From the NCBI GenBank assembly GCA_964422435.1, contig CAYRBB010000007.1, positions 12,363 through 76,362 on the forward strand: a stretch of DNA of 64,000 nucleotides, read 5' to 3'. This DNA comes from an uncultured Sphingomonadaceae bacterium. GTDB taxonomy: Bacteria; Pseudomonadota; Alphaproteobacteria; Sphingomonadales; Sphingomonadaceae. How positions within the stretch are numbered: position 1 is the first letter of the stretch; the number at the start of each line of letters is the position of its first letter. The notes beneath the pieces were generated by a model. That model saw nothing but the letters and a program-made list of their open reading frames with translations. It did not search any database and was not told the DNA's origin. A program made the position numbers and the translations under genes. This document shows positions 1 through 64,000 of this stretch, piece after piece.

Positions 1-231
1 AAATTCCGCGCATGGCATCGCGGCACACGGGAAGCTGATTATACTTTCGGCTGTTTCTTCGACACGTACCATGCCGATTGGTCGGAAGCCGAGTTGGTGT
101 GGTTCGAAAAACTGCTCACTTTTGAAGACCCGGATGTGCTTGCATGGACAATGGGCCGCGAGGAACCGCCGGAGGATATGCAGGGTAGCCAAATGGATGC
201 CTTGCGAAAGCTCGATTACGTACGCATTTAA
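1..231 (+). CDS. sdhE: Succinate dehydrogenase assembly factor 2 (SdhE/Sdh5), 5'-truncated by window edge
   Basis: Hand translation of frame 1: KFRAWHRGTREADYTFGCFFD...LLTFEDPDVLAW...LRKLDYVRI*. Contains the RGxxE motif of SdhE; sdhE-mfd adjacency is typical of alphaproteobacteria. Not in ORF track. Confidence 0.88.
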   Translation, partial: KFRAWHRGTREADYTFGCFFDTYHADWSEAELVWFEKLLTFEDPDVLAWTMGREEPPEDMQGSQMDALRKLDYVRI

Positions 232-307
232 TGCAGCCTAACTCCCGAGCACCCCCACCTCGAAATGAGCTGGGGGCTTCTGCGCGTGTGTAACAGTTGA
301 GTAAGCT

Positions 308-3300
308 ATGCCCGACCTTTCCCGTATCCTGAACGCCCACGCGCCATTGACACTAGCGCAAGTGGCACGCGGAGCGCAGCCGCTGGTGATGGCGGACATC
401 GCCCGCGCCGCAAAGGGGCCTGCCGTCTTCATCGCGCCAGATGATGCGGCAATGCGCGCCATGGTAGATGCGGCGCATTTCTTTGCGCCTGAGCTCGATG
501 TGATCGAATTTCCAGCTTGGGACTGCCTCCCCTATGACCGCGCCAGCCCCGCAATGTCGGTCAGTGCGGGACGCCTCGCCGCGCTCCACCGGATGCAGAC
601 TGCGAAACCGGGCAACCAACTGGTCGTCACCACGGTCAACGCCCTGCTCCAGCGCGTCCTCACGCCGTTCCGCATCCGCGAAGCGGTTCGCGAGTTCAAA
701 CCGGGCTTCGAGATCGGCCACGAGAGCCTCGCAACCTTGCTGCGGAAGCAAGGCTATACTCGCGTCGATACGGTAGTGGACACGGGCGAGTTCGCGATGC
801 GCGGCAGCATCGTCGACATCTATCCGAGCGGCCTGGCCGGTGGCCTGAGGCTCGATTTCTTTGGGGACGAGCTCGAAAGCCTGCGCCTCTTCGATCCGAA
901 CACTCAGCGCACTACGGCCACCGTCGACAGCCACCTCCTGCTCCCCGCCAGCGAAGCTTTGCTCGACGAGGACAGCATCAAACGCTTCCGCAGCCGTTAC
1001 CGCGAGACGTTTGGTGCAGACGCCACGCAGGACCCACTTTACGAAGCAGTGAGCGACGGCCGCCGCCTCGCCGGCATGGAACACTGGCTGCCCATGTTCG
1101 AGGAACGGATGACGACACTATTCGACCATCTCGGCGATGATGCGACTTATGTAGTTGATTCCGCCGCGATGCAGGCTGCTGAAGAGCGCGCTTCGGACAT
1201 CGCCGATTATCACAAACAGCGCGGCGAAACTTCCGGCCAGTCGCGCGGCAGCTATCGCCCTATCAATCCTGACATATTGTATCTGACGCGAGCTGAGTTT
1301 CAGTCCGCTCTGGCCAATAAACCGATCCACCGCACTTCGATTTTTGCCGAGCCCGAAAGCGACAAGGTGCTTGATTTCGGCTTCAAATCCGCGCGAGATT
1401 TCACACCCGACAGATCACAAAATACCAATGTCTATGAAGCCGCAGCAAGGCATCTCGCAAGGCTGGGCAACGAGGGCAAGCGCCCGCTTATCGCGGCTTA
1501 CACAAAAGGATCGCTGAGCCGCATCACCTCGATCATCGAAGAAGCGGGCACCAAAGTCGCCATCGCCGATAGCTGGCAAGATGCCCTTGGCGCCTCTGCC
1601 CCAAAGAACGGTAATGCCAAGCCTACCGCGATGGTCCTCCCACTGGATACCGGCTTCGCCAATAACGAGCTGGAACTGATCACCGAGCAGGATCTGCTGG
1701 GTGACCGCCTTGTCCGGCGACGCAAGAAGAAAAAGGATGCCGACGCCTTCCTTGCCGAATTGCAGGCATTGGCGCGAGGCGACTTGGTGGTTCACGTCGA
1801 TCACGGCATCGGCAAATATATCGGGCTGGAACCCATTGCTGTCGGCAAGAGCCAGCACGATTGCGTGATGCTGGAGTATCGCGGTGGCGACAAGCTCTTC
1901 ATTCCAGTCGAAAACCTTGAAGTATTGAGCCGCTATGGCTCTTCCGAAGAAACTGTTCCGCTGGACAAGCTCGGCGGCGAAGCGTGGCAAAAGCGCCGCG
2001 CAAAGCTGAAAGAGCGTATCCGCGCTATTGCAGGCGAGCTGATGAAAGTCGCCGCGGCGCGCACGCTGCGCAAAGCGCCGGTGCTGGCCGCCGAGGAAGC
2101 GAGCTACAGCCAGTTCCTGGACCGCTTCCAGTATGAAGAGACCGAGGATCAGGAAGCCGCCATTGCCGATGTCTTGCGCGATTTGGAAAGCGGGCGTCCG
2201 ATGGACCGCCTGGTCTGCGGCGATGTCGGCTTCGGCAAGACCGAGGTTGCTTTGCGGGCCGCCTTCGTCGCGGCGATGAATGGGCAGCAGATGGCAATGG
2301 TCGCCCCCACCACCCTGCTCGCCCGCCAGCACTTCCAGAATTTCATTGATCGCTTTGCGGGCTTCCCGCTCAAGATCGGCCGACTTTCGCGCCTCGTCCC
2401 AAGCAAGGAGATAGCGGACACGCGCGAAGGCCTTGCGTCGGGCGATATCGACATAGTGATCGGCACTCACGCAATCCTTTCCAAGAACACCCGGTTCAAG
2501 AACCTGGGGCTTGTGATCGTGGACGAAGAGCAGCGTTTCGGGGTCACCCACAAGGAAAAGCTGAAGCAGCTGCGCGCCGATGTGCACGTGCTCACGCTTA
2601 CCGCTACCCCGATCCCGCGCACATTGCAGATGGCCATGACGGGCCTTCGCGAGCTTTCTACGATCAAGACCCCGCCGGTCGATCGTCTCGCCGTGAGAAC
2701 TTACGTCATGGAGTGGGACGATATGGTGGTGCGCGAGGCGCTGCTGCGCGAACACCATCGCGGTGGCCAGAGTTTCATCGTCGTACCGCGTATTTCGGAC
2801 ATGGAGCCTATCGTCGAATGGCTGCGCGAATACGTGCCCGAAGTGAAGTTCGTCTTTGCCCACGGCCAGATGGCAGCTGGCGAGATCGAAGAGCGGATGA
2901 GTGCGTTCTACGACGGCAAGTACGAAGTGCTGCTGTCAACGACGATCGTGGAGTCCGGGCTCGACCTGCCGAGCGCCAACACGATTATCATCCACCGCGC
3001 CGACCGCTTTGGCCTAGCCCAGCTGTACCAGCTACGCGGGCGCGTGGGGCGCTCGAAAATCCGAGCCTACGCATATCTGACGACGCCTGCCGACAGCCAA
3101 CTTTCGGAAATAGCCGAAAAGCGGCTTAAGGTACTTGGTGATCTCGACAGCCTCGGCGCGGGCTTCCAGCTAGCGAGCCATGACCTGGATATTCGCGGAG
3201 CGGGAAACTTGCTTGGTGATGAGCAGAGCGGCCACATCCGCGAGGTAGGCTTCGAGCTCTACCAATCGATGCTGGAGGACGCGATAATGGCTGCCAAGGC

Positions 3301-3814
3301 TGGCGACGCCGGACTGGAAGTTGACCGCAGCGGCCTCAGTCCGCAGATCACAGTCGACGCGCCAATCATGATTCCCGAAGACTACGTGCCCGACCTGGCC
3401 GTTCGTATGGCGCTTTACCGCCGGCTCAATCAGGCCGAGGGTGCTGCCGAGATCGAAAGCATGGCAGCGGAAATGATCGACCGTTTCGGGGAATTACCGC
3501 CGGCAACCAAGAACCTGATCCGCTTGATCGAAGTCAAGGCACAGGCGGTCGCTGCCAATATCGCCAAGATCGAAGTCGGCGCACGCGGCACGCTGGTGAC
3601 CTTCCACAAGGATGACTTCCCCGACCCGGTAGGCCTGATCGCCTATGTCGACCGCCTGAATGCAAGCAAGCAAGGCACGGCCAAGTTGCGACCCGACATG
3701 AAACTCGTCATCAACCGCGCATGGGGTGACCCTGAGAGCCGACTAAACGGCCTCTTCCAGCTGACCAAAGGCTTGTCGGGTATCGTCAAGCGGGCAAATA
3801 ACAAGGCGGCCTGA
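308..3814 (+). CDS. mfd: Transcription-repair coupling factor
   Basis: 1168 aa; UvrB-like N-terminus, CarD-like domain ([12 protein letters not shown]), Walker [34 protein letters not shown]-terminal TRCF domain. Confidence 0.98.
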
Positions 3815-3885
3815 TTACCAGAATGACGGGTTGAAAATCTTTCCCTTTGGGGGTCTATTCCTTCGTGAAGGAGAGACATCACCCC

Positions 3886-6300
3886 ATGCGATACTTGCTG
3901 ACAACCACCATTGGCATTGCCCTGGCAGCCCCCCTCGCCACCGCTGCGTTTGCGCAAGACGAAGGCTATCGCGAACCGCCGGCGGAGATTACCGATATCG
4001 TTACGCGCGCCCCTTCTCCTAGCGTCTCGGTGTCCCCCGATGGCAAAACGCTGCTGCTGCTGGAACGCGAAAGTCTGCCACCGGTCGCCGAACTCGCACG
4101 CCCGATGGAAAAGCTAGCGGGTCTGAGGCTTGATGCTGCAATCAATGACCGGCACGGTACCCGCGCATTTGTCGGAATGCGGTTGCGCGGCGTAGACGGC
4201 AGTAACGACATGCAGGTCGATCTTCCCGCAGAAGCCGACGTATCGGACCTTACATGGTCGCCTGATGGCAGCCATGTCGCCTTCACCAATACCTATCCCG
4301 ATGGTATGGCCCTGATGGTGCTCGACACGGCGAGTGGCGAAGCAACGACAGTGCTGGAGCGCGGCATCAATCCCATCTTCCAAGGGCCGCGCTGGATGCC
4401 CGACGGCCGTCTGTTGGCGATGGTATCGCCAGAGGACCGTGGGCCGGTGCCGCAGGAATCGCTGACCCCCACCGGTCCGGCCATTCAAGACGCATCGGGT
4501 GGTGAGGACGCACAAACACGCACCTATCAGGATCTGCTTGAGAACCCGCACGATGAGGCGCTGTTTACATGGCTCGGTACCAGCCAGCCGGTCGCTTTCA
4601 ACGCCGCAAACGGAACGAGCGAGACGCTTGGGGAGCCGCGGATGTACACCTACGCTGCTGCTTCTCCGAACGGTGAATACATCCTGATGGAATGGTTGGA
4701 GCAACCGTACAGCTACCAGGTGCCTTATTCACGCTTTCCGCTGACTTCGGTCATCACTGATACCAACGGTAACTTCGTAACCGAGATCGCCCGGCGACCG
4801 CTTGCCGACAATCTGCCAGTACAGGGGGTGCCGACTGGTCGCCGTAGTATTGTCTGGCACCCGACCGAACCGGCGCTGATACTATGGGCAGAGGCGCAGG
4901 ATGGCGGCGATCCGCGTGTCGAGACCGATGTGCGCGATGCAATGTTTGGCCTTGCCGCGCCGTTCACTGACCAGCCTGAAGAGATTGCGCAGTTCGAAGA
5001 CCGCTTCTCCAGCTTTGCCGGCATGGAAAACACCGATGACATTATCGCGTATGATTATGATCGCGATACGCGGGAACTGCGTATCTCGCAGATCGATGTG
5101 ACCGGTGACAATGCGCAGCGCGAACTGCTCCTGCGCAATATTCAAGATGCCTATGGCGATCCGGGCTCACCTGTCATGACCAACACCGATGCCGGCTTTT
5201 CGGTCGCCCGGATGGACGATGGCGCACTGCTGATGACGGGTAACGGTGCAACACCGGACGGCTTGCGCCCGTTCCTCCGTCGCTTCGACCTCGACACGCT
5301 GGAGACACAGGAACTCTGGCGTAACGATACGGAAGAGCTGGAACGCGTTGTCGATGTGCTCGATGATGAAGGCGAACGCTTCATAACCTATTTCGAGAAC
5401 CCGAATAATCCAGGCAATTTCCGTTTGCGCGCAGGGGACGACGTGACCGACCTCACCGAATTCCCCGATCCGCATCCGGAACTGACCGGTATCAGCCGCG
5501 AGCTGGTAACCTATACCCGCGCCGACGGGACCGAACTTACCGCGACGCTCTACCTCCCGCCGGACTATGTAGAAGGCGAAACGCTACCGCTCGTCGTCTG
5601 GGCCTATCCGCGCGAGTTCAACAATGCCGCCACTGCTTCGCAAAACCGCGATTCACCCTACCGTTTCACTCGCATTGGCAGCTATTCGCACCTGTTCTTC
5701 CTCACCCAGGGATATGCCGTGCTGGACAATGCCGCCATGCCGGTGATTGGTGACGACCCGGAGACGGTGAACGACACTTTCATCGAGCAGGTCGTCTCCT
5801 CTGCACAAGCGGCGGTCGATTTCTCGGTCGAGCGTGGCTTTGGTGACGGATATCGTGTTGGCGTGGGCGGGCACAGTTATGGTGCCTTCATGACTGCTCA
5901 CCTGCTCGCCCGCAGTGATATTTTTCGCGCCGGCATCGCCCGATCGGGCGCTTATAACCGCACGCTAACACCCTTCGGTTTCCAGTCCGAGCGTCGCATT
6001 TTCTGGGATGCACAGGATACCTATTACGAGTTATCACCCTTCATGGCCGCCAATATGATCAACGAGCCCATGCTGCTGATCCACGGCGACAATGACAACA
6101 ATTCGGGCACTTTCCCGCAGCAGTCAGAACGCATGTTCGCGGCCATCCGCGGAACAGGCGGCACCGCGCGACTCGTGATGCTGCCGCATGAAAGCCACGG
6201 CTATCGCGGACGGGAAAGCGTACTGCACACACTGGCGGAGATGATCGACTGGTTCGACATGCATGTGCGGGACGCCGAAATGCCTGTAGAGGGAGAATAA
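3886..6300 (+). CDS. Secreted S9 (prolyl oligopeptidase-family) peptidase
   Basis: Start moved to ATG 3886 after AAGGAG; signal peptide MRYLLTTTIGIALAAPLATAAFAQ; nucleophile GHSYG, Asp in HGDNDNN, His in HESHG. Confidence 0.9.
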   Translation: MRYLLTTTIGIALAAPLATAAFAQDEGYREPPAEITDIVTRAPSPSVSVSPDGKTLLLLERESLPPVAELARPMEKLAGLRLDAAINDRHGTRAFVGMRLRGVDGSNDMQVDLPAEADVSDLTWSPDGSHVAFTNTYPDGMALMVLDTASGEATTVLERGINPIFQGPRWMPDGRLLAMVSPEDRGPVPQESLTPTGPAIQDASGGEDAQTRTYQDLLENPHDEALFTWLGTSQPVAFNAANGTSETLGEPRMYTYAAASPNGEYILMEWLEQPYSYQVPYSRFPLTSVITDTNGNFVTEIARRPLADNLPVQGVPTGRRSIVWHPTEPALILWAEAQDGGDPRVETDVRDAMFGLAAPFTDQPEEIAQFEDRFSSFAGMENTDDIIAYDYDRDTRELRISQIDVTGDNAQRELLLRNIQDAYGDPGSPVMTNTDAGFSVARMDDGALLMTGNGATPDGLRPFLRRFDLDTLETQELWRNDTEELERVVDVLDDEGERFITYFENPNNPGNFRLRAGDDVTDLTEFPDPHPELTGISRELVTYTRADGTELTATLYLPPDYVEGETLPLVVWAYPREFNNAATASQNRDSPYRFTRIGSYSHLFFLTQGYAVLDNAAMPVIGDDPETVNDTFIEQVVSSAQAAVDFSVERGFGDGYRVGVGGHSYGAFMTAHLLARSDIFRAGIARSGAYNRTLTPFGFQSERRIFWDAQDTYYELSPFMAANMINEPMLLIHGDNDNNSGTFPQQSERMFAAIRGTGGTARLVMLPHESHGYRGRESVLHTLAEMIDWFDMHVRDAEMPVEGE

Positions 6301-6307
6301 CAACCTG

Positions 6308-7330
6308 ATGTGCAACCGGATGCGTGCGCTGGTCATGACCGGCTATGGCGGTCCGGACAAAACCAGGCTGCGCGATATGGGTATCCCCGACGTGCGGCCT
6401 GGTGGTCTTTTGGTAAAGGTCCGTGCCGCCGGGCTCAATCCGGTCGATTTCAAGATCCGGGATGGGATGCTGAAGGCCATCCAAGACTACAGTTTCCCCG
6501 CGGTCATGGGCAATGAATTGGCCGGTACGGTTGAAGTGGTGGGTGACGGTGTCTTGGGCTTCAAGCCAGGCGATCGCATCTACGCCCGCGTACCGAAAGA
6601 GGATATGGGGGCAATCGCAGACTATGCAGCAGTACCTGCGGACGTTTGCGCTATCATGCCTGCCTCGCTCGATTTTGCCCAGGCTGCGGCCGTCCCGCTA
6701 GCAGGTCTTACCGCACTCCAGGTCTTGCGCGACAAACTCAAGTTGCAAGCCGGGAACACAGTGTTCATTTCTGCAGGGGCAGGAGGCGTTGGCACTTTTG
6801 CCATCCCCATTGCCAAATGGCTGGGCGCGCATGTCACGACAACAGCTTCACCGCGCGGACTCGAATTGGTTGCGAGACTTGGGGCCGACCGGATCATCGA
6901 TTACACCAGCCAGAATTTCGAAGATTTGTTGACCGAGAAGGTTGATGGCGCTTTCGACCTTGTCGGTGGAGAGACGCTCACCCGCACTTTCGGGATCGTG
7001 AAAAGCGGTGGCAAGGTCGTCTCAATTGCCGGCATGCCCGAACCACGCACCGCTTCAAAAGATCTTGATCGCGGTTTTCCGCTTTCCGCCCTCTTCTGGG
7101 TTGCCAGTCTCGAGTTTCGGCTTCAAGCCAAGCGGCACGGCGTAGACTACCGCTATCTGTTCATGAGGCCCTCGGGCCATGGCTTGCGCGATCTGGCATG
7201 CCTTGTCGACGATGAATTGCTGAAGCCCGTGATTGACCACGTATTCCCGTTTGCGGAGAGCAAGGAAGCTCTGGCGTATCTCGAACGCGGACACGCAAAG
7301 GGAAAAGTCATCATTTCGATGGAAGACTGA
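6308..7330 (+). CDS. NADP-dependent oxidoreductase (MDR/quinone oxidoreductase family)
   Basis: VRAAGLNPVDFKIRDG, AAAVPLAGLTALQ, AGAGGVG nucleotide-binding loop, C-terminal GHAKGKVII. Confidence 0.9.
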   Translation: MCNRMRALVMTGYGGPDKTRLRDMGIPDVRPGGLLVKVRAAGLNPVDFKIRDGMLKAIQDYSFPAVMGNELAGTVEVVGDGVLGFKPGDRIYARVPKEDMGAIADYAAVPADVCAIMPASLDFAQAAAVPLAGLTALQVLRDKLKLQAGNTVFISAGAGGVGTFAIPIAKWLGAHVTTTASPRGLELVARLGADRIIDYTSQNFEDLLTEKVDGAFDLVGGETLTRTFGIVKSGGKVVSIAGMPEPRTASKDLDRGFPLSALFWVASLEFRLQAKRHGVDYRYLFMRPSGHGLRDLACLVDDELLKPVIDHVFPFAESKEALAYLERGHAKGKVIISMED

Positions 7331-8149
7331 TCATCCGGACGAAAATGCGGAACTCGTCAAAAATTCGCTCGCAGAAACCGGTTTGCCGCCCAAGAAGCCC
7401 TGCCACATCCGGCATCCCTCGCGGATGGCGGTTACGCGTTGTTCTTCGGTTTCGATACCCTCGGCAATTACTCGCAGATCGAGCGCGCGGGCCATTGCGA
7501 TAATCGCCCTCAACACCGCGAGGTCGCGCTGATCGTGCGCGATTCCCTCAATCATTGATCGATCAAGCTTGAGCGAATGCAGCGGCAATACTTTCAGATA
7601 GCGGAAGTTGCAAAAACCGGCTCCGAAATCATCGAGCGCAATGCGGATCCCGTGGTGCGCCAGCGCTTCAAGCCTGACGGCCGACCGGTCGAGATCAGCC
7701 ACCAAAGCCTGTTCGGTGATCTCCAGCGTCAGGCGCTCGGAAGGAAAACCGCTCTCGCGCAACATAGCCAGCAATTCTTCGCCAAAGGTGCGGTCGAACA
7801 GGTCCATTGCGGTAACATTGAGGGACAGGCGAAGATGATCCGGCCAGTCGCGCGCTTCGACCAATGCCGCCCGTGCAATGTGGCGCGAGAACCTTCGTGC
7901 AAAGCCGCCACTTTGTGCAATCGCCACGAGCGAATCGCCGGACATCTTACCATGATCGGGATGGTCCCAGCGCACCAGCGCCTCGGCGCCTACCAATGCT
8001 CCGCCCTCGCCCTCGAACTGGGGTTGGAACAATAGCTCGATAGCGCCTGCCGTAATGGCCTCGGCAAGATCTTCCATAATGGGGTGGGGTCCACTGCGTC
8101 GGCGATCAGTTCGCCTCCGTCTGTCGTGAACCTGCGTGGGAATCGACAT
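7331..8149 (-). CDS. Stand-alone EAL-domain c-di-GMP phosphodiesterase
   Basis: GAEALVRW, LSLNV, LEITE, DDFGAG, LKLD, AEGIE, QGFL motifs; start at 8149 (MSIPTQ) is an estimate. Confidence 0.88.
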   Translation of the reverse strand: MSIPTQVHDRRRRTDRRRSGPHPIMEDLAEAITAGAIELLFQPQFEGEGGALVGAEALVRWDHPDHGKMSGDSLVAIAQSGGFARRFSRHIARAALVEARDWPDHLRLSLNVTAMDLFDRTFGEELLAMLRESGFPSERLTLEITEQALVADLDRSAVRLEALAHHGIRIALDDFGAGFCNFRYLKVLPLHSLKLDRSMIEGIAHDQRDLAVLRAIIAMARALDLRVIAEGIETEEQRVTAIREGCRMWQGFLGGKPVSASEFLTSSAFSSG

Positions 8150-8201
8150 GACCCTGATGTGCCAAATCCTTGACACGCTGTCCCGCTATCCAAAAGTCGC
8201 G

Positions 8202-8230
8202 TTGCAAATCGGGACGCGTATTCATAGAAC
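8202..8230 (+). promoter_or_regulatory. Sigma70-like promoter giving a probable leaderless NAD kinase mRNA
   Basis: TTGCAA(8202-8207)-N17-TAGAAC(8225-8230), then 6 nt to ATG 8237; no SD. Confidence 0.55.
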
Positions 8231-8236
8231 CCGCCC

Positions 8237-9046
8237 ATGGGAGCCGGATCAGCCAGCAGCGACAACACCAAGCCGATTGAACGGTTGGCGCTCATTTATT
8301 CACAGTCAGACCGCGCGCGTAAAGGTGCCCGCGAATTGTGCGAGCGCTACGATTTTGCACCGATCGATCAAGCCGATGCGGTTGTCGCATTGGGCGGCGA
8401 TGGCACCATGCTGGATGCGCTGCACGACATGCTAGATGCCGGCCGTATCATTCCGGTTTTCGGCCTCAATCTTGGCACGGTCGGCTTCCTGATGAACCGT
8501 CATCATGGAGCTAATGGACTGTTGGAACGGATAGCGGACGCCAAGGCGATGGCTGTTCGTCCTTTACGGATGGAAGCCGTCACCCAAGATGGTGTCCGCC
8601 ATACGCATAATGCGATCAACGAAGTCAGCTTGCTGCGTGAAACACGGCAAACGGCAAAGGTCGAAGTTTCCGTGAACGGAAAAGTGCGGATTGGTGAACT
8701 CGCGGGCGACGGTGTGCTGCTCTCTACGCCAGTTGGCTCGACCGCGTACAACCTTTCCGCAAACGGCCCGATCCTGCCGCTGGATTCACGCATGCTCGCG
8801 CTCACCCCGATCAGCCCGTTCCGACCGCGCCGCTGGCCTGGTGCGATTTTGCCGGAAACGAGCAAAGTCACATTCCGCGTTCGGGAGCCAGCCAAGCGTC
8901 CTGTAGCGGTCGTGGCCGACCAGCGTGAAGTGCGCGATATTGCGGAAGTACATGTTGAAATCGCCGAAGATCGGGAAATGACCCTGCTGTTCGACCCGGG
9001 CCACGCGCTGGACGAGCGCATTGTGGCAGAGCAATTCATCACCTGA
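8237..9046 (+). CDS. nadK: NAD kinase
   Basis: GGDGT motif, NLGTVGFL, NEV, GDGVLLSTPVGSTAYNLSANGP. Confidence 0.95.
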   Translation: MGAGSASSDNTKPIERLALIYSQSDRARKGARELCERYDFAPIDQADAVVALGGDGTMLDALHDMLDAGRIIPVFGLNLGTVGFLMNRHHGANGLLERIADAKAMAVRPLRMEAVTQDGVRHTHNAINEVSLLRETRQTAKVEVSVNGKVRIGELAGDGVLLSTPVGSTAYNLSANGPILPLDSRMLALTPISPFRPRRWPGAILPETSKVTFRVREPAKRPVAVVADQREVRDIAEVHVEIAEDREMTLLFDPGHALDERIVAEQFIT

Positions 9047-9092
9047 TTTTCACAGGCTTTACCCGCAATTTACACTTTGCGAATTTCGACCC

Positions 9093-9121
9093 TTGCCAAA
9101 CCGAAACCGCCCCAATATACG
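9093..9121 (+). promoter_or_regulatory. Sigma70 promoter of tRNA-Asn
   Basis: TTGCCA-N17-TATACG followed by a GC-rich discriminator. Confidence 0.6.
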
Positions 9122-9144
9122 CGCTCACCTGCCCATCGGGCTGC

Positions 9145-9219
9145 TCCCCGATAGCTCAGCGGTAGAGTAGGTGACTGTTAATCACTTGGTCGTTGGTTCG
9201 AATCCAACTCGGGGAGCCA
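9145..9219 (+). tRNA. tRNA-Asn (GTT)
   Basis: Acceptor TCCCCGA/TCGGGGA + GCCA; D arm AGCTCAGCGGTAGAGT; anticodon arm GGTGA-CT GTT AA-TCACT; T loop GTTCGAATC. Confidence 0.97.
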
Positions 9220-9262
9220 TTTTTCCTGACATTATCGGAAAATGACGCGCCTTGCGGGTATG

Positions 9263-9312
9263 AAAAAGGCCGCACATCTTTGACTCGTCAGCCAGGGAGC
9301 CAGCGCGGCCTT
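9263..9312 (-). terminator. Large-loop intrinsic terminator on the minus strand
   Basis: Minus-strand RNA AAGGCCGCGC...GUGCGGCCUUUUU: 10-bp stem with one GU, U5 tail, about 50 nt downstream of the 9365 stop. Confidence 0.5.
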
Positions 9313-9364
9313 GCCACTACAATAAAGGTTAAGGTGATCGGTTCCCGGTGTACGATGAAATTTT

Positions 9365-9967
9365 TCAGCGCCGCTGGAATCGCAAGCCGATTACCGGTGG
9401 AGCAGTCCGATCCTCTCGCCCTTCTAGCCCCAAATTGTTGTCAGCGGCGTCTTGCACAAGATCTCCCAGAGACGATGACTCAACATAGAGAACGCCGCCA
9501 GGCACAAGAACACTGGCGATCGCTGCCGCATCGAACCCTCCGTCAGCCTCCAGTACCCAGACCATGTCGAGCGTAGAGACTGCGGCGATATCCGTTACCA
9601 GTTCGATATTTCCGTATCGTTCGGCGAGCTCACCGAAAACCGCCCGAGCGCCCGCATCGTCCGGTGCTACAACCACGTAGAGACGCCCCGTAGGTCCAAT
9701 GGCCTGTGCGAGCAGTCGCGTGTAATAGCCTTCTCCAGGCGATATTTCGAGGACGCGCTGCCCTGTGTTCACGCGCGCAAACAGCATCGTTTCAAAAGGC
9801 CGGCGCTGCGCATCTTGTGCCACATGCTCAGCTGGGCGTGCGGGGCTGACAACCGACGCGAGAAGCAGTTCCTCCCGCTGAATAGCGGCAAGGTCGTTCG
9901 AAGTGTTGGACACGCACGCCGAGAGCACCAGCACGGCGATAGCGACGACCGGAATCAAAAAACGCAT
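9365..9967 (-). CDS. Putative lipoprotein with class I SAM-methyltransferase-like core
   Basis: Lipobox VLSAC; VLEISPGEGYYTRLLA resembles MTase motif I; SD AGGAG. Confidence 0.65.
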   Translation of the reverse strand: MRFLIPVVAIAVLVLSACVSNTSNDLAAIQREELLLASVVSPARPAEHVAQDAQRRPFETMLFARVNTGQRVLEISPGEGYYTRLLAQAIGPTGRLYVVVAPDDAGARAVFGELAERYGNIELVTDIAAVSTLDMVWVLEADGGFDAAAIASVLVPGGVLYVESSSLGDLVQDAADNNLGLEGREDRTAPPVIGLRFQRR

Positions 9968-10045
9968 GAAACTCTCCTTACAGGTAACGCTAGCCTAGCG
10001 ACATAATCCGGCAAAGGAGAGGTTTGCGCGTTTCTTAACTGCGGC

Positions 10046-12847
<2,802 letters not shown>

Positions 12848-12934
12848 GGTGGACTACCTGTTTGAAAATATGTGGAAATAGGCCGCGCAGAACAGCGCGA
12901 CCGAAAAAGTCTGTGCGGGGCTGGAAAGGCGGCG

Positions 12935-13198
12935 CTATTCGCGCGCGCGGTCTGCCTGCAACTGCACCGTAGGCGGAGTCACCACAACCGGGCGATTAAT
13001 GCACAGGCGATCCGGCGAACCGACGCCGATCTGCCGTGCCGGGACAAGTTGTGCGGGGGCGACGACAACCGGCTGGCAATCGGTCTTTTGATCCGTGCTT
13101 GCCACGCTCACCACAGCGCCCTGGGCAGCGGCCACAGGCTCTGCTGCGAGCGTGAAGCCCGAAATAACGGCAAGCAGGGTGAGCAATTGGCGGAGCAT
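12935..13198 (-). CDS. 87-aa secreted hypothetical protein upstream of secA (candidate secretion-monitor/arrest peptide)
   Basis: From ATG 13198: MLRQLLTLLAVISGFTLAAEPVAAA|QG signal peptide; two Cys; ends PVVVTPPTVQLQADRARE*; co-oriented, 87 nt before secA. Confidence 0.7.
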   Translation of the reverse strand: MLRQLLTLLAVISGFTLAAEPVAAAQGAVVSVASTDQKTDCQPVVVAPAQLVPARQIGVGSPDRLCINRPVVVTPPTVQLQADRARE

Positions 13199-13345
13199 GT
13201 TGGGTGTCAGATAGCGATTGTAGCCGCGAAGTCTATGGGTGAATGCGCGAATGCCCGGTGAAAAGGCCGCACAAGCTGGTCGCTTCGCAGCATATCCTGC
13301 CATCATTAGCCAATTTCTAATGGTTAATGGCTAGTTCTCGCCGAT

Positions 13346-14374
13346 ATGCAGGAGGGCGTTCACAAGTCGGAAAATCCGGGGCGCTTGCCGCTCCTCGATG
13401 CTCTGCGCGGTATCGCTGCACTCGCTGTCCTGCTTTATCATGCGAACAATCTGTTCCCGGGGCTTGGAGCTTTTGCGCGAGCCTATCTCTTCGTGGACCT
13501 GTTCTTCCTGCTGAGCGGCTTCGTTCTCACTGCTGCTATCGATGGGAAGATGCGCGCGGGCCTGCGTGTGGCGCAGTTCATGCGAAAGCGCTGGCTGCGG
13601 CTTTGGCCAATGATTGTAATTGGCGCGTTCGTCGGTGCAATCCCTTTTGCGATGGTCAATGATGACGCCACGACAAGCGTCCACCTGCTCAAGGCGATAT
13701 TGCTGATCCCGCTTCTTGCCCTCGCGATCAATCCCTACCCACTCAACCCACCGCACTGGTCCCTCGCCATGGAATTAATCGCCAATTTCCTTCACGCAGC
13801 AATATTGTGGCGATTGCCCACGAAGGCGCTCTATGTACTCGTGGTTTTCCTAGCGGCGATCCTCGGCTGGCAGATCCATGTTGCTGGCGTGAACAATTTC
13901 CAGTCTGACGGATTTTCTTGGCCGCTCGCCTTGTCACGCGTCGTATTCGCTTATGTGCTGGGGATGGCGATTGCCCGCAAGCATTCGGAGCGTGATGTGA
14001 GGCAACCCGGGATCGGGCCAATCATGGTGCCTTTGATCGTCATCATGACGCTGCCATTCGTACCGTTTCACAAAGCACTCGTGGATGGCGCGGTGACTTT
14101 GTTCATCTTGCCCGGGATCTTTCTATGGGCGACGGTGACCCCACTGCCGCAGCGCTTTGTTCGCGCGGCGGACTCGTTGGGCGTTATGTCTTATCCACTT
14201 TATGCCGTGCACCTGCCGATACTGGTAATGGTGGCGAGTTGGCGTGGCGATGGTCTTGGACTGCTCCTCGCCTGTGCTTTGTCGCTTTCACTTGCGTGGA
14301 TTCTGGCGCAGATGTTCGAGCGCAGCCGAAACCGCGCGGAGGCGAAGCCGAGTCGGCAACACCTGCCGACTTGA
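13346..14374 (+). CDS. Acyltransferase family 3 (OafA-like) membrane O-acyltransferase
   Basis: LDALRGIAALAVLLYH, VDLFFLLSGFVL, RWLRLWP, WSLAMELIAN, SYPLYAVH; multiple TM segments. Confidence 0.9.
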   Translation: MQEGVHKSENPGRLPLLDALRGIAALAVLLYHANNLFPGLGAFARAYLFVDLFFLLSGFVLTAAIDGKMRAGLRVAQFMRKRWLRLWPMIVIGAFVGAIPFAMVNDDATTSVHLLKAILLIPLLALAINPYPLNPPHWSLAMELIANFLHAAILWRLPTKALYVLVVFLAAILGWQIHVAGVNNFQSDGFSWPLALSRVVFAYVLGMAIARKHSERDVRQPGIGPIMVPLIVIMTLPFVPFHKALVDGAVTLFILPGIFLWATVTPLPQRFVRAADSLGVMSYPLYAVHLPILVMVASWRGDGLGLLLACALSLSLAWILAQMFERSRNRAEAKPSRQHLPT

Positions 14375-14398
14375 CGGAAAGTCGCGGCACGCTACGCC
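14351..14398 (+). promoter_or_regulatory. argJ promoter (probable leaderless mRNA) with adjacent inverted repeat
   Basis: TTGACG(14371)-N16-TACGCC(14393), 6 nt to ATG 14405; AGTCGGCA-N5-TGCCGACT at 14351-14371. Confidence 0.5.
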
Positions 14399-14404
14399 CA
14401 CGCA

Positions 14405-15631
14405 ATGGACATCGACCGCTCTCCACTCGCCAAGCCCTTTCCAGAAATGTCGCCCATACAGGGTGTGACACTGCGCGTGGCGCGGGCCGGGTACAAGGAT
14501 TGGGATCGTGCCGATCTGACCTATTTGGAACTGGCCGAAGGAACTGCCTTGGCAGGCGTCTTTACGCAAAATGTGTGCTGCTCTTCCGAAGTCGAAATTG
14601 GGCGCGAGGCGGTTACCAAAGGGCGAGCGCGGGCACTAATTGTCAACGCGGGCAATTCCAATGCCTTTACCGGCTATCGCGGACGCGAGGCGGTGGAGCA
14701 GATTATGACGCAGGTGGCGGACCATCTGGCCTGCGATCCAACTGAAGTGCTCGTGAGCTCGACCGGCGTGATCGGAGTGCCCTTGCCCAAGGACAAGGCG
14801 CGCGATGGTGTGGCAGCCGTGCTGGACGCGAAGCCTTGCGGATGGGAGGACGCTGCTGCCGCAATCGGCACGACCGACACCTTCACCAAGGGCGCGACAG
14901 CCACGGCGATGATCGGCAGCACCAAGGTCACGTTGAACGGCATCATCAAGGGTAGCGGTATGATCGCGCCCGACATGGCAACCATGCTCGGCTATATCTT
15001 CACCGATGCAGCGGTGGAGCCGGGCTTTCTCCAGCAATGCCTGAGCGCGGCGAACGAGAGGACATACAGCTGCATTACCGTCGACAGCGACACCTCCACG
15101 AGCGATACGGTACTGGCCTTTGCGACCGGCAAGGCCGACAACGCTCCCCTTACCTCTTTCGACGATCCCGGTGCGGATGCTTTCATGGCCGCACTGGAAG
15201 ACGTGTGCCGCCAACTCGCGCATCTGGTGGTGCGGGACGGTGAAGGCGCGCAGAAATTCATCGCGGTGAACGTGTCCGGTGCCGAAAGCGATGAAAGCGC
15301 GCGCCGCATCGGCCTCGCCATCGCCAATTCGCCATTGGTGAAGACAGCAATAGCGGGTGGCGATGCCAACTGGGGGCGCGTCGTGATGGCAGTCGGCAAA
15401 GCGGGAGAGCCTGCAAATCGCGACACACTTTCTATCGGTTTTGGCGGCACCTGGGCTGCGCGCGATGGATTGCCGGTTGCCGGCTATGACGAGGCACCCG
15501 TCGCGAAGCATCTCGAGGGCAAGGAGATCGACATCACCGTCGACCTCGGTATCGGCAATGGCCACGCCACCGTATGGACCTGCGATCTCACCCACGGATA
15601 TATAAGCATCAACGCGGATTACCGCTCGTGA
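14405..15631 (+). CDS. argJ: Bifunctional glutamate N-acetyltransferase/amino-acid acetyltransferase
   Basis: NAGNSNAFTG, SSTGVIG, GTTDTFTK, KGSGMIAPDMATML, DSDTSTSDT, DGEGA, YISINADYRS. Confidence 0.97.
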   Translation: MDIDRSPLAKPFPEMSPIQGVTLRVARAGYKDWDRADLTYLELAEGTALAGVFTQNVCCSSEVEIGREAVTKGRARALIVNAGNSNAFTGYRGREAVEQIMTQVADHLACDPTEVLVSSTGVIGVPLPKDKARDGVAAVLDAKPCGWEDAAAAIGTTDTFTKGATATAMIGSTKVTLNGIIKGSGMIAPDMATMLGYIFTDAAVEPGFLQQCLSAANERTYSCITVDSDTSTSDTVLAFATGKADNAPLTSFDDPGADAFMAALEDVCRQLAHLVVRDGEGAQKFIAVNVSGAESDESARRIGLAIANSPLVKTAIAGGDANWGRVVMAVGKAGEPANRDTLSIGFGGTWAARDGLPVAGYDEAPVAKHLEGKEIDITVDLGIGNGHATVWTCDLTHGYISINADYRS

Positions 15632-16434
15632 CTGACATCATGGCCTTTCACAATGCGGTCGAAGCACTGCTGCGCAAAGTCAGCGAGACCGCGATTCTGC
15701 CCCGCTTTCGCAATCTTTCGGCGGGCGAAGTCGAAGACAAAGGCAGCAACGATCCCGTAACCGTTGCCGACGGCGAGGCCGAAGAGATGCTGCGCGAAGG
15801 TCTCGACAAGATCATCCCCGGCCTGGCCTTTGTTGGCGAGGAAGCCGCGCATGCCGATCCGGACGTGCTCGAGCGCTTGAAAGGTGATTGCTGGATCGTC
15901 GACCCGCTCGACGGGACACGCAATTTTGCCAGCGGGGAGCCGCCTTTCGGCGTTCTCGTTGCCATGGCGTCTGGCGGGGAAGCGCATACGGGGTGGATCT
16001 ACGATTGCCTGACAGGCCGTTTCTGCGTCGCGGACAAGGGCAAAGGCGCGTTTATCGGGACCGAGAAGGTCACTGCGATGCCCACGGGCGAAACGCCGCC
16101 AGTCGCCGCGATTTCGCTCATCTTCATGGACGATGCGCAGCGCGAGGCGGTGAAGGCGCATATCTGCCCGCATTACCGCCTGACCGACATTCCCTATTGC
16201 GCCGCCGAGCAATATCCGCGCCTCGCGCTGGGTACGAATGACGTCTCGATTTTCGAACGCACACTCGCTTGGGACCATGCGGCTGGTGCGCTATGGCTCA
16301 ACGAGGCTGCTGGAAAAGCCGCCCGGCTCGATGGATCGCCCTACCGCGTAGACGAATGGCAAAGAAAAGGGCTGGTCGGTGCGGCCAGCCCTCAACTGTT
16401 CGATGAAATGGTAGAGCGTTTGAACGCAATGTAG
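15628..16434 (+). CDS. Inositol monophosphatase family protein
   Basis: DPVTVADGEAE, VGEE, WIVDPLDGTRNF, WDHAAG; GTGA overlap with argJ stop. Confidence 0.9.
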   Translation: MTDIMAFHNAVEALLRKVSETAILPRFRNLSAGEVEDKGSNDPVTVADGEAEEMLREGLDKIIPGLAFVGEEAAHADPDVLERLKGDCWIVDPLDGTRNFASGEPPFGVLVAMASGGEAHTGWIYDCLTGRFCVADKGKGAFIGTEKVTAMPTGETPPVAAISLIFMDDAQREAVKAHICPHYRLTDIPYCAAEQYPRLALGTNDVSIFERTLAWDHAAGALWLNEAAGKAARLDGSPYRVDEWQRKGLVGAASPQLFDEMVERLNAM

Positions 16435-16437
16435 CGA

Positions 16438-16758
16438 TCAAAGCTGCGCTTCCAGCCAGTCTTTCAGCGCGTTTTTCGGTGCCGCACCCATTTGCTGAGC
16501 CACAGCCTCACCATTCTTGAATACGACCAGGAACGGGATCGACTGGACACCCATTTTGCCCGGCACTTCCGGGTTCTCCATAATGTCCATCTTGGCAATG
16601 GTCACCTTGTCGGATAGCTCGTCAGACAATTCTTCCAGCGCCGGTGCGATCATCTTGCAGGGGCCGCACCAGTCGGCCCAGAAATCGACCAGAACGGGCT
16701 TGTCGGCATCCAGCACATCGGCCTGGAAGCTATCGTCGGTGACATTGATTGTGGCCAT
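16438..16758 (-). CDS. trxA: Thioredoxin
   Basis: WCGPC active site; start MATINV after GGAG. Confidence 0.97.
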   Translation of the reverse strand: MATINVTDDSFQADVLDADKPVLVDFWADWCGPCKMIAPALEELSDELSDKVTIAKMDIMENPEVPGKMGVQSIPFLVVFKNGEAVAQQMGAAPKNALKDWLEAQL

Positions 16759-16850
16759 TGCGGCTTCTCCTGAAATCTCTGCATTTTTGGTTGTGCCCAA
16801 TCTGGGCATCATGTGGGTTATCGCAATAACTAACGCACGATAGCTTTTGT

Positions 16851-19800
16851 TTATCCCCCGACGGGTTCGTCTTTCAGTCCCGGACGGTTACGCGCAAGCA
16901 CATCTGCCGGAATAGCGATGATTTGCGGCACCTGCGTGTAGAGCACAGCCGCCTCGATTCTCCGCCCGGGGTAAATAACCTCCAAGGCAGCGGCATAGGC
17001 ACCCATTTGCACCAGCGTGCTGCGCGGGATGCCCTCCAATGAAGTCGGCGGGCGGCGGGCGGTTTTGAAATCTGCCACGAGCACGCGGTCTTCGGTTATC
17101 AGCAGCCTGTCTGCGGTACCTGCAATCACCTGCTCGCCAACCACAGCCGCCAGCGGCACTTCGGCAAGCGCGTGAGGACTGAACAGTTCCTGCCATTCCG
17201 GCGCGTCGAGGACCGCGATTGCGCGGGCCAGTATCTCCTCTCGCTCTTCCGGCGTGAGATCGGCCCCATGCCTTTCGAGCCATCTTCTGCCCCCTGATTC
17301 CCGCATGTCGCAAGGCGTGTCCGGGAAGCGTTCGAGCAGCGCATGGATCAACACACCTCGCCGGGCAGCAAAGGCAGTCTGCTCTGGCGGGAGTGGCGGG
17401 TCGGCACCTGTCTCGTCGGTGCTAGCAGAAGGCGCAAGCGGGCGAGGCGGAAGCGGTTCGGGGCCGATGGGGGTTGTCACCCAAACCGGAAGCACCGCGC
17501 GGTCACCCTCGCTTTGGAATTCCGAGTTGGGAAGCGGTCCGGCATGTCTTCCAAGTACCGCCCGCGCGCCCCAGATCGGGTCTTCGACCCAACCGCCACC
17601 AAACAGCGGTTCGAGCCGGGCATACCAGCTATCGGGTTTCGGCCCGTCCTTGCTCCGCAGATTGAGCGCTCCACCGATAAACAAGGCCTCTTCGGCGCGG
17701 GTCATCGCGACATAGAGCAGCCGCCAGTGTTCCTGCCGTTCCTCCGCCTTCGATTTCTCGTCCGCTGCAGCAATAGGTCCGACACGCTTCTCCTTGGAAA
17801 GCGGCAGGATCGGAATTTCGCGACTGGACCGCTCACCGATGATTTCCTCCTCAAGATCGAGACTTGAGCGGCGCGAGGCGTCGGGATCACTGCAAGCATC
17901 GGCAAGGATGACAATGGGCGCTTGCAGCCCTTTGGATCCATGCACTGTCATCACGCGCACCAAACCACCGCTACCCTCAGCCTCCCGCTTCAACTCGCCA
18001 TCACCAACGTCGAACCAACGGATGAAGCCTTGTAGGCTAGGTGTATGCGCGGCGGAGAATTGCAGCGCGGCCCCAAGCAATTCGTCAATCGGGTCGTTGG
18101 CCTCTCGCCCCAATCTTGCCACCAGCTTGCCGCGCGCCCGCCATGGACCAACGAGCATCCAGTGCAGCATCGCCTGTGGCGGCTCGTAATCGGCAATAGC
18201 CAGCAAGCCTTTAAGCATTTCGACCGTAGCCAAGACGTCAGGATGCGATCCCTTGCGCAAATGATCCCAAAGACGCGTTTTTTCCGGGCGGTATCCGTGT
18301 TCGAGCAATTGCTCCTGCGACCAACCAAAAATCGGCGAGACAAGCAGGCTGGCAAGCGAAAGGTCATCCCCCGGTTGAGCGGCGAAGCGCAATGCCGCCA
18401 TCAAATCCTGCACCGCCAGCGGCGCGCCGAGCCGCAATCGGTCGACGCCGGCCACGGGCACGCCGCGCGCATGCAGGCGCGCGACGATGGGGTTCACCAA
18501 TTCGCCACGCTTGCGCACAAGGATCATGATATCGCCCGCCGTGGCATTGCGGCGCTTGCCCTTTTCGAGCGTGAAACCGTGGTCGAGCCAGTGCTTCACC
18601 TGATCGGCGATTTTATCCGCCATGCGCCGTTCGGACGGTGTGACGCGGTGTTCGGCGCCGTCATCACCTTCGCCAACATCCTCGGCCAGCGCCGGCACGG
18701 GCTTCCACAGCGTGACGAGCCCGGCCCGGTCGTCGCCGACATGCGGTTCGGGCGGCTTTTCGATGCCGATATCGTCGTGCCCTATCGCCGCAATAACCTG
18801 ATCCACAAAGTTGAGGATCGGCTGCGAAGTGCGGTAGGAACGGCCGAGGTCGAGATCCTGCAAATCGCGCGCACTTATATTGGCGCGCGCTTTTTCCGCC
18901 TGTTCGCGCCGTTTGCGAAGCACACCGGCATATCGCCGCCGTGCATCGTCGAAGTTCTTCGGGCTTGTCCCCTGAAACCCGAAAATCGCCTGCTTGTAAT
19001 CGCCGACCACGAAGATCGTGCGCTGGCGATCGCCGCGTTGGCCGTAACCGGAGAAAAAATCGTCCGTCAGCGCATCGACGATTTCCCATTGCTGCTCATT
19101 GGTATCCTGGGCCTCGTCGACAAGGATATGATCGAATCGCCGGTCAAGCTTGTAACGGATCCAGTCCGATTGGTCCTTGTTCCGGAGAAGCTCTGCCGCC
19201 TTGGCGATCAGGTCGTCGAAATCGACGAAGCCTTCGCGCTTTTTCGCCTCATCCCAAGCAAGCGCGAATTTGCGACCGACCTCCAATGCCGGCGCAAGGA
19301 TGGAGACCAACTCGAGCAGCGTGGCCTGTTCGGCAATCGCTCGCAAATGTTCCAACGCCGTAGCGCCAAATTGCACAGCTTCGGGAACCTTCTTCGAGAG
19401 ATTTGTCTGATCCTTTAGCTGGCTTTTGTCGTTGAACAGCTTCCCCAAGAGCTCTCCCGCTGCCGCAAACCGTGCCTCGGGATCGAGCAATAGCCAATCG
19501 CCCACACGTGAAGCGTAGTCACTGCCCTTCTTGGTATTCCACTCGTCATAGGCCCACATCACCTTGCGCAAGGCATCGACCGTGGGGGATCCATCTGTAC
19601 AGGTCGCGCTCAGCTTGGCGGCGTCGGCATCTGCAGGGATTTCAAGCAATTGCTTTACCCGGCCCGCCATCGGCGGCTGCCATGCGCCCTCGCCGAACCA
19701 CGCATCGCGCGCGCCGGCGCAGCGCATCAGCCATCCACGGGCGCCATCCGGTCCGAGCCGGAGTGAGAGCATTTCGAGCGCCTCGACAGCCGTCGGATCA

Positions 19801-20315
19801 CTCACCTGCCATTCAACCAGCAAATCACGCAACACGCGATCGGCCAGCAGGTCACGGTGGCGATCTTCCATCGCCTTTGTGCCGGGGATCAGCCCCGCCT
19901 CGTTCGGGAATGCACTGAGCAACCATTGCGAGAAGGCGTGGATCGTATCGATGCGCAGGCCGCCGCCGGGGCAATCGAGCACTCTGGCAAAAAGCGTCCG
20001 CGCTCTTGCGACGGTTTCGGGATCGAAATCGGCTCCGATATTGTCGAGTTGTACGGCCAGCGGCTCACTCGGCATCCGCACCCAATTGGCGAGCACTTCA
20101 TTGACGCGCTCGGCCATTTCGGCTGCGCCCGCCTTGGTAAATGTGAGACACAGGATGTTTTCCGGCTCAACACCCTCCGTCAGAAGCAACCGCAGGACGC
20201 GAGCCGAAAGCACCTGTGTCTTTCCCGTGCCCGCACTGGCAGATAGCCACACGCTATCTTCGGGGACCACCGCCTTGCGCTGGTTGTCCTTGAGGGGAAA
20301 GACGGTTCCGCTCAC
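16851..20315 (-). CDS. addA: Double-strand break repair helicase/nuclease AddA
   Basis: ASAGTGKT, TFTKAGAAEM, DEAQD, TVHGSKGL, YVAMTRA, C-terminal nuclease GTADRL..DFKT. Confidence 0.96.
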   Translation of the reverse strand: MSGTVFPLKDNQRKAVVPEDSVWLSASAGTGKTQVLSARVLRLLLTEGVEPENILCLTFTKAGAAEMAERVNEVLANWVRMPSEPLAVQLDNIGADFDPETVARARTLFARVLDCPGGGLRIDTIHAFSQWLLSAFPNEAGLIPGTKAMEDRHRDLLADRVLRDLLVEWQVSDPTAVEALEMLSLRLGPDGARGWLMRCAGARDAWFGEGAWQPPMAGRVKQLLEIPADADAAKLSATCTDGSPTVDALRKVMWAYDEWNTKKGSDYASRVGDWLLLDPEARFAAAGELLGKLFNDKSQLKDQTNLSKKVPEAVQFGATALEHLRAIAEQATLLELVSILAPALEVGRKFALAWDEAKKREGFVDFDDLIAKAAELLRNKDQSDWIRYKLDRRFDHILVDEAQDTNEQQWEIVDALTDDFFSGYGQRGDRQRTIFVVGDYKQAIFGFQGTSPKNFDDARRRYAGVLRKRREQAEKARANISARDLQDLDLGRSYRTSQPILNFVDQVIAAIGHDDIGIEKPPEPHVGDDRAGLVTLWKPVPALAEDVGEGDDGAEHRVTPSERRMADKIADQVKHWLDHGFTLEKGKRRNATAGDIMILVRKRGELVNPIVARLHARGVPVAGVDRLRLGAPLAVQDLMAALRFAAQPGDDLSLASLLVSPIFGWSQEQLLEHGYRPEKTRLWDHLRKGSHPDVLATVEMLKGLLAIADYEPPQAMLHWMLVGPWRARGKLVARLGREANDPIDELLGAALQFSAAHTPSLQGFIRWFDVGDGELKREAEGSGGLVRVMTVHGSKGLQAPIVILADACSDPDASRRSSLDLEEEIIGERSSREIPILPLSKEKRVGPIAAADEKSKAEERQEHWRLLYVAMTRAEEALFIGGALNLRSKDGPKPDSWYARLEPLFGGGWVEDPIWGARAVLGRHAGPLPNSEFQSEGDRAVLPVWVTTPIGPEPLPPRPLAPSASTDETGADPPLPPEQTAFAARRGVLIHALLERFPDTPCDMRESGGRRWLERHGADLTPEEREEILARAIAVLDAPEWQELFSPHALAEVPLAAVVGEQVIAGTADRLLITEDRVLVADFKTARRPPTSLEGIPRSTLVQMGAYAAALEVIYPGRRIEAAVLYTQVPQIIAIPADVLARNRPGLKDEPVGG

Positions 20316-23287
20316 GCCCCTCCCTCCTCTCTACCCTGCCATTCGGCGAGCCGCATCAGGTGGTCATAGGTGTTGTAAGTAGGAGCGTCAGCAGTCGGCC
20401 GCGCTTCAAACGGAGCGGATCCGATGATCCATTTATCGAGCGCCTCAACCAGAAACTCTTCCGATTTTGGTAGGAATTCGCTCGGTGGGATGCCAGTCCG
20501 TTTATTGCCCGTCCGCAGCGGTGTAACGACGTAGCCAAACTCGGTGGGGCTCGTCGCATCCTTGCCCAGCGACCAATATTCGAAATCGGTGGCAAGACCG
20601 GACAGTCCATCAAAGTCGCCGTCGCGCAAGATGAGGCCGATGGTCCCCAATTGCAGCGCGTAGCCGTTCTCCACCTGCTTGCCAGTGGGCGGTGATCCAG
20701 TCTTGTAGTCAACCACCGCCAGCGAACCATCCGGCATACGGTCTATCCTGTCGGCATAGCCAAAGATTGTGATCCCCTTGACCGTGATGCTGCCCTTCTT
20801 CTCCCATTTGGCTGGAACGCGCCCGGGCTGATCTGCGAGTTCCGCTTCGATCCATTCGAGAGCGCGCAACAGGCGTGGACGCCACATGGCGCGCAGCAGC
20901 GGATGGGCAGACAATTCCTCCAGATGTCTATCGGCCAGTTCTTCGAGCGAACCTTTCCCGTCATGCCAGTCTTTCAGGATAGCGTGCGCCAGGGTGCCCT
21001 GCCAAGCAGGTCCGGGCTCGGCATCGAGCTTGTCCAGCTCTTCAAGATCCATGATCTTGCGGGCGTAGAATTCGTACGGATCGGACCGGAGACGGTCGAG
21101 CGTCGTGACGCTGATCGCGGTCTGCCGTTGCGCCGCATTGGGCATCGGCTTGGGCTGCGGATGCGGCGCATCTTCGAATCCGCGCCCGTCATCAATAGCG
21201 CGGGCGAGGTCAGTCAACGACTTGTCGGTGGCTGCCTTCGACAAATCCTCGCCCAGCAGCGCCCGAATGCGCAGCAGGAAGCGCGACGCGATGGCCGGAC
21301 CGGACGTGTCGCGATGCGCGCGGCTAAGTACGACTTCAGGCGCACCCAACGCTCCAGCAAGATCATGCGCGGCCAGGCCGATGCGAAAGTCGGCGCCCGG
21401 CACACCCAGCGCGCGAAGGACGGCTGGAGCCAGCAATGGGTCGGCTGAAGGCGTCGGTGGCCACGTACCTTCATTGAGCCCAGCACAGATGACCAGGTCG
21501 GCACGCGTCATCCGCGCTTCGAGCAGGCCGTAGATCGCCACACGCGGGTGCCCGCCATAGGGCGGCCGGACCGCCACACGATCCATCGCATCACGGAGGG
21601 TCAAAGGCAGGTCAGTTGCTTCCAGCCCAATCCGCACTTCGCGCGCATGCAGCCGCAAGTCTTCGACAAAGTTAGACAACGCACGGCCATCTTCACGCGC
21701 CCAGAGGTTTTCACCGCACAGTTTCTCACCAGCACTGGCCAGAAGATCAAGCCATTCGGCAAGTCCACGCGCTTCCACATCTTGAAGCAGCGGGGACAGG
21801 ACTGTCTCGACGTTCACAAACCAGTCTTCCATACCCACTTTGGCAGCGACCGTACGCAGTGGCTCAAGCCCCGGTCCGGTCCGCGGACCCCGCATGCGCC
21901 GTTCCATTGCACGCGAGGCATCGAGCCAATCGGCCCGCCCCTCGCCCGCACCAACCAGCGGATGTTGTAGCAGGGCAATCAGCGGGACTGGAGCAGCGGC
22001 TTCCGCAGCAACCTCTGCCAGTAACAGAAGTACGCGACCAGCAGCGGTTTGCGAGAGCGGCTTCCCTGCCGAATCGTCCGCCGTGATGTTCCAGCGCCGC
22101 AAATGTTGGGTGATCCGGCCTGCCAAACCACGATCGGGCGTTACCACGGCTATTCGCTTTCGGGGCACTTCCAACGCCTCGCGAACCAGCAGGGCAACCG
22201 ACTGTGCTTCCTCTTCCGGATTGGCGCTTTCAATAAGGCGGACACCGGCCAGGCGCCGTCGTTCCGCGGGCAGGTCAACCCATGCCTTGCTCGCCTCGGG
22301 AGGCAGGAACAGGCTGGAGATGGCATGCGTACGTTCTGGCGGTCCCTTAGCGATCCCAGCACGGTGCCATTGCTGCACCTCGTCTCGACGCACACCCATG
22401 CGGTTGAGCAGCAGTTTGAGGTGATATTGCGGATGGGTCACAGCATCACCCTTGTCAAACGGTGCTTCTGCTTCGGGGTCGCCCGCTCCACCCAGTTCTT
22501 CCCACACGCCGTGATCCATGGAAAGATCGAGGTCTGGCAGGATAACTGCACCTTTGGGAAGCTCGCTCACCGTGCGGAGAAGCTTTGCCAGCGCCGGTGC
22601 CGCACTCGTCACGCCTGCAGCAACAAAGGGTGTTTGCGGTGGATTGTCCCGCATGCGCCTGGCCACATTCCTGAAAAGAAGGTTTCGCCTTGCGGCGGCG
22701 TCCAGCAAACCGCGATCATTCAATTCAGCGAGCCAATATTGCTGGATCGTCGCGAAATCGCGCAAATTGTCTTGCCAATGCTGCGAGAGTTTCTCGTCGA
22801 AGATGGAGAGCACGGGGTCCGAGCGGAGAGCTTCCGGCGCAATCTCCTCGACCAGCAAACGGTCCATGACCTTCCCTGTTTCAAGGGCAAGCCGCAGCAA
22901 TCCGCTGCCCTTCGGCGCTTTTTCGCCTTGAACCTTCTGAATCAACTGCGCCAATCGCAACCACCGCCGGGTTGGGTCGGCAGCAGGAGGGATAGTTGCA
23001 CCAGCGCCCAGGGAATCGAAAAGCGGGCCAAGCGCTTCGTCAAAATCGAGATCGCCCACGAGCGCCATGCGCGGCATCAACAGGCCATTGCTGCCCGTTT
23101 CGCCCGCATGGCGAACGAAAGCTTCCGATAACGTGCGCGCAGCACGAGCAGAGGGAAGGAGCAGCGTCAGCCGGGCAAGACCAAAGCGCTCCTCGGCATA
23201 ACGGGGCACCAGCCCTGCCACAAGTGCATCGGCAAAACCGCGATGCGCGGCGATAGAATAGATATTGGGCCCGCTGCGGTCAGACAT
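20312..23287 (-). CDS. addB: Double-strand break repair protein AddB
   Basis: LLLPSARA N-terminus; C-terminal PD-(D/E)xK nuclease GYADRID..VVDYKTG; overlaps addA start. Confidence 0.95.
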   Translation of the reverse strand: MSDRSGPNIYSIAAHRGFADALVAGLVPRYAEERFGLARLTLLLPSARAARTLSEAFVRHAGETGSNGLLMPRMALVGDLDFDEALGPLFDSLGAGATIPPAADPTRRWLRLAQLIQKVQGEKAPKGSGLLRLALETGKVMDRLLVEEIAPEALRSDPVLSIFDEKLSQHWQDNLRDFATIQQYWLAELNDRGLLDAAARRNLLFRNVARRMRDNPPQTPFVAAGVTSAAPALAKLLRTVSELPKGAVILPDLDLSMDHGVWEELGGAGDPEAEAPFDKGDAVTHPQYHLKLLLNRMGVRRDEVQQWHRAGIAKGPPERTHAISSLFLPPEASKAWVDLPAERRRLAGVRLIESANPEEEAQSVALLVREALEVPRKRIAVVTPDRGLAGRITQHLRRWNITADDSAGKPLSQTAAGRVLLLLAEVAAEAAAPVPLIALLQHPLVGAGEGRADWLDASRAMERRMRGPRTGPGLEPLRTVAAKVGMEDWFVNVETVLSPLLQDVEARGLAEWLDLLASAGEKLCGENLWAREDGRALSNFVEDLRLHAREVRIGLEATDLPLTLRDAMDRVAVRPPYGGHPRVAIYGLLEARMTRADLVICAGLNEGTWPPTPSADPLLAPAVLRALGVPGADFRIGLAAHDLAGALGAPEVVLSRAHRDTSGPAIASRFLLRIRALLGEDLSKAATDKSLTDLARAIDDGRGFEDAPHPQPKPMPNAAQRQTAISVTTLDRLRSDPYEFYARKIMDLEELDKLDAEPGPAWQGTLAHAILKDWHDGKGSLEELADRHLEELSAHPLLRAMWRPRLLRALEWIEAELADQPGRVPAKWEKKGSITVKGITIFGYADRIDRMPDGSLAVVDYKTGSPPTGKQVENGYALQLGTIGLILRDGDFDGLSGLATDFEYWSLGKDATSPTEFGYVVTPLRTGNKRTGIPPSEFLPKSEEFLVEALDKWIIGSAPFEARPTADAPTYNTYDHLMRLAEWQGREEGGA

Positions 23288-23996
23288 CCCGCAGAGCAGC
23301 TTCGGTGGGCCTGATCGCGTCGGGCGTGCCGACTTCGAACCATTGGCCAGTGAAGGGAATCCCGAATAACCGGTCTTCTCCTATAGCACGATCCCACAGG
23401 ATGTTGGTCGAGAACTTTCCTTCAGGTGCATTGCGCAACAACCTCTTTGCAACGAGCTGGATGCCAGAGAAGATATAAGGTGCAATGCGCCCCGACTGGC
23501 GGCGTTTAAGCCTCCCGTTTTCATCGATATGGAAATCGCCCTTGCCGCGGAAGTTATGCGCGCCCTTGTGTGGCACAAGCAGCAAGAGTGCGTCCATCCT
23601 CTCTGCGTCCCACATGGCCGACAGGTCGGCGAAGCAATCGCGCGGCCCATCTAGCCAGATATTGTCGGAGTTGAGGCAAAAGAACGGGTCGGGCAAATGG
23701 TCCTGCGCCTTCACCAGACCGCCACCGGTCTCCAGTAAGAGTTCCCGCTCGTCCGAGAAAGTGATGGAAGGCGCTTTGCGGTCTTTCAGATGCGCTTCGA
23801 TACCATCGGCAAGGTAGTGGACGTTGATCACAGCGTTAGTGATGCCTGCATCGGCCAAACGATCCAGCGTGTGGTCGACAAGCGGCTTACCAGCGACACG
23901 CACCATCGGTTTGGGCTGCGTGGCGGTGAGCGGCCGCATGCGTTTGCCCATCCCGGCGGCCATGACCATCGCGGTGTCCGATGCGAGCTTGGTCAT
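23280..23996 (-). CDS. murU: Nucleotidyltransferase, MurU-like (MurNAc-1-P uridylyltransferase)
   Basis: AAGMGKRMRPLT..PKP, LLETGGG; ATGA overlap with amgK-like stop; conserved amgK-murU pairing. Confidence 0.82.
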   Translation of the reverse strand: MTKLASDTAMVMAAGMGKRMRPLTATQPKPMVRVAGKPLVDHTLDRLADAGITNAVINVHYLADGIEAHLKDRKAPSITFSDERELLLETGGGLVKAQDHLPDPFFCLNSDNIWLDGPRDCFADLSAMWDAERMDALLLLVPHKGAHNFRGKGDFHIDENGRLKRRQSGRIAPYIFSGIQLVAKRLLRNAPEGKFSTNILWDRAIGEDRLFGIPFTGQWFEVGTPDAIRPTEAALRDV

Positions 23997-24985
23997 GCCA
24001 GCACTGCTCCCTGCTTGGTCCGAACCTCCTTCGGGATGTTGGCATCGAACCAATGCGCGACCGGTGCAAGGGCCTGATGCGCCAAATCACGCTCCATGGC
24101 GCCCCACACGCGCGGGATCATGCCGAGATAGCGCGGCTTGTCGTCGCGTTTCCACAGGCGGGTGAATATCCCGACGATCTTGGCGTTACGCTGCGCACCG
24201 AGCACAGCATAGCTTGCTGCAACATTCCATTCCGGCCGCATGGCTGTTTCGTACAAACCCAGCATCTTCGTTTCGAGCTGTGACGAAACATCGCGCCGCG
24301 CATCCTGCAAGAGTGACACGAGGTCATATGCCGGATGGCCAACAAGCGCGTCCTGAAAGTCAATGAGGCCCTGCTCGCCCTGCCCTTCATCATCCGGCTG
24401 CAACATCATGATATTTTCGGCGTGGTAATCACGCAGGACAGTTACGCCGGGCTCTTGCTCCGCCAGAACGGGCGCAAGAACCTCGTCCCACGCCGCATGA
24501 AAGCCAGCTACATCGACGTCCAGCCCCGCTGCCGGACAAAACCATTCGGTGAACAAACCTGCCTCTCGCTGGTATACCGCCATGTCGTAATGCGGGAATG
24601 GACCGGGTGCGCGACGATGCAGCTCACATAGCGCGTCAATCGCCGAGGCATAGGCGCCTGCTTCCTGCGCAGGATTGGCCTCAATCCATTCCTTCATTCG
24701 GTGATTGCCGAAATCTTCCGACAGAACCCAGCCAGCATTGGCATCCTCGGCAAAGATCTGCGGCGCACGCATAGCATTGGCTGACAACCATTGCGCAACG
24801 TGGAGAAACGGTGTGGGGTCTTCTTCTGGCGGCGGCGCATACATTAGCATCGCGGTCTCACCTGAAGGGCGGCGCAGCCGGAAATAGCGGCGAAAGCTCG
24901 CGTCTCCCGGGATCGGCTCTATTATGGCGTCGTCCCACGCCCCATGTGCGAGGAAATCGTGCATGCCATCGGGAAATTCATTCAT
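23993..24985 (-). CDS. amgK: APH-family sugar kinase, AmgK-like
   Basis: GDASFRRYFR, RDYHAENIM, IDFQDA, YDLVSLLQDAR, QRNAKIVGIFTRL; ATGA overlap with tsaE stop. Confidence 0.82.
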   Translation of the reverse strand: MNEFPDGMHDFLAHGAWDDAIIEPIPGDASFRRYFRLRRPSGETAMLMYAPPPEEDPTPFLHVAQWLSANAMRAPQIFAEDANAGWVLSEDFGNHRMKEWIEANPAQEAGAYASAIDALCELHRRAPGPFPHYDMAVYQREAGLFTEWFCPAAGLDVDVAGFHAAWDEVLAPVLAEQEPGVTVLRDYHAENIMMLQPDDEGQGEQGLIDFQDALVGHPAYDLVSLLQDARRDVSSQLETKMLGLYETAMRPEWNVAASYAVLGAQRNAKIVGIFTRLWKRDDKPRYLGMIPRVWGAMERDLAHQALAPVAHWFDANIPKEVRTKQGAVLA

Positions 24986-25416
24986 GGCATTCGTCCTAGC
25001 CAATCCGCCCCCCCATGAACAATCGCCTTGCGCCCCTTCCCACTGATTTCGAGCGTGACTTGCAGGCACCCCGGCTCGTGAGCAAACCCTCCGGCGTTAT
25101 CGGGCCATTCGGCAAGGAGAACAGCACCATCACGATACTCGCAGAGACCAAGCTGTTCCATTTCTGCTGGTCCTTCAAGTCGGTAGAAATCGGCATGAAC
25201 AACGGGGGGGCTCAGATGCTCGTATGTCTCGATAATCGTGAATGTGGGTGACGGGACTTCGCCTTGATGACCCAAAGTCTGGAGAATCGCGCGCGACAGC
25301 GTCGTCTTGCCAGCGCCAAGGCCGCCTGAAAGTGCGACCACATCACCGGGCCGTAGCTGTGCCGCAATGCGAGCGCCAAATGCCTGCATCGCAGCAAGGT
25401 CACTAAGGTGTTCCAT
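24982..25416 (-). CDS. tsaE: tRNA threonylcarbamoyladenosine biosynthesis ATPase TsaE
   Basis: LSGGLGAGKTT, VPSPTFTI, HADFYRL, LAEWP. Confidence 0.95.
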   Translation of the reverse strand: MEHLSDLAAMQAFGARIAAQLRPGDVVALSGGLGAGKTTLSRAILQTLGHQGEVPSPTFTIIETYEHLSPPVVHADFYRLEGPAEMEQLGLCEYRDGAVLLAEWPDNAGGFAHEPGCLQVTLEISGKGRKAIVHGGADWLGRMP

Positions 25417-27770
25417 CAGGGCAACAACACCGTCGCAGTCGTTCCGGCACCCTTTTCGGATTGTACCTCCAGCCTGCCGCCATGCGCCTCTATCAACTGT
25501 CGAGCGAGCGGTAAGCCAAGGCCACGCTTGCCTTCTCCGCGTTTGCCCTCCTGGCCGTCGCTACCTCGCAGTCGATATCCGTCGAGGGCGCGAGCGAGTT
25601 CGGAAGGTTTCATTCCTTCCCCATTGTCCGAAATCACAATACGCGCGCCCGATTTGCGGCGGGAAAGAGCGACCAGAATTCGCCCTTCCGGCGGTGTTGC
25701 GGCAATCGCATTATCCAGCAAGTTGCCAATCGCCCGGCCAAGTTGGCGGCGATCCGCCTTTACCAATCCAGCGCTTTTATCACCTCTTAGATCGAGTGCG
25801 ATGTTCTTCGCATCGATCGATTCTTCGCGACTGCGTACCTGATGCGTTGTGAATTCGAAGAGATCGACATCCTCTCGGGCTATCGGCAACAGCCCGGCCT
25901 CGCTCTGAGTCAGGTCCAGTACACTCTCGATCTGAGTGGAAAGGCGCTCCACCGAAGCCAGGATTGCATGGACATATTCCTTGCCTTGCTCGGATAGGTC
26001 ACCCGCCACGCCTGATTGCAGAAGCTCGGCAAAGCCACCGATTGATGTCAGCGGCGTGCGGAACTCGTATGACATGTTGGCAAGGAAGCGCGTTTTCACG
26101 GCGTCCGCCTCTTCCAAGGCCTTGGCACGTTCCCGCAGTGCCTCTTCTGCCTTCGTCGAATCGGTCACGTCCATGGCCGTCAACAAGCCATTCCCATCAG
26201 GAAGCGGCACTCCGGCAAACTCGACTGTGCGGCCATCGGACAAGACGACGCGGCCTCCCTTGCCCCTCCTGTCGAGCGTCGCCGCCATCACCACTTCGCC
26301 AATGGCCTTGCGCTGCGCAGGGCGCGCAAGACGATTGGAAATTCGATCAAGCAGCTTATCGACGTGAGGATGCTCGTCGAAGAATTCCTCCGGCAGACCC
26401 CAGATTGCCGGAAAACTCCGATTCCACAATTGCATCCTTCCATTGGGCGCAAAGACAGCGAGCGATTCAAAAAGTGAATCAAACGTAGCAGTCCGAGTCC
26501 TGAGCAGCGTGTCACGCGTAGCGGACAAAGCCAGCTGTTCGGAACGGTCTTCTGCCACCAGTACCAACCCGCCATCGGGCATCGGCTGGGCAACGATGCG
26601 CAGATGTGTACCGTCAGGCAGCGTCCACTGATCCTCTTCGGGAGCGTCTGCCATAAACCAACTTGCCAATTCCCCGCGCCATTCCGGGAAATCGCGCACT
26701 TCAGGCAAGCGCGATTTATCGCGTGCCATATCAAGGAAGCGTTCGAAACGCGGCGGTTCCACAGCAACTGATGACGGAAGCTCGAATATGCGCTGAAACG
26801 GTTGGTTGGCAAAGGTCAGACGGCGTTCTTCGTTGAATTGTGCAACGCCAACAGACAACTGATCCAGCATGCTGCGCTGCGCTGCCAGAAATGCCCGAAA
26901 ATTTCGGCCCTGTTCTTCCAGCTCTTCAATGTCGATGGCGTAACCGGCAACGCCCTCTGAGCCGAGTGGCAGATCGCTTACGCGTAGGGTGCGGCGCTGA
27001 CTGCCAACAGTCGCCTGCACGATGCGTTCGACAGGCCGGTCTTGTTCCTTGGCCTGCTGGGCAATTTGCGCGGCGTTCAGTCCATCCACCCGCTCGACCA
27101 GCTCGATCTGTTTATCGACAACCTCTGCTGCGCTTTTTGCGCCGACGGCATCGACATAGGCCGAATTCACCAGTTGGACCCGCATATCGGTGCCACGGAA
27201 CCACATTGGCATGGGTGCCGCTTCGATCAGGCCGACAAGCGCAGCAAAATCGTTGCGCGCTCGCGCTGTCTCGGCGCGCAAATGCGACAGCTCACCCTGG
27301 CTTTCGGAAAAGTCAAACCACCAGATCAGCACCGCACCGCCACTGGCGATAGAGGCATTCGCAAGTTGCCCGCGCAGGGCGAGGCTTTTTTCCGAACCGC
27401 GCGGCGTTATCACCATACGGAAAGGGGCAGCTGTCTTTTGTGTGCGGCGCACTGCCTCGCGCAATTCATTCAGGTCGGCGTTGGTGACCCCCTCCGCGCC
27501 ATCGGCTAATTCTGTTAGGAAACCGGGTAAAGCATCGAGACCCAGCCACGCTGCCAGCCTGTCCGGCCCCTCGATCTTGCCGTCAGCTTTTACCAGCAGC
27601 GGTATCGCCGGAGAGTCGTCGATCATCCGGGAAAGCCGTCGCACTGTCGCTCGGCTCCTCTGCGCGGCGCGTGAACGCTGGATCGAGCTAACCACCAGCC
27701 ACAAAGCCGTAACCGTCCAGGCAGCCAGAAGCAGGCCGAGCAATGCCAGCGCAGAGAACGACAATTCCAT
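25416..27770 (-). CDS. divL: PAS-domain histidine-kinase-like protein with His-to-Tyr H-box (DivL-like pseudokinase)
   Basis: N-terminal TM, several PAS-like segments; H-box reads NMSYEFRTPL (Tyr at the phospho-His position, as in DivL); HATPase N/G boxes; located between ahcY and tsaE. Confidence 0.82.
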   Translation of the reverse strand: MELSFSALALLGLLLAAWTVTALWLVVSSIQRSRAAQRSRATVRRLSRMIDDSPAIPLLVKADGKIEGPDRLAAWLGLDALPGFLTELADGAEGVTNADLNELREAVRRTQKTAAPFRMVITPRGSEKSLALRGQLANASIASGGAVLIWWFDFSESQGELSHLRAETARARNDFAALVGLIEAAPMPMWFRGTDMRVQLVNSAYVDAVGAKSAAEVVDKQIELVERVDGLNAAQIAQQAKEQDRPVERIVQATVGSQRRTLRVSDLPLGSEGVAGYAIDIEELEEQGRNFRAFLAAQRSMLDQLSVGVAQFNEERRLTFANQPFQRIFELPSSVAVEPPRFERFLDMARDKSRLPEVRDFPEWRGELASWFMADAPEEDQWTLPDGTHLRIVAQPMPDGGLVLVAEDRSEQLALSATRDTLLRTRTATFDSLFESLAVFAPNGRMQLWNRSFPAIWGLPEEFFDEHPHVDKLLDRISNRLARPAQRKAIGEVVMAATLDRRGKGGRVVLSDGRTVEFAGVPLPDGNGLLTAMDVTDSTKAEEALRERAKALEEADAVKTRFLANMSYEFRTPLTSIGGFAELLQSGVAGDLSEQGKEYVHAILASVERLSTQIESVLDLTQSEAGLLPIAREDVDLFEFTTHQVRSREESIDAKNIALDLRGDKSAGLVKADRRQLGRAIGNLLDNAIAATPPEGRILVALSRRKSGARIVISDNGEGMKPSELARALDGYRLRGSDGQEGKRGEGKRGLGLPLARQLIEAHGGRLEVQSEKGAGTTATVLLP

Positions 27771-27837
27771 CGATGAATGCGCTATGAGAGGTGGGGCCGG
27801 GATGCAACGCCCGAGAAGTGACTACGCCCAAATATAC

Positions 27838-27877
27838 ATCACCCCGGCGCATACCTTTGTCGCATGGCCGGGGTGAT
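27838..27877 (-). terminator. Hairpin downstream of ahcY, probable terminator
   Basis: ATCACCCCGGC...GCCGGGGTGAT 11-bp perfect arms; weak U-rich tail on the minus strand. Confidence 0.5.
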
Positions 27878-27904
27878 CGTTAATCGCTGGCAACCCGATA
27901 ACGG

Positions 27905-29317
27905 CTAATAGCGGTAGTGTTCCGGCTTGAAGGGACCGTCGACGGGCACACCGATATAGTCTGCCTGCTGCTGCGAAAGCTTGGTCAGCTTCACGCCCAG
28001 CTTGTCGAGGTGAAGCGCGGCGACTTTCTCGTCGAGGTGCTTCGGCAGCACGTAGACATCGTTCTTGTAGCTATCGGCGTTGTTCCACAGTTCCATCTGC
28101 GCCAGCACCTGGTTGGTGAAGGAACAGCTCATCACGAAGCTGGGGTGGCCGGTGGCGCAGGCGAGGTTCACCAGGCGGCCCTTGGCCAGCACGATGATTT
28201 CCTTGCCATCGGGGAACTTGACCAGATCGGTGCCGGGCTTCAGCTCGGTCCACTGGTAGTTGCTCAGAGCGCCGATCTGGATTTCGCTATCGAAGTGACC
28301 GATGTTGCAGACGATGCTCATCGGCTTCATCGCCTTCATGTGATCGGCAGTGATAACGTCTTCGTTGCCGGTGGTGGTGACGAAGATGTCAGCGCGGGTC
28401 ACGGCATCGTCGAGCGTTGTGACTTCAAAGCCTTCCATCGCCGCCTGCAGCGCGCAGATGGGATCAATCTCGCTGACGAGAACGCGGGCACCGCCATCGC
28501 GCAGCGACTGCGCAGAACCCTTGCCCACGTCACCATACCCGGCGACGAAGGCAACCTTGCCCGAAAGCATGACGTCGGTCGCACGACGGATCGCGTCGAC
28601 CAGTGATTCGCGGCAGCCATAGAGGTTGTCGAACTTCGACTTGGTCACGCTGTCATTCACGTTGATCGCCGGGAACGGCAGCTTGCCCTGCTTGGCAATG
28701 TGATAGAGGCGGTGAACGCCCGTGGTGGTTTCTTCCGAAACACCCTTCAGGTTCTTCACCGTCTCGGTGAGGTAACCCGGCTTCTTGGCGATGAAGGCCT
28801 TGAGCGCGCGCTGCATTTCGATTTCTTCAGCGTTCGCGGGTTCGGGCATTTCTTCGCCAGCTTCAAGGCGCGCACCCCACAGAGCGAACATGGTCGCATC
28901 GCCGCCATCGTCCAGAATCAGGTTGGCGGTCGTGCCGTCACCGTCGTTTTCCCAGTCGAAGATGTTTCCGACATAGTCCCAGTACTCGGCCAGACTCTCG
29001 CCCTTGACGGCGAAAACCGGAATATCCTGCGCAGCAATCGCTGCAGCGGCATGATCCTGTGTCGAGAAGATGTTGCAGGTTGCCCAGCGAACTTCCGCGC
29101 CCAGCGCGACCAGCGTTTCTATCAGAACGGCGGTCTGGATGGTCATGTGCAGCGAGCCGGTGATGCGCGCGCCAGCCAGCGGCTTGGCATCGCCAAACTC
29201 TTCACGCGTGGCCATCAGGCCCGGCATTTCGGTTTCAGCGATATTGATCTCCGCACGGCCATAATCGGCCAGCGCAATGTCCTTGACGATATAGTCAGTG
29301 AAAGCGGCGTCAGCCAC
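27905..29317 (-). CDS. ahcY: S-adenosyl-L-homocysteine hydrolase
   Basis: [52 protein letters not shown]; start GTG 29317 chosen from AGGAG spacing. Confidence 0.98.
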
Positions 29318-29507
29318 GGGCACTTCTCCTGTTAAACCGGGTGAAGCGTCGCCGGGGCTCCATGCAACGCCTGATGTTGGTGCGCCACATAGGGAGGCAG
29401 GCGCACGGCGTAAAGCCCTTCGGCCGGCGCACGAATGCAAGCGCTGTCCTTGTTCTGTCGCGGTGTCATGCTATTTCGGGCGGAATTCCAACGGAGGATT
29501 CAGAATT

Positions 29508-29987
29508 ATGACGATTAACAAAGGCGACCCGCTTCCCGACGTTGCTGTGGCCAAGGCCACCAGCGAAGGCCCTCAACAAGTGCAGACGGGCAGTTTTTTC
29601 GCTGGCAAGAAGGTCGCACTGTTTGCCGTGCCGGGCGCTTTCACCCCTACCTGCTCTGCCAAACATCTTCCCGGCTTTGTCGAGAAAGCAGCCGAGCTCA
29701 AAGCCAAGGGCGTGGACGAGATCGCCTGTACCAGCGTTAACGACGCGTTCGTCATGAGCGCATGGAAAGAAGCCAATGACGCCGGTGAAATCACCATGCT
29801 GGCAGACGGTAATGGCGAATTTGCCAAGGCCGTCGGGCTCGATGTCGACTTCTCCGGCTATGGCATGGGCAGCCGATCCAATCGTTATTCAATGATCGTC
29901 GATGATGGCGTGGTGACGGAGCTGAACGTCGAAGGCCCGGGCGAATTCGCGGTTTCCAGCGCGGATCATTTGTTAGGGCAGCTTTAA
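29508..29987 (+). CDS. Peroxiredoxin, Prx5 subfamily
   Basis: PGAFTPTCS peroxidatic Cys motif, SVNDAFVM, RSNRYSM; ATG 29508 after GGAGG. Confidence 0.93.
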   Translation: MTINKGDPLPDVAVAKATSEGPQQVQTGSFFAGKKVALFAVPGAFTPTCSAKHLPGFVEKAAELKAKGVDEIACTSVNDAFVMSAWKEANDAGEITMLADGNGEFAKAVGLDVDFSGYGMGSRSNRYSMIVDDGVVTELNVEGPGEFAVSSADHLLGQL

Positions 29988-30010
29988 GCGAAGTTTGAGC
30001 AATTAATACG

Positions 30011-30039
30011 AAAAGGGCGTCCGATCAGGCGCCCTTTTT
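30011..30039. terminator. Bidirectional intrinsic terminator
   Basis: AAAAGGGCG-tccgatcagg-CGCCCTTTTT between the convergent Prx and MurA-like genes. Confidence 0.8.
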
Positions 30040-30058
30040 CGCTCCTGCTAGCCAGTGA

Positions 30059-31351
30059 TTAATCCACCCACTTCACATCCGCACCCAGCATATCGATGTT
30101 GTCGGTGAAGTTCGGATGCGCTCGGCGGATCGGGTCGGCATCGAGAATAGTCGATTCTCCGTCGATGCTCGCCGCAATCATCAGCATCGCGATGGCGACA
30201 CGGATAATGTAGGGGCTGGTTACCGTCGCTGGGCGCAACTTGTCGCCACCGAATGTTATCAGGCGGTGCGGGTCACATAACAAGGTATGCGCGCCGAACA
30301 GGCTGAGCTCCGTGTGCCATGTCAAACCACCTTCATAGACTTTGTTCCAGAACATAGCCGGGCCGTCAGCCCGCACTCCCAGCGCAATGAAGATCGGCAG
30401 CAAGTCGGCGGGAATATATGGCCACGGTGCAGCTTCCACCTTGGTGGTGATGTGCGACGTGAAGTTCTGCTGCACCACGAGCCGATCGGGTGCATTGAGA
30501 CGCGACCAACCATCCTTATGTTCCACATGTGCGCCGAACTTTTCGAACGTACGGTCAATCAGCATGAAGTCTTCCGGCTGCGTATTGCGCACCGAAATGT
30601 CACCGCCAGTCACTGCCGAGAGCGCAAGAAAAGTCGCGATCTCGTGGAAGTCTTCGACGAAGGTGTAATCAATTGGCTTGAAGTCATCGCAGCCATCGAC
30701 GGACACCATAGAAGTGCCCTTGCCGCGGATGGTGCCACCCATTTGCTCGAGGAAAGTGCACATTTCCTGGACATGCGGTTCACATGCAGCGTTGACGATC
30801 TGGCTGGTCCCATTGGCGGCCAAGGCGCTGATGATGAAATTTTCTGTCGTGGTGACTGAAGCATATTCGAGCCACATGCGTGTACCATCGCCCTTGCCAC
30901 TGTTGCGGAAAACGATGTCCTTGCCTTCGTAGGTGACCTCCGCCCCGAAAGCCTTGAACACCTGCACGTGCGGATCGATCTCGCGCGCGCCGAGCGTACA
31001 ACCTTTTACTTCATGTTCCAGCCTTGCTTCGCCAAGGCGGGCGAGCAAACCGGGGATCATCATGATCGAAGCACGCATAGCCTGGGGCAGCTTGGCCTTG
31101 GCCGAACCCGGAATAGTCGAATGGTCAATGGCAAAAGTCTTCGCCTGCTTGTCCCACTCGACCGTACTGCCAAGGTCGCTGAAGAATGCATGGATACGCG
31201 TGACGTCGGTGATTTCTGGTACATTGCGCAGCGTGATCGGTGCGTCACTCAGCAACGTGGCACACAACACCGGTAGTACAGCGTTCTTATTGGCCGAGGG
31301 ATCAATCTTGCCCTGAAGCTTCTGTCCACCCCTCACATATAAAGCCGTCAT
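30059..31351 (-). CDS. Divergent MurA-family enolpyruvyl transferase
   Basis: SANKNAVLP, MRAS, GCTLGAREIDPH, SVTTTEN, PADLLP; C-terminal motifs differ from canonical MurA. Confidence 0.8.
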   Translation of the reverse strand: MTALYVRGGQKLQGKIDPSANKNAVLPVLCATLLSDAPITLRNVPEITDVTRIHAFFSDLGSTVEWDKQAKTFAIDHSTIPGSAKAKLPQAMRASIMMIPGLLARLGEARLEHEVKGCTLGAREIDPHVQVFKAFGAEVTYEGKDIVFRNSGKGDGTRMWLEYASVTTTENFIISALAANGTSQIVNAACEPHVQEMCTFLEQMGGTIRGKGTSMVSVDGCDDFKPIDYTFVEDFHEIATFLALSAVTGGDISVRNTQPEDFMLIDRTFEKFGAHVEHKDGWSRLNAPDRLVVQQNFTSHITTKVEAAPWPYIPADLLPIFIALGVRADGPAMFWNKVYEGGLTWHTELSLFGAHTLLCDPHRLITFGGDKLRPATVTSPYIIRVAIAMLMIAASIDGESTILDADPIRRAHPNFTDNIDMLGADVKWVD

Positions 31352-31384
31352 TCTTTGTCCTTCGTCACACACGCGCTTCCTGCG

Positions 31385-31996
31385 TCAGGAATATCCCATC
31401 AAAGCGAGTACTTCTTTGCGGCTACGCGCATCGTCGCGGAAGCAACCCATAACCCTGCTCGTGACCATATTAACCCCCGGCGTGCGAACGCCGCGCGCGG
31501 TCATACAGGCGTGGCTCGCTTCGATCACAACTGCGACGCCGTGGGGGCTGAGGCCGTCCCAAATCGCTTGCGCCACTTCGGCAGTCAGCCGCTCCTGAAT
31601 TTGCAGGCGGCGCGCGTAGCCCTGGAGTACACGGGCCAGTTTCGAAATGCCCACCACCTGGTTGGTCGGCAAATACGCGATGGCGGCCTTGCCGATTATC
31701 GGCGCCATATGGTGTTCGCAATGGCTTTGGAAAGGGATATCTTTCAGCAGCACGATCTCGTCATAGCCGCCCACTTCCTCAAAGGTGCGCGAAAGATGGA
31801 CAGCCGGATCTTCGCTATAACCTTGGCAGTACTCCTTCCACGCGCGCGCGACGCGTTTGGGCGTATCGAGCAGGCCTTCACGTTCCGGATCGTCGCCCGC
31901 CCAACGGATCAGCGTGCGGATCGCGTCCTGCACGTCTTCGGGTACAGGCGCTTTGGTAATCGGGGCGGTGTATCCGGCCCCCTCTTTGTCGCTCAT
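31385..31996 (-). CDS. folE: GTP cyclohydrolase I
   Basis: [41 protein letters not shown]. Confidence 0.97.
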
Positions 31997-32128
31997 CGAA
32001 TGTCCTGCGGTTTGCGGATCGTCTGGTCGGAGACATAGGCCAATAGCGATAATAGCTGAAAATGCCACGCTCCTGTTGCAGAGAATAGCAATTGCGTCGG
32101 TTGGTTCCCGGGCTCTTTAAGGCTGGCC

Positions 32129-32166
32129 AAAGAAATGCGGACGCCGGGAGAAACCCCCGCATCCGC
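32129..32166 (-). terminator. Intrinsic terminator of the hemerythrin gene
   Basis: Minus strand GCGGAUGCGGGGG-uuucu-CCCGGCGUCCGC-AUUUCUUU. Confidence 0.6.
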
Positions 32167-32202
32167 TCTGGTTGGAGGCCATGCCCCCGGATAGGGTCAA
32201 GA

Positions 32203-32688
32203 TTACTGCTTCGCGTGCTCCATCTTTTCCGGCGTTAGTGCGGCGTCGGCCCTCTCGGCTCGCTTACGCTTGTCGAAAACATTACGCATGTATTCACGAT
32301 CTTCTTCGGTCAGCAGCTTCTCGAAATCGGGGAAGTGATCTTTTTCTTCTTCATCGATGTGGTGGCGGTAATCATGATCCAGCGCCTTGAACTTCTGCAG
32401 CCACGCCGGCGATGACATGTCGGTGGCAGCCAAATCGTTCATCAGCTCATCCAGCTCGTGATGTTCGGCAACCGAATGACGGGTCTCTTCGGTCGCCTTT
32501 GGCTTACGTAGCATGGTCGAATAAAGCGCCTGCTCTTCGGCGGCTGCATGACTCTTCACGTCGAGCGTAAACTGTTCAAACAACTCCCGCTGCCTTTCAG
32601 TGCCACCATCGGTCTCTGCAATTTTGTCGAGCAGCTTGCGATGGTCTTCGTGGTCTTCCTTTAGTCGTCCAAAAATGTCTTCGGACAT
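32203..32688 (-). CDS. Hemerythrin/HHE cation-binding domain protein
   Basis: DHEDH, HAAAEE..LY, EHHELD, HHIDEEE..F; SD AAGGAG. Confidence 0.88.
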   Translation of the reverse strand: MSEDIFGRLKEDHEDHRKLLDKIAETDGGTERQRELFEQFTLDVKSHAAAEEQALYSTMLRKPKATEETRHSVAEHHELDELMNDLAATDMSSPAWLQKFKALDHDYRHHIDEEEKDHFPDFEKLLTEEDREYMRNVFDKRKRAERADAALTPEKMEHAKQ

Positions 32689-32710
32689 TCACTATCTCCT
32701 TCGTCTGTAC

Positions 32711-32736
32711 AACGGAGGAGCGACGGCCGATGTTCC
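32711..32736 (-). promoter_or_regulatory. EcfG/SigT (general stress sigma) promoter
   Basis: Minus strand GGAAC-N17-CGTT, 22 nt upstream of the hemerythrin start codon. Confidence 0.75.
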
Positions 32737-32906
32737 GAAACTCTGGCACTCGCAGACCCATAAGACGTGACCTCGCGTCAGGGTAACCGCACCATTCGAT
32801 GATTTGGCAGTCAGAAAGGACTGTTCCAATCGCTGCGTCCACTCGTTTTCCTTGGCGACGGTGTCGCTTTCAAACACGAACGCGCCTCAAGCTTCCTTAA
32901 CCCAAC

Positions 32907-32940
32907 AAAAAAGCCCACCCCTTGAGGGATGGGCTTTTTT
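32907..32940 (-). terminator. Intrinsic terminator directly abutting the tRNA-Arg CCA end
   Basis: AAAAAAGCCCA-CCC-CTTGA-GGG-A-TGGGCTTTTTT; last T is the tRNA terminal A on the minus strand. Confidence 0.75.
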
Positions 32941-33016
32941 GGCGCGCCAGGAAGGATTCGAACCTCCGACCGCCTGATTCGTAGTCAGGTACTCTATCCA
33001 GCTGAGCTACTGGCGC
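32940..33016 (-). tRNA. tRNA-Arg (ACG)
   Basis: GCGCCAG...CTGGCGC-GCCA; anticodon arm CCTGA-CT ACG AA-TCAGG; T loop GTTCGAATC. Confidence 0.97.
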
Positions 33017-33030
33017 GCGGTAGAGGCGGG

Positions 33031-33059
33031 CACATAAGGGGGTCGGCTGGGCTTGGCAA
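33031..33059 (-). promoter_or_regulatory. Sigma70 promoter of tRNA-Arg
   Basis: Minus strand TTGCCA-N17-TATGTG plus GC-rich discriminator; same architecture as the tRNA-Asn promoter. Confidence 0.6.
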
Positions 33060-33063
33060 GGGC

Positions 33064-33465
33064 TTAAAGCGAAAGTCTTGCCAGCAAATCCCGGTCCATT
33101 GGAGCCAGATCAAGTCGCTGTGCTTCTTCATACGAGAACCACCCCCATTGCTGCCCATCGCGCGCCTGAGGCTGCACCACTGGTTGCCGTGAAGTGTAAA
33201 GAAACAAGACAACATGCTTTTCGCCCGTTTCTTCCGCGAAAGTAGACGGTATCAATTTCGCGGGATCCAACTCCAATGCCAGCTCCTCCAATATCTCCCT
33301 TACCAGCGCACGCCTTGGAGATTCGCAGGTTTCCACCTTGCCGCCAGGGAATTCCCACAAGCCGCCGTGATGTCTGTTCACCGGCCTTTGCTGTAACAAC
33401 AATCGACCCTCTTCATCATGCAAAGCCAGCGCGACGACGGGCAGCCATGTCGGAAAATTTTCCAC
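33064..33465 (-). CDS. mutT: NUDIX hydrolase, MutT-like
   Basis: LWEFPGGKVETCESPRRALVREILEEL Nudix box; GTG start at 33465 is an estimate. Confidence 0.8.
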   Translation of the reverse strand: MENFPTWLPVVALALHDEEGRLLLQQRPVNRHHGGLWEFPGGKVETCESPRRALVREILEELALELDPAKLIPSTFAEETGEKHVVLFLYTSRQPVVQPQARDGQQWGWFSYEEAQRLDLAPMDRDLLARLSL

Positions 33466-33546
33466 GTTAACCAATGATCCCCACACGCCGTTAACTCGCA
33501 GATGTAAAACAGCCTCTATCGCGCTCAAATGTTAGGAGACGGTCTT

Positions 33547-33741
33547 GTGCGTAAGAAGACACTACTGGAAAGCCTGCTGCAAGACGATCAGGGCGCGACA
33601 GCCATCGAATACGGCCTCATCCTCGCATTGGTCGCGATCGCCATGATCACGGCACTGCAAGGAGTCGCCGCGGCTACCATCGACATGTGGGGCGATGTTG
33701 AGACCAAAGTGTCGGATGCAACAACAGCCGTACAATCTTAG
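33547..33741 (+). CDS. Flp family type IVc (Tad) pilin, copy 1
   Basis: DDQG|ATAIEYGLILAL prepilin cleavage and E+5/Y motif; GTG after AGGAG. Confidence 0.88.
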   Translation: MRKKTLLESLLQDDQGATAIEYGLILALVAIAMITALQGVAAATIDMWGDVETKVSDATTAVQS

Positions 33742-33762
33742 GAATTTCTTCAGACATCGCCC

Positions 33763-33778
33763 GTAATCAGAGCTTAGC
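33763..33778 (+). promoter_or_regulatory. Degenerate CtrA-type site upstream of pilin 2
   Basis: GTAA-N7-TTAGC versus consensus TTAA-N7-TTAAC. Confidence 0.4.
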
Positions 33779-33837
33779 TCAATCGGGGAAACCGGAATGA
33801 GCCGGGTACCGAAGACTTTAAATCAGGAGACTACATA

Positions 33838-34017
33838 ATGACCTTCTTCAAGAACATGATCCGCGATGAACAGGGTGCTACCGCTATTGAATACGGCCTG
33901 ATCGCTGCCCTTATCGCTGTTGCAGCCATCACTGCAATGCAGAGCCTCGGCAACGAACTGAGCACGACCTTCAACACCGTGTCGACCGAGCTTCAGAACA
34001 GCAACACCACTGTCTAA
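33838..34017 (+). CDS. pilA: Flp family type IVc (Tad) pilin, copy 2, probable major pilin (59 aa, absent from ORF track)
   Basis: Hand translation MTFFKNMIRDEQG|ATAIEYGLIAALIAVAAITAMQSLGNELSTTFNTVSTELQNSNTTV*; SD AGGAG; followed by a terminator. Confidence 0.93.
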   Translation: MTFFKNMIRDEQGATAIEYGLIAALIAVAAITAMQSLGNELSTTFNTVSTELQNSNTTV

Positions 34018-34038
34018 GTGATGTTCTAAGCGTTTATC

Positions 34039-34071
34039 GAGGGGCGGCAGTGCGAACTGTCGCCCCTCTTT
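34039..34071 (+). terminator. Pilin terminator
   Basis: GAGGGGCGGCAG-tgcgaa-CTGTCGCCCCTC-TTT. Confidence 0.75.
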
Positions 34072-34096
34072 GCGTCTGAGTACTGGCGAAAATACG

Positions 34097-34134
34097 AAAA
34101 AAAGGGCCGCGCCAATCATGGCGCGGCCCTTTTT
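34097..34134. terminator. Bidirectional intrinsic terminator
   Basis: AAAAAAAGGGCCGCGCCA-atca-TGGCGCGGCCCTTTTT. Confidence 0.85.
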
Positions 34135-34155
34135 GTTTCCTCCGGCAGATATTGT

Positions 34156-35634
34156 CTAATTGGACCGGATCACAATCTTATATTGCTGGCCCGGCACCAC
34201 ACCTGTGTCACCAAGCAGGCCATTAAGGACACGGAAGCGCGCTTCCTGCCCGTCTGTATAGGCCATGCGACGAGCAAGCGTGGCCACCGTGTCGGTGCGA
34301 GTGGCCGTAACGATGTCGATTCGGCGCGGCACAACGCTGCCAGCTTCCTGAGCAGAAATCCGGCGCATCGAATTATAGAGTGAATTGAACGTGCTTGCCT
34401 GCCCTGCCGGGGTAATCGACTGGAAGTGGTATGCCTGACCGTTGCCGAAATCATAGGCGAACACCGTCACATCAACTTGGCTTTGGCCGTTATTCACCCT
34501 CGCAAAACCATATGTTGCCGGCAGTCCATTGACCGTCGTACGCTCGATTGTTTGCGGAGCCAGTTGCTGCTGATCACCGCCAAGAGCCGCGAAGACTGAG
34601 CGAACATAAGTTTCCAGATTTCCGTTGAAAGCTGCAGTCGTAAGCTGCGCGCGCCCGGCATCTCCATTGATCGACACAGCACGCGGGCTATTGACCATGT
34701 AGAACCCCTGCGGTGCCGTGAAGGACAGGCGCAGGATAGGGTGAATGAACTGACGACCTTCGATAATCCCTTGTTCTGGGTCGTCTCCGTAAATCATCCC
34801 GTCGATACGGGTCAGGAAGGTGTCGCGATTGGTCACACCGGCACCGCCGCCGGCAAGCTGTACCGCATTCTGCACGCGACTGGCCGGATCCGGGTGGGTC
34901 GATGCCCATTCGGGGATCGTGGCATTGTCGCGGCCCTGCAACTGCGCATCGAGCTGGTTTTGCGCGGCAAGGCTTTGTAGCAGTGTTGCCATCGCCCGCG
35001 GATCATATCCGGCGCGATTGAGATACTGCACGCCGAGCGCGTCGGCCTCCAATTCCTGGTTGCGCGAATAGCTGAGCGTCAGGAATTGCGGAGCCTGCGC
35101 GCCGGCGCGGCTCAACAAGTTTCCAAAATCGCCGCCGATAATGCTGCCACCAATAACCCCTAAGAGGCCCAGCAGCTGGTTTTGCTGCGCGGCCTGCTGT
35201 CGGCGCGCGGAGTGGCGTGCAGCAACGTGGCCTACTTCATGCCCCAGCACAGCCGCCAGTTCCGCCTCGTTGTTCATCAAATTTACGAGCTGGCGAGTGG
35301 CATAAACATATCCGCCCGGCACAGCGAAAGCATTGTTCACGCTGGAATTGAGCAGCGTCACATCGAAAGCACCGGGAGTCGTTGCGAGACCCGATTGGAC
35401 CGCGATGTTCTGGCCGACCTGCTCCACGTAGCGCGCCTGCGGGCCTGTCATCTCCCCGCCGAATTCGGCAACGAACTGCTCATGATATTGCGCACCCAGC
35501 TGTGCTTCTTCCGCCGTGATCGGGGAACCGGGAGCTACATTTGCACCGGGGATTGAAGCACAGGCTGACAAGGCGAGCGAGGCGACACCGACGGCGGCAA
35601 TCGCCTTGATCTTGCGGGAAACGGATTGCGACAT
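34156..35634 (-). CDS. M48 family zinc metalloprotease lipoprotein (BepA-like N-domain plus C-terminal extension)
   Basis: Lipobox LSAC; NAFAVPGG, HEVGH, ELEADALG, STHP; start uncertain (35634 or 35649). Confidence 0.88.
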   Translation of the reverse strand: MSQSVSRKIKAIAAVGVASLALSACASIPGANVAPGSPITAEEAQLGAQYHEQFVAEFGGEMTGPQARYVEQVGQNIAVQSGLATTPGAFDVTLLNSSVNNAFAVPGGYVYATRQLVNLMNNEAELAAVLGHEVGHVAARHSARRQQAAQQNQLLGLLGVIGGSIIGGDFGNLLSRAGAQAPQFLTLSYSRNQELEADALGVQYLNRAGYDPRAMATLLQSLAAQNQLDAQLQGRDNATIPEWASTHPDPASRVQNAVQLAGGGAGVTNRDTFLTRIDGMIYGDDPEQGIIEGRQFIHPILRLSFTAPQGFYMVNSPRAVSINGDAGRAQLTTAAFNGNLETYVRSVFAALGGDQQQLAPQTIERTTVNGLPATYGFARVNNGQSQVDVTVFAYDFGNGQAYHFQSITPAGQASTFNSLYNSMRRISAQEAGSVVPRRIDIVTATRTDTVATLARRMAYTDGQEARFRVLNGLLGDTGVVPGQQYKIVIRSN

Positions 35635-35747
35635 GCGATTGTCCTCCATCACGGATTCTGCGGCACCCAAGGCGCCGGGTATGTGCTTTCACAAACCGCT
35701 GCGGAAAAACAATGTTCCCGCAGAACGACATCGCAAATTCTGGCAAA

Positions 35748-36707
35748 TTATCGGGGAAGATTCTGCCCGATCTTGAGAAAACGCTCATCCCTCTCACTGC
35801 GAAGCTCAGCCGCTGAAAATTCTTCGAGTGCTTTCAGTTCGTCATCAATCGCCGTTGTGAGCGCATTGATCGCTGCCTCCGGATCGCGCTGAGCCCCCCC
35901 TGTTGGCTCGCGGACGATGCGATCAATCACGCCAATCTCGAGTAAGTTTTGCGCTGTCAGCTTCATCGCTTCTGCCGCTTGCGGGGCCTTTTCTGCCGTG
36001 CGCCAGAGAATCGAAGCACAGCCCTCGGGCGAAATCACCGAGTAGACCGCATGTTCGAACATCAGTACGCGTTCAGCGCTCGCAAGCGCCACCGCGCCGC
36101 CAGAGCCACCCTCGCCCACGATGGCTGCGACCATCGGCACGCCAAGCGCAAGGCACGCCTCGGTCGACCGGGCGATGGCTTCTGCCTGCCCACGTTCTTC
36201 CGCCTCGATGCCGGGAAACGCGCCGGAGGTATCTACCAGTGTAACAACCGGCAGACCAAAGCGGTCGGCCAGTTCCATCAGGCGGATCGCCTTGCGATAG
36301 CCCTCCGGCTTACCCATGCCGAAATTATGCTTGATCCGCGTTTCGGTGTCATGGCCCTTTTCATGGCCAATGAGTACGACCTTGCGCCCGTGCAGCGTGG
36401 CAAGGCCACCCATGATCGCCTGGTCATCGCCATATAAGCGATCGCCGCCCAGCGGAATGAAATGATCGAACCCGTGCGCCACGAAATCACGGAAATGCGG
36501 CCGGTTGGGGTGACGCGCAACCTGTGTCTTCTGCCACGGCGTCAGGCCGGAATAGGTGCTTTCGAGCAGCTTGGCGCTTTTTAACTCGAGCCGCTTCAGC
36601 TCGTTGGAAATGTCGACATCGCCATCTTCACCAGCAGCACTGCGCAACTCGGCGATCTTCGCTTCGAGCTCGGCAACGGGCTTTTCAAATTCGAGGAATG
36701 AAACCAT
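35748..36707 (-). CDS. accA: Acetyl-CoA carboxylase carboxyltransferase alpha subunit
   Basis: FLEFEKP, ARHPNRP, GHEKG, PEGYRKA, GEGGSGGA, YSVISPEGCASILW. Confidence 0.97.
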   Translation of the reverse strand: MVSFLEFEKPVAELEAKIAELRSAAGEDGDVDISNELKRLELKSAKLLESTYSGLTPWQKTQVARHPNRPHFRDFVAHGFDHFIPLGGDRLYGDDQAIMGGLATLHGRKVVLIGHEKGHDTETRIKHNFGMGKPEGYRKAIRLMELADRFGLPVVTLVDTSGAFPGIEAEERGQAEAIARSTEACLALGVPMVAAIVGEGGSGGAVALASAERVLMFEHAVYSVISPEGCASILWRTAEKAPQAAEAMKLTAQNLLEIGVIDRIVREPTGGAQRDPEAAINALTTAIDDELKALEEFSAAELRSERDERFLKIGQNLPR

Positions 36708-36717
36708 GTCACAGCCG

Positions 36718-37596
36718 CTAGCCCCCTCTGCGCCCCGCCGCAAGAGGATGCCGCTCGTTCACGAGCGCGACCAGGCGCGCGGAATCGACATGCGTGTAAA
36801 TCTGCGTGGTCGCGATATCCGCGTGACCCAGCAATGTTTGCAAGACCCGCAGATCCGCGCCACCCTCCAGCAAATGCGTCGCGAAGGCATGGCGCAGCAC
36901 ATGCGGGCTTACCTTCGCGGGGTCAATATCAGCGCCGGAGGCCAATTCCTTCACCATCTGGTAGAGTCGGATCCGGCTGATATGGCCCGTGCGAGAAGGG
37001 AACAGGTGTTTGCTACCATCGGGCCGCACTTCCAGCCACCGCGCCAAGGCCGCTTGCGCCCTGCGGGACACGGGCACCATGCGTTGCTGCCCTCCCTTTC
37101 CCGTAATCGTTAGAAATGGCGCATCGCGCGGAACCGCACTGACTGGCAGCGAAACAAGCTCGCTCGCGCGAAGTCCGGACCCGTATAGCAGCTCGAACAA
37201 GGCCAGCAGCCGCACTGCACTGGGCTTCCCGCCTTCTGCATCGGTCTCGACCTTTGCAAACATGCGCTCAACTTCGTCATGGGAAAGCACCTTGGGTAAT
37301 GGCCGGCGCGTTTGCGGACGTGGCAGCGCGATCGACGGATCATCCTTGCGAAGCCCTTCATCCATGCAAAAGCCGTAAAACTGTCGTAAAGCAGAAATCT
37401 TCCTGGCAACGGTGGAGGGCGCGAGGCTGGCCCAGTGGCCGCTCAACGAAAGAAGCTGATCGCGCGATGCTTCGAGCAGATCGCCTGCAATCTCTTCGCT
37501 GCCTTCGAGGTCGCGGCGATAGGCTGCCATAGTATTCCCCGCCGCGCCGCGTTCTGCCGCCATCATGGCCAGGAAATTGTCGATTGCTGCCGACAT
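36718..37596 (-). CDS. xerD: Tyrosine recombinase XerD
   Basis: LYGSGLRASEL, GKGG, HVLRHAFATHLL, LGHADIATTQIYTH; in the aroKB/accA core locus. Confidence 0.88.
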   Translation of the reverse strand: MSAAIDNFLAMMAAERGAAGNTMAAYRRDLEGSEEIAGDLLEASRDQLLSLSGHWASLAPSTVARKISALRQFYGFCMDEGLRKDDPSIALPRPQTRRPLPKVLSHDEVERMFAKVETDAEGGKPSAVRLLALFELLYGSGLRASELVSLPVSAVPRDAPFLTITGKGGQQRMVPVSRRAQAALARWLEVRPDGSKHLFPSRTGHISRIRLYQMVKELASGADIDPAKVSPHVLRHAFATHLLEGGADLRVLQTLLGHADIATTQIYTHVDSARLVALVNERHPLAAGRRGG

Positions 37597-37608
37597 GCGT
37601 CGGTTCCC

Positions 37609-39456
37609 CTACCCGCGCGCGACGGCCTCTGCTGCAATCATTCGCGCCTCGGCAGACAAGCCGGCGCGGTTGAGAGATCGCACGATGAAATAGAGCTGGC
37701 GCGGAGTCATCTGATCCCAGCTCGCACCCTGCATACCAAGACCCACCAGCAGCGCCACCAGAGCCTGGTTGCGATAGCTGGCAGCTGCCTCGATCTTGCT
37801 GCTCCAAGCGCTCTGGCGGGTATAGTTGATGCCCAGACGGTCTGCGAAATCCTCGAAATCGCCTTCATCAATGCGATCAAGCCCTGCAAGACCAGCCACA
37901 AGAAAAGCCGACTTGCGCGAGCTGGTGCTTTCGTCATCGTCCACGAACCTATCGACATCACCGGCGCCGACTGTCTCGTCGCGCTGGTATTCCACAAGAG
38001 CGAGCAAAGCCCACGCCTCGCCACCTGCGGGGACAACGTTGCCCCATTGCATGGCGTTACGATCCAATCCGGCAGAAAGCATGGATGCGATTAGCGCGGG
38101 CGCATCGTCGAGCAATTCGGGATTAACGGGAACGCGCGCAGCCGCATAGGCGGTCAGCACCTTGCCACTATAGCTTTCATCAGCTTCCCACAATTGCCGC
38201 ATGGCGGCTACGCGGCCGGCGGTGGTTGAGGCAACATAGGCCTCGCGGAGCAATGTGGCCGTGCCCTTGTCAGCTTGCGAATAGATATCGCTTGCCCAAA
38301 GCTGCGAATGGAGATCAACCATTGCCGCCGAAGACAGCACACCCCGTGCCCCAGCCACATCGGCAGACTGCGCGCGCTCAAGCAGCGGAGTGGCAGGTAT
38401 TTGCGTGTCAGAGATCGCGTACCGTTCGGCTGTCGAATCATCAGGGCGCAGTCCGTCAGGCAGCTCAACACCAAGCGCGCGCGCAAGAGCGAAGCGCCAT
38501 GGTGTCAGTTGGTCCGTTCCATCCCATTCGATGTTGACGGCTCGGCCCGCATCTCCCGCAGCGCCGGCAAATCGCTGCGCCAAACGCACATCGATTTCGG
38601 GGGCGACGCCAGTGCCGAGCGCGCGCGCGAGATCGCGTTCTGCGCTGCGGCTCTCACCGAGATATGAAGAACAGATCGCCTGCAACAACTCCCACTCGCC
38701 ATCCTCCTGTACATCGCGCTGCAAACGGGCAACGGGGCACATGCCGAGCACATCGCCGGTGCCGAGATACGCATCGAATGCAGCATCGGTCAGGGCGCGG
38801 TTGTAATTGCTGCCATCGACATCTTGCACAAGCGCACGAGCAACGGCATTTTCACCGATCGCATTAAGCGCGCGGGCCCTAAGCGCGGCAAACTGGACGG
38901 GATCCATGCCCTGCGGCGCATCGAGACGGCTGGCCAAAGTACGACGCATCAGGATGTGGCCCCAGCGCGAGACTATCGGACCATCGCTCGCCTCGAGCAC
39001 AGCGCGCACCAGTGCGGCAGGCTGGTTGGCGAGGGACGCGGACGGAAAGCCGCCTTCAGCAAGATCCAGGACCCCGACCTGCTCAACCGCCCGGCGAGCA
39101 GCCGCAGGAATATCGAATCTGGGGCGCAAGCCAAACAGGTCGTTGACCTCAGACTCATTCATCGCCTCCAGCTCTTCCAGTGTCGGGAAATCGGCGGGAA
39201 GCGTTACAAGGCCCGGCGCAGTTCCATCTCCTCCGGGGATAGGCTGAACCACCGGCGTCCCGCCAGGAGCAGAAGGTACCGTTGGCGTTGCAGACCGCCC
39301 GGTTGTGGGGGTCGGCGTTTGTGTCGGCGTAGGCGTCGCTTGCGGCGGAGGATTGCGGAAAGCGGGCGGCAGCAAATCTTCCGGCCCAACCGCCATGGCC
39401 AGCGTTGAAGACAACGCCAATGTCGCCCCGCCCAGCAGCAAACCCAATCGCTTCAC
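37609..39456 (-). CDS. Secreted/periplasmic hypothetical protein with Pro/Thr-rich linker
   Basis: Signal peptide ending AMA; QATPTPTQTPTPTT low complexity; helical body. Confidence 0.75.
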   Translation of the reverse strand: MKRLGLLLGGATLALSSTLAMAVGPEDLLPPAFRNPPPQATPTPTQTPTPTTGRSATPTVPSAPGGTPVVQPIPGGDGTAPGLVTLPADFPTLEELEAMNESEVNDLFGLRPRFDIPAAARRAVEQVGVLDLAEGGFPSASLANQPAALVRAVLEASDGPIVSRWGHILMRRTLASRLDAPQGMDPVQFAALRARALNAIGENAVARALVQDVDGSNYNRALTDAAFDAYLGTGDVLGMCPVARLQRDVQEDGEWELLQAICSSYLGESRSAERDLARALGTGVAPEIDVRLAQRFAGAAGDAGRAVNIEWDGTDQLTPWRFALARALGVELPDGLRPDDSTAERYAISDTQIPATPLLERAQSADVAGARGVLSSAAMVDLHSQLWASDIYSQADKGTATLLREAYVASTTAGRVAAMRQLWEADESYSGKVLTAYAAARVPVNPELLDDAPALIASMLSAGLDRNAMQWGNVVPAGGEAWALLALVEYQRDETVGAGDVDRFVDDDESTSSRKSAFLVAGLAGLDRIDEGDFEDFADRLGINYTRQSAWSSKIEAAASYRNQALVALLVGLGMQGASWDQMTPRQLYFIVRSLNRAGLSAEARMIAAEAVARG

Positions 39457-39590
39457 AAATTTCTCTCCGGCAATTCCACAGGCTCCACGATCAGGCGTTG
39501 TTCTTCACGGCCACCATCGAACCAAGCGACACCAAGTACCAGCAGCAGGATAGCAAACAATCCAACCAAGAACATCAGGCGCTTTGACAC
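39453..39590 (-). CDS. 45-aa single-TM small protein (absent from ORF track)
   Basis: Hand translation VSKRLMFLVGLFAILLLVLGVAWFDGGREEQRLIVEPVELPERNL*; its TGA overlaps the GTG of the 615-aa gene (GTGA). Confidence 0.7.
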   Translation of the reverse strand: MSKRLMFLVGLFAILLLVLGVAWFDGGREEQRLIVEPVELPERNL

Positions 39591-39646
39591 CTTGCGACAC
39601 TTCCCGTTCTACCTTGTCTGGACTGCGCGCAACTGCACAGCCGACC

Positions 39647-39674
39647 TTGCCAGCGCGGTTAGCCTATCTATAGG
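39647..39674 (+). promoter_or_regulatory. aroK promoter (short leader)
   Basis: TTGCCA-N16-TATAGG, 10 nt before ATG 39685. Confidence 0.5.
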
Positions 39675-39684
39675 CCTTGCGGCA

Positions 39685-40263
39685 ATGACCATGTCGAAGC
39701 CCGTACCCGATGATGCCATGTTGCAAGCGATCAAACAGCGCTTGAACAAGCCGCTGGTGCTGGTCGGTATGATGGGTGTCGGCAAATCAACAGTCGGTCG
39801 GCGTCTCGCCAATGCTCTGGGTATGGATTTTACCGATGCCGACGAGGAAATTGTCGAAGCCGCCAACATGTCCGTGGCGGAGATTTTCGACCAGTTTGGA
39901 GAAGAATATTTCCGCGATGGCGAGCGGCGTGTGATTGCACGGCTTATAGAAGAAAGCGGCGCAGGATGTGTGCTGGCGACCGGCGGCGGCGCGTTTCTTG
40001 AATCCGAAACGCGCGAGCTGATCCTGCAAGAGGGGATCGCGATCTGGCTTGATGCATCGATCGACACCCTTGTCGAACGAGTGAGTCGTAATAAGCGCCG
40101 CCCCTTGCTTCGCACCGGAAACATCGAAGAAAAGGTCACTACGATGAAAACCGCGCGCGAGCCCATTTATGCCGAAGCGCATATCCAGGTGCAAAGCGAT
40201 AGCGGTCCGCATCAATATACCGTAAACCGCATACTCGAGGCACTCGACACATGGCTGAAATAA
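39685..40263 (+). CDS. aroK: Shikimate kinase
   Basis: GMMGVGKST, DADEEI, FRDGE, ATGGG, RPLL. Confidence 0.95.
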   Translation: MTMSKPVPDDAMLQAIKQRLNKPLVLVGMMGVGKSTVGRRLANALGMDFTDADEEIVEAANMSVAEIFDQFGEEYFRDGERRVIARLIEESGAGCVLATGGGAFLESETRELILQEGIAIWLDASIDTLVERVSRNKRRPLLRTGNIEEKVTTMKTAREPIYAEAHIQVQSDSGPHQYTVNRILEALDTWLK

Positions 40264-41360
40264 CCGTCAATCTTGCGGGGCGCAGTTACCACGTTCGCGT
40301 CAAGCGCGGGCTGATCGGTGATTTTGCCAATCAGTGCGGGCCTTTGCTGCGCAAAAGACGCGTGCCCATTGTGACGGACGAGAATGTTCGCGCCGCGTGG
40401 GGGGATACGCTTGCAACCTCGCTGGAAGCGGCCGGCAAGGAACCGCGCTGGCTGGTGCACAAACCCGGTGAGAGTGCGAAGAGCTGGGACGGACTATCGC
40501 GCACGGTCGAGTGGCTACTTTCGGAAGAGGTTGAGCGCGGCGATCATATCGTCGCACTGGGTGGCGGTGTAATCGGCGATCTCACAGGCTTCGCCGCGAG
40601 TATGCTGAAGCGCGGCTGTAGTTTTATCCAGTTGCCTACGACGCTGTTGGCCCAGGTGGACAGCTCCGTCGGCGGCAAAACCGCGATAAATGTCGCGGCG
40701 GGAAAGAACCTGGTCGGGGCGTTCCACCAGCCAGCGCTGGTTCTCGCCGATACAGAGGCGCTTTCCACCCTGCCTGATCGCGAGATGCGCTGCGGCTATG
40801 CCGAAGTCATCAAGTATGGAATCCTTGGCGATCGCCCATTCTTTGAATGGTGTGAGGACAATGGGGAGAACGTTATCGCGCATAACGAAGCTGCGCTGGA
40901 TTACGCCGTGAAGACCAGCGTAAAAGCCAAGGCGCGCATCGTTGCGGAGGACGAGCGCGAGACGTCGGGCGTGCGCGCTCTGCTGAATCTCGGCCATACA
41001 TTTGGCCACGCTCTTGAGGCAGAAACGGGTTATTCAGACAAGCTATTGCACGGAGAAGCAGTTGCGCTCGGCATGGTCCTTTCCGCCCGATACTCGGCAC
41101 GGCGCGGCTATATCGGCGATGGCCAAGCACAGCGCGTGACTGACACTATCGCCGCTTCAGGCTTGCCGACCGAGATTGCGGCGCTGGGCCTCACATGCAA
41201 CGGCAAAACCCTCGCCGCACATATGCTACATGACAAGAAAATGAATGCGGGCACATTGCCCTTTATCCTGTTGCGCGATGTTGGCGAGGCTTTCCTGGAC
41301 CGCGCAGTCTCGCTCGATGATGTGACTGCTTTCCTTGGCGAGCAATTACAGGCGCATTAA
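40251..41360 (+). CDS. aroB: 3-dehydroquinate synthase
   Basis: ALGGGVIGDL, PTTLLAQVDSSVGGKT, LLNLGHTFGHALE, LLHGEAV. Confidence 0.97.
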   Translation: MAEITVNLAGRSYHVRVKRGLIGDFANQCGPLLRKRRVPIVTDENVRAAWGDTLATSLEAAGKEPRWLVHKPGESAKSWDGLSRTVEWLLSEEVERGDHIVALGGGVIGDLTGFAASMLKRGCSFIQLPTTLLAQVDSSVGGKTAINVAAGKNLVGAFHQPALVLADTEALSTLPDREMRCGYAEVIKYGILGDRPFFEWCEDNGENVIAHNEAALDYAVKTSVKAKARIVAEDERETSGVRALLNLGHTFGHALEAETGYSDKLLHGEAVALGMVLSARYSARRGYIGDGQAQRVTDTIAASGLPTEIAALGLTCNGKTLAAHMLHDKKMNAGTLPFILLRDVGEAFLDRAVSLDDVTAFLGEQLQAH

Positions 41361-42355
41361 TCGCCATAGATCGCGATTTCGTTCACACCCGTACTGTCCG
41401 CACGGCCGCGATACATGCCTGATGTGTTGAAGGAAAAAGCGGTCTCGCCCACATTCGACACGACGATAACACCGCCGCTACCACCCAGTTCAGCCACTTC
41501 CGTCATAAGGTTGTCGGCCGCTTCTCGTGCACCCATACCGGAAAGACGAATGAGGTCACAAATGGCACGGGCCACGCTGGCGCGAATGAAGTATTCGCCA
41601 GTTCCGGTCGCCGAAACGGCGCAGGCCCGATTATCGGCATAGGTACCCGCGCCAATCAGCGGCGAGTCGCCGATACGCCCCCAGCGTTTTCCCGTCATGC
41701 CGCCGGTGGATGTGCCTGCCGCAAGATTGCCATGCGTATCGCGCGCTACGGCACCGACTGTGCCGTAGCGGTGCTCATCATCCTCCAGCGTGGCGACAGT
41801 ATTTGCGCGGAAGCGCTCGAGCGCTTCGAGCCGTACGGGCGTGATGAACCATTCTTCCTCGACCTGCTCCAATCCGCGATCAGCGGCAAAAATCTCGGCC
41901 CCCTCGCCGCTTAGCAGCACATGCCGCCCATCATCCTTCACTGCTTGAGCGAGCAGGATCGGGTGACGGACATTGCTTACTCCGGCTGCTGCACCGGCAC
42001 TGAGATCATGGCCTAGCATGAGCGAGCTATCGAGGGAGACACGCCCCTCCCATGTCAGCACTGCACCGCGCCCGGCATTGAACAGCGGATCGTCCTCCAG
42101 CACCGTGATAACTGCAATCACCGCCTCCTCCGCCGTGCCGCCTTCGGCTAGCACCGCAGCACCGGCGTCCAGCGCGCCTTGCAACGCAGCATTGTATGCT
42201 GCCTCCCGCTCCGGGGTCATGGATTCACGCGCAATCGTGCCCGCCCCGCCATGAATGGCAATGGACCAATCGGAATGCTCCACGTCATGCGCAACAACAG
42301 TCGCAGGAATAACGATCGCAAAAATCGGAAGGAAAATGCGCAGCAAGCGATTCAT
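41357..42355 (-). CDS. iaaA: Isoaspartyl peptidase/L-asparaginase (Ntn hydrolase)
   Basis: IHGGAG, FNAGRG, GTVGAVA, TSTGG, GRIGDSP, SATGTGE; has a signal peptide. Confidence 0.9.
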   Translation of the reverse strand: MNRLLRIFLPIFAIVIPATVVAHDVEHSDWSIAIHGGAGTIARESMTPEREAAYNAALQGALDAGAAVLAEGGTAEEAVIAVITVLEDDPLFNAGRGAVLTWEGRVSLDSSLMLGHDLSAGAAAGVSNVRHPILLAQAVKDDGRHVLLSGEGAEIFAADRGLEQVEEEWFITPVRLEALERFRANTVATLEDDEHRYGTVGAVARDTHGNLAAGTSTGGMTGKRWGRIGDSPLIGAGTYADNRACAVSATGTGEYFIRASVARAICDLIRLSGMGAREAADNLMTEVAELGGSGGVIVVSNVGETAFSFNTSGMYRGRADSTGVNEIAIYGD

Positions 42356-42430
42356 GATATGGCCCCAAATTGTTATGTGGCCTCTAATGCGCCCAAGCGC
42401 GCCCGAATTTCAAGGGTCCGAACGTCTGTC

Positions 42431-42862
42431 CTACAGGTCTATCCGGTCAAATTTCGCAAAGGCCTCTCGTGCCAGCAGACCGCGATGGCACTTCGACGCC
42501 TCCTCGCAATAACACAATAGGCAGGTACGATGCTGCGCGGTAAAATACTGAATCTGTGCCATTTCTGCTAGCGTTTCGGGTAATTCCAGCTGGCCCATAT
42601 AGATTTTTTCCAGCGTCATCATGTCTCCGCGCCGCGCGGCACTGCGTCCTTCCGTCGGCGTGCCAAGGTGGCGGAAATGGCGATACTCCATTCCCGCCTC
42701 TTCAACTGCCGACTTTAGCGACGTCTTGGAAAATCCGGGCCGCCGCGAATTGGCCAATGCGCGGACATCGGCAAGAAGCTCTATGCCCGCTTCTCGCAAT
42801 ATTCGGATCAACTCATCCTGCGTGCGCCGGGCATAGCCAATTGTGAACAGTGTTGCCGTCAT
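42431..42862 (-). CDS. DUF488-family protein
   Basis: LFTIGY, LADVRA..SRRPGF, LGTP, LLCYC...CHR; ATGA overlap with the upstream lipoprotein. Confidence 0.85.
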   Translation of the reverse strand: MTATLFTIGYARRTQDELIRILREAGIELLADVRALANSRRPGFSKTSLKSAVEEAGMEYRHFRHLGTPTEGRSAARRGDMMTLEKIYMGQLELPETLAEMAQIQYFTAQHRTCLLCYCEEASKCHRGLLAREAFAKFDRIDL

Positions 42863-43722
42863 TCTATCCCTGACGGCGGCATCGCATCGGGTGCAATTTG
42901 CGGATAGAGCGTGTTCATCTTGGCATCCGCCGTTGGGTTGGCGATGCCCAAAATTTCCCCCTCTCCGCACGCTTCTCGAAATTCAGCCATCGACGGGCCG
43001 CCCGGCATAATCGTGTTGGATGATGCCCACGTGAAATTCTCGCCCAATCGCCCCTCGACCTGGCCAGAAATGCGGTTCACGAGCACATAATAGCCGTCAT
43101 CATCCACATCGAGGCCGGTCTCTGCGTGAAACCAAGCGAGCTGGGCCGCATCCTCCCCGCGCCGCTGTACGTAAAAACACCCGTCTTCAAGAAAGACACG
43201 CCCGCCATCGGCAGACTGCAGTTGCAAGCCTGTGCGCTGCTCTGAAGCCGGCCAGATACGCACGCCTTCCTGCGCCTGCTCGGTGATCCGCGGGAATGAT
43301 ATCGGCGGGACAAAGCCCCAGCGCAGATACGATGGCACTTCCCAGCCATTTTCCTCGACCCAATGATCGAAGTCCTCTGCTGTCATGCGCAGGTCGAACC
43401 CGATAATGGGTCCATCATCGTCCTTACCTGCCATTCCATAGCCATCGACCACATCGAGGGTTTGGAGGCGTTGGAGCCAGAGTTCACCCACCTCCTTTGC
43501 ACCGACTGGAACATCGCCTGAGCCCTCGATCCCGCCTGTGTGCGGCACGGGAAATGGATCGCTGGCGATAATTCTTGCATAATCGGGGGCAGTTGCTTGT
43601 AGCTGGGTTGCATAGTTCCGTTCCGGCGCACCGCCGACAGAGCCCGTGTCACTTCCGTTCGCGCCACATGCAGCGAGTATGAAAACGGGAAGAAGGCGAC
43701 GCGTCTGCATGATTTTCTCCAT
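42859..43722 (-). CDS. Hypothetical lipoprotein
   Basis: Lipobox LAAC after a basic/hydrophobic N-terminus; no family recognised. Confidence 0.65.
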   Translation of the reverse strand: MEKIMQTRRLLPVFILAACGANGSDTGSVGGAPERNYATQLQATAPDYARIIASDPFPVPHTGGIEGSGDVPVGAKEVGELWLQRLQTLDVVDGYGMAGKDDDGPIIGFDLRMTAEDFDHWVEENGWEVPSYLRWGFVPPISFPRITEQAQEGVRIWPASEQRTGLQLQSADGGRVFLEDGCFYVQRRGEDAAQLAWFHAETGLDVDDDGYYVLVNRISGQVEGRLGENFTWASSNTIMPGGPSMAEFREACGEGEILGIANPTADAKMNTLYPQIAPDAMPPSGIE

Positions 43723-43767
43723 CTCGCCCTCTTTCTACCTGCTCCCCTGTAGAAAGGCTGAATGGCG

Positions 43768-43998
43768 TCAGCCCTCGCTCGTTCCTTCGGGTTCATCCGC
43801 TCGGAACTCGAAAATATCGCCAGGCTGGCACTCGAGTTCGCGGCAAATAGCGTCGAGCGTACGATAGCGTACGCCGTTGACCTTGCCGGTTTTGAGCAGC
43901 GAGAGATTGGTGGCGGATATGCCAACGCGCTCGGCCAGCTCCTTTAAGCTGACCTTGCGCATCGCCATCATCACGTCGAGATTGGTGACGATCGCCAT
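43768..43998 (-). CDS. Cro/C1-type HTH regulator (YozG-like)
   Basis: MAIVTNLDVMM..ELAERVGIS..NLSLLKTGK..RYRTLDAICRELECQPGDI; TGATG overlap with the upstream gene. Confidence 0.9.
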   Translation of the reverse strand: MAIVTNLDVMMAMRKVSLKELAERVGISATNLSLLKTGKVNGVRYRTLDAICRELECQPGDIFEFRADEPEGTSEG

Positions 43999-44633
43999 CA
44001 GACCACACTCTCGCTGTCTTCGCGAAATTGTTGGCCCGATTTGAAGGCGCCCGCCGTGATGAATGCGACCATCGCCAGTAGCATGGGGATAATCGGCGGT
44101 TCGTATTCCAGCCAAATGTTCTCTACACCGTTCTTGCTCCAACTGATCGAGGGATGGATGTGGCGGTCCTCAAGCGGCGGGATCGCTTCGAGGATGGCGT
44201 ATTGTGTCATGAATGTGATCGAGATCGCCAGAACGCTGCTCACAACCAGCAATTTGCCGATATTGCGAAGCGCGACGACATTCTGATCACTGAACACGTT
44301 GCCTTCCCCAATCCGGGACAGCATGCCGCGCAACTGCCAGAACACGCCGGCAAGCAGACCCAACAAGGCCAAGCGTCCAACAAGTCGAGCAGCCCGCAAC
44401 CAACTGTGATCATCGACCCGGATCGACCCTTCCTGCAGCTGCCAGAACGCATCAGGCGTCGAGCCCGGATCGAGAACAATCATCTCGATATTCTCGCTAC
44501 TCGCGGGATAGCTGACCATATGGAACTTGCCGTTGGCGTAGGAATTGGCTGCCTGGATCACCGCTGCCACCGCAGCGATGGCAAACAACGCTATCAACAG
44601 ATCCACAAACCGCCGTGTCCATTTCGTGCTCAT
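43998..44633 (-). CDS. DUF2975-family inner-membrane protein
   Basis: Four hydrophobic segments; GNVFSDQNV..LRNIG; C-terminal FKSGQQFREDSESVV; coupled to a YozG-like HTH. Confidence 0.82.
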   Translation of the reverse strand: MSTKWTRRFVDLLIALFAIAAVAAVIQAANSYANGKFHMVSYPASSENIEMIVLDPGSTPDAFWQLQEGSIRVDDHSWLRAARLVGRLALLGLLAGVFWQLRGMLSRIGEGNVFSDQNVVALRNIGKLLVVSSVLAISITFMTQYAILEAIPPLEDRHIHPSISWSKNGVENIWLEYEPPIIPMLLAMVAFITAGAFKSGQQFREDSESVV

Positions 44634-44695
44634 TCGTCTTCCTCCAGATCGTTATGGGGAGCCGTATGCGCATAGAATTTGCGTTTTGCAATGCT

Positions 44696-44718
44696 TATTT
44701 TATGTTTTACATAAAATA
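44696..44718. promoter_or_regulatory. AT-rich inverted repeat upstream of the DUF2975 operon (candidate operator)
   Basis: TATTTTATG-N5-CATAAAATA, perfect 9-bp arms. Confidence 0.5.
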
Positions 44719-44724
44719 TATATC

Positions 44725-46077
44725 TTATCGCATAAGGACAAGTTCTTCCGCCATAGTCGGGTGGATGGCGGTGGTTGCGTCAAAATCGGCTTTGGTCAGT
44801 CCTGCCTTTACCGCGATGGCGGCCGCCTGCATCATCTCCGGCGCTTCTGGTGCGATCATGTGAATGCCGACGATCTTCCCGCTGTCGCCATCACAGACCA
44901 TCTTGAAGAGGCTGCGCTCATTGCGACCGGCAACAACGTTCTTCATCGCGCGGAAATCGGATAGGTAGACTTTGACGCTACCGAGCTGATTCTTGGCCTC
45001 GCCTTCGGTCATACCGACGGAGGCAATCGGCGGATGGCTGAACACTGCACTCGGAATGCACGAGTGATCGACCGCGACCGGCTCTCCGCCGCCAAATACC
45101 GTATCGGCGAAGGCCTGCCCCTCACGGATTGCCACAGGGGTCAGCTGCACACGATCGGTCACATCGCCGACCGCGTAGATATGATCGACATTGGACTTGC
45201 TGAACCGATCTACAACGATCTCGCCTTTTTCGCCCAGCTCGACGCCGGCTTTCTCCAGCCCCAACCCCTTGGTGTTGGGTGCGCGGCCGGTGGCAAACAT
45301 GACAAGGTCTACCTTCTCCTCGTCGCAGTCGGAAAGCTTGACGAAATAGCCCCCCTCATCACACGGCTTGATATACTCGAACACGGTGTTGAACTTGAAT
45401 TCAATGCCCTTCATGATCGAAATCTGCAGCAAGCGATCGCGTACTGCTTCGTCATACTGGCGCAGCAATTTGTCGCCGCGATTGACCACACAAACCTTGC
45501 TGCCGAATTCGTTGAAGATGCCGGCGAATTCGTTGGCAATATAGCCGCCGCCTGCGATCAAGACCTTCTTTGGCAGCTGGTCGAGATGGAACGCCTCGTT
45601 CGAGGTGATCGCGTGCTCTATTCCTTCACATTCGGGCTTGTGCGGATGCGCGCCCGTCGCGATCAGGATATATTGCGCGGTAACGACCTTGCCGCTCGCA
45701 AGTGTAATCTCGTGCGAGCCGGTAATCTCCGCACGTTCGCTGAAAATCGTCACATCGTGATTTTCAAGCGTTTCAGTGTAAGCGCCTTCCAGCCGATCTA
45801 CATCGCTCAGCACGTTATCGCGTAACTTGATCCAGTCGAAGCTCTTGCCCTCGATGGTCCAGCCAAATTGCTGGCAGTCTTCGAGGTCTTCCGCGAAATG
45901 CGCACCGTAAACGAGCATTTTCTTTGGCACGCAGCCACGGATCACACAGGTACCGCCAATACGATGTTCCTCTGCGATAGCCACGCGTGCGCCATGTGCG
46001 GCGGAAACGCGGCTAGCGCGCACGCCGCCCGATCCTGCGCCAATGGTGAAGAGATCGAAATCGTATCTGTCGGACAT
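44725..46077 (-). CDS. gor: Glutathione-disulfide reductase
   Basis: GAGSGG, GGTCVIRGCVPKK, GGGYIA, GDVTDRVQLTPVA, HPTMAEE. Confidence 0.96.
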   Translation of the reverse strand: MSDRYDFDLFTIGAGSGGVRASRVSAAHGARVAIAEEHRIGGTCVIRGCVPKKMLVYGAHFAEDLEDCQQFGWTIEGKSFDWIKLRDNVLSDVDRLEGAYTETLENHDVTIFSERAEITGSHEITLASGKVVTAQYILIATGAHPHKPECEGIEHAITSNEAFHLDQLPKKVLIAGGGYIANEFAGIFNEFGSKVCVVNRGDKLLRQYDEAVRDRLLQISIMKGIEFKFNTVFEYIKPCDEGGYFVKLSDCDEEKVDLVMFATGRAPNTKGLGLEKAGVELGEKGEIVVDRFSKSNVDHIYAVGDVTDRVQLTPVAIREGQAFADTVFGGGEPVAVDHSCIPSAVFSHPPIASVGMTEGEAKNQLGSVKVYLSDFRAMKNVVAGRNERSLFKMVCDGDSGKIVGIHMIAPEAPEMMQAAAIAVKAGLTKADFDATTAIHPTMAEELVLMR

Positions 46078-46150
46078 CGGTAACCCTTTGTGAATGCGTT
46101 GGGTCGCTATGGTCCAACAGCTTTCGCGGGGCAACCGTCAGCGTTTACGC

Positions 46151-47179
46151 TTAGCTTTCAAGAAAGGGCGCGTAATCGCGCATCAGTTGCCAGGCGTGCA
46201 GGTCTTCGATGGTAATCAGCGATTCATCCTTGATACCCGCCTGACGCTTGAGCAACCGAATGACAGCGGCGCGCTGCGTCTCGCTGGCACGCGGCAAGGT
46301 CACCAGCACATCGGGATTATGCTCTAGGGGCGCATCGAAAAGAACTGCACAATTCATCGGATCGAAACCGAAACCAAGGAAGGCGAGCCGCTTACCCTGT
46401 ACAACTTCGCTCTGAACCTGACGTATGAAACCGCGCTGGGCATGGCGTTCGGACACCGTATGAATCTGTTCCACCACAGCAGGCAGATCGGGCAGTTCCT
46501 GCGCACCCCAGCCCGCATCCGGCATATCGCCCTTCTGCCAATCTAGCTTGCCAGGGGTGCCGTAGGGATGGATGATCTTCAGCTTATCTGCCACGAGTGC
46601 GCGCGCTTCAATCAGGCTCATACCGAAGGCCATATGCAGCGCCCACGGCAGGTAGTGTTCGATAGAACGGTCGTAGTTGAAACAAACAATCGAAAGGTTG
46701 TCGAAGCACCGCTCCGCATCCGCTCGCGGTACGCCATTCACAACCGCGCGAGCCAGCTGAAACAACCAATTCTCGGTGCCGCGTACGGGCAAATCGCCAG
46801 GATCCTTAGGCTCTTCGCCCAGCGGCGACTGTGCCTCGGCATCAAGCGTGTAATGCGAAATGGCCAGCTTGCCGACGGCAAGAACCATCGGATTGTCGCC
46901 ATGCTGTTCAAGGATCGAATCGATAGACGTGGAAATGCGCGCGGCAGAGCGGATCACCTGGCCGGCTTCCATGAGCGCTTCCTTCTTCACCCGCGCCGCG
47001 TTGGCGACGAAGGCGATATGCGCGTCCATCGCAGCAATATCGGGCGTTTCCAACGGCCCGCCGAGCCGCTGGAAATCGAACCCTGCCGCGATGCGCGCAA
47101 GAAATTCGCGCCCGTCGGGAAATTGTAGCTCGCACGATGCACCGGCACCGACAACGAGCGTAGTCTTGGTCCTGATCAT
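46151..47179 (-). CDS. Stand-alone SIR2-like (SIR2_2/AbiH-like) protein
   Basis: LVVGAGAS, SIDSIL, IVCFNYD, IIHPYG, LAFLGFGFD in canonical sirtuin-fold order. Confidence 0.7.
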   Translation of the reverse strand: MIRTKTTLVVGAGASCELQFPDGREFLARIAAGFDFQRLGGPLETPDIAAMDAHIAFVANAARVKKEALMEAGQVIRSAARISTSIDSILEQHGDNPMVLAVGKLAISHYTLDAEAQSPLGEEPKDPGDLPVRGTENWLFQLARAVVNGVPRADAERCFDNLSIVCFNYDRSIEHYLPWALHMAFGMSLIEARALVADKLKIIHPYGTPGKLDWQKGDMPDAGWGAQELPDLPAVVEQIHTVSERHAQRGFIRQVQSEVVQGKRLAFLGFGFDPMNCAVLFDAPLEHNPDVLVTLPRASETQRAAVIRLLKRQAGIKDESLITIEDLHAWQLMRDYAPFLES

Positions 47180-47221
47180 GGACGCAGTTCTAAGCGCACT
47201 ATGCTTAAGATTTGACTAGGA

Positions 47222-48670
47222 TTAATGCTGGGAGACCCCACGATTTCCGCCGCGGTTGCGATTTCCGCCGCCGCTCTGGCGCTTGTTGAAGCCACCGCCG
47301 CCGGGCTTTCCTCCGGGCTTACCCCTACGATTGCCACCGGGACGATTGCCCTGCGGCCCGCGATTGGGTTTGCCCTTTCGTGCGGGGTGCTTCCTTTTCG
47401 GTAGGGCGCTACCGCCATCGCCGCGAATATCGGCAGAGGCACCGCGTGGCTTGGGCTTTACCCGCTTCATCTTCGTTTGGTGCGCACGCTTCGTAGGGCC
47501 TACACCCTCGACAACCGCACGGAAGTTTTCGGGCAGGTCGAGGCGATCAAACTCGGCATCGGTCTGCTTGTTGATGTCTTTGAGGTAAGCGCGTTCGTCT
47601 TCGGCACAGAAGGCAATCGCAACGCCATCGGCGCCCGCGCGCGCGGTGCGCCCGATGCGGTGAACATACTGCTCGGGCACGTTGGGCAGTTCGTAATTGA
47701 TGACATGAGAAACCCCCGGAATGTCGATCCCGCGCGCGGCCACGTCGGTAGCCACGAGAATCGGGGTCTTTGCCCGTTTGAATTCGCTCAGCGCGCGCTC
47801 GCGCTGCGGCTGGCTCTTATTGCCATGGATCGCATTGGCCGGAATACCGATCTGCGAGAGTTTCTTCACAACCCGGTCCGCGCCGTGCTTGGTTCGGGTA
47901 AAGATCAGTACGCGTTCCAGCTTGCCCGGAACCTCATGGCGGCCCGCCAGGATCATCTCTAGCAGCGACTGCTTCTCGTCGGCTTGCACCATGAAGAGGT
48001 ACTGGTCGATCCGCTCGGCCGTGGTCGCGGCAGGTGTGACGCTTACCTGTACCGGGTTGTTGCAATAGCCGGAGACGAGCTCCTTGATCTGCTTGGGCAT
48101 GGTGGCGCTGAAGAACAGCGTCTGGCGATCGGCCGGGGCCAGCTCGCGAATACGGCGCAGGGCGTGAATGAAGCCGAGGTCGAGCATCTGGTCCGCTTCA
48201 TCCAGCACGAGGATTTCAAGGCCGGAGAGGTTGAACGCCTTCTGATCGATCAGGTCGAGCAGGCGGCCCGGCGTCGCGACAAGGATGTCGGTGCCGCGAT
48301 GCAGCTTGTTACGATCCTTGTTGACGCTGGTGCCGCCAACGATGGAGTGGACCTTCAGCCCGGCAAGCGCGCCGTAATCCTTGGCGCTCTGAGCGATCTG
48401 CCCGGCCAGTTCACGCGTCGGGGCGAGAACCAGCATGCGGCAGGACTTGAACGGGATCTGGTTGTCGGCCCTGCGCAGGTTATCGATGCTGGGGAGCATG
48501 AAAGCGGCAGTCTTGCCGGTGCCGGTCTGGGCGATACCCAATAAATCGCGCCCTTCGAGAACGGGCGGAATGGCCTGCGCCTGGATTGGCGTCGGCTCGG
48601 TATAGCCCTGCATGTCGAGGGCTTGCATAACGGGCTGCGACAGCCCGAGATCGGAAAACTTGATAGTCAT
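47222..48670 (-). CDS. rhlE: DEAD-box RNA helicase, RhlE-like
   Basis: PTPIQ, AQTGTGKT, PTRELA, TPGRLLD, DEAD, SAT, ARGIDI, HRIGRTARAG; RGG/NR-rich tail. Confidence 0.88.
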   Translation of the reverse strand: MTIKFSDLGLSQPVMQALDMQGYTEPTPIQAQAIPPVLEGRDLLGIAQTGTGKTAAFMLPSIDNLRRADNQIPFKSCRMLVLAPTRELAGQIAQSAKDYGALAGLKVHSIVGGTSVNKDRNKLHRGTDILVATPGRLLDLIDQKAFNLSGLEILVLDEADQMLDLGFIHALRRIRELAPADRQTLFFSATMPKQIKELVSGYCNNPVQVSVTPAATTAERIDQYLFMVQADEKQSLLEMILAGRHEVPGKLERVLIFTRTKHGADRVVKKLSQIGIPANAIHGNKSQPQRERALSEFKRAKTPILVATDVAARGIDIPGVSHVINYELPNVPEQYVHRIGRTARAGADGVAIAFCAEDERAYLKDINKQTDAEFDRLDLPENFRAVVEGVGPTKRAHQTKMKRVKPKPRGASADIRGDGGSALPKRKHPARKGKPNRGPQGNRPGGNRRGKPGGKPGGGGFNKRQSGGGNRNRGGNRGVSQH

Positions 48671-48856
48671 TTGGTGTATTGAACTCGCAGTATATGCGGC
48701 GCGCTAGCCGAAATCCAATTGGAATCCGGGCGCGACGCGGGTGTCAAAACGACCCGCGTGAAAAGGGAAGTCTCAGGAAAAAGGACCGAAGGGCTGCCGG
48801 GGTCCGTGGCTGTCTCGCCACCACCGCTTCACGCTGGCGCACTCTTCGATGCACCC

Positions 48857-48885
48857 CATGTGGATGCTGCGCTGCAAAAAGTCAA
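48857..48885 (-). promoter_or_regulatory. Candidate rhlE promoter defining a ~180-nt leader
   Basis: Minus strand TTGACT-N17-CACATG; the -10 is weak. Confidence 0.4.
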
Positions 48886-49109
48886 AGAAATTCGCTTTCG
48901 TGCGAGGCTGGGTGCGGTCGCGAGCCGGACACAAGTGTCACCAATTCACAACATTGTAAGCAACCTTTCACAATTGCCCACAGGCGGGGGATTGACCCGC
49001 TGCCCCTCCCAATGGTCATCCGTAAATCCCACTCCAACCGTCGGCAAAGCCGATTCTTGTCATACCTTCCCGCCGGACCATCCATTCCGGCCATTTCGGG
49101 AGCCCTTTT

Positions 49110-51446
49110 ATGACCAAGCGCGCAATCGCCCTTCTCACTACCTCTTCCATTTTCTCCGCCATGATACTTGCCACGCCGGCTGCGGCGCAAGACCAGCAAC
49201 AGACGGAACAGGACACGGGCCTTGGCACGATCATCGTGACCGCTCGCCGCAGCGAAGAGAACATCCAGGATGTGCCGATTTCTGTAAGCGCGCTGGACGA
49301 TGATGCACTGACCGCAATCAATTCGAGCGGGCAGGACATTCGCGCGCTTTCGGGCCGTGTCCCCAGCCTTTTGGTTGAAAGCTCCTTCGGGCGCACCTTT
49401 CCGCGCTTCTATATTCGCGGCCTCGGTAATACCGACTTCGACTTGAACGCCGCCCAACCGGTCAGTCTTGTCTATGACGACGTAGTGCTGGAAAATCCCA
49501 TTCTGAAGGGCTTTCCGGTGTTCGATATGCAGCAAATCGAGGTTCTGCGAGGTCCGCAGGGAACGCTGTTTGGCCGCAACACCCCGGCAGGCATCGTCAA
49601 GTTCGACACTGTCGAGCCGACCTTCGAGACAACAGGTTATGCGCAGGCGTCCTATGGCAGCTTCAACGCCGTCAATGCCGAGGCCGCTGTCAATTTCGCG
49701 GTGGGCGAAGGTGCCGCATTGCGTATTTCCGGGCTATATCAGCGGCAGGATGACTGGGTGGACAACGTCCTCCCCTCCGGCACTACCGAAGATGCTTTCG
49801 GCGGCTATGACGAGCTGGCCCTGCGCGCGCAGTTCCTGCTCGAGCCGACCGACAATTTCGAAATCCTGTTGACCGGCCAGCTGCGCGATCTGGACGGGAC
49901 AGCGCGCCTGTTCCGTGCCAACAATTTCACCCGGGGCCAGGAAGGCCTCAACGCCAATTTCGATCGCGACGAGGTTTCGATCGACGGTCAGAACGAGCAG
50001 AGCGTCCAAACACAGAACCTTGCCGCGCGCGTGACGCTCGACCTTGGCGCTGTGTCGATTATTTCGGTCACCAGCTACTGGCACGGAGAGTCTACTTCGG
50101 TCGGTGACGTCGATGGCGGATTTGGCGCCAATTTCCTGCCGGCCGGTCTGTTCGGCCCGGGTGATATCCCCTTCACCGCCGAAACCCGCGATTCGATCCC
50201 CGATCTCGACCAGTTCACGCAGGAAATCCGTATTGCGAGCAACGGCAGCGGGCCGCTCAGCTATCAGGCTGGCATCTTCTATTTCGACGAGACGCTGAGT
50301 ATTGAGAGCGAGAACTATTCCACCCTTGGTGATCCACTCAACCAGCCGGGCGGAGTCAATATCTTCGTCACGCAAGGACAGGAAAGCGAGGCCATCGGCA
50401 TTTTTGGGTCTGTGACCTATGATTTGACCGAGCAACTGAGCCTGACGGGCGGTATTCGCTACAATGACGATAGCCGTGATTTCACCGCTTCGCGCATTTC
50501 GGACACGCAATTCCCGGAGTTCCTGCAAAATCCGTTGGGCACCGTAACGCGCAGGGTCAGCGACGATACGATAACATGGGACATCAGCGCAGCCTACGAA
50601 GCATCGGAAGATGTAAACCTGTATGCCCGCGTCGCCCGCGGCTATCGCGCGCCGAGCATCCAGGGTCGCTTGCTGTTCCCGCCCGCCACGGCGACGCCGC
50701 TGGAAGACGGCGTGACGATTGCCGATTCGGAAACGATCACGTCCTACGAGGCCGGCATCAAGACGACTTTCTGGGATGGGCGAGCCCGCGTGAATCTCGG
50801 CGGTTTCCTCTATGATCTGAACAATGCGCAGCTGACCGCTGTGGGCGGCAACGTCAACGCCAACCGCCTGATCAATGCAGACAATGTACGCGGCTATGGC
50901 TTCGAGCTGGATGCGCAGCTCGCGCCTGCAGATGGGCTGACCTTCACAGCAGGGCTAAGCTACAACGATACGGAGATCCAGGATGAAGGCCTGACCACTG
51001 CAGCCTGCGGCGGCACGCGGGTCGACACTTTCCCGGATGTGTCGCTCTGCACCGTTACCGATCCGATCGTGACTCCTGCTGCTCCTTTCGCGGCGGCCAT
51101 CGTCAATATTGACGGGAACAGCCTGCCCCAGGCGCCCAAATGGATCGCCAACTGGACCGCACGCTACGAATTCCCCGTGGGCGACGGCGATGTTTACGTT
51201 TTCACCGACTGGGCATACCGTTCGCGGATCAACTTCTTCCTCTACGAAAGCGTCGAGTTCCAGGATGACAGCCTGCTCGAAGGTGGCCTGCGCGTGGGTT
51301 GGCAAAACGATCGCTTCGAAGTGGCCGGTTTCGTGCGCAACATCACCAATGATGAAAGCGCCGTAAGCGGGATCGACTTCAACAACCTGACTGCAATGGT
51401 CAATGAACCGCGCGTCTGGGGCGTGTTTGCAGGGATGCGGTTCTAG
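49110..51446 (+). CDS. TonB-dependent receptor
   Basis: Signal peptide; TonB box-like TIIVTARR; plug IEVLRGPQGTLFGRNTPAG; C-terminal EPRVWGVFAGMRF. Confidence 0.95.
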   Translation: MTKRAIALLTTSSIFSAMILATPAAAQDQQQTEQDTGLGTIIVTARRSEENIQDVPISVSALDDDALTAINSSGQDIRALSGRVPSLLVESSFGRTFPRFYIRGLGNTDFDLNAAQPVSLVYDDVVLENPILKGFPVFDMQQIEVLRGPQGTLFGRNTPAGIVKFDTVEPTFETTGYAQASYGSFNAVNAEAAVNFAVGEGAALRISGLYQRQDDWVDNVLPSGTTEDAFGGYDELALRAQFLLEPTDNFEILLTGQLRDLDGTARLFRANNFTRGQEGLNANFDRDEVSIDGQNEQSVQTQNLAARVTLDLGAVSIISVTSYWHGESTSVGDVDGGFGANFLPAGLFGPGDIPFTAETRDSIPDLDQFTQEIRIASNGSGPLSYQAGIFYFDETLSIESENYSTLGDPLNQPGGVNIFVTQGQESEAIGIFGSVTYDLTEQLSLTGGIRYNDDSRDFTASRISDTQFPEFLQNPLGTVTRRVSDDTITWDISAAYEASEDVNLYARVARGYRAPSIQGRLLFPPATATPLEDGVTIADSETITSYEAGIKTTFWDGRARVNLGGFLYDLNNAQLTAVGGNVNANRLINADNVRGYGFELDAQLAPADGLTFTAGLSYNDTEIQDEGLTTAACGGTRVDTFPDVSLCTVTDPIVTPAAPFAAAIVNIDGNSLPQAPKWIANWTARYEFPVGDGDVYVFTDWAYRSRINFFLYESVEFQDDSLLEGGLRVGWQNDRFEVAGFVRNITNDESAVSGIDFNNLTAMVNEPRVWGVFAGMRF

Positions 51447-51450
51447 GAGG

Positions 51451-51933
51451 TCAGGTCGCTTCGCCGCCGAAAGGCTTGTTCAGCTGGACGATTTTCCAGT
51501 TGAGCACGGTGGCGAAGCTGACCCATGCGAGGTAGGGGACGACCAGCAAGGGCGCGAGGTCGTCCCACCGCCCGAGGGTCAGGACCAGCGCCAGCACGCT
51601 AAGCCACAGGAACGGCACTTCGACGAGCGCCCAATCCGGACGACGTAGAGTGAAGAAGATCGGCGACCAGACGAAATTGGCGATACCGTTGATCGCGTAG
51701 AGCGCGATCAGCAGCGAAGTCTCCTCCGCAAGCTCCGCCGCATCCCAGCTGCGCACGAAAGCCCATGCGGCGAGGCCAAAGATCGTCGTCCATGCCGGGC
51801 CGAACAGCCAGTCCGGCGGCTGCCAGCTCGGCTTTTTGAGGTTGTAATACCACTCGCCAATCGTCGTAAGCAGCGCCCCACCCGCTCCGAGGATGAGCGC
51901 CCATGCGATGGCAAAGATGAGAGGGAAGGTCAT
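51451..51933 (-). CDS. tspO: TspO/MBR family membrane protein
   Basis: WYYNLKKPSWQPPDWLFGPAWT, NFVWSPIFF, PYLAWVSFATVLN. Confidence 0.93.
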   Translation of the reverse strand: MTFPLIFAIAWALILGAGGALLTTIGEWYYNLKKPSWQPPDWLFGPAWTTIFGLAAWAFVRSWDAAELAEETSLLIALYAINGIANFVWSPIFFTLRRPDWALVEVPFLWLSVLALVLTLGRWDDLAPLLVVPYLAWVSFATVLNWKIVQLNKPFGGEAT

Positions 51934-51936
51934 TGG

Positions 51937-52584
51937 CTATTGCTTCGGCGTAAAGTTTATCGGCGACCCCAGCGACTTCCATTCGAGCATAGAGCTGAGT
52001 AGCTCGGGCGTCGGATAATCCTCAATATCCTCCTCGGAGAAGCCAGCGCCAAGCTGCTTCTCATAGTGCCATGCCTGAAAATCAGCATATCTCGCCAAAA
52101 TTCTCGAAGCCCCAGGAGCTTGAATATCAGCTTCGCTGACAAGCCAATTCCTGACCTTACGAACCGCCTTTTGGAAATCGGCCTGATGAATCTGAATGTC
52201 CGAACCAGCAATGTCGGAAAGCGCCGCTTGGTACCTATATCGTTTTTCATCGAGGACCAGGAACCTCTTTTCGGCTCGACCTTCTCCAAACCAACGTCTA
52301 CACGCCCAGTCAACACCGTACTCAAATGGCATATTTAGCCTAAAAAACTCTCCTGGCTTGCTCGATTGCGAGCGACTCAAGTCATGTATCGAGAACTTCG
52401 AGTCTCTTATCAGGTCGGCAATCTTGTGCAGTCTGATCTCACCGGAATCGCTTCGCTCCTTGGCCAGCCTAGGCGACAGTCCCAAGTCCACAACGCAAAA
52501 CAAAATCGCCTGAAGAATTGGCTCATAATCTTCATCAAAGGGACAGTTGATGAAGACCGAAGCTTCAAATGTTGGGCTCGACAA
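51937..52584 (-). CDS. Hypothetical protein, nucleoside 2-deoxyribosyltransferase/TIR-like fold predicted
   Basis: VFINCPFD...KIADLIRDSKFSIHDLS...LNMPFEYG...LSDIAG; pattern resembles NDT-like D-L-S/T..NxxxE(L/Y)G; low GC. Confidence 0.65.
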   Translation of the reverse strand: MSSPTFEASVFINCPFDEDYEPILQAILFCVVDLGLSPRLAKERSDSGEIRLHKIADLIRDSKFSIHDLSRSQSSKPGEFFRLNMPFEYGVDWACRRWFGEGRAEKRFLVLDEKRYRYQAALSDIAGSDIQIHQADFQKAVRKVRNWLVSEADIQAPGASRILARYADFQAWHYEKQLGAGFSEEDIEDYPTPELLSSMLEWKSLGSPINFTPKQ

Positions 52585-52589
52585 AAATG

Positions 52590-52814
52590 TCAGCCTTTGG
52601 GAGGATGCGGATCATTCCCATAGGAATTCCGCTCCCTGATCCGTCCATCTTTGCCATGGATATAAAGCTCGGTTTGCTGATTTCGCGCTATGGACGTAGC
52701 CTTTTCAATGGCTTGCTTCTGTGTTGGATAGGTGGCCGAAGCACGTGATGCGCCCGACTTGCGCACACTCCATTTTCTTCCGTTGGGGACGACATGCTGT
52801 CCAGCTTTTGACAT
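52590..52814 (-). CDS. DUF2188-family small basic protein
   Basis: QHVVPN..WSVRKSGASRAS..TQKQAI..ELYIHGKDGRIRERNSYGNDPHPPKG; SD AAAGGA. Confidence 0.88.
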   Translation of the reverse strand: MSKAGQHVVPNGRKWSVRKSGASRASATYPTQKQAIEKATSIARNQQTELYIHGKDGRIRERNSYGNDPHPPKG

Positions 52815-52841
52815 TCAGGCGAGTTCCTTTCTTTAAAATTC

Positions 52842-52869
52842 AGTATAGCTATATTTATCAGAAAATGAA
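52842..52869 (-). promoter_or_regulatory. Promoter of the DUF2188 cassette with overlapping palindrome
   Basis: Minus strand TTCATT-N16-TATACT (GC-extended -10); TATAGCTATA palindrome at 52844-52853. Confidence 0.5.
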
Positions 52870-52887
52870 GCCTGCTTCGTGCCAAAC

Positions 52888-54417
52888 TCACCCCACCCCG
52901 GCAGCCTTCAGCAGCGCTTCGGTGCTCGCATCGAACCGCTCGCCGCCTTTTTCGATCTTTTTCGCGATCTCTTTGCCCAGTTCCACACCGAACTGGTCGA
53001 AGGGGTTGATGTCCATCAGCACTGCGTTCGCGAAGGTACGGTGTTCGTGGAAGGCGATCAGGGCGCCGAAAGTGCAGGCGTCGATATCGTCGCACAGAAT
53101 CGTCGCGCTCGGGCGATTGCCGGGGTAGTTGCGATGCGGATCGTCGCTCGACTTGCCCGCCATCAACGCTGCGCCTTGCGCGAAACAGTTCATCAGCAGG
53201 ATCGTGTGGTGCGCCGCGTCCAGCGTGTCGCCTGCTTCCACGCTGGCGATGAAGTCTATCGGGACCAAATGCGTGCCCTGGTGGAGCAGCTGGAAAACCG
53301 CGTGCTGCGCGTCTGTACCCACCCCGCCCCAGGTAATCGGCGCGGTCGGGCCGCTGGGCTGGCCATCGACCGTCACGCTTTTGCCGTTAGACTCCATTTC
53401 CAACTGCTGGAGGTAGTCTGGCAGCAGCCGTAGCCGCTCGTCATAGGCGAAGACCGCGCGGGTCTGCGCGCCCTTGATCCGGGCATACAGCAGGTCGGCA
53501 AAAGCCGCGCGCAGCGGAAGGTTGTCTCGCCCGTTCACATCGCGGAAATGCTCGTCCACCCGCGCAGCGCCATCAAGCATGGCCTGGAAATCGTCCCAGC
53601 CCACCGCGACAGCCACGGGAAAGCCGATGGAGGACCAGAGCGAATATCGCCCGCCCACGCTTTCGGCGAACGGCAGAATACGCGTTTCGTCGACGCCCCA
53701 TTCCACCGCCTTTTCCGGCGCGGCCGTGAGCGCGATGACCCGGCCACTTGCATCCGCCACGCCATTATCGGCGAGCCATTTCAGCGCACTCTGGGCGTTG
53801 GTCATCGTCTCGATCGTGGTGAAGGTCTTGGAAGCAACCGCAAGGAAAGTGGTTGCCGGGTCGCAGGCTTCGAAAGCCTCTTCCAACGCGACGCCATCAA
53901 TGTTGGAAACAACATGCACGTCCACCAGCGGCAAGTCGCGCGCGAGTGCGTCCACCGCCAGGTCCGGCCCCAGCGCGCTGCCGCCAATGCCGACATGGAT
54001 CAGGTGCTTGATCTCTCCAAACGCGCCTTCATGCAGCGCGCTGACGAGCAGCCGCATGCGTTCGCGCAAAGCCTCGGCCTCCTCGACCGAGGTCTCGCGC
54101 CCGACGCCACGCAATGCCGAATGTTCTGCAGCGCGACCTTCCGTGGGGTTCACTTCCTCGCCGGCGAAAAGTCTGGCCCGCATGCGATTAAAATCGCTCG
54201 CCTCGGCCAGCGTTTCAAAGTCGGCAAGCAAGTCGTCGGTCAGGTGTGTCTTCGACCAGTCGAACAGTACGCCAGTCGTTACCTGGTCTTCGCAATGCAA
54301 TTCCAATCGCGTTGCCAGCTTGTCCACCCGGTCAGCATCGGCAGCGAACAGCTCCTCAAGCGTAGGATCGGTATGGAGGGCGATCTTTTTCCAGGCATCG
54401 TCGCGGCTGAGGGTCAA
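52888..54417 (-). CDS. pgi: Glucose-6-phosphate isomerase
   Basis: GIGGSALG, VASKTFTT, VGGRYSLWS, QQLEMESNGK, FDQFGVELGK; TTG start at 54417 after AGGA. Confidence 0.97.
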   Translation of the reverse strand: MTLSRDDAWKKIALHTDPTLEELFAADADRVDKLATRLELHCEDQVTTGVLFDWSKTHLTDDLLADFETLAEASDFNRMRARLFAGEEVNPTEGRAAEHSALRGVGRETSVEEAEALRERMRLLVSALHEGAFGEIKHLIHVGIGGSALGPDLAVDALARDLPLVDVHVVSNIDGVALEEAFEACDPATTFLAVASKTFTTIETMTNAQSALKWLADNGVADASGRVIALTAAPEKAVEWGVDETRILPFAESVGGRYSLWSSIGFPVAVAVGWDDFQAMLDGAARVDEHFRDVNGRDNLPLRAAFADLLYARIKGAQTRAVFAYDERLRLLPDYLQQLEMESNGKSVTVDGQPSGPTAPITWGGVGTDAQHAVFQLLHQGTHLVPIDFIASVEAGDTLDAAHHTILLMNCFAQGAALMAGKSSDDPHRNYPGNRPSATILCDDIDACTFGALIAFHEHRTFANAVLMDINPFDQFGVELGKEIAKKIEKGGERFDASTEALLKAAGVG

Positions 54418-54548
54418 AGGGAAATCCTTTCCTAAGATTATCTCTTTATCGCTAGGCGCTTCGTTCATGAATGGAAACCGCAAATACCTATGCACAGTAG
54501 CGCTTTCCGCTCCGAGCTACGTCCGCGTGCGTTTATTCTCCAGAACAC

Positions 54549-54564
54549 TGTGACACCTGTCACA
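54549..54564. promoter_or_regulatory. Perfect TGTGA-N6-TCACA palindrome (CRP-type box) in the pgi/lepB divergent region
   Basis: TGTGA-cacctg-TCACA; arms extend to TGTGAC/GTCACA. Confidence 0.45.
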
Positions 54565-54659
54565 CCCATGCCTTTCCAAGCGTAAAAATAGCCAAAAAAG
54601 ACCGACAAGCCATCACTGCGCTTGACCTTCGCCGCGCGCCGCAACAAGGCTCTTCCGCG

Positions 54660-55514
54660 ATGAGTGAAGAGCATATCAGAGAGATCGACGAACCTGCCGT
54701 TGCCCCTGCGGCAGCCGAGGCTAGAAAGGATACGAAAGAGGAGAGCTGGGCCAGCTTTGGCTGGTTCCTGGTGAAGCTGGTGATCGTGGTGCTGATCTTC
54801 CGCACCTTCTTCTTCACCTCCTTCAACATTCCGTCCGAAAGCATGATGCCCCGCCTGCTCGTGGGTGATTACCTGTTCAGCCAGAAGTGGTCCTACGGCT
54901 ATTCGCGCTATTCGTTGCCGTTTGACGTGGATGTCGGCGATGGCCGCATCTTCGCCAGCCAACCCGACCGCGGCGATATTGTCATCTTCAAGCATCCCAT
55001 CGACCATTCGGACTATATCAAGCGTGTCATTGGCCTGCCGGGGGATACGGTGCAGATGGTCGACGGTGTGCTCAACCTTAATGGCGCGCCTGTCGGCATG
55101 GAGCGGATCGAGGACTTCGTAATCCCCGTGCGTCCCGGCGAAAGGTGCCGTGGCATGCAGAGCGCCGCTCCAAGAGAAGATGGCCGGCAGGTCTGCACCT
55201 ACACCCAGTTCCGGGAAACGCTGCCAACCGGCGTGTCCTACAACACGCTCGATCTCGGGCAGACGCCGAAGGATGATACGCCACCCGTAATCGTGCCCGA
55301 AGGCATGTTGTTCCTCATGGGCGATAATCGTGACAACTCGCTGGACAGCCGCTTCCCGGCAGAGCCCGAACGCGGCATCGGCCTGGTCCCGCAGCAGAAC
55401 CTCGTCGCCGAAGCGAGCTTTATGTACTGGTCGACTGACGGCACCGCCGAATGGTTGCTCCCGTGGACATGGTTCTCTGCTGCCAGGTGGAGCCGTATCG
55501 GGGACGGCATTTGA
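54660..55514 (+). CDS. lepB: Signal peptidase I
   Basis: IPSESMMPRL, DYIKRVIG, GDNRDNSLDSR. Confidence 0.97.
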   Translation: MSEEHIREIDEPAVAPAAAEARKDTKEESWASFGWFLVKLVIVVLIFRTFFFTSFNIPSESMMPRLLVGDYLFSQKWSYGYSRYSLPFDVDVGDGRIFASQPDRGDIVIFKHPIDHSDYIKRVIGLPGDTVQMVDGVLNLNGAPVGMERIEDFVIPVRPGERCRGMQSAAPREDGRQVCTYTQFRETLPTGVSYNTLDLGQTPKDDTPPVIVPEGMLFLMGDNRDNSLDSRFPAEPERGIGLVPQQNLVAEASFMYWSTDGTAEWLLPWTWFSAARWSRIGDGI

Positions 55515-56182
55515 GCGGCCTAAGCGGCGATACGCTGGCATGGCTGGAGCAAACCGGCTTTACCGTTCGCGACGAAAGCCTGTGGCGTGAAGCATTGACC
55601 CATGGCAGCACCGGTGAAGCCCGCGACTACCAGCGGCTCGAGTTCCTGGGAGATCGGGTGCTGGGCCTGACTATCGCCAACTCGCTCTACACCAATGGTC
55701 GCAATGCGGAGGGCCGCATGGCGCAGCGCCTGAATGCGCTTGTTAGCAAGCAGACCTGCGCAGATCGCGCCCGCGAAATCGACATCTCTCCGCATGTCAT
55801 CATGGGCAAGCAGGCCCGCGAAGACGGCGCGCATGACAGCGACAATGTGCTCGGGGATATCATGGAGTCACTGCTGGGTGCCAACTTCATCGAAGCCGGG
55901 TTCGACACCACACAAGCTCTTATCCGCGAGTTGTGGGAAGGCCCCCTGAAGGGCAAAACCGGACAGGCAAAGCATCCGAAGAGTGCCTTACAGGAATGGG
56001 CTGCGGGTAATGATCGCCGACCGCCCGAATACGAGGTGATCGACATACAAGGCCCGGATCACGCCCGCCGCTTTACGGTGCGTGTGAGTGTGCACAAGGT
56101 CGGTGACGTAGAGGCCACCGCGAACGGCAAGCGCGATGCTGAAACCGCTGCTGCAAGGCTCTTCATGGAGACATTCGGATGA
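55511..56182 (+). CDS. rnc: Ribonuclease III
   Basis: YQRLEFLGDRVLG, DIMESLLGA, dsRBD KSALQEW; TTGA overlap with lepB. Confidence 0.96.
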   Translation: MSGLSGDTLAWLEQTGFTVRDESLWREALTHGSTGEARDYQRLEFLGDRVLGLTIANSLYTNGRNAEGRMAQRLNALVSKQTCADRAREIDISPHVIMGKQAREDGAHDSDNVLGDIMESLLGANFIEAGFDTTQALIRELWEGPLKGKTGQAKHPKSALQEWAAGNDRRPPEYEVIDIQGPDHARRFTVRVSVHKVGDVEATANGKRDAETAAARLFMETFG

Positions 56183-57081
56183 GCCAGAGCGAAACCAGAT
56201 GCGGTCTCGTGGCCGTGATCGGCGCCCCGAATGCGGGCAAGAGCACGCTGGTGAACCAGCTGGTGGGACAGAAGGTCGCGATCACCTCTGCCAAGGCGCA
56301 AACGACACGTGCGCGGCTGCTGGGAATCGCGCTGGAAAAAGAAACGCAGATCCTGCTGGTCGATACGCCCGGCATCTTTGAGCCCAAGCGCCGCCTTGAC
56401 CGCGCGATGGTTAGCGCAGCGTGGGAAGGCACGACCGCTGCCGACGCCGTGCTGCTGGTAGTCGATCCGGTCAAGCAGCGCCGGCACGAGCTGATGCCCC
56501 TGCTCGAAAGCCTGAAGGATCGTCCCGAACGCAAGATCCTCGTCCTCAACAAGGTCGATGCAAGTCCCAAGGAGCCATTGCTGGCGCTCGCACAGGAACT
56601 GATGGGCGAAGTCCAGTTCGGCGAAGTCTACTTCGTCTCTGCGCTCACTGGCGATGGTGTACCCGAATTGAAGGGGCGGCTTGCGGATATGATGCCCGAA
56701 GGACCGTGGCACTATCCGGAAGACCAGGTTTCGGACGCTTCCGAGCGCCTGCTAGCCGCCGAAGTGACACGCGAACAGCTCTATCGCCAGCTGCACGAGG
56801 AACTGCCCTACGATGCTGCCGTGCGTCCCGAGAGCTACGAACAGCGATCGGATGGAAGCATCGAAATCCGCCAACAGATAGTGATCGCGCGCGACAGTCA
56901 GAAACCCATCGTACTCGGCAAAGGTGGACGCCGGATCAAAGAGATCGGCGAAGCTGCACGCAAGGAATTGTCAGAGATCCTCGGCCAGAAGGTCCATCTC
57001 TTCCTCCATGTCAAAGTGGACGAACGCTGGTCCGAAAGCCGCGAGGTCTACGAGGAAATGGGGCTGGACTGGGTCAGATAA
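56179..57081 (+). CDS. era: GTPase Era
   Basis: GAPNAGKST, QTTR, DTPG, NKVD, KH domain ELPY..GKGG. Confidence 0.97.
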   Translation: MSQSETRCGLVAVIGAPNAGKSTLVNQLVGQKVAITSAKAQTTRARLLGIALEKETQILLVDTPGIFEPKRRLDRAMVSAAWEGTTAADAVLLVVDPVKQRRHELMPLLESLKDRPERKILVLNKVDASPKEPLLALAQELMGEVQFGEVYFVSALTGDGVPELKGRLADMMPEGPWHYPEDQVSDASERLLAAEVTREQLYRQLHEELPYDAAVRPESYEQRSDGSIEIRQQIVIARDSQKPIVLGKGGRRIKEIGEAARKELSEILGQKVHLFLHVKVDERWSESREVYEEMGLDWVR

Positions 57082-57733
57082 CCCCCAGCTTACGCAGCTT
57101 TGCTGTCAGGCTCTTCTCGTTGAAGGGCTTCACCACATAGTCGTCCGCTCCGGAATCGATGCCTTTGTGAATGTCCTCGGCCTCACCCTTGGATGTGCAG
57201 AAGACGACCTTTACTGCATCCGCACCCGGCAGCTTGCGCATGGCGGCAACAAAGGTCGGGCCGTCCATCACCGGCATATCCCAATCAGTCAGCACCAGAT
57301 GCGGCATAGCGGCCTTGCAACGAACCAATGCCTCTTCCCCATTTTCGGCCTCGACAACGGTAAAACCAAGGCCTGAAGCAATTCCGTGTGCAACCTTGCG
57401 AATAACCCGACTGTCATCGATTACGAGGCAAATTTTTCCCTTGACGCTTGGAGAAACGGAACCATCCCGGGCAGCCTTGGCAGCCTTAACGATCGCTTCA
57501 GTAGAATCAGCCGGTGCTTCTTCGTCCCGGGGCTCGGAAGCCAGGTCAGTCAGTTCCAGTACGTCCTCAGGCGTATCGATTTCTGCCTCTGCATCCAGCT
57601 CCGGCTCGTCCTGTGAAATGCTCGTCTGTGAAGCCTTGCGGTTGGCGGCGAGGCGTTCGGCGAGTGTCATCGCATTTGTAGCCTGGCCCTTTTCGGCAAG
57701 CGGGCCCGTACGGCGCTTGATGAGATGTTGCAT
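57074..57733 (-). CDS. CheY-like receiver with a ~95-aa acidic N-terminal extension
   Basis: CLVIDDS, LTDWDMPVMDG, FCTS, YVVKPF; disordered acidic N-terminus. Confidence 0.88.
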   Translation of the reverse strand: MQHLIKRRTGPLAEKGQATNAMTLAERLAANRKASQTSISQDEPELDAEAEIDTPEDVLELTDLASEPRDEEAPADSTEAIVKAAKAARDGSVSPSVKGKICLVIDDSRVIRKVAHGIASGLGFTVVEAENGEEALVRCKAAMPHLVLTDWDMPVMDGPTFVAAMRKLPGADAVKVVFCTSKGEAEDIHKGIDSGADDYVVKPFNEKSLTAKLRKLGVI

Positions 57734-57751
57734 CTTTCGGTTCCTCCCGCC

Positions 57752-57991
57752 TCAGTACCGTCCGCCGGCAACCGCAGTCACCGTGGCAGCAGATGCTGCA
57801 CGAACATGAATGTAAGGCGTCCAGATATCGCCGAATTCGGCCTTCTGATACCACACGTCGAGCACGTCATACTGCTCGTAAATGCCGCTTTCCTCACGCA
57901 AGCGAATTCCCTCACCAATGCGCGGCACGGAAGCGAAGCGCAGGCGTTGCTGCGTCTGGTGTGTCTCGTTCTGGATTTCGATCTCGATCAC
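57752..57991 (-). CDS. 79-aa hypothetical protein
   Basis: GTG start after GAGG; protein-like composition (VPRIGEGIRL..YDVLDVWYQ); 18 nt upstream of the receiver gene. Confidence 0.65.
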   Translation of the reverse strand: MIEIEIQNETHQTQQRLRFASVPRIGEGIRLREESGIYEQYDVLDVWYQKAEFGDIWTPYIHVRAASAATVTAVAGGRY

Positions 57992-58088
57992 TTGGCAGGT
58001 CCTCGATTGATGACGCCTGCCTACCGGGCATTTCTTGATTATTTACCAACGCGGATGCCGCTATGCGATGAGTGGTGCAAAACGACGC

Positions 58089-60623
58089 CTATTTCTTCGC
58101 TGCAACCTTCTTCTTTGCGGGGGCCTTCTTTGCGGGGGTCTTTCTTTTACGTTTCTTGGCAGGGCTCTTTGCAGCCTTATCCGCAATCAAGGCGAGCGCT
58201 TCTTCCAGCGTCAGTGCTTCTTTGTCCTTGTCCTTCGGGATCGTCGCATTGACGTTTCCGTCTGTAACATAGGGGCCGTAGCGACCGTCCATCAGCTTCA
58301 CGTCGTCACCCGCCTCGGTCTTGCCGAGCACCTTCAGAGGTTCCCGGCTTCTCCGCCCTCGACCGCCCTTGTTGGCAGCTTCGGCGAGCAGAATGACAGC
58401 AGCGTTCATGCCGACATCGAACACATCGCGGGTGCCCGAAAGCTTGGCGTATTTGCCATCGTGGCGAAGGTAAGGTCCATAGCGCCCAATCGCAGCCTCT
58501 ATATCCTTGCCGGTTTCCGGATGTTGCCCGACAATGCGGGGCAGATCGAGGAGCTTTACTGCCCATTCCAGATCAAAGTCGTCGACATCCTTGGGAATGG
58601 AAGCCCGCTTCGCTTCCTTGCCATCGCCCATTTGAACATAGGGCCCGAAACGGCCTGACTTGCGCTCGATAACCTCGCCCGTTTCGGGATGTTCACCCAT
58701 TGCGCCATCGTCTGATCCGTCATCCTTGCCAGGTTGGCCGAACTTCCGGCGGAAGTTGCACTCCGGATAGTTTTCGCACCCGATGAACGCGCCATAACGG
58801 CCACCGCGCAGGTGAAGCTCGCCACCGTCGCGGCCCTGTTCGGCGCAAAGGGGGCACCAGCGCGGATGATTGCCGTCTTCGCGCTCTGGGAAAAGGAAGT
58901 CGGCGAGAAACTCGTCCAGGACCTCGGTGACTTCCGATGGCTGGCGTTCCATGACCTCGTCGCTCTTTGGCTTGAAGTCGCGCCAGAAGGTGCTGAGCAG
59001 TGCCTTGTATTCGGCGCGGCCGCCGGACACGTCGTCCAGTTCTTCTTCCAGTTCCGCGGTAAAATCATAGGCGACATAGCGGGGGAAGAACCGTTCCAGA
59101 AACGCCGTGAGGAGGCGCCCCGAATCTTCTGCAAAAAAACGGTTTTTCTCCATCCGGACATAGTCACGATCGCGCAAGGTCTGAATGGTGGAGGCATAGG
59201 TGGACGGGCGACCGATGCTGAGTTCTTCCAGCCGCTTTACCAAAGAAGCTTCGGAGAAGCGCGGGGGCGGCTGGGTGAAGTGCTGTGTCGCTTCGACAGC
59301 CTTCTTCGCCGGCGCGTCGCCCTTGCGCATGACCGGCAGAAGGTTGTCATCATCACTATCCGATGTGTCATCGAAGCTTTCGGAATAGACCGCCAGGAAG
59401 CCCGGGAACTTCACCACCTGACCCGTGGCGCGCAGCTCGTGCTTGCCGGTCGGGTCACGCATGGTGACAGTGGTGCGCTCAAGCTGCGCGGTCGCCATCT
59501 GGCTCGCCATCGCACGCTTGAAGATCAGGTCGTAAAGCTTCGCCTCGTCACCCGAACCTGCGCGCTCCTTCTTGAAATTGGTCGGTCGGATTGCCTCGTG
59601 CGCTTCCTGCGCATTCTTGGCCTTTGACTGGTAGAAACGCGGCTTTTCGGGGCGGTAATCGCTCGAAAAACGCTCGGCAATGGCATCGCGCGCCGCAAGA
59701 ATCGCACTCATATCCATCTGCACGCCGTCGGTACGCATGTAAGTGATCGCACCGGCTTCATAGAGGGACTGGGCACAGCGCATCGTGTGGCTGGCCGAGA
59801 AGCCGAGCTTGCGCGCAGCCTCCTGTTGCAGGGTGGAGGTGGTAAATGGCGGCGCCGGGCTCCGCTTGAGCGGCTTGGTCTCAACCTCTTCCACGGTAAA
59901 GCGGCCCTGCTCGACAGCAGCCTTGGCCGCGTCTGCAGCGCCCTTGTCGCCAAGCGTCAGCTTTTCGAGCTTCTTGCCGTCAAACCGCACCAGGCGACCA
60001 TCGAAAGCCGTCCCGTCATGCTCCATCTTGGCGACAACGGACCAGTACTCATCCGCCCTGAAGACTTCGATTTCGCGTTCACGCTCACAGATCAAGCGCA
60101 GGGCAACCGACTGCACACGGCCAGCCGATTTCGCACCGGGCAGCTTGCGCCACAGAACGGGGCTGAGCGTGAAGCCGAACAGGTAATCGAGCGCGCGTCG
60201 GCCAAGATACGCGTCGATCAGATCCTGATCGAGCTCGCGCGGCGCTTTCATCGCGTCAGTCACCGCCTGCTTGGTGATCGCGTTAAAGGTCACACGCTCC
60301 ACGGCGGACGGCAAAGCCTTGCGGTTCTTCAGCAGCTCCAGAACGTGCCAGCTGATCGCTTCGCCTTCACGGTCAGGGTCAGTTGCCAGGATCAGCCGGT
60401 CTGATTTCTTCGCCGCGTCCGCAATTGCCTTGACCTGCTTGCGGTTACGCTGGTCGGCATAGACCTCCCAATCCATCGCGAAATCTTCATCCGGGCGAAC
60501 GCTGCCATCCTTGGGCGGCAGATCACGAACATGGCCGTAGCTGGCGAGAACCTTGAAGTCCTTGCCCAGATATTTCTCGATGGTCTTCGCCTTGGCTGGC
60601 GACTCAACAATAACGAGCTGCAT
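58089..60623 (-). CDS. topA: DNA topoisomerase I
   Basis: VIVESPAK, ATDPDREGE, SAGRVQS, ITYMRTD catalytic Tyr, IGRPSTY; C-terminal repeats and Lys/Ala-rich tail. Confidence 0.99.
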   Translation of the reverse strand: MQLVIVESPAKAKTIEKYLGKDFKVLASYGHVRDLPPKDGSVRPDEDFAMDWEVYADQRNRKQVKAIADAAKKSDRLILATDPDREGEAISWHVLELLKNRKALPSAVERVTFNAITKQAVTDAMKAPRELDQDLIDAYLGRRALDYLFGFTLSPVLWRKLPGAKSAGRVQSVALRLICEREREIEVFRADEYWSVVAKMEHDGTAFDGRLVRFDGKKLEKLTLGDKGAADAAKAAVEQGRFTVEEVETKPLKRSPAPPFTTSTLQQEAARKLGFSASHTMRCAQSLYEAGAITYMRTDGVQMDMSAILAARDAIAERFSSDYRPEKPRFYQSKAKNAQEAHEAIRPTNFKKERAGSGDEAKLYDLIFKRAMASQMATAQLERTTVTMRDPTGKHELRATGQVVKFPGFLAVYSESFDDTSDSDDDNLLPVMRKGDAPAKKAVEATQHFTQPPPRFSEASLVKRLEELSIGRPSTYASTIQTLRDRDYVRMEKNRFFAEDSGRLLTAFLERFFPRYVAYDFTAELEEELDDVSGGRAEYKALLSTFWRDFKPKSDEVMERQPSEVTEVLDEFLADFLFPEREDGNHPRWCPLCAEQGRDGGELHLRGGRYGAFIGCENYPECNFRRKFGQPGKDDGSDDGAMGEHPETGEVIERKSGRFGPYVQMGDGKEAKRASIPKDVDDFDLEWAVKLLDLPRIVGQHPETGKDIEAAIGRYGPYLRHDGKYAKLSGTRDVFDVGMNAAVILLAEAANKGGRGRRSREPLKVLGKTEAGDDVKLMDGRYGPYVTDGNVNATIPKDKDKEALTLEEALALIADKAAKSPAKKRKRKTPAKKAPAKKKVAAKK

Positions 60624-60643
60624 AATATTCCGGTGAGTGTCCT

Positions 60644-60663
60644 TACACGTGTACGTACGCGCG
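60644..60663. other. 20-nt perfectly alternating purine/pyrimidine tract with nested palindromes in the topA leader
   Basis: TACACGTGTACGTACGCGCG contains TACACGTGTA, GTACGTAC and CGCGCG. Confidence 0.6.
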
Positions 60664-60719
60664 AGGGTGGTGCGGGTTTTGCGGTTTCGTCAAGCGGGTG
60701 AAGCGCGAGCGATGCAAAA

Positions 60720-61391
60720 TCAAGCAAAGACTTCGGTCAGCGAGGCGGTTTCATCGCTCAGCTGGCGGTAAGCAGACACGGACAAGCCGGCTAGCAAGAC
60801 CGGAAGGACATGAATCCAGACCCAGAAGAGATCATCCCCCGCCACAACGTCCATCATGTCAGCCAGACCCACGATCGCAGCGATGATGCCGAACGACAAA
60901 CCCCAGATCATGCACATTACCGACACGGCAATGGTCAGGTAGAGCGTATTTTCCGAACTGGCATTCCAGCTTTCGCCTATCGCTTGAATGAGGTTGCGCT
61001 TGCGGGCGACAAGATAGGTCGGAGCCATGATCCACTTGGCGATGAGGATAAGACCCGGAATGAAGAACAGGTTGAGACCGATGGAGATCGGTATGATCAG
61101 CACAATCGCCATCCCGAAGAATTCGGCGAGCCGCCATTTGCCATCCTGCAGCATGCCCGCCTTGCGCAGCATCGCCTGATAGAGCCAGTACTGCGCAACG
61201 AAGTAGCCCAGAATGATGATCAACGGGCTCGCGAGACTGAAGGAATAGCCGACCCAGCGTGTCGGTAGCAGCAGCATCGCGGCGAAAATAACGAAGTAGG
61301 CTGCAAGCTCCTTGCGCACCAGAGCCAGCTCGCGAAATGATCCGGCAAGCAGATCGATAACGTTTGCGCGCTTTTCCTGTAAATAGCTCAT
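60720..61391 (-). CDS. Multi-pass membrane protein, tandem paralog A
   Basis: MSY start, 5-6 hydrophobic segments, GESWNAS, C-terminal EVFA. Confidence 0.75.
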   Translation of the reverse strand: MSYLQEKRANVIDLLAGSFRELALVRKELAAYFVIFAAMLLLPTRWVGYSFSLASPLIIILGYFVAQYWLYQAMLRKAGMLQDGKWRLAEFFGMAIVLIIPISIGLNLFFIPGLILIAKWIMAPTYLVARKRNLIQAIGESWNASSENTLYLTIAVSVMCMIWGLSFGIIAAIVGLADMMDVVAGDDLFWVWIHVLPVLLAGLSVSAYRQLSDETASLTEVFA

Positions 61392-61401
61392 CGCTGGGAG
61401 C

Positions 61402-62112
61402 TCAGGCGAAGACTTCGCGCACCTCTTCGTTGCCGTCGCTGACCGACAGGTAAACGGCGATCCCGAAGGCAAGGAACAGCGCGGTGGACGCAGCTTCAAC
61501 CAAGGCGGAAACGGCACTCCCGGCTGTCACACCAAGAATTCCGGTGACACCCGCAACGAGAGCGCTTGCCATGAAGACGAGAAGCAGCAGCACGATACCC
61601 GCAGCCAGAATGAGCCAGCTGCTTCCGCTGGTCGCTTCCCAGCTCTTGCCGAAGGCTTCAGAAACACTGCAGTCCTCACCGATTACATAACCTGAAGTTG
61701 CGCTCCACCGGATAAGCAGAATGACACCAGGAATAATCAGGAGCAAAAAGCCGACTATCATTGCCAGTACAGAAAGGATGTACATTCCAAGATAGGCCCA
61801 GAACCTGTTCCCGTGATCGGAATGCTCGCGCTCGGACAGCAGCAAGCGTTTGAGCAGCAGATAATTGGCAATGATGGAAACAACCAGAAGGCCAAGGTCG
61901 AAAGCCGCGGAAGTCAAGCTGTCAGACTGGTCAATCAGGAACTCCATGCTGACAGCGGAAGAAGAGATGTCCGTAAAATTCAGAAGATATCCAACAGCGG
62001 TTAAACCGCCGATTACCGCCACATAGGCGGCAAATTCACGCGCATTCTTCGATACAAGCTCGAAAGTACGGCTCAATAACTGACCGACTTCAACGTTGCT
62101 GCCGTAACTCAT
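61402..62112 (-). CDS. Multi-pass membrane protein, tandem paralog B
   Basis: MSY start, LLLIIPGVILLIRW, GKSWEAT, C-terminal EVFA. Confidence 0.78.
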   Translation of the reverse strand: MSYGSNVEVGQLLSRTFELVSKNAREFAAYVAVIGGLTAVGYLLNFTDISSSAVSMEFLIDQSDSLTSAAFDLGLLVVSIIANYLLLKRLLLSEREHSDHGNRFWAYLGMYILSVLAMIVGFLLLIIPGVILLIRWSATSGYVIGEDCSVSEAFGKSWEATSGSSWLILAAGIVLLLLVFMASALVAGVTGILGVTAGSAVSALVEAASTALFLAFGIAVYLSVSDGNEEVREVFA

Positions 62113-62133
62113 ATGCGCCCCTGCTTCTTGCTC

Positions 62134-63258
62134 TCAGCCCGAAAGACTGACCCTTCCACCTGCATGTCTGACGAGATTTCCTGCAATCTCAAGCTCTAAC
62201 AGCGCCATTTGCACAGCGGCGGCGCTTTTGCCGGATTGTCGGATGAGTTCGTCAACAGCAACCGGTGCGGTGGTGAGAAGGTTGGCAACATCTGCGCTCT
62301 CTACTTCATCTGTATCGCAGAAGTCGGTAAAGTCGGCGGGCCCAACGTGCTCGCTGAAAGATGACCGTGAAAGGCCATCGAAACCGGAAAGCAGCTCCAT
62401 CACATCCTCCGCCGACTGCACAAGGACAGCTCCTTCCCGGATCAGATGGTTGCAACCCTGGCTGCGGGCTTCCAGCGGGCTGCCCGGTATCGCCATGACC
62501 TCGCGCCCTGCTTCTCCAGCGAGCCTAGCAGTAATCAAAGAGCCGGACTTGGTCGCGGCTTCGACAACCAAAGTGCCTGACGAGAGCCCTGCAATGATCC
62601 GATTCCGTTTCGGAAAATGCTGGCCACGTGGTTGTGTACCGGGTGCTTCCTCGGCGATCAGCAGCGCCTCACTGGCGATTTGCTCCTGTAACTTGGCATG
62701 CTGCGGCGGGTACGCAATGTCGATACCGCTTGCGATCACACCGATCGTGTGCGGCATTGCACCTTCGTGGCACGCCCCATCAATACCCCGCGCTAGTCCG
62801 GACACGACACTAAAACCGCTTTCGCCCAGTTCCCGCGCGAAATCGCGCGCAAGCTTGACCGCCGCTGCCGAGGCATTGCGCGCACCGACCATCGCCACGC
62901 TGGGCTTTGCCGCAAGCGACAGATCTCCCCGCACGGTCAGGATGGGCGGGGCGCCCTCCAGCTCGGACAACAGCGCTGGATAGTCCGCACTGTCGTGAAA
63001 CACATAGCGTGCGCCGGAAGTCCGGGCAGCGCTTACTTCTTGCTCGATCCGTGCCTTTGGAGCGGGTGTGTAATTCCTTTTTGCCCCGCGCCGCGCAAGA
63101 TCGGGCAGAGCCTCCAGCGCGGCTACGGCCGTCCCAAACCTTTGCAAAAGCTGCGCGTAGGTCACCGGGCCGATATTGGCTGAACGCAGCAACCGGATGC
63201 GCGCAAAGGCTTCCTCCTGCGAAATAGAAGTCGTTGCCGTGCCCCCGCTTTCGATCAC
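62134..63258 (-). CDS. dprA: DNA-processing protein DprA
   Basis: VGARNAS, VSGLARGID, FPKRNRIIAG, SGSLITA, PGSP..GCNHLIREGA; C-terminal winged helix. Confidence 0.96.
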   Translation of the reverse strand: MIESGGTATTSISQEEAFARIRLLRSANIGPVTYAQLLQRFGTAVAALEALPDLARRGAKRNYTPAPKARIEQEVSAARTSGARYVFHDSADYPALLSELEGAPPILTVRGDLSLAAKPSVAMVGARNASAAAVKLARDFARELGESGFSVVSGLARGIDGACHEGAMPHTIGVIASGIDIAYPPQHAKLQEQIASEALLIAEEAPGTQPRGQHFPKRNRIIAGLSSGTLVVEAATKSGSLITARLAGEAGREVMAIPGSPLEARSQGCNHLIREGAVLVQSAEDVMELLSGFDGLSRSSFSEHVGPADFTDFCDTDEVESADVANLLTTAPVAVDELIRQSGKSAAAVQMALLELEIAGNLVRHAGGRVSLSG

Positions 63259-63869
63259 TTCTTACTGCCGACCCTGGGTTCCTCACCCTTCATCAACCGG
63301 CCGATATTTGCGCGGTGGAGCCAGATGATCAGCCCGGCAATCAGTGCAAGAACAGGCACGAATTGCGGGAAACCAACAGCATAGGCAGCAACTGCCGCTG
63401 CCACCACTGCGCTCATCCCCGCTACAGAGGAAATCCGTCCGATGGCCAGCACCACAATCCAGACGATCGCGTAGGCGGCGCCAATGGGCCAGGCGAGACC
63501 GAAACTAACGCCGGCATTGGTCGCCACACCTTTGCCCCCTTTGAACTTGAGCCAGACGGGAAAGCAGTGGCCCAGAACCGCGCCGACTGCGGCAAAAGAC
63601 ATGCACTGCCAGAGCTGGCCGGCAGGCTGGTTACGACTCCAAATCCACGCTGCGATGAGCACGGGCACCAGCCCCTTCGCAAAATCCAGCAACAGCGTTG
63701 CCGCGGCCAGCCCCTTGTTTCCGGTGCGCAGGACATTGGTGGCCCCGATATTGCCCGAACCGATCTTGCGGATATCCCCCACTCCCGCCGCCTTCGCGAG
63801 CAAGAGACCGAAGGGAACCGATCCAAAAGCGTAACCGAGCAACAGCGCGAGCAAGATGTCCATTGCCAA
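63255..63869 (-). CDS. plsY: Glycerol-3-phosphate acyltransferase PlsY
   Basis: GSVPFG, GSGNIGATN, GHCFPVWLKFKGGKGVAT, HRANIGRL..GEE. Confidence 0.96.
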   Translation of the reverse strand: MAMDILLALLLGYAFGSVPFGLLLAKAAGVGDIRKIGSGNIGATNVLRTGNKGLAAATLLLDFAKGLVPVLIAAWIWSRNQPAGQLWQCMSFAAVGAVLGHCFPVWLKFKGGKGVATNAGVSFGLAWPIGAAYAIVWIVVLAIGRISSVAGMSAVVAAAVAAYAVGFPQFVPVLALIAGLIIWLHRANIGRLMKGEEPRVGSKK

Positions 63870-63946
63870 TCCCTAGCCTCTGCTCAAGCACTTGGGAACG
63901 CCCAACCTTGTCGAAAATGGAGGAAGGTATTAGGCGAGGTGTTCAG

Positions 63947-64000
63947 ATGGACCTTTCCGCACAATCCCCGATCCTGCTTTTCGATTCCGGCCTCGGCGGA
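63947..64000 (+). CDS. murI: Glutamate racemase, 3'-truncated by window edge
   Basis: Hand translation MDLSAQSPILLFDSGLGG matches the MurI N-terminal FDSGxGG motif; divergent from plsY. Confidence 0.82.
   Translation, partial: MDLSAQSPILLFDSGLGG

Follow-up and report, generated by a model that had tools for sequence, protein, structure and literature searches.

Genes at the secA locus

The window analysed here is the whole 64,000-nucleotide stretch of DNA from an uncultured Sphingomonadaceae bacterium, and all positions given below refer to it. The secA gene is located on the minus strand between positions 10046 and 12847, and codes for a protein of 933 amino acid residues carrying all five SecA Pfam domains. 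Upstream of secA and on the same strand lies a small leader open reading frame, hereafter uORF, that was delimited by ORF translation and by its homologs. It starts with ATG at 13198 and ends with TAG at 12937–12935, and consists of 87 codons (87 amino acid residues) plus the stop (12935–13198, minus strand). The initiation codon of secA at 12847 is exactly 87 nt past the uORF stop. A co-oriented ORF of this length and at this distance from secA had been noted in a preliminary description of the locus, and both its coordinates and its translation agree with ours. The uORF product is MLRQLLTLLAVISGFTLAAEPVAAAQG...PVVVTPPTVQLQADRARE, the tail of which is also given as NRPVVVTPPTVQLQADRARE, and at the window locus it ends with LQADRARE directly before the stop.

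The uORF product matched no family in Pfam (E<=1) or NCBIfam, and no Rfam family was found over the uORF–secA region. A longer reading of 123 residues from ATG 13306 was rejected, as conservation begins at M1 of the 87-residue form and the upstream part is promoter-like. An antisense ORF of 129 residues lies opposite the leader gene (12872–13261, plus strand); it is most likely spurious because the third-position variation tracks the minus-strand frame. On the 3′ side of secA, an ORF of 200 residues (9365–9967, minus strand) has a lipoprotein-like N-terminus (…VLVLSAC…) and matched no Pfam family at E<=1e-5.

Distribution of the uORF and its linkage to secA

Within the same genus, a homolog of the uORF was found in all 24 other genomes. 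Among 5.8 billion proteins searched, 120 relatives of 85–100 residues were found which, where named, belong to Aurantiacibacter or Erythrobacter. By profile search of the GTDB family, exactly one uORF copy was detected in 157 of 401 genomes and in 49 of 112 genera, and 392 uORF clusters (50% identity) were recovered when 1.84 billion cluster representatives were searched with a profile. The named hosts are Aurantiacibacter, Erythrobacter, Alteraurantiacibacter, Altererythrobacter, Altericroceibacterium, Croceibacterium, and Porphyrobacter. In every one of the 82 distinct loci parsed, secA is located on the same strand at 74–142 nt downstream of the uORF; these loci are phylogenetically related and are not independent trials, so that the locus counts overstate independence, although synonymous sites neighbouring the fixed codons of the uORF end (see below) are saturated in the same set. 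The uORF is a real, conserved gene.

Some database entries name the homologs as hypothetical or 'UrcA family' proteins, the UniRef name 'UrcA family protein' being attached to P0016, P0023, P0024, P0041, and P0075. The 'UrcA family' name of these leader peptides looks like an annotation artefact, because none of 40 members of the uORF family matched the UrcA models of NCBIfam at E<=1.

Other small ORFs were observed upstream of secA within the same GTDB family. In genomes of other genera without the DRAxE leader (L047, L049, L060, and L061), a second uORF family is located 101–116 nt upstream of secA; its members have the N-terminus (M/L)xLLLFLSALLSGLTGVISG, in some cases with TTG as the start codon, and the tails SEKRQE, HERRRE, GERRQV, and NESWLE are followed by TAG or TAA. 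This second family may be distantly related to the DRAxE leader or only analogous to it. In yet another genus (L054), a signal-peptide-like uORF, MRFLLLLSAFFAALVSPVNA...EPALYAMKPRL, ends with TAA at 70 nt upstream of secA and is unlike both the DRAxE leader and the second family.

Signal peptide, middle region, and C-terminal tail

The N-terminal part of the uORF product (residues 1 to about 25, MLRQLLTLLAVISGFTLAAEPVAAA; 13124–13198, minus strand) was assigned as a Sec-type signal peptide from its conservation, its AxA motifs, and an AlphaFold helix at residues 2–15, the position of the cleavage site being approximate. By inspection, the n, h, and c regions and an AxA site were recognized, the site reading PAQA or PAHA in other genera, in agreement with the signal peptide proposed in the preliminary description. 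In the alignment, its N-terminus is near-invariant, MLRQLLTLLA...G, with the codons varying synonymously. The following Val/Pro/Ala-rich middle of about 50 residues (12974–13123, minus strand) is variable and unalignable, with no conserved columns and pLDDT of 46–61; most members carry two Cys residues, and the pair is missing in several. AlphaFold2 modelling with the family alignment gave only the signal-peptide helix (mean pLDDT 61, pTM 0.26) and no confident fold for the mature part, which thus looks like a spacer rather than a folded domain.

Conservation returns at the C-terminus. A candidate arrest motif, P76-x-V78-x-L80-x-x-D83-R84-A85-x-E87 (12938–12973, minus strand), was defined from 259 proteins, in which the positions of P-x-V-x-L-x-x-D-R-[A/S]-x-E are occupied by P in 250, V in 236, L in 204, D in 259, R in 255, A or S in 258, and E in 255. 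The D-R-[A/S]-x-E part of the motif lies in the last five residues, directly before the stop, in all 259, and the variable position between R-A and E is R, H, L, Y, or F, never Pro or Gly. The preliminary description had proposed a test for a conserved C-terminus, a variable middle, and synteny with secA across Sphingomonadales, and in the loci and proteins compared here the outcome was as predicted: the terminal xxDRAxE is kept, the middle varies, and the synteny is strict. As judged from sequence comparison, this combination of a near-invariant signal peptide, a variable middle, and an invariant tail abutting the stop is the pattern of a secretion-monitoring arrest peptide.

Codon usage within the tail separates two modes of conservation. 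Synonymous variation is abundant at P76 (4 codons), V78 (4), L80 (6), A82 (4), D83 (GAC 35, GAT 11), and A85 (4). The free change at synonymous sites argues that the peptide itself is under selection, and the codon tables show peptide-level selection from positions −12 to −3. Two other codons are fixed at the base level, R84 being CGC in 45 of 46 loci and E87 being GAA in 79 of 81. The stop codon, TAG at 12935–12937 (minus strand) in the window, directly follows E87 in every homolog; among the 82 distinct loci, TAG was found in 79, TAA in 3, and TGA in none. For comparison, the long ORFs of the same genome end with TGA in 53%, TAG in 27%, and TAA in 20%, and GAA accounts for 55% of Glu codons. 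Around the stop, the sequence CGC-GCG-NNC-GAA-TAG-CGC is kept at the base level.

Promoter-like elements upstream of the uORF

Upstream of the uORF, a −10-like element CTATCTG (13208–13214, minus strand) was recognized from its position-specific conservation across genera, together with a −35-like element TAGACT (13230–13235, minus strand; family consensus [T/A][G/A]GAC). The pair [T/A][G/A]GAC-N17/18-TA[T/C]NT was present upstream of the uORF ATG in 42 of 46 loci (L001–L046; 13199–13345 in the window). The −35-like TAGACT was not flagged by a promoter scan with the E. coli consensus. About 10 nt separate the end of the −10-like box from the uORF ATG, and most loci are without a Shine-Dalgarno (SD) sequence, so that the uORF mRNA is probably leaderless. 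Taken together, the upstream region probably contains a sigma-70-type promoter, predicted to give rise to a leaderless or near-leaderless uORF mRNA. The promoter-like pair, with no SD sequence behind it, predicts a leaderless first cistron of the secA operon across many genera.

A second sequence of this kind was noted in the spacer. Before the SD sequence of secA, CCATATTATCTGAC (12861–12875) is kept within the genus (L001–L020) and has TATCTGA in common with the −10-like box of the uORF; it lacks a −35-like partner, and other genera do not share it. A secA promoter inside the spacer, at the genus-conserved CCATATTATCTG, was rejected, as it has no −35-like element and is not conserved outside the genus.

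Predicted RNA structures in the spacer between the uORF and secA

The spacer contains two predicted hairpins and a C-rich tract. In hairpin A (12929–12948, minus strand; assigned from folding energies), the stem is formed by the R-A-R codons and the bases immediately behind the stop, leaving GAAUA(G) in the loop. The mean MFE of hairpin A was −11.2 kcal/mol, compared with −7.7 kcal/mol when post-stop bases from other genes were used, and one compensatory change was found, in locus L012. The conservation of the last codons could in part be due to hairpin A, and not to the peptide or RF1. Behind the stop follows a C/U-rich, G-poor tract (12903–12931, minus strand), recognized by base composition, which is possibly a rut-like site. 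Positions +11 to +20 after the stop contain 40% C, 30% U, and 9% G. Over the whole spacer, the C-over-G skew was positive in 46 of 46 loci with a mean of +0.25, compared with a mean of +0.02 for control co-directional intergenic spacers of the same genome, about 7% of which reach +0.25. The conserved feature is a hairpin flanked on either side by C-rich, G-poor sequence, directly behind the stop-linked motif.

Hairpin B, GGUCGCGC-UGUUCU-GCGCGGCC (12881–12902, minus strand), has a predicted energy of −15.6 kcal/mol. A GC-rich hairpin B was present in 46 of 46 loci. It starts 26–44 nt past the first stop base in 43 of them (the outliers at 16, 19, and 74), and in most loci some 30 nt lie between its end and the secA ATG. 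The loops are variable, and the outer pairs of the stem are not the same in all genera (for instance, GGCC...GGCC vs GCCC...GGGU). The mean MFE z-score of the spacer was −1.46. RNAalifold over the spacer alignment found no compensatory pairs, and a covariance model of hairpin B gave no clean covariation count because its matches fell on both strands of the near-palindromic stem. Between hairpin B and secA, comparison of the sequences across loci showed a pyrimidine- and A/U-rich stretch followed by the secA SD sequence (12857–12880, minus strand; AGG at 12859–12857), and ACAGGA before secA is kept in nearly all loci.

These structures bear on several claims of the preliminary description. The spacer hairpin proposed there is indeed present at 12902–12881, but the U-rich run said to follow it is a pyrimidine-rich run with no canonical U-tract. 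In most loci, hairpin B is followed by a weak U-tract or by none, and no terminator was flagged by the scan; hairpin B was accordingly rejected as a canonical intrinsic terminator. The D-R-A-R-E codons had been suggested to pair alternatively with the arms of this hairpin: the complementarity does exist, and RNAalifold picks CCGCGC:GCGCGG, but no covariation was detected and single-sequence folds favour the local hairpins. The pairing proposed between the VVTP codons and the secA SD/start region was at chance level, giving −15.6 kcal/mol in the window against −13.6 kcal/mol for shuffled sequences, 26% of which were as good, and it is not conserved across the family (mean −12.5 against −13.8 kcal/mol for shuffles). 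When the footprint of a ribosome at the stop was masked in the thermodynamic prediction, accessibility of the secA SD/AUG was unchanged (mean 0.39 in both cases), and the predicted partners of the SD sequence differ from genome to genome, with no conserved SD-sequestering helix found. Unmasking of the SD sequence by a stop-stalled ribosome was rejected on these two grounds, and with the VVTP pairing at chance level the RNA-refolding scheme for secA was not supported. The preliminary interpretation is thus partly supported: its main idea holds as a candidate, and the RNA scheme found no support.

A proposed model for monitoring of secretion by the uORF peptide

The four in-silico criteria applied to monitoring substrates in earlier surveys (Sakiyama 2021; Fujiwara 2024) all describe the uORF. 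It is a small uORF without known family just upstream of secA; it carries an N-terminal secretion signal; it has the conserved motif P-x-V-x-L-x-x-D-R-[A/S]-x-E; and the gap exceeds 30 residues, counted in these surveys from the localisation signal to the end of the conserved motif. The distance from signal peptide to tail is here about 60 residues, within the range seen for Sec monitors. We therefore consider the uORF as a strong candidate, on sequence grounds, for a new family of stop-linked arrest peptides. Our best reading, with a probability of roughly 0.6, is that the uORF is the first cistron of a uORF–secA operon and that its product is a regulatory nascent peptide which monitors secretion and belongs to a family not described before, for which we propose the provisional name uA_DRAxE-stop. 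A counterpoint to the arrest reading is that neither Pro nor Gly would be positioned at the peptidyl-transferase centre, and that the tail resembles no validated arrest motif.

The mode of action may be pictured as follows. Transcription from the conserved promoter would give a leaderless or near-leaderless mRNA. The last 12 residues, P-x-V-x-L-x-x-D-R-A-x-E, would hinder release at the RF1-read UAG while still in the exit tunnel; less likely, the step hindered by the tail would be the final round of elongation, when GAA occupies the A site. Inhibition of RF1-mediated release is favoured because the motif is directly followed by the stop in every case, RF1 can read all of the stops, and the last sense codon is fixed. 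When the Sec machinery engages the exposed signal peptide and pulls the chain, the block would be relieved, and the dwell time of the ribosome at the uORF end would then report the export capacity and set the level of secA expression. The same three features (abutment, RF1-readable stops, and fixed last codon) point to the stop codon as a part of the arrest element, as in the NSP-stop, NAP-stop, and DGMK-stop families.

With respect to the output, our leading guess, held with low confidence, is a TnaC-like route, in which the stalled ribosome would shield the C-rich, G-poor tract from Rho. A SecM-like opening of the secA ribosome-binding site is ranked second. The full scheme, namely Pro-free, RF1-linked termination arrest on a leaderless mRNA, sensing Sec activity as SecM does and signalling as TnaC does, such that the UAG-held ribosome shields the Rho tract and secA is transcribed only when export is limiting, is tentative and in all its details rather improbable.

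Three other explanations were weighed against the monitoring peptide. The uORF might regulate secA through the act of translation or RNA structure alone, with no specific nascent-chain arrest, the last codons forming an RNA element whose hairpin loop holds the stop; passage of ribosomes could control Rho polarity or remodel hairpins A and B, or the signal peptide could target the secA mRNA to the membrane. We regard this as unlikely. The base-level conservation of CGC-GCG-NNC-GAA-TAG-CGC, the advantage of hairpin A over random post-stop sequence, the compensatory change in L012, the complementarity of the DRA codons to the invariant GCGCGG of hairpin B, and the C-rich, G-poor nature of the spacer all agree with such a role of the RNA. 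However, the amino acid conservation accompanied by free synonymous change reaches 12 residues upstream (P76, V78, L80, A82, and D83), well outside hairpin A, and the 259 proteins show little or no variation at D83, R84, and E87. Moreover, an exported peptide with a spacer of more than 30 residues is not called for by RNA structure alone.

The uORF product could also be an ordinary small secreted periplasmic protein that merely shares the secA operon, its C-terminus acting after export as a ligand or processing signal with no programmed stalling. The canonical signal peptide, the two Cys residues in most members, and the hypothetical or 'UrcA family' protein names in some databases are in line with this idea, but the middle is unalignable, the Cys pair is missing in several members, no confident fold was obtained, and the UrcA name is without an NCBIfam match in 40 members. 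It also leaves unexplained the linkage to secA in 82 of 82 loci, the fixed architecture of the spacer, the lack of TGA stops, and the fixed GAA, and it appears quite improbable.

Highly improbable is a classical trp-type attenuator, with a stall several codons before the stop, hairpin A as the pause structure, hairpin B as an intrinsic terminator, and an antiterminator formed by pairing of the post-stop bases with the 5′ arm of hairpin B. In its favour, the stop lies in the loop of hairpin A, as in trpL, the GC-rich hairpin B is found in 46 of 46 loci, and the segments are mutually complementary, but the antiterminator pairing was rejected as no stronger than that of shuffled sequences (mean −8.35 vs −8.21), the U-tract is weak or absent in most loci with no terminator flagged, and an upstream stall leaves the amino acid conservation of D-R-A-x-E unexplained.

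The monitoring-peptide reading matters for several reasons. Little is known of how secA is regulated outside Gammaproteobacteria, and every arrest motif newly described has revealed another way of disabling the catalytic centre of the ribosome. If true, D-R-A-x-E-stop, with no Pro or Gly, a near-absolute requirement for UAG/UAA, and a fixed GAA, would provide a new test case for the blocking of release factors by nascent chains. It would also add a secA-linked monitor in Alphaproteobacteria, for which the arrest peptide named in the portions of the surveys covered, ApdP, sits upstream of secDF, and it might provide a new force sensor for studies of co-translational export. Should the Rho-shielding UAG-arrest reading be true as well, it would represent a new arrest chemistry, with D-R-A-x-E at the peptidyl-transferase centre, and a pairing of input and output not described for any secretion monitor.

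Comparison with known arrest peptides

The preliminary description had considered the uORF a candidate exported leader upstream of secA with a C-terminal motif unlike those of SecM, VemP, and RAPP, and this view was upheld. The uORF motif gave no match to SecM, VemP, MifM, RAPP/RQH, LPPP, KYxIW, NSP/NAP/DGMK-stop, LudP, or CliM. The survey by Fujiwara et al. (2024) screened Sphingomonadales genomes, and the uORF family does not appear in the parts of its text and supplements examined; likewise, Sakiyama (2021) lists sphingomonad genomes, and the portion of that source covered gave no hit for the uORF family. A full-text literature search combining 'arrest peptide' with 'Sphingomonad' gave no paper. 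As far as these sources were examined, the uORF family is absent from the published arrest-peptide surveys (30,000 genomes).

ApdP and the RAPP/RQH family, mostly found upstream of secDF, share with the uORF the nature of an exported sec-gene leader with an R-A dipeptide near the end, and ApdP represents a class present in Alphaproteobacteria. Unlike the RAPP/RQH members ApdA, ApdP, and ApcA, the uORF family is without [R/Q/H]-[A/G]-P-P, R-A-P-G, and R-A-G-P in all 259 proteins. LudP of Lacrimispora, encoded upstream of secDF, shows Pro-free arrest at D-G-E-K|E with an essential Asp133, and also arrests with a stop as the A-site codon (bioRxiv 10.64898/2026.10.26.761930). In the uORF, D-R-A-R|E is likewise free of Pro; read in this way, it would have Glu in the A-site position and Asp three positions ahead of the residue in the P site. 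This LudP-like alternative register would place residue 86 in the P site while Glu-tRNA occupies the A site; this resemblance is only a lead because the P-site position is variable in the uORF family. The likeness is confined to D-x-x-basic-E, as Gly134 and Lys136, essential in LudP, correspond to the invariant Arg84 and to the variable R/H/L/Y/F position, respectively. LudP is in addition Gram-positive-specific, has further codons past the arrest site, and shows no detected homology with the uORF.

SecM, encoded by secM–secA of Enterobacterales and relatives, is also an exported leader immediately upstream of secA and has the same regulatory target. The logic expected is likewise the same: when export is defective, the stall would last longer and SecA would increase. 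Unlike SecM, the uORF product has neither FxxxxWIxxxxGIRAGP nor a match to the SecM Pfam family (E<=1). The stall of SecM occurs during elongation, when Pro-tRNA occupies the A site and four codons are still to follow, whereas the uORF motif ends at the stop. Furthermore, SecM opens an SD-masking stem-loop, whereas no such conserved helix was found at uORF–secA, and the mRNA is here predicted to be leaderless.

TnaC, the leader peptide of the E. coli tna operon, blocks the action of the release factor at its own stop codon, and the stalled ribosome masks the adjacent Rho-loading site. The C-rich, G-poor spacer located right behind the uORF stop would fit a similar Rho-shielding output. Different from the uORF product, TnaC senses free tryptophan, is not exported, ends with Pro-UGA (read by RF2), and is only 24 residues long.

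Stop-dependent arrest peptides are represented by uA_NSP-stop of Sphingobacteriaceae, located before secA, uDF_NAP-stop of Bacteroidota, and uDF_DGMK-stop of Clostridia, as described in the covered portion of Fujiwara et al. (2024; PMC10987492), and the stop codon is needed for arrest in these three families (PMC10987492). The uORF family differs from them in its motif D-R-A-x-E-stop, with no C-terminal Pro and no DGMK, in its occurrence in Alphaproteobacteria, and in having no detected sequence homology. Features further distinguishing the uORF family, for which arrest is a candidate property, are the strong TAG/TAA-only bias, the fixed GAA, and the stop placed inside a hairpin loop. With NSP-stop, NAP-stop, and DGMK-stop, it shares the overall design of a uORF of a sec gene, in which a localisation signal at the N-terminus is followed by a variable spacer and a short conserved motif that abuts the stop.

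What the first reader, a model, noticed from the sequence alone, without database searches (positions are those of the whole stretch)
51934..52887. Low-GC two-gene cassette (DUF2188 + NDT/TIR-like protein) with its own promoter and flanking 7-bp direct repeat: candidate new anti-phage or toxin-antitoxin system
Seen: hand counts on five 60-nt lines of the larger gene give 45-53% GC, versus 60% (pgi) and 73% (tspO) in one sampled line each. The two ORFs are 5 nt apart, behind an AT-rich promoter (GCTATACT -10) overlapped by the palindrome TATAGCTATA. TGCTTCG occurs at 51941-51947 and 52873-52879; removing the segment between the copies leaves pgi and tspO 22 nt apart. The 215-aa protein shows VFINCPFD / IHDLS / NMPFEYG, resembling the flavodoxin-like NDT/TIR catalytic pattern with a candidate catalytic Glu. 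Established: NDT-like N-glycosidases (retron effector RcaT) and TIR domains (ThsB) are nucleotide-cleaving defence components; DUF2188 is uncharacterised. Inference: a minimal defence or TA pair with DUF2188 as inhibitor, sensor or regulator. I do not recognise this pairing from named systems. A 7-mer match could be chance.
Basis: partly seen in the sequence, partly recalled or inferred. Interest (0 to 1): 0.8.

Follow-up and report, generated by a model that had tools for sequence, protein, structure and literature searches.

The report
DUF2188 plus hidden TIR-like enzyme pair
A small basic DUF2188 protein and an unannotated enzyme with the fold and active-site motif of bacterial immune TIR NAD-cleaving domains form a tightly coupled, widespread, horizontally spread two-gene module that is probably a toxin-antitoxin-like or anti-phage unit, though nobody has tested it.

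Summary
The two ORFs are real: DUF2188 (74 aa, 52590-52814, minus strand) and a 215-aa protein (51937-52584, minus strand), 5 nt apart. Cassette GC is 0.50 against 0.59 for the window.

The 215-aa protein has no Pfam, NCBIfam or PADLOC match. A pLDDT 94.5 model is closest to TIR domains (SPARTA, RPP1, SfSTING). A profile comparison aligns its invariant R82-x-N84-x-x-F-E88-x-G90 and S123-D124 motifs with the catalytic motif of Pfam PF10137 (CAP12/Pycsar effector TIR).

A DUF2188 gene sits directly upstream in 80 of 80 best loci from many phyla. The pair is patchy in the genus: any homologue in 4 of 25 genomes, the pair in 3.

DUF2188 is PADLOC candidate PDC-S16. It also leads SMODS, patatin, type I R-M, multiubiquitin, Ku and ligase genes, so it is a portable regulator-like part.

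The 7-bp direct repeat and the palindrome are at chance level. A -10-like element at this position recurs across loci.

The low GC is not simply recent transfer. Distant relatives carry the same cassette after pgi, with saturated synonymous sites and equally low GC3.

Most likely this is an effector-type TIR-like NAD+/nucleotide glycosidase restrained by DUF2188. Function is untested. Earlier agents of this scan reported the same pair in other genomes.

The parts
52815..52887 (-). 73-nt AT-rich (GC 0.37) leader between the pgi stop and the DUF2188 start. It holds the -10-like TATACT (52842-52847), the palindrome TATAGCTATA (52844-52853), the Shine-Dalgarno AAGGAA (52824-52829) and one copy of TGCTTCG (52873-52879).
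   Evidence: Sequence read; GC. -10-like hexamers cluster at -50 to -21 in 81 loci. No full sigma-70 consensus was found. Palindrome and repeat are at chance level. Homology to the closest relative G005 ends exactly at the pgi stop codon.
52590..52814 (-). DUF2188 gene: 74 aa, net charge about +9, with a conserved C-terminal tail SYGNDPHPPKG. It is the small partner or regulator of the pair.
   Evidence: Pfam PF09954 E 8.8e-26; PADLOC PDC-S16 E 1.2e-36; phrog_3220 E 3e-29. Alignment of 56 partners: H7, V8, W15, G21 and A35 invariant, tail conserved. The charge was counted from the sequence.
51937..52584 (-). 215-aa TIR-like protein (TTG start). Residues 1 to about 152 form a flavodoxin/TIR fold; residues about 155-215 form a helical extension.
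   Evidence: No Pfam, NCBIfam, PADLOC or PHROG hit. 3445 homologues and 2374 clusters at 50% identity. AF2 pLDDT 94.5. Foldseek top hits are TIR domains. hhalign to PF10137 domains: 85% probability, E 5.9e-6.
52315..52341 (-). Codons for R82-L-N84-M-P-F-E88-Y-G90, the predicted catalytic motif. The Glu88 codon GAG is at 52321-52323.
   Evidence: R82, N84, E88 and G90 are invariant in 112 sequences. They align to RqNVifElG of PF10137 domains and to PRDNVVFEFG of SfSTING 7un8.
51451..51933 (-). tspO. It is flanking and not part of the module, but its ATG lies 3 nt after the TIR-like stop codon and has no evident Shine-Dalgarno sequence of its own, so it is probably co-transcribed.
   Evidence: Pfam TspO_MBR 4.8e-41; sequence. 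Homology to G005 resumes at the tspO ATG. No terminator-like site in 51400-53100.
52888..54495 (-). pgi, flanking on the same strand upstream. Its 3' side is a variable spot in this genus.
   Evidence: Pfam PGI 1.3e-156. 13 of 14 other genomes of the genus have other genes after pgi.

Best explanation
This is a two-gene conflict module of the toxin-antitoxin or abortive-infection type.

The 215-aa protein is a divergent effector-type TIR domain, nearest to the CAP12/Pycsar TIR family (PF10137). When free to act, it uses Glu88 in the R-x-N-x-x-F-E-x-G motif to cleave the N-glycosidic bond of NAD+ or a related nucleotide, and so arrests the cell.

The 74-aa, strongly basic DUF2188 protein is encoded 5 nt upstream and made from the same transcript. 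It keeps the enzyme off. It does this either by binding the enzyme or by repressing its expression through nucleic-acid binding. Infection or stress removes this restraint.

DUF2188 is a portable part that also heads operons with unrelated effectors, so its role is regulatory rather than TIR-specific.

Shown here: gene structure, fold, conserved motif, strict linkage, patchy horizontal distribution, and the promiscuity of DUF2188.

Inferred: NADase chemistry, toxicity, restraint by DUF2188, and the trigger.
For: - Fold: a pLDDT 94.5 model is closest to the SPARTA TIR (8oz6_A, E 5.5e-4, TM 0.50), RPP1 TIR and SfSTING TIR. It also matches a viral CAP12/Pycsar TIR protein.
- Motif: R51, D68, R82, N84, E88, G90, S123 and D129 are invariant in 112 sequences.
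- Homology: hhalign to five PF10137 domains gives 85% probability and E 5.9e-6, with R-N-E-G and S-D-G in register. 13 of 112 members give sub-threshold PF10137 hits, and PF10137 is the only recurrent family.
- Chemistry: PF10137 TIRs are NAD+-depleting effectors (established knowledge: Cap12/TIR-STING, PycTIR).
- Linkage: DUF2188 lies directly upstream on the same strand in 80 of 80 loci from many phyla, with gaps from about -10 to +38 nt once start codons are fitted to the DUF2188 profile, some of them 4-nt overlaps.
- Partner swap: TIR-like genes that lack DUF2188 all have another small basic ORF upstream.
- Distribution: a homologue occurs in 4 of 25 genomes of the genus and the pair in 3 (G000, G002, G015; G021's copy lacks DUF2188). 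The TIR-like gene is in 9 of 401 genomes of the phylum. Cassette GC is below the flanks in 72 of 77 loci.
- Context: some copies sit beside Thoeris, DRT, R-M or CapH-like genes, and one is cargo of a TniA/B/Q transposon.
- DUF2188: it is PADLOC PDC-S16. It also heads SMODS, patatin and HsdM genes. A HicB-N-like antitoxin fold is proposed for it in PMC13621843.
Against:
- The 215-aa protein fails every curated model, PF10137 included.
- It has no recognised sensor domain and no cyclase partner.
- Most neighbours in 39 loci are housekeeping genes.
- At this site the cassette seems old and under stronger purifying selection than pgi. That is unusual for a selfish TA module.
- No operator-like palindrome is conserved.
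- DUF2188 also precedes Ku, DNA ligase and a HalD-like oxygenase, which are not toxic effectors.
- DUF2188 similarity to HicB is inconclusive (48% probability).
- The one apparent DUF2188-TIR fusion (L081) is a scaffold gap.
Confidence: 0.45

Rival explanations
1. Sensor-activator model. DUF2188 is not an inhibitor. It is a nucleic-acid or DNA-end sensor. On binding a phage-derived ligand it nucleates oligomers of the TIR-like protein and switches its NADase on. This would be a two-component abortive-infection system without antitoxin logic.
For: - TIR effectors are generally switched on by induced oligomerisation (established knowledge: SPARTA, TIR-STING, which are the top fold matches).
- DUF2188 is very basic (sequence).
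- It keeps the same C-terminal tail whether it precedes TIR-like, SMODS, patatin, HsdM or Ku/ligase genes. This suggests it reads a common signal such as DNA.
- Some DUF2188 operons carry the DNA-damage-responsive CapH/CapP regulators.
Against: - No ligand-binding or DNA-binding fold has been shown for DUF2188.
- One sensor would have to activate very different enzymes directly.
- Gene order (small gene first, coupled) fits restraint better than activation.
Confidence: 0.2
2. Non-conflict, housekeeping reading. The TIR/NDT-like protein is a nucleoside or nucleotide glycosidase or transferase for salvage or stress metabolism, and DUF2188 is a general small stress or DNA-associated protein. The pair is merely an accessory metabolic operon.
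For: - NDT enzymes and CMP/dNMP glycosidases are among the fold matches.
- Most neighbours are housekeeping genes.
- Here the pair lies in one transcriptional direction with pgi and tspO, with no terminator between them.
- Residence after pgi looks long, with strong purifying selection.
- DUF2188 also precedes Ku and ligase genes.
Against: - No member hits an NDT model, whereas PF10137 is the recurrent weak hit and the hhalign match.
- Distribution is patchy and incongruent with taxonomy, and GC is persistently deviant.
- DUF2188 is a defence-island candidate and heads CBASS-type operons.
Confidence: 0.12
3. Thoeris-like signalling. The TIR-like protein makes a NAD+-derived signal on infection, and DUF2188 is the signal receptor or effector.
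For: - The Thoeris survey (bioRxiv 10.64898/2025.12.03.692087) lists a DUF2188 protein as an untested putative effector in a ThsB-rich island.
- Two cassette loci lie next to ThsA/ThsB genes.
Against: - The 215-aa protein hits no ThsB model, and its nearest family is the effector-type PF10137.
- DUF2188 has 74 residues and no enzymatic, pore-forming or known signal-binding domain.
- DUF2188 also precedes R-M, SMODS and NHEJ genes that need no TIR signal.
- DUF2188-less TIR-like genes use a different small partner.
Confidence: 0.08

Closest known systems
CAP12/Pycsar effector TIR domains (Pfam PF10137; for example the TIR of SfSTING, PDB 7un8, and PycTIR)
   Same: - Flavodoxin-like TIR fold.
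- Same motif order: beta-A 'vFi..', then R-x-N-x-x-F-E-x-G with the Glu at the start of helix C, then S-D-x-x-G.
- Predicted NAD+ glycosidase chemistry.
   Different: - Below the Pfam threshold.
- Free-standing, with a helical tail of about 60 aa instead of a STING, SAVED or cNMP-binding sensor.
- No cyclase in the operon.
- Partnered instead with a 74-aa DUF2188 protein.
- Extra invariant residues: C14, H67, D68, D129, H133.
PADLOC candidate system PDC-S16 (DUF2188, listed as a single-gene candidate)
   Same: The window's 74-aa protein matches both PDC-S16 models end to end (E 1e-36).
   Different: - PADLOC treats it as a single gene.
- Here it is one half of an obligate pair, as seen from the TIR-like side (80 of 80 loci).
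- In 401 genomes only 6 of 26 strong DUF2188 genes (E <= 1e-18) had this partner.
Type II toxin-antitoxin modules, especially HicAB, whose HicB N-domain fold has been proposed for DUF2188 (PMC13621843)
   Same: - A small upstream gene coupled to a larger putative toxin.
- Own promoter-like element.
- Horizontal, patchy spread.
- Exchange of the small partner between families.
   Different: - No toxicity or neutralisation data.
- No conserved operator palindrome.
- DUF2188 to HicB-N similarity is only 48% probability.
- The toxin would be a TIR-type enzyme, not an RNase.
CapH/CapP-associated DUF2188 operons and CBASS operons with an adjacent DUF2188 (Lau et al., bioRxiv 10.1101/2022.04.27.489752; Huiting et al., bioRxiv 10.1101/2022.03.30.486325)
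   Same: A DUF2188 of the same type and tail is the first gene of a defence operon. This was seen here in relatives, before patatin plus CD-NTase with a divergent HTH plus metallopeptidase (L136).
   Different: - The window's cassette has no CapH/CapP pair and no cyclase.
- Its only other gene is the TIR-like enzyme.

Membership tests
Pfam PF10137 CAP12/Pycsar effector TIR | Flavodoxin-like TIR fold | tested here: met
   AF2 pLDDT 94.5. Foldseek top hits are SPARTA, RPP1 and SfSTING TIR domains, probability 1.0, TM 0.4-0.5 over about 160 columns.
Pfam PF10137 CAP12/Pycsar effector TIR | Catalytic motif R-x-N-[VI]-x-F-E-x-G followed by P-S-D-x-x-G | tested here: met
   R82, N84, E88, G90, S123, D124 and G127 are invariant or nearly so. 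They align in register with five PF10137 domains (hhalign 85%, E 5.9e-6) and with SfSTING.
Pfam PF10137 CAP12/Pycsar effector TIR | Scores above the curated Pfam gathering threshold | tested here: not met
   No family for the window protein. 13 of 112 homologues hit, all below the cut-off, best E 4.7e-4.
CBASS / Pycsar effector context | A nucleotide-sensor domain (STING, SAVED, cNMP-binding) on the TIR protein and a cyclase in the operon | tested here: not met
   Only two genes lie between pgi and tspO. The C-terminal 60 aa has no Pfam domain. The partner in 80 of 80 loci is DUF2188.
TIR NADase (enzymatic) | NAD+ cleavage dependent on the conserved Glu | not testable with these tools
   Needs an enzyme assay with the E88A control.
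Thoeris | ThsB-type TIR (PF08937 or PADLOC ThsB models) plus an effector with a signal-binding domain | tested here: not met
   No PADLOC or Pfam hit of the 215-aa protein to ThsB models. DUF2188 has no SLOG or Macro domain.
Nucleoside 2-deoxyribosyltransferase (NDT, PF05014 and relatives) | Match to NDT profiles; NDT as nearest fold | tested here: not met
   No NDT family appears among the weak hits of 112 members. NDT structures rank below TIR domains (rank 20 and lower, E >= 0.012).
Type II toxin-antitoxin module | Small upstream gene tightly coupled to the toxin gene, inherited together | tested here: met
   5-nt gap here. In the other loci the gaps run from about -10 to +38 nt with fitted start codons, in 80 of 80 loci.
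Type II toxin-antitoxin module | Toxicity of one gene neutralised by the other | not testable with these tools
   Needs expression tests.
Type II toxin-antitoxin module | Autoregulatory operator (palindrome) at the promoter | tested here: not met
   The best palindrome arm upstream averages 4.23 nt against 4.18 in shuffles over 81 loci. The window's 5-nt arms are reached in 32% of shuffles.
PADLOC PDC-S16 | Match to the PDC-S16 profile | tested here: met
   E 1.2e-36 and 2.5e-35, full length.
HicB-like antitoxin fold (for DUF2188) | Profile similarity to HicB N-terminal domains | tested here: inconclusive
   hhalign of 56 DUF2188 partners against 16 HicB N-domains: 48% probability, E 1.8e-4, 46 columns. 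No PDB hit by sequence.
Transposon or integron-type insertion | Target-site duplication or bracketing inverted repeat/attC at the cassette ends | tested here: not met
   The direct repeat is at chance level. No inverted repeat brackets the cassette. Only 3 nt separate the TIR-like stop from the tspO ATG.

The most novel reading that the evidence does not exclude
DUF2188 is a portable 'leader' regulator of conflict systems: a 74-aa basic, probably nucleic-acid-binding protein with a conserved SYGxDPxPPKG tail. It is placed as the first gene before many unrelated effectors: this TIR-like enzyme, SMODS/CD-NTase, patatin, type I R-M, multiubiquitin systems, and even Ku/LigD. In each it sets the threshold for, or the timing of, their expression or activation. 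This would be analogous to the C (controller) proteins of restriction-modification systems. On this reading the TIR-like pair is the minimal form of such a gated NADase immune module.
Probability: 0.25. Interest if true: 0.8.

Novelty: new variant of a known kind. Interest (0 to 1): 0.6.

Why it matters
TIR-domain NAD+ cleavage is a shared theme of bacterial, plant and animal immunity. This family has 2374 clusters at 50% identity, occurs in about 2% of Pseudomonadota genomes and spans many other phyla. Yet Pfam, NCBIfam and PADLOC do not recognise it, and public records call it 'hypothetical protein'.

It is a free-standing effector-type TIR whose only partner is a 74-aa protein. If the pair is a defence or TA module, it would be one of the smallest TIR systems known.

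It would also give a handle on DUF2188, a recurrent but unexplained first gene of CBASS, SMODS, R-M and other operons.

The pair is small, easy to clone, and has an obvious catalytic mutant, so the question can be tested directly.

Tried and rejected
1. Fusion evidence. L081 seemed to encode a DUF2188-TIR fusion of 258 aa. Translation shows XXXX from a run of N, so it is a scaffold gap and I rejected it.
2. The 7-bp direct repeat as a target-site duplication: rejected.
3. The palindrome as an operator: rejected as unsupported.
4. Empty-site search. The closest relative G005 (pgi 92%, tspO 88%) has no empty site. It has a different 134-aa ORF, and homology breaks exactly at the pgi stop and the tspO ATG.
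5. Sequence searches of the PDB with either protein or their profiles gave nothing significant.
6. The first AF2 model, from 25 close homologues, was mediocre (pLDDT 71.6). It was replaced by one built from 112 diverse sequences.
7. Phage genomes: no homologue of the TIR-like protein in 50,697 records.
9. Burroughs & Aravind 2020 could not be read because it is not held.
10. DUF2188 against HicB-N: inconclusive.
Full report
**What is there**

On the minus strand the window reads pgi (52888-54495), a 73-nt AT-rich leader, a 74-aa ORF (52590-52814), a 5-nt gap, a 215-aa ORF with a TTG start (51937-52584), a 3-nt gap, and tspO (51451-51933).
- Pfam names pgi, tspO and the small ORF (DUF2188, E 8.8e-26) but finds nothing for the 215-aa protein. 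NCBIfam, PADLOC and PHROGs also find nothing for it.
- The small protein matches PADLOC candidate PDC-S16 end to end (E 1e-36) and phrog_3220.
- Cassette GC is 0.502 against 0.589 for the window. GC3 is 0.55 and 0.49 against 0.75 (pgi) and 0.81 (tspO).

**The repeat, the palindrome and the promoter**

- It occurs 22 times in the window, with 15.6 expected.
- A 7-nt match between the two cassette ends arises in 30% of shuffles.
- Across 81 cassette loci the longest end-to-end repeat averages 6.47 nt against 6.46 in shuffles.

TATAGCTATA has 5-nt arms, a value reached in 32% of shuffles. Palindromes are not enriched upstream of the cassette elsewhere. No inverted repeat brackets the cassette.

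The consensus scanner found no full sigma-70 promoter and no terminator. However, -10-like hexamers cluster from -50 to -21 before the DUF2188 start in the 81 loci: 48 of 75 hits. The window's TATACT lies at -33. An own promoter is therefore plausible by comparison but not shown.

**The 215-aa protein**

It belongs to a large family: 3445 hits among 90% clusters and 2374 representatives at 50% identity.
- In an alignment of 112 diverse members, R51, D68, R82, N84, E88, G90, S123 and D129 are invariant. F11, N13, C14, P15, D17, H67, S70, D124, G127, H133, R145 and W147 are nearly so.
- A model from that alignment has pLDDT 94.5. It shows a five-stranded flavodoxin-like domain (residues 1 to about 152) followed by three helices.
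- Its best PDB neighbours are the TIR domains of SPARTA (8oz6_A, E 5.5e-4, TM 0.50), RPP1 and SfSTING. NDT enzymes rank further down.
- In the viral library a CAP12/Pycsar TIR protein ranks second.
- PF10137 is the only family that recurs among weak Pfam hits (13 of 112 members).
- I took five PF10137 domains from genomes of the same class. A profile-profile comparison gives 85% probability and E 5.9e-6. VFINCPFD aligns with kvFvvHGhD, R82-N84-E88-G90 with RqNVifElG, and S123-D124-G127 with PSDxxG.
- The profile also aligns the motif with PRDNVVFEFG of SfSTING. From the literature as I recall it, that Glu is the catalytic residue of SfSTING.

The nearest family is the effector-type TIR, not NDT and not ThsB. 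Membership in PF10137 in the strict sense fails, because the protein scores below the threshold and has no sensor domain or cyclase.

**Linkage**

In the 80 best loci from one genome per species, a DUF2188 gene lies directly upstream on the same strand in all 80. With start codons fitted to the DUF2188 profile, the gaps run from about -10 to +38 nt and some are 4-nt overlaps. The loci come from Alpha-, Beta- and Gammaproteobacteria, Acidobacteriota, Chlorobiota, Cyanobacteriota, Spirochaetota, Latescibacterota and others. One apparent fusion (L081) is a scaffold gap.

In a separate sample of 401 genomes of the phylum, the TIR-like gene occurs in 9 genomes (10 copies) and 6 copies are next to DUF2188. 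Three full-length copies without DUF2188 in that sample, and three more in relatives, each have a different small basic ORF directly upstream. These ORFs are 59-104 aa, rich in K, A and S, share a motif near the C-terminus, and have no Pfam family. The tenth copy (G555) is a fragment and was not examined. So every full-length copy examined has a small basic upstream partner, usually DUF2188.

**DUF2188 is promiscuous**

Only 6 of the 26 strong DUF2188 genes (E <= 1e-18) in the 401 genomes precede this enzyme. I read 23 other DUF2188 loci. Their downstream genes are:
- SMODS/CD-NTase (3 loci)
- patatin (2 loci, one of them with a CD-NTase and a divergent HTH plus metallopeptidase pair of the CapH/CapP kind)
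- type I HsdM
- multiubiquitin
- Ku
- ATP-dependent DNA ligase
- a HalD-like oxygenase
- an unknown 386-aa family (6 loci)

The C-terminal tail SYGxDPxPPKG is kept across these partners. On a DUF2188 tree the TIR-paired proteins are not one clade, and at least 2-4 partner switches are needed. The tree also ignores taxonomy.

The literature agrees that DUF2188 accompanies defence operons. It is listed as an untested putative Thoeris effector. One paper proposes a HicB-N-like antitoxin fold for it (PMC13621843). My own profile test against 16 HicB N-domains is inconclusive (48%).

**Distribution and history**

- A homologue of the TIR-like protein is found in 4 of 25 genomes of the genus, and the DUF2188-TIR-like pair in 3: this genome, G002 and G015. 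G021's copy is 35% identical and lacks DUF2188.
- The closest relative (G005: pgi 92%, tspO 88%) has a different 134-aa ORF between pgi and tspO. Homology breaks exactly at the pgi stop and the tspO ATG.
- The 3' side of pgi is variable across the genus.
- Yet the closest homologues of the cassette (78-85% identical) lie in the same place, rnc-lepB-pgi-DUF2188-TIR-like-(tspO or a DEAD helicase). They are on contigs whose pgi is only 71-75%, tspO 68% and lepB 54% identical to the window's.
- Third-codon positions of the cassette are saturated (0.39-0.46 identity). Its GC3 stays at 0.50-0.57 in all three lineages, beside flanks at 0.75-0.86.

The cassette has therefore probably sat after pgi for a long time, under stronger purifying selection than pgi. 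Its low GC is a maintained property, not just a mark of recent arrival. Cassette GC is below the flanks in 72 of 77 loci, on average by 8.7 points.

Elsewhere the pair sits in quite different places: an aryl-polyene cluster in Caulobacter, and next to lipoate and glycerol genes in Methylobacterium. Among 148 neighbours in 39 loci most are housekeeping genes, with some Thoeris, MADS, DRT, R-M and CapH-like hits. No phage carries the TIR-like gene. Seventeen plasmids do, always annotated as 'hypothetical protein', and once as cargo of a TniA/B/Q transposon.

**Reading**

The best-supported model is a small conflict module. An effector-type TIR-like glycosidase, probably an NADase acting through Glu88, is restrained by a co-translated DUF2188 protein. 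Because DUF2188 is portable, that protein more likely acts as a generic regulator or sensor than as a TIR-specific plug.

The rivals are a sensor-activator model, a non-conflict metabolic enzyme, and a Thoeris-like signal pair. All need bench tests, which are simple because the module is under 1 kb and has an obvious catalytic mutant.

Earlier agents of this scan reached the same identification in at least six other genomes. I had reached the PF10137 result independently before I read those notes.

Noticed in passing
L119:3721-4125 (G005, closest relative): At the pgi|tspO site where this genome has the cassette, the closest relative has an unrelated 134-aa ORF with a hydrophobic C-terminus and no Pfam family. 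Homology between the two genomes breaks exactly at the pgi stop codon and at the tspO ATG.
   Followed up: partly
window 52888 (3' end of pgi); L147-L161: The region just downstream of pgi is a variable spot in this genus. 13 of 14 other genomes have other genes there, such as a glutathione-reductase-like gene, a 340-aa unknown, or an MFS-like gene.
   Followed up: partly
L137, L138, L139, L008, L009, L010 (upstream of their TIR-like genes): TIR-like genes without DUF2188 have another small basic ORF directly upstream. These are 59-104 aa, rich in K, A and S, with a motif near the C-terminus like [LF][TS]x6A[VI]xK[VF] and sometimes TGRFV. They have no Pfam family and may be a second partner family.
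   Followed up: partly
L198, L202, L204 (genome G536): Three DUF2188 genes in one genome precede Ku and ATP-dependent DNA ligase (NHEJ) genes. This hints at a DNA-related role for DUF2188 outside defence.
   Followed up: partly
L192, L194, L197, L199, L200, L135: A DUF2188 subtype with the tail SHGxDPRNIKG is regularly followed by a conserved protein of about 386-478 aa (MLHIARFIRNTPAKGLQAYF...) with no Pfam family. This is another undescribed DUF2188 pairing.
   Followed up: no
L166 (Sphingomonas aliaeris plasmid NZ_CP061036.1): A TIR-like gene with a 56-aa upstream partner lies just downstream of TniA/TniB/TniQ transposition genes, after an HU gene and a serine protease gene. It is probably transposon cargo.
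   Followed up: no
Plasmid hits H2-H5 (Sinorhizobium fredii/sojae): The TIR-like match is split into 3 pieces spread over about 1.35 kb, so these copies may be interrupted or decayed.
   Followed up: no
window 51931-51939: The tspO ATG lies 3 nt after the TIR-like stop codon and has no evident Shine-Dalgarno sequence, so tspO probably depends on transcription, and perhaps translation, of the cassette. The genome holds three tspO paralogues.
   Followed up: no
window 54430-54495: The listed pgi ORF starts at a GTG at 54495, but homologues align only from about residue 23-35. The true start is probably further downstream.
   Followed up: no
L165 (Sphingobium plasmid AP027328.1): In the deposited annotation the TIR-like gene is called from an internal start (384 nt instead of about 630). 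The family is thus both unnamed and sometimes truncated in public records.
   Followed up: no
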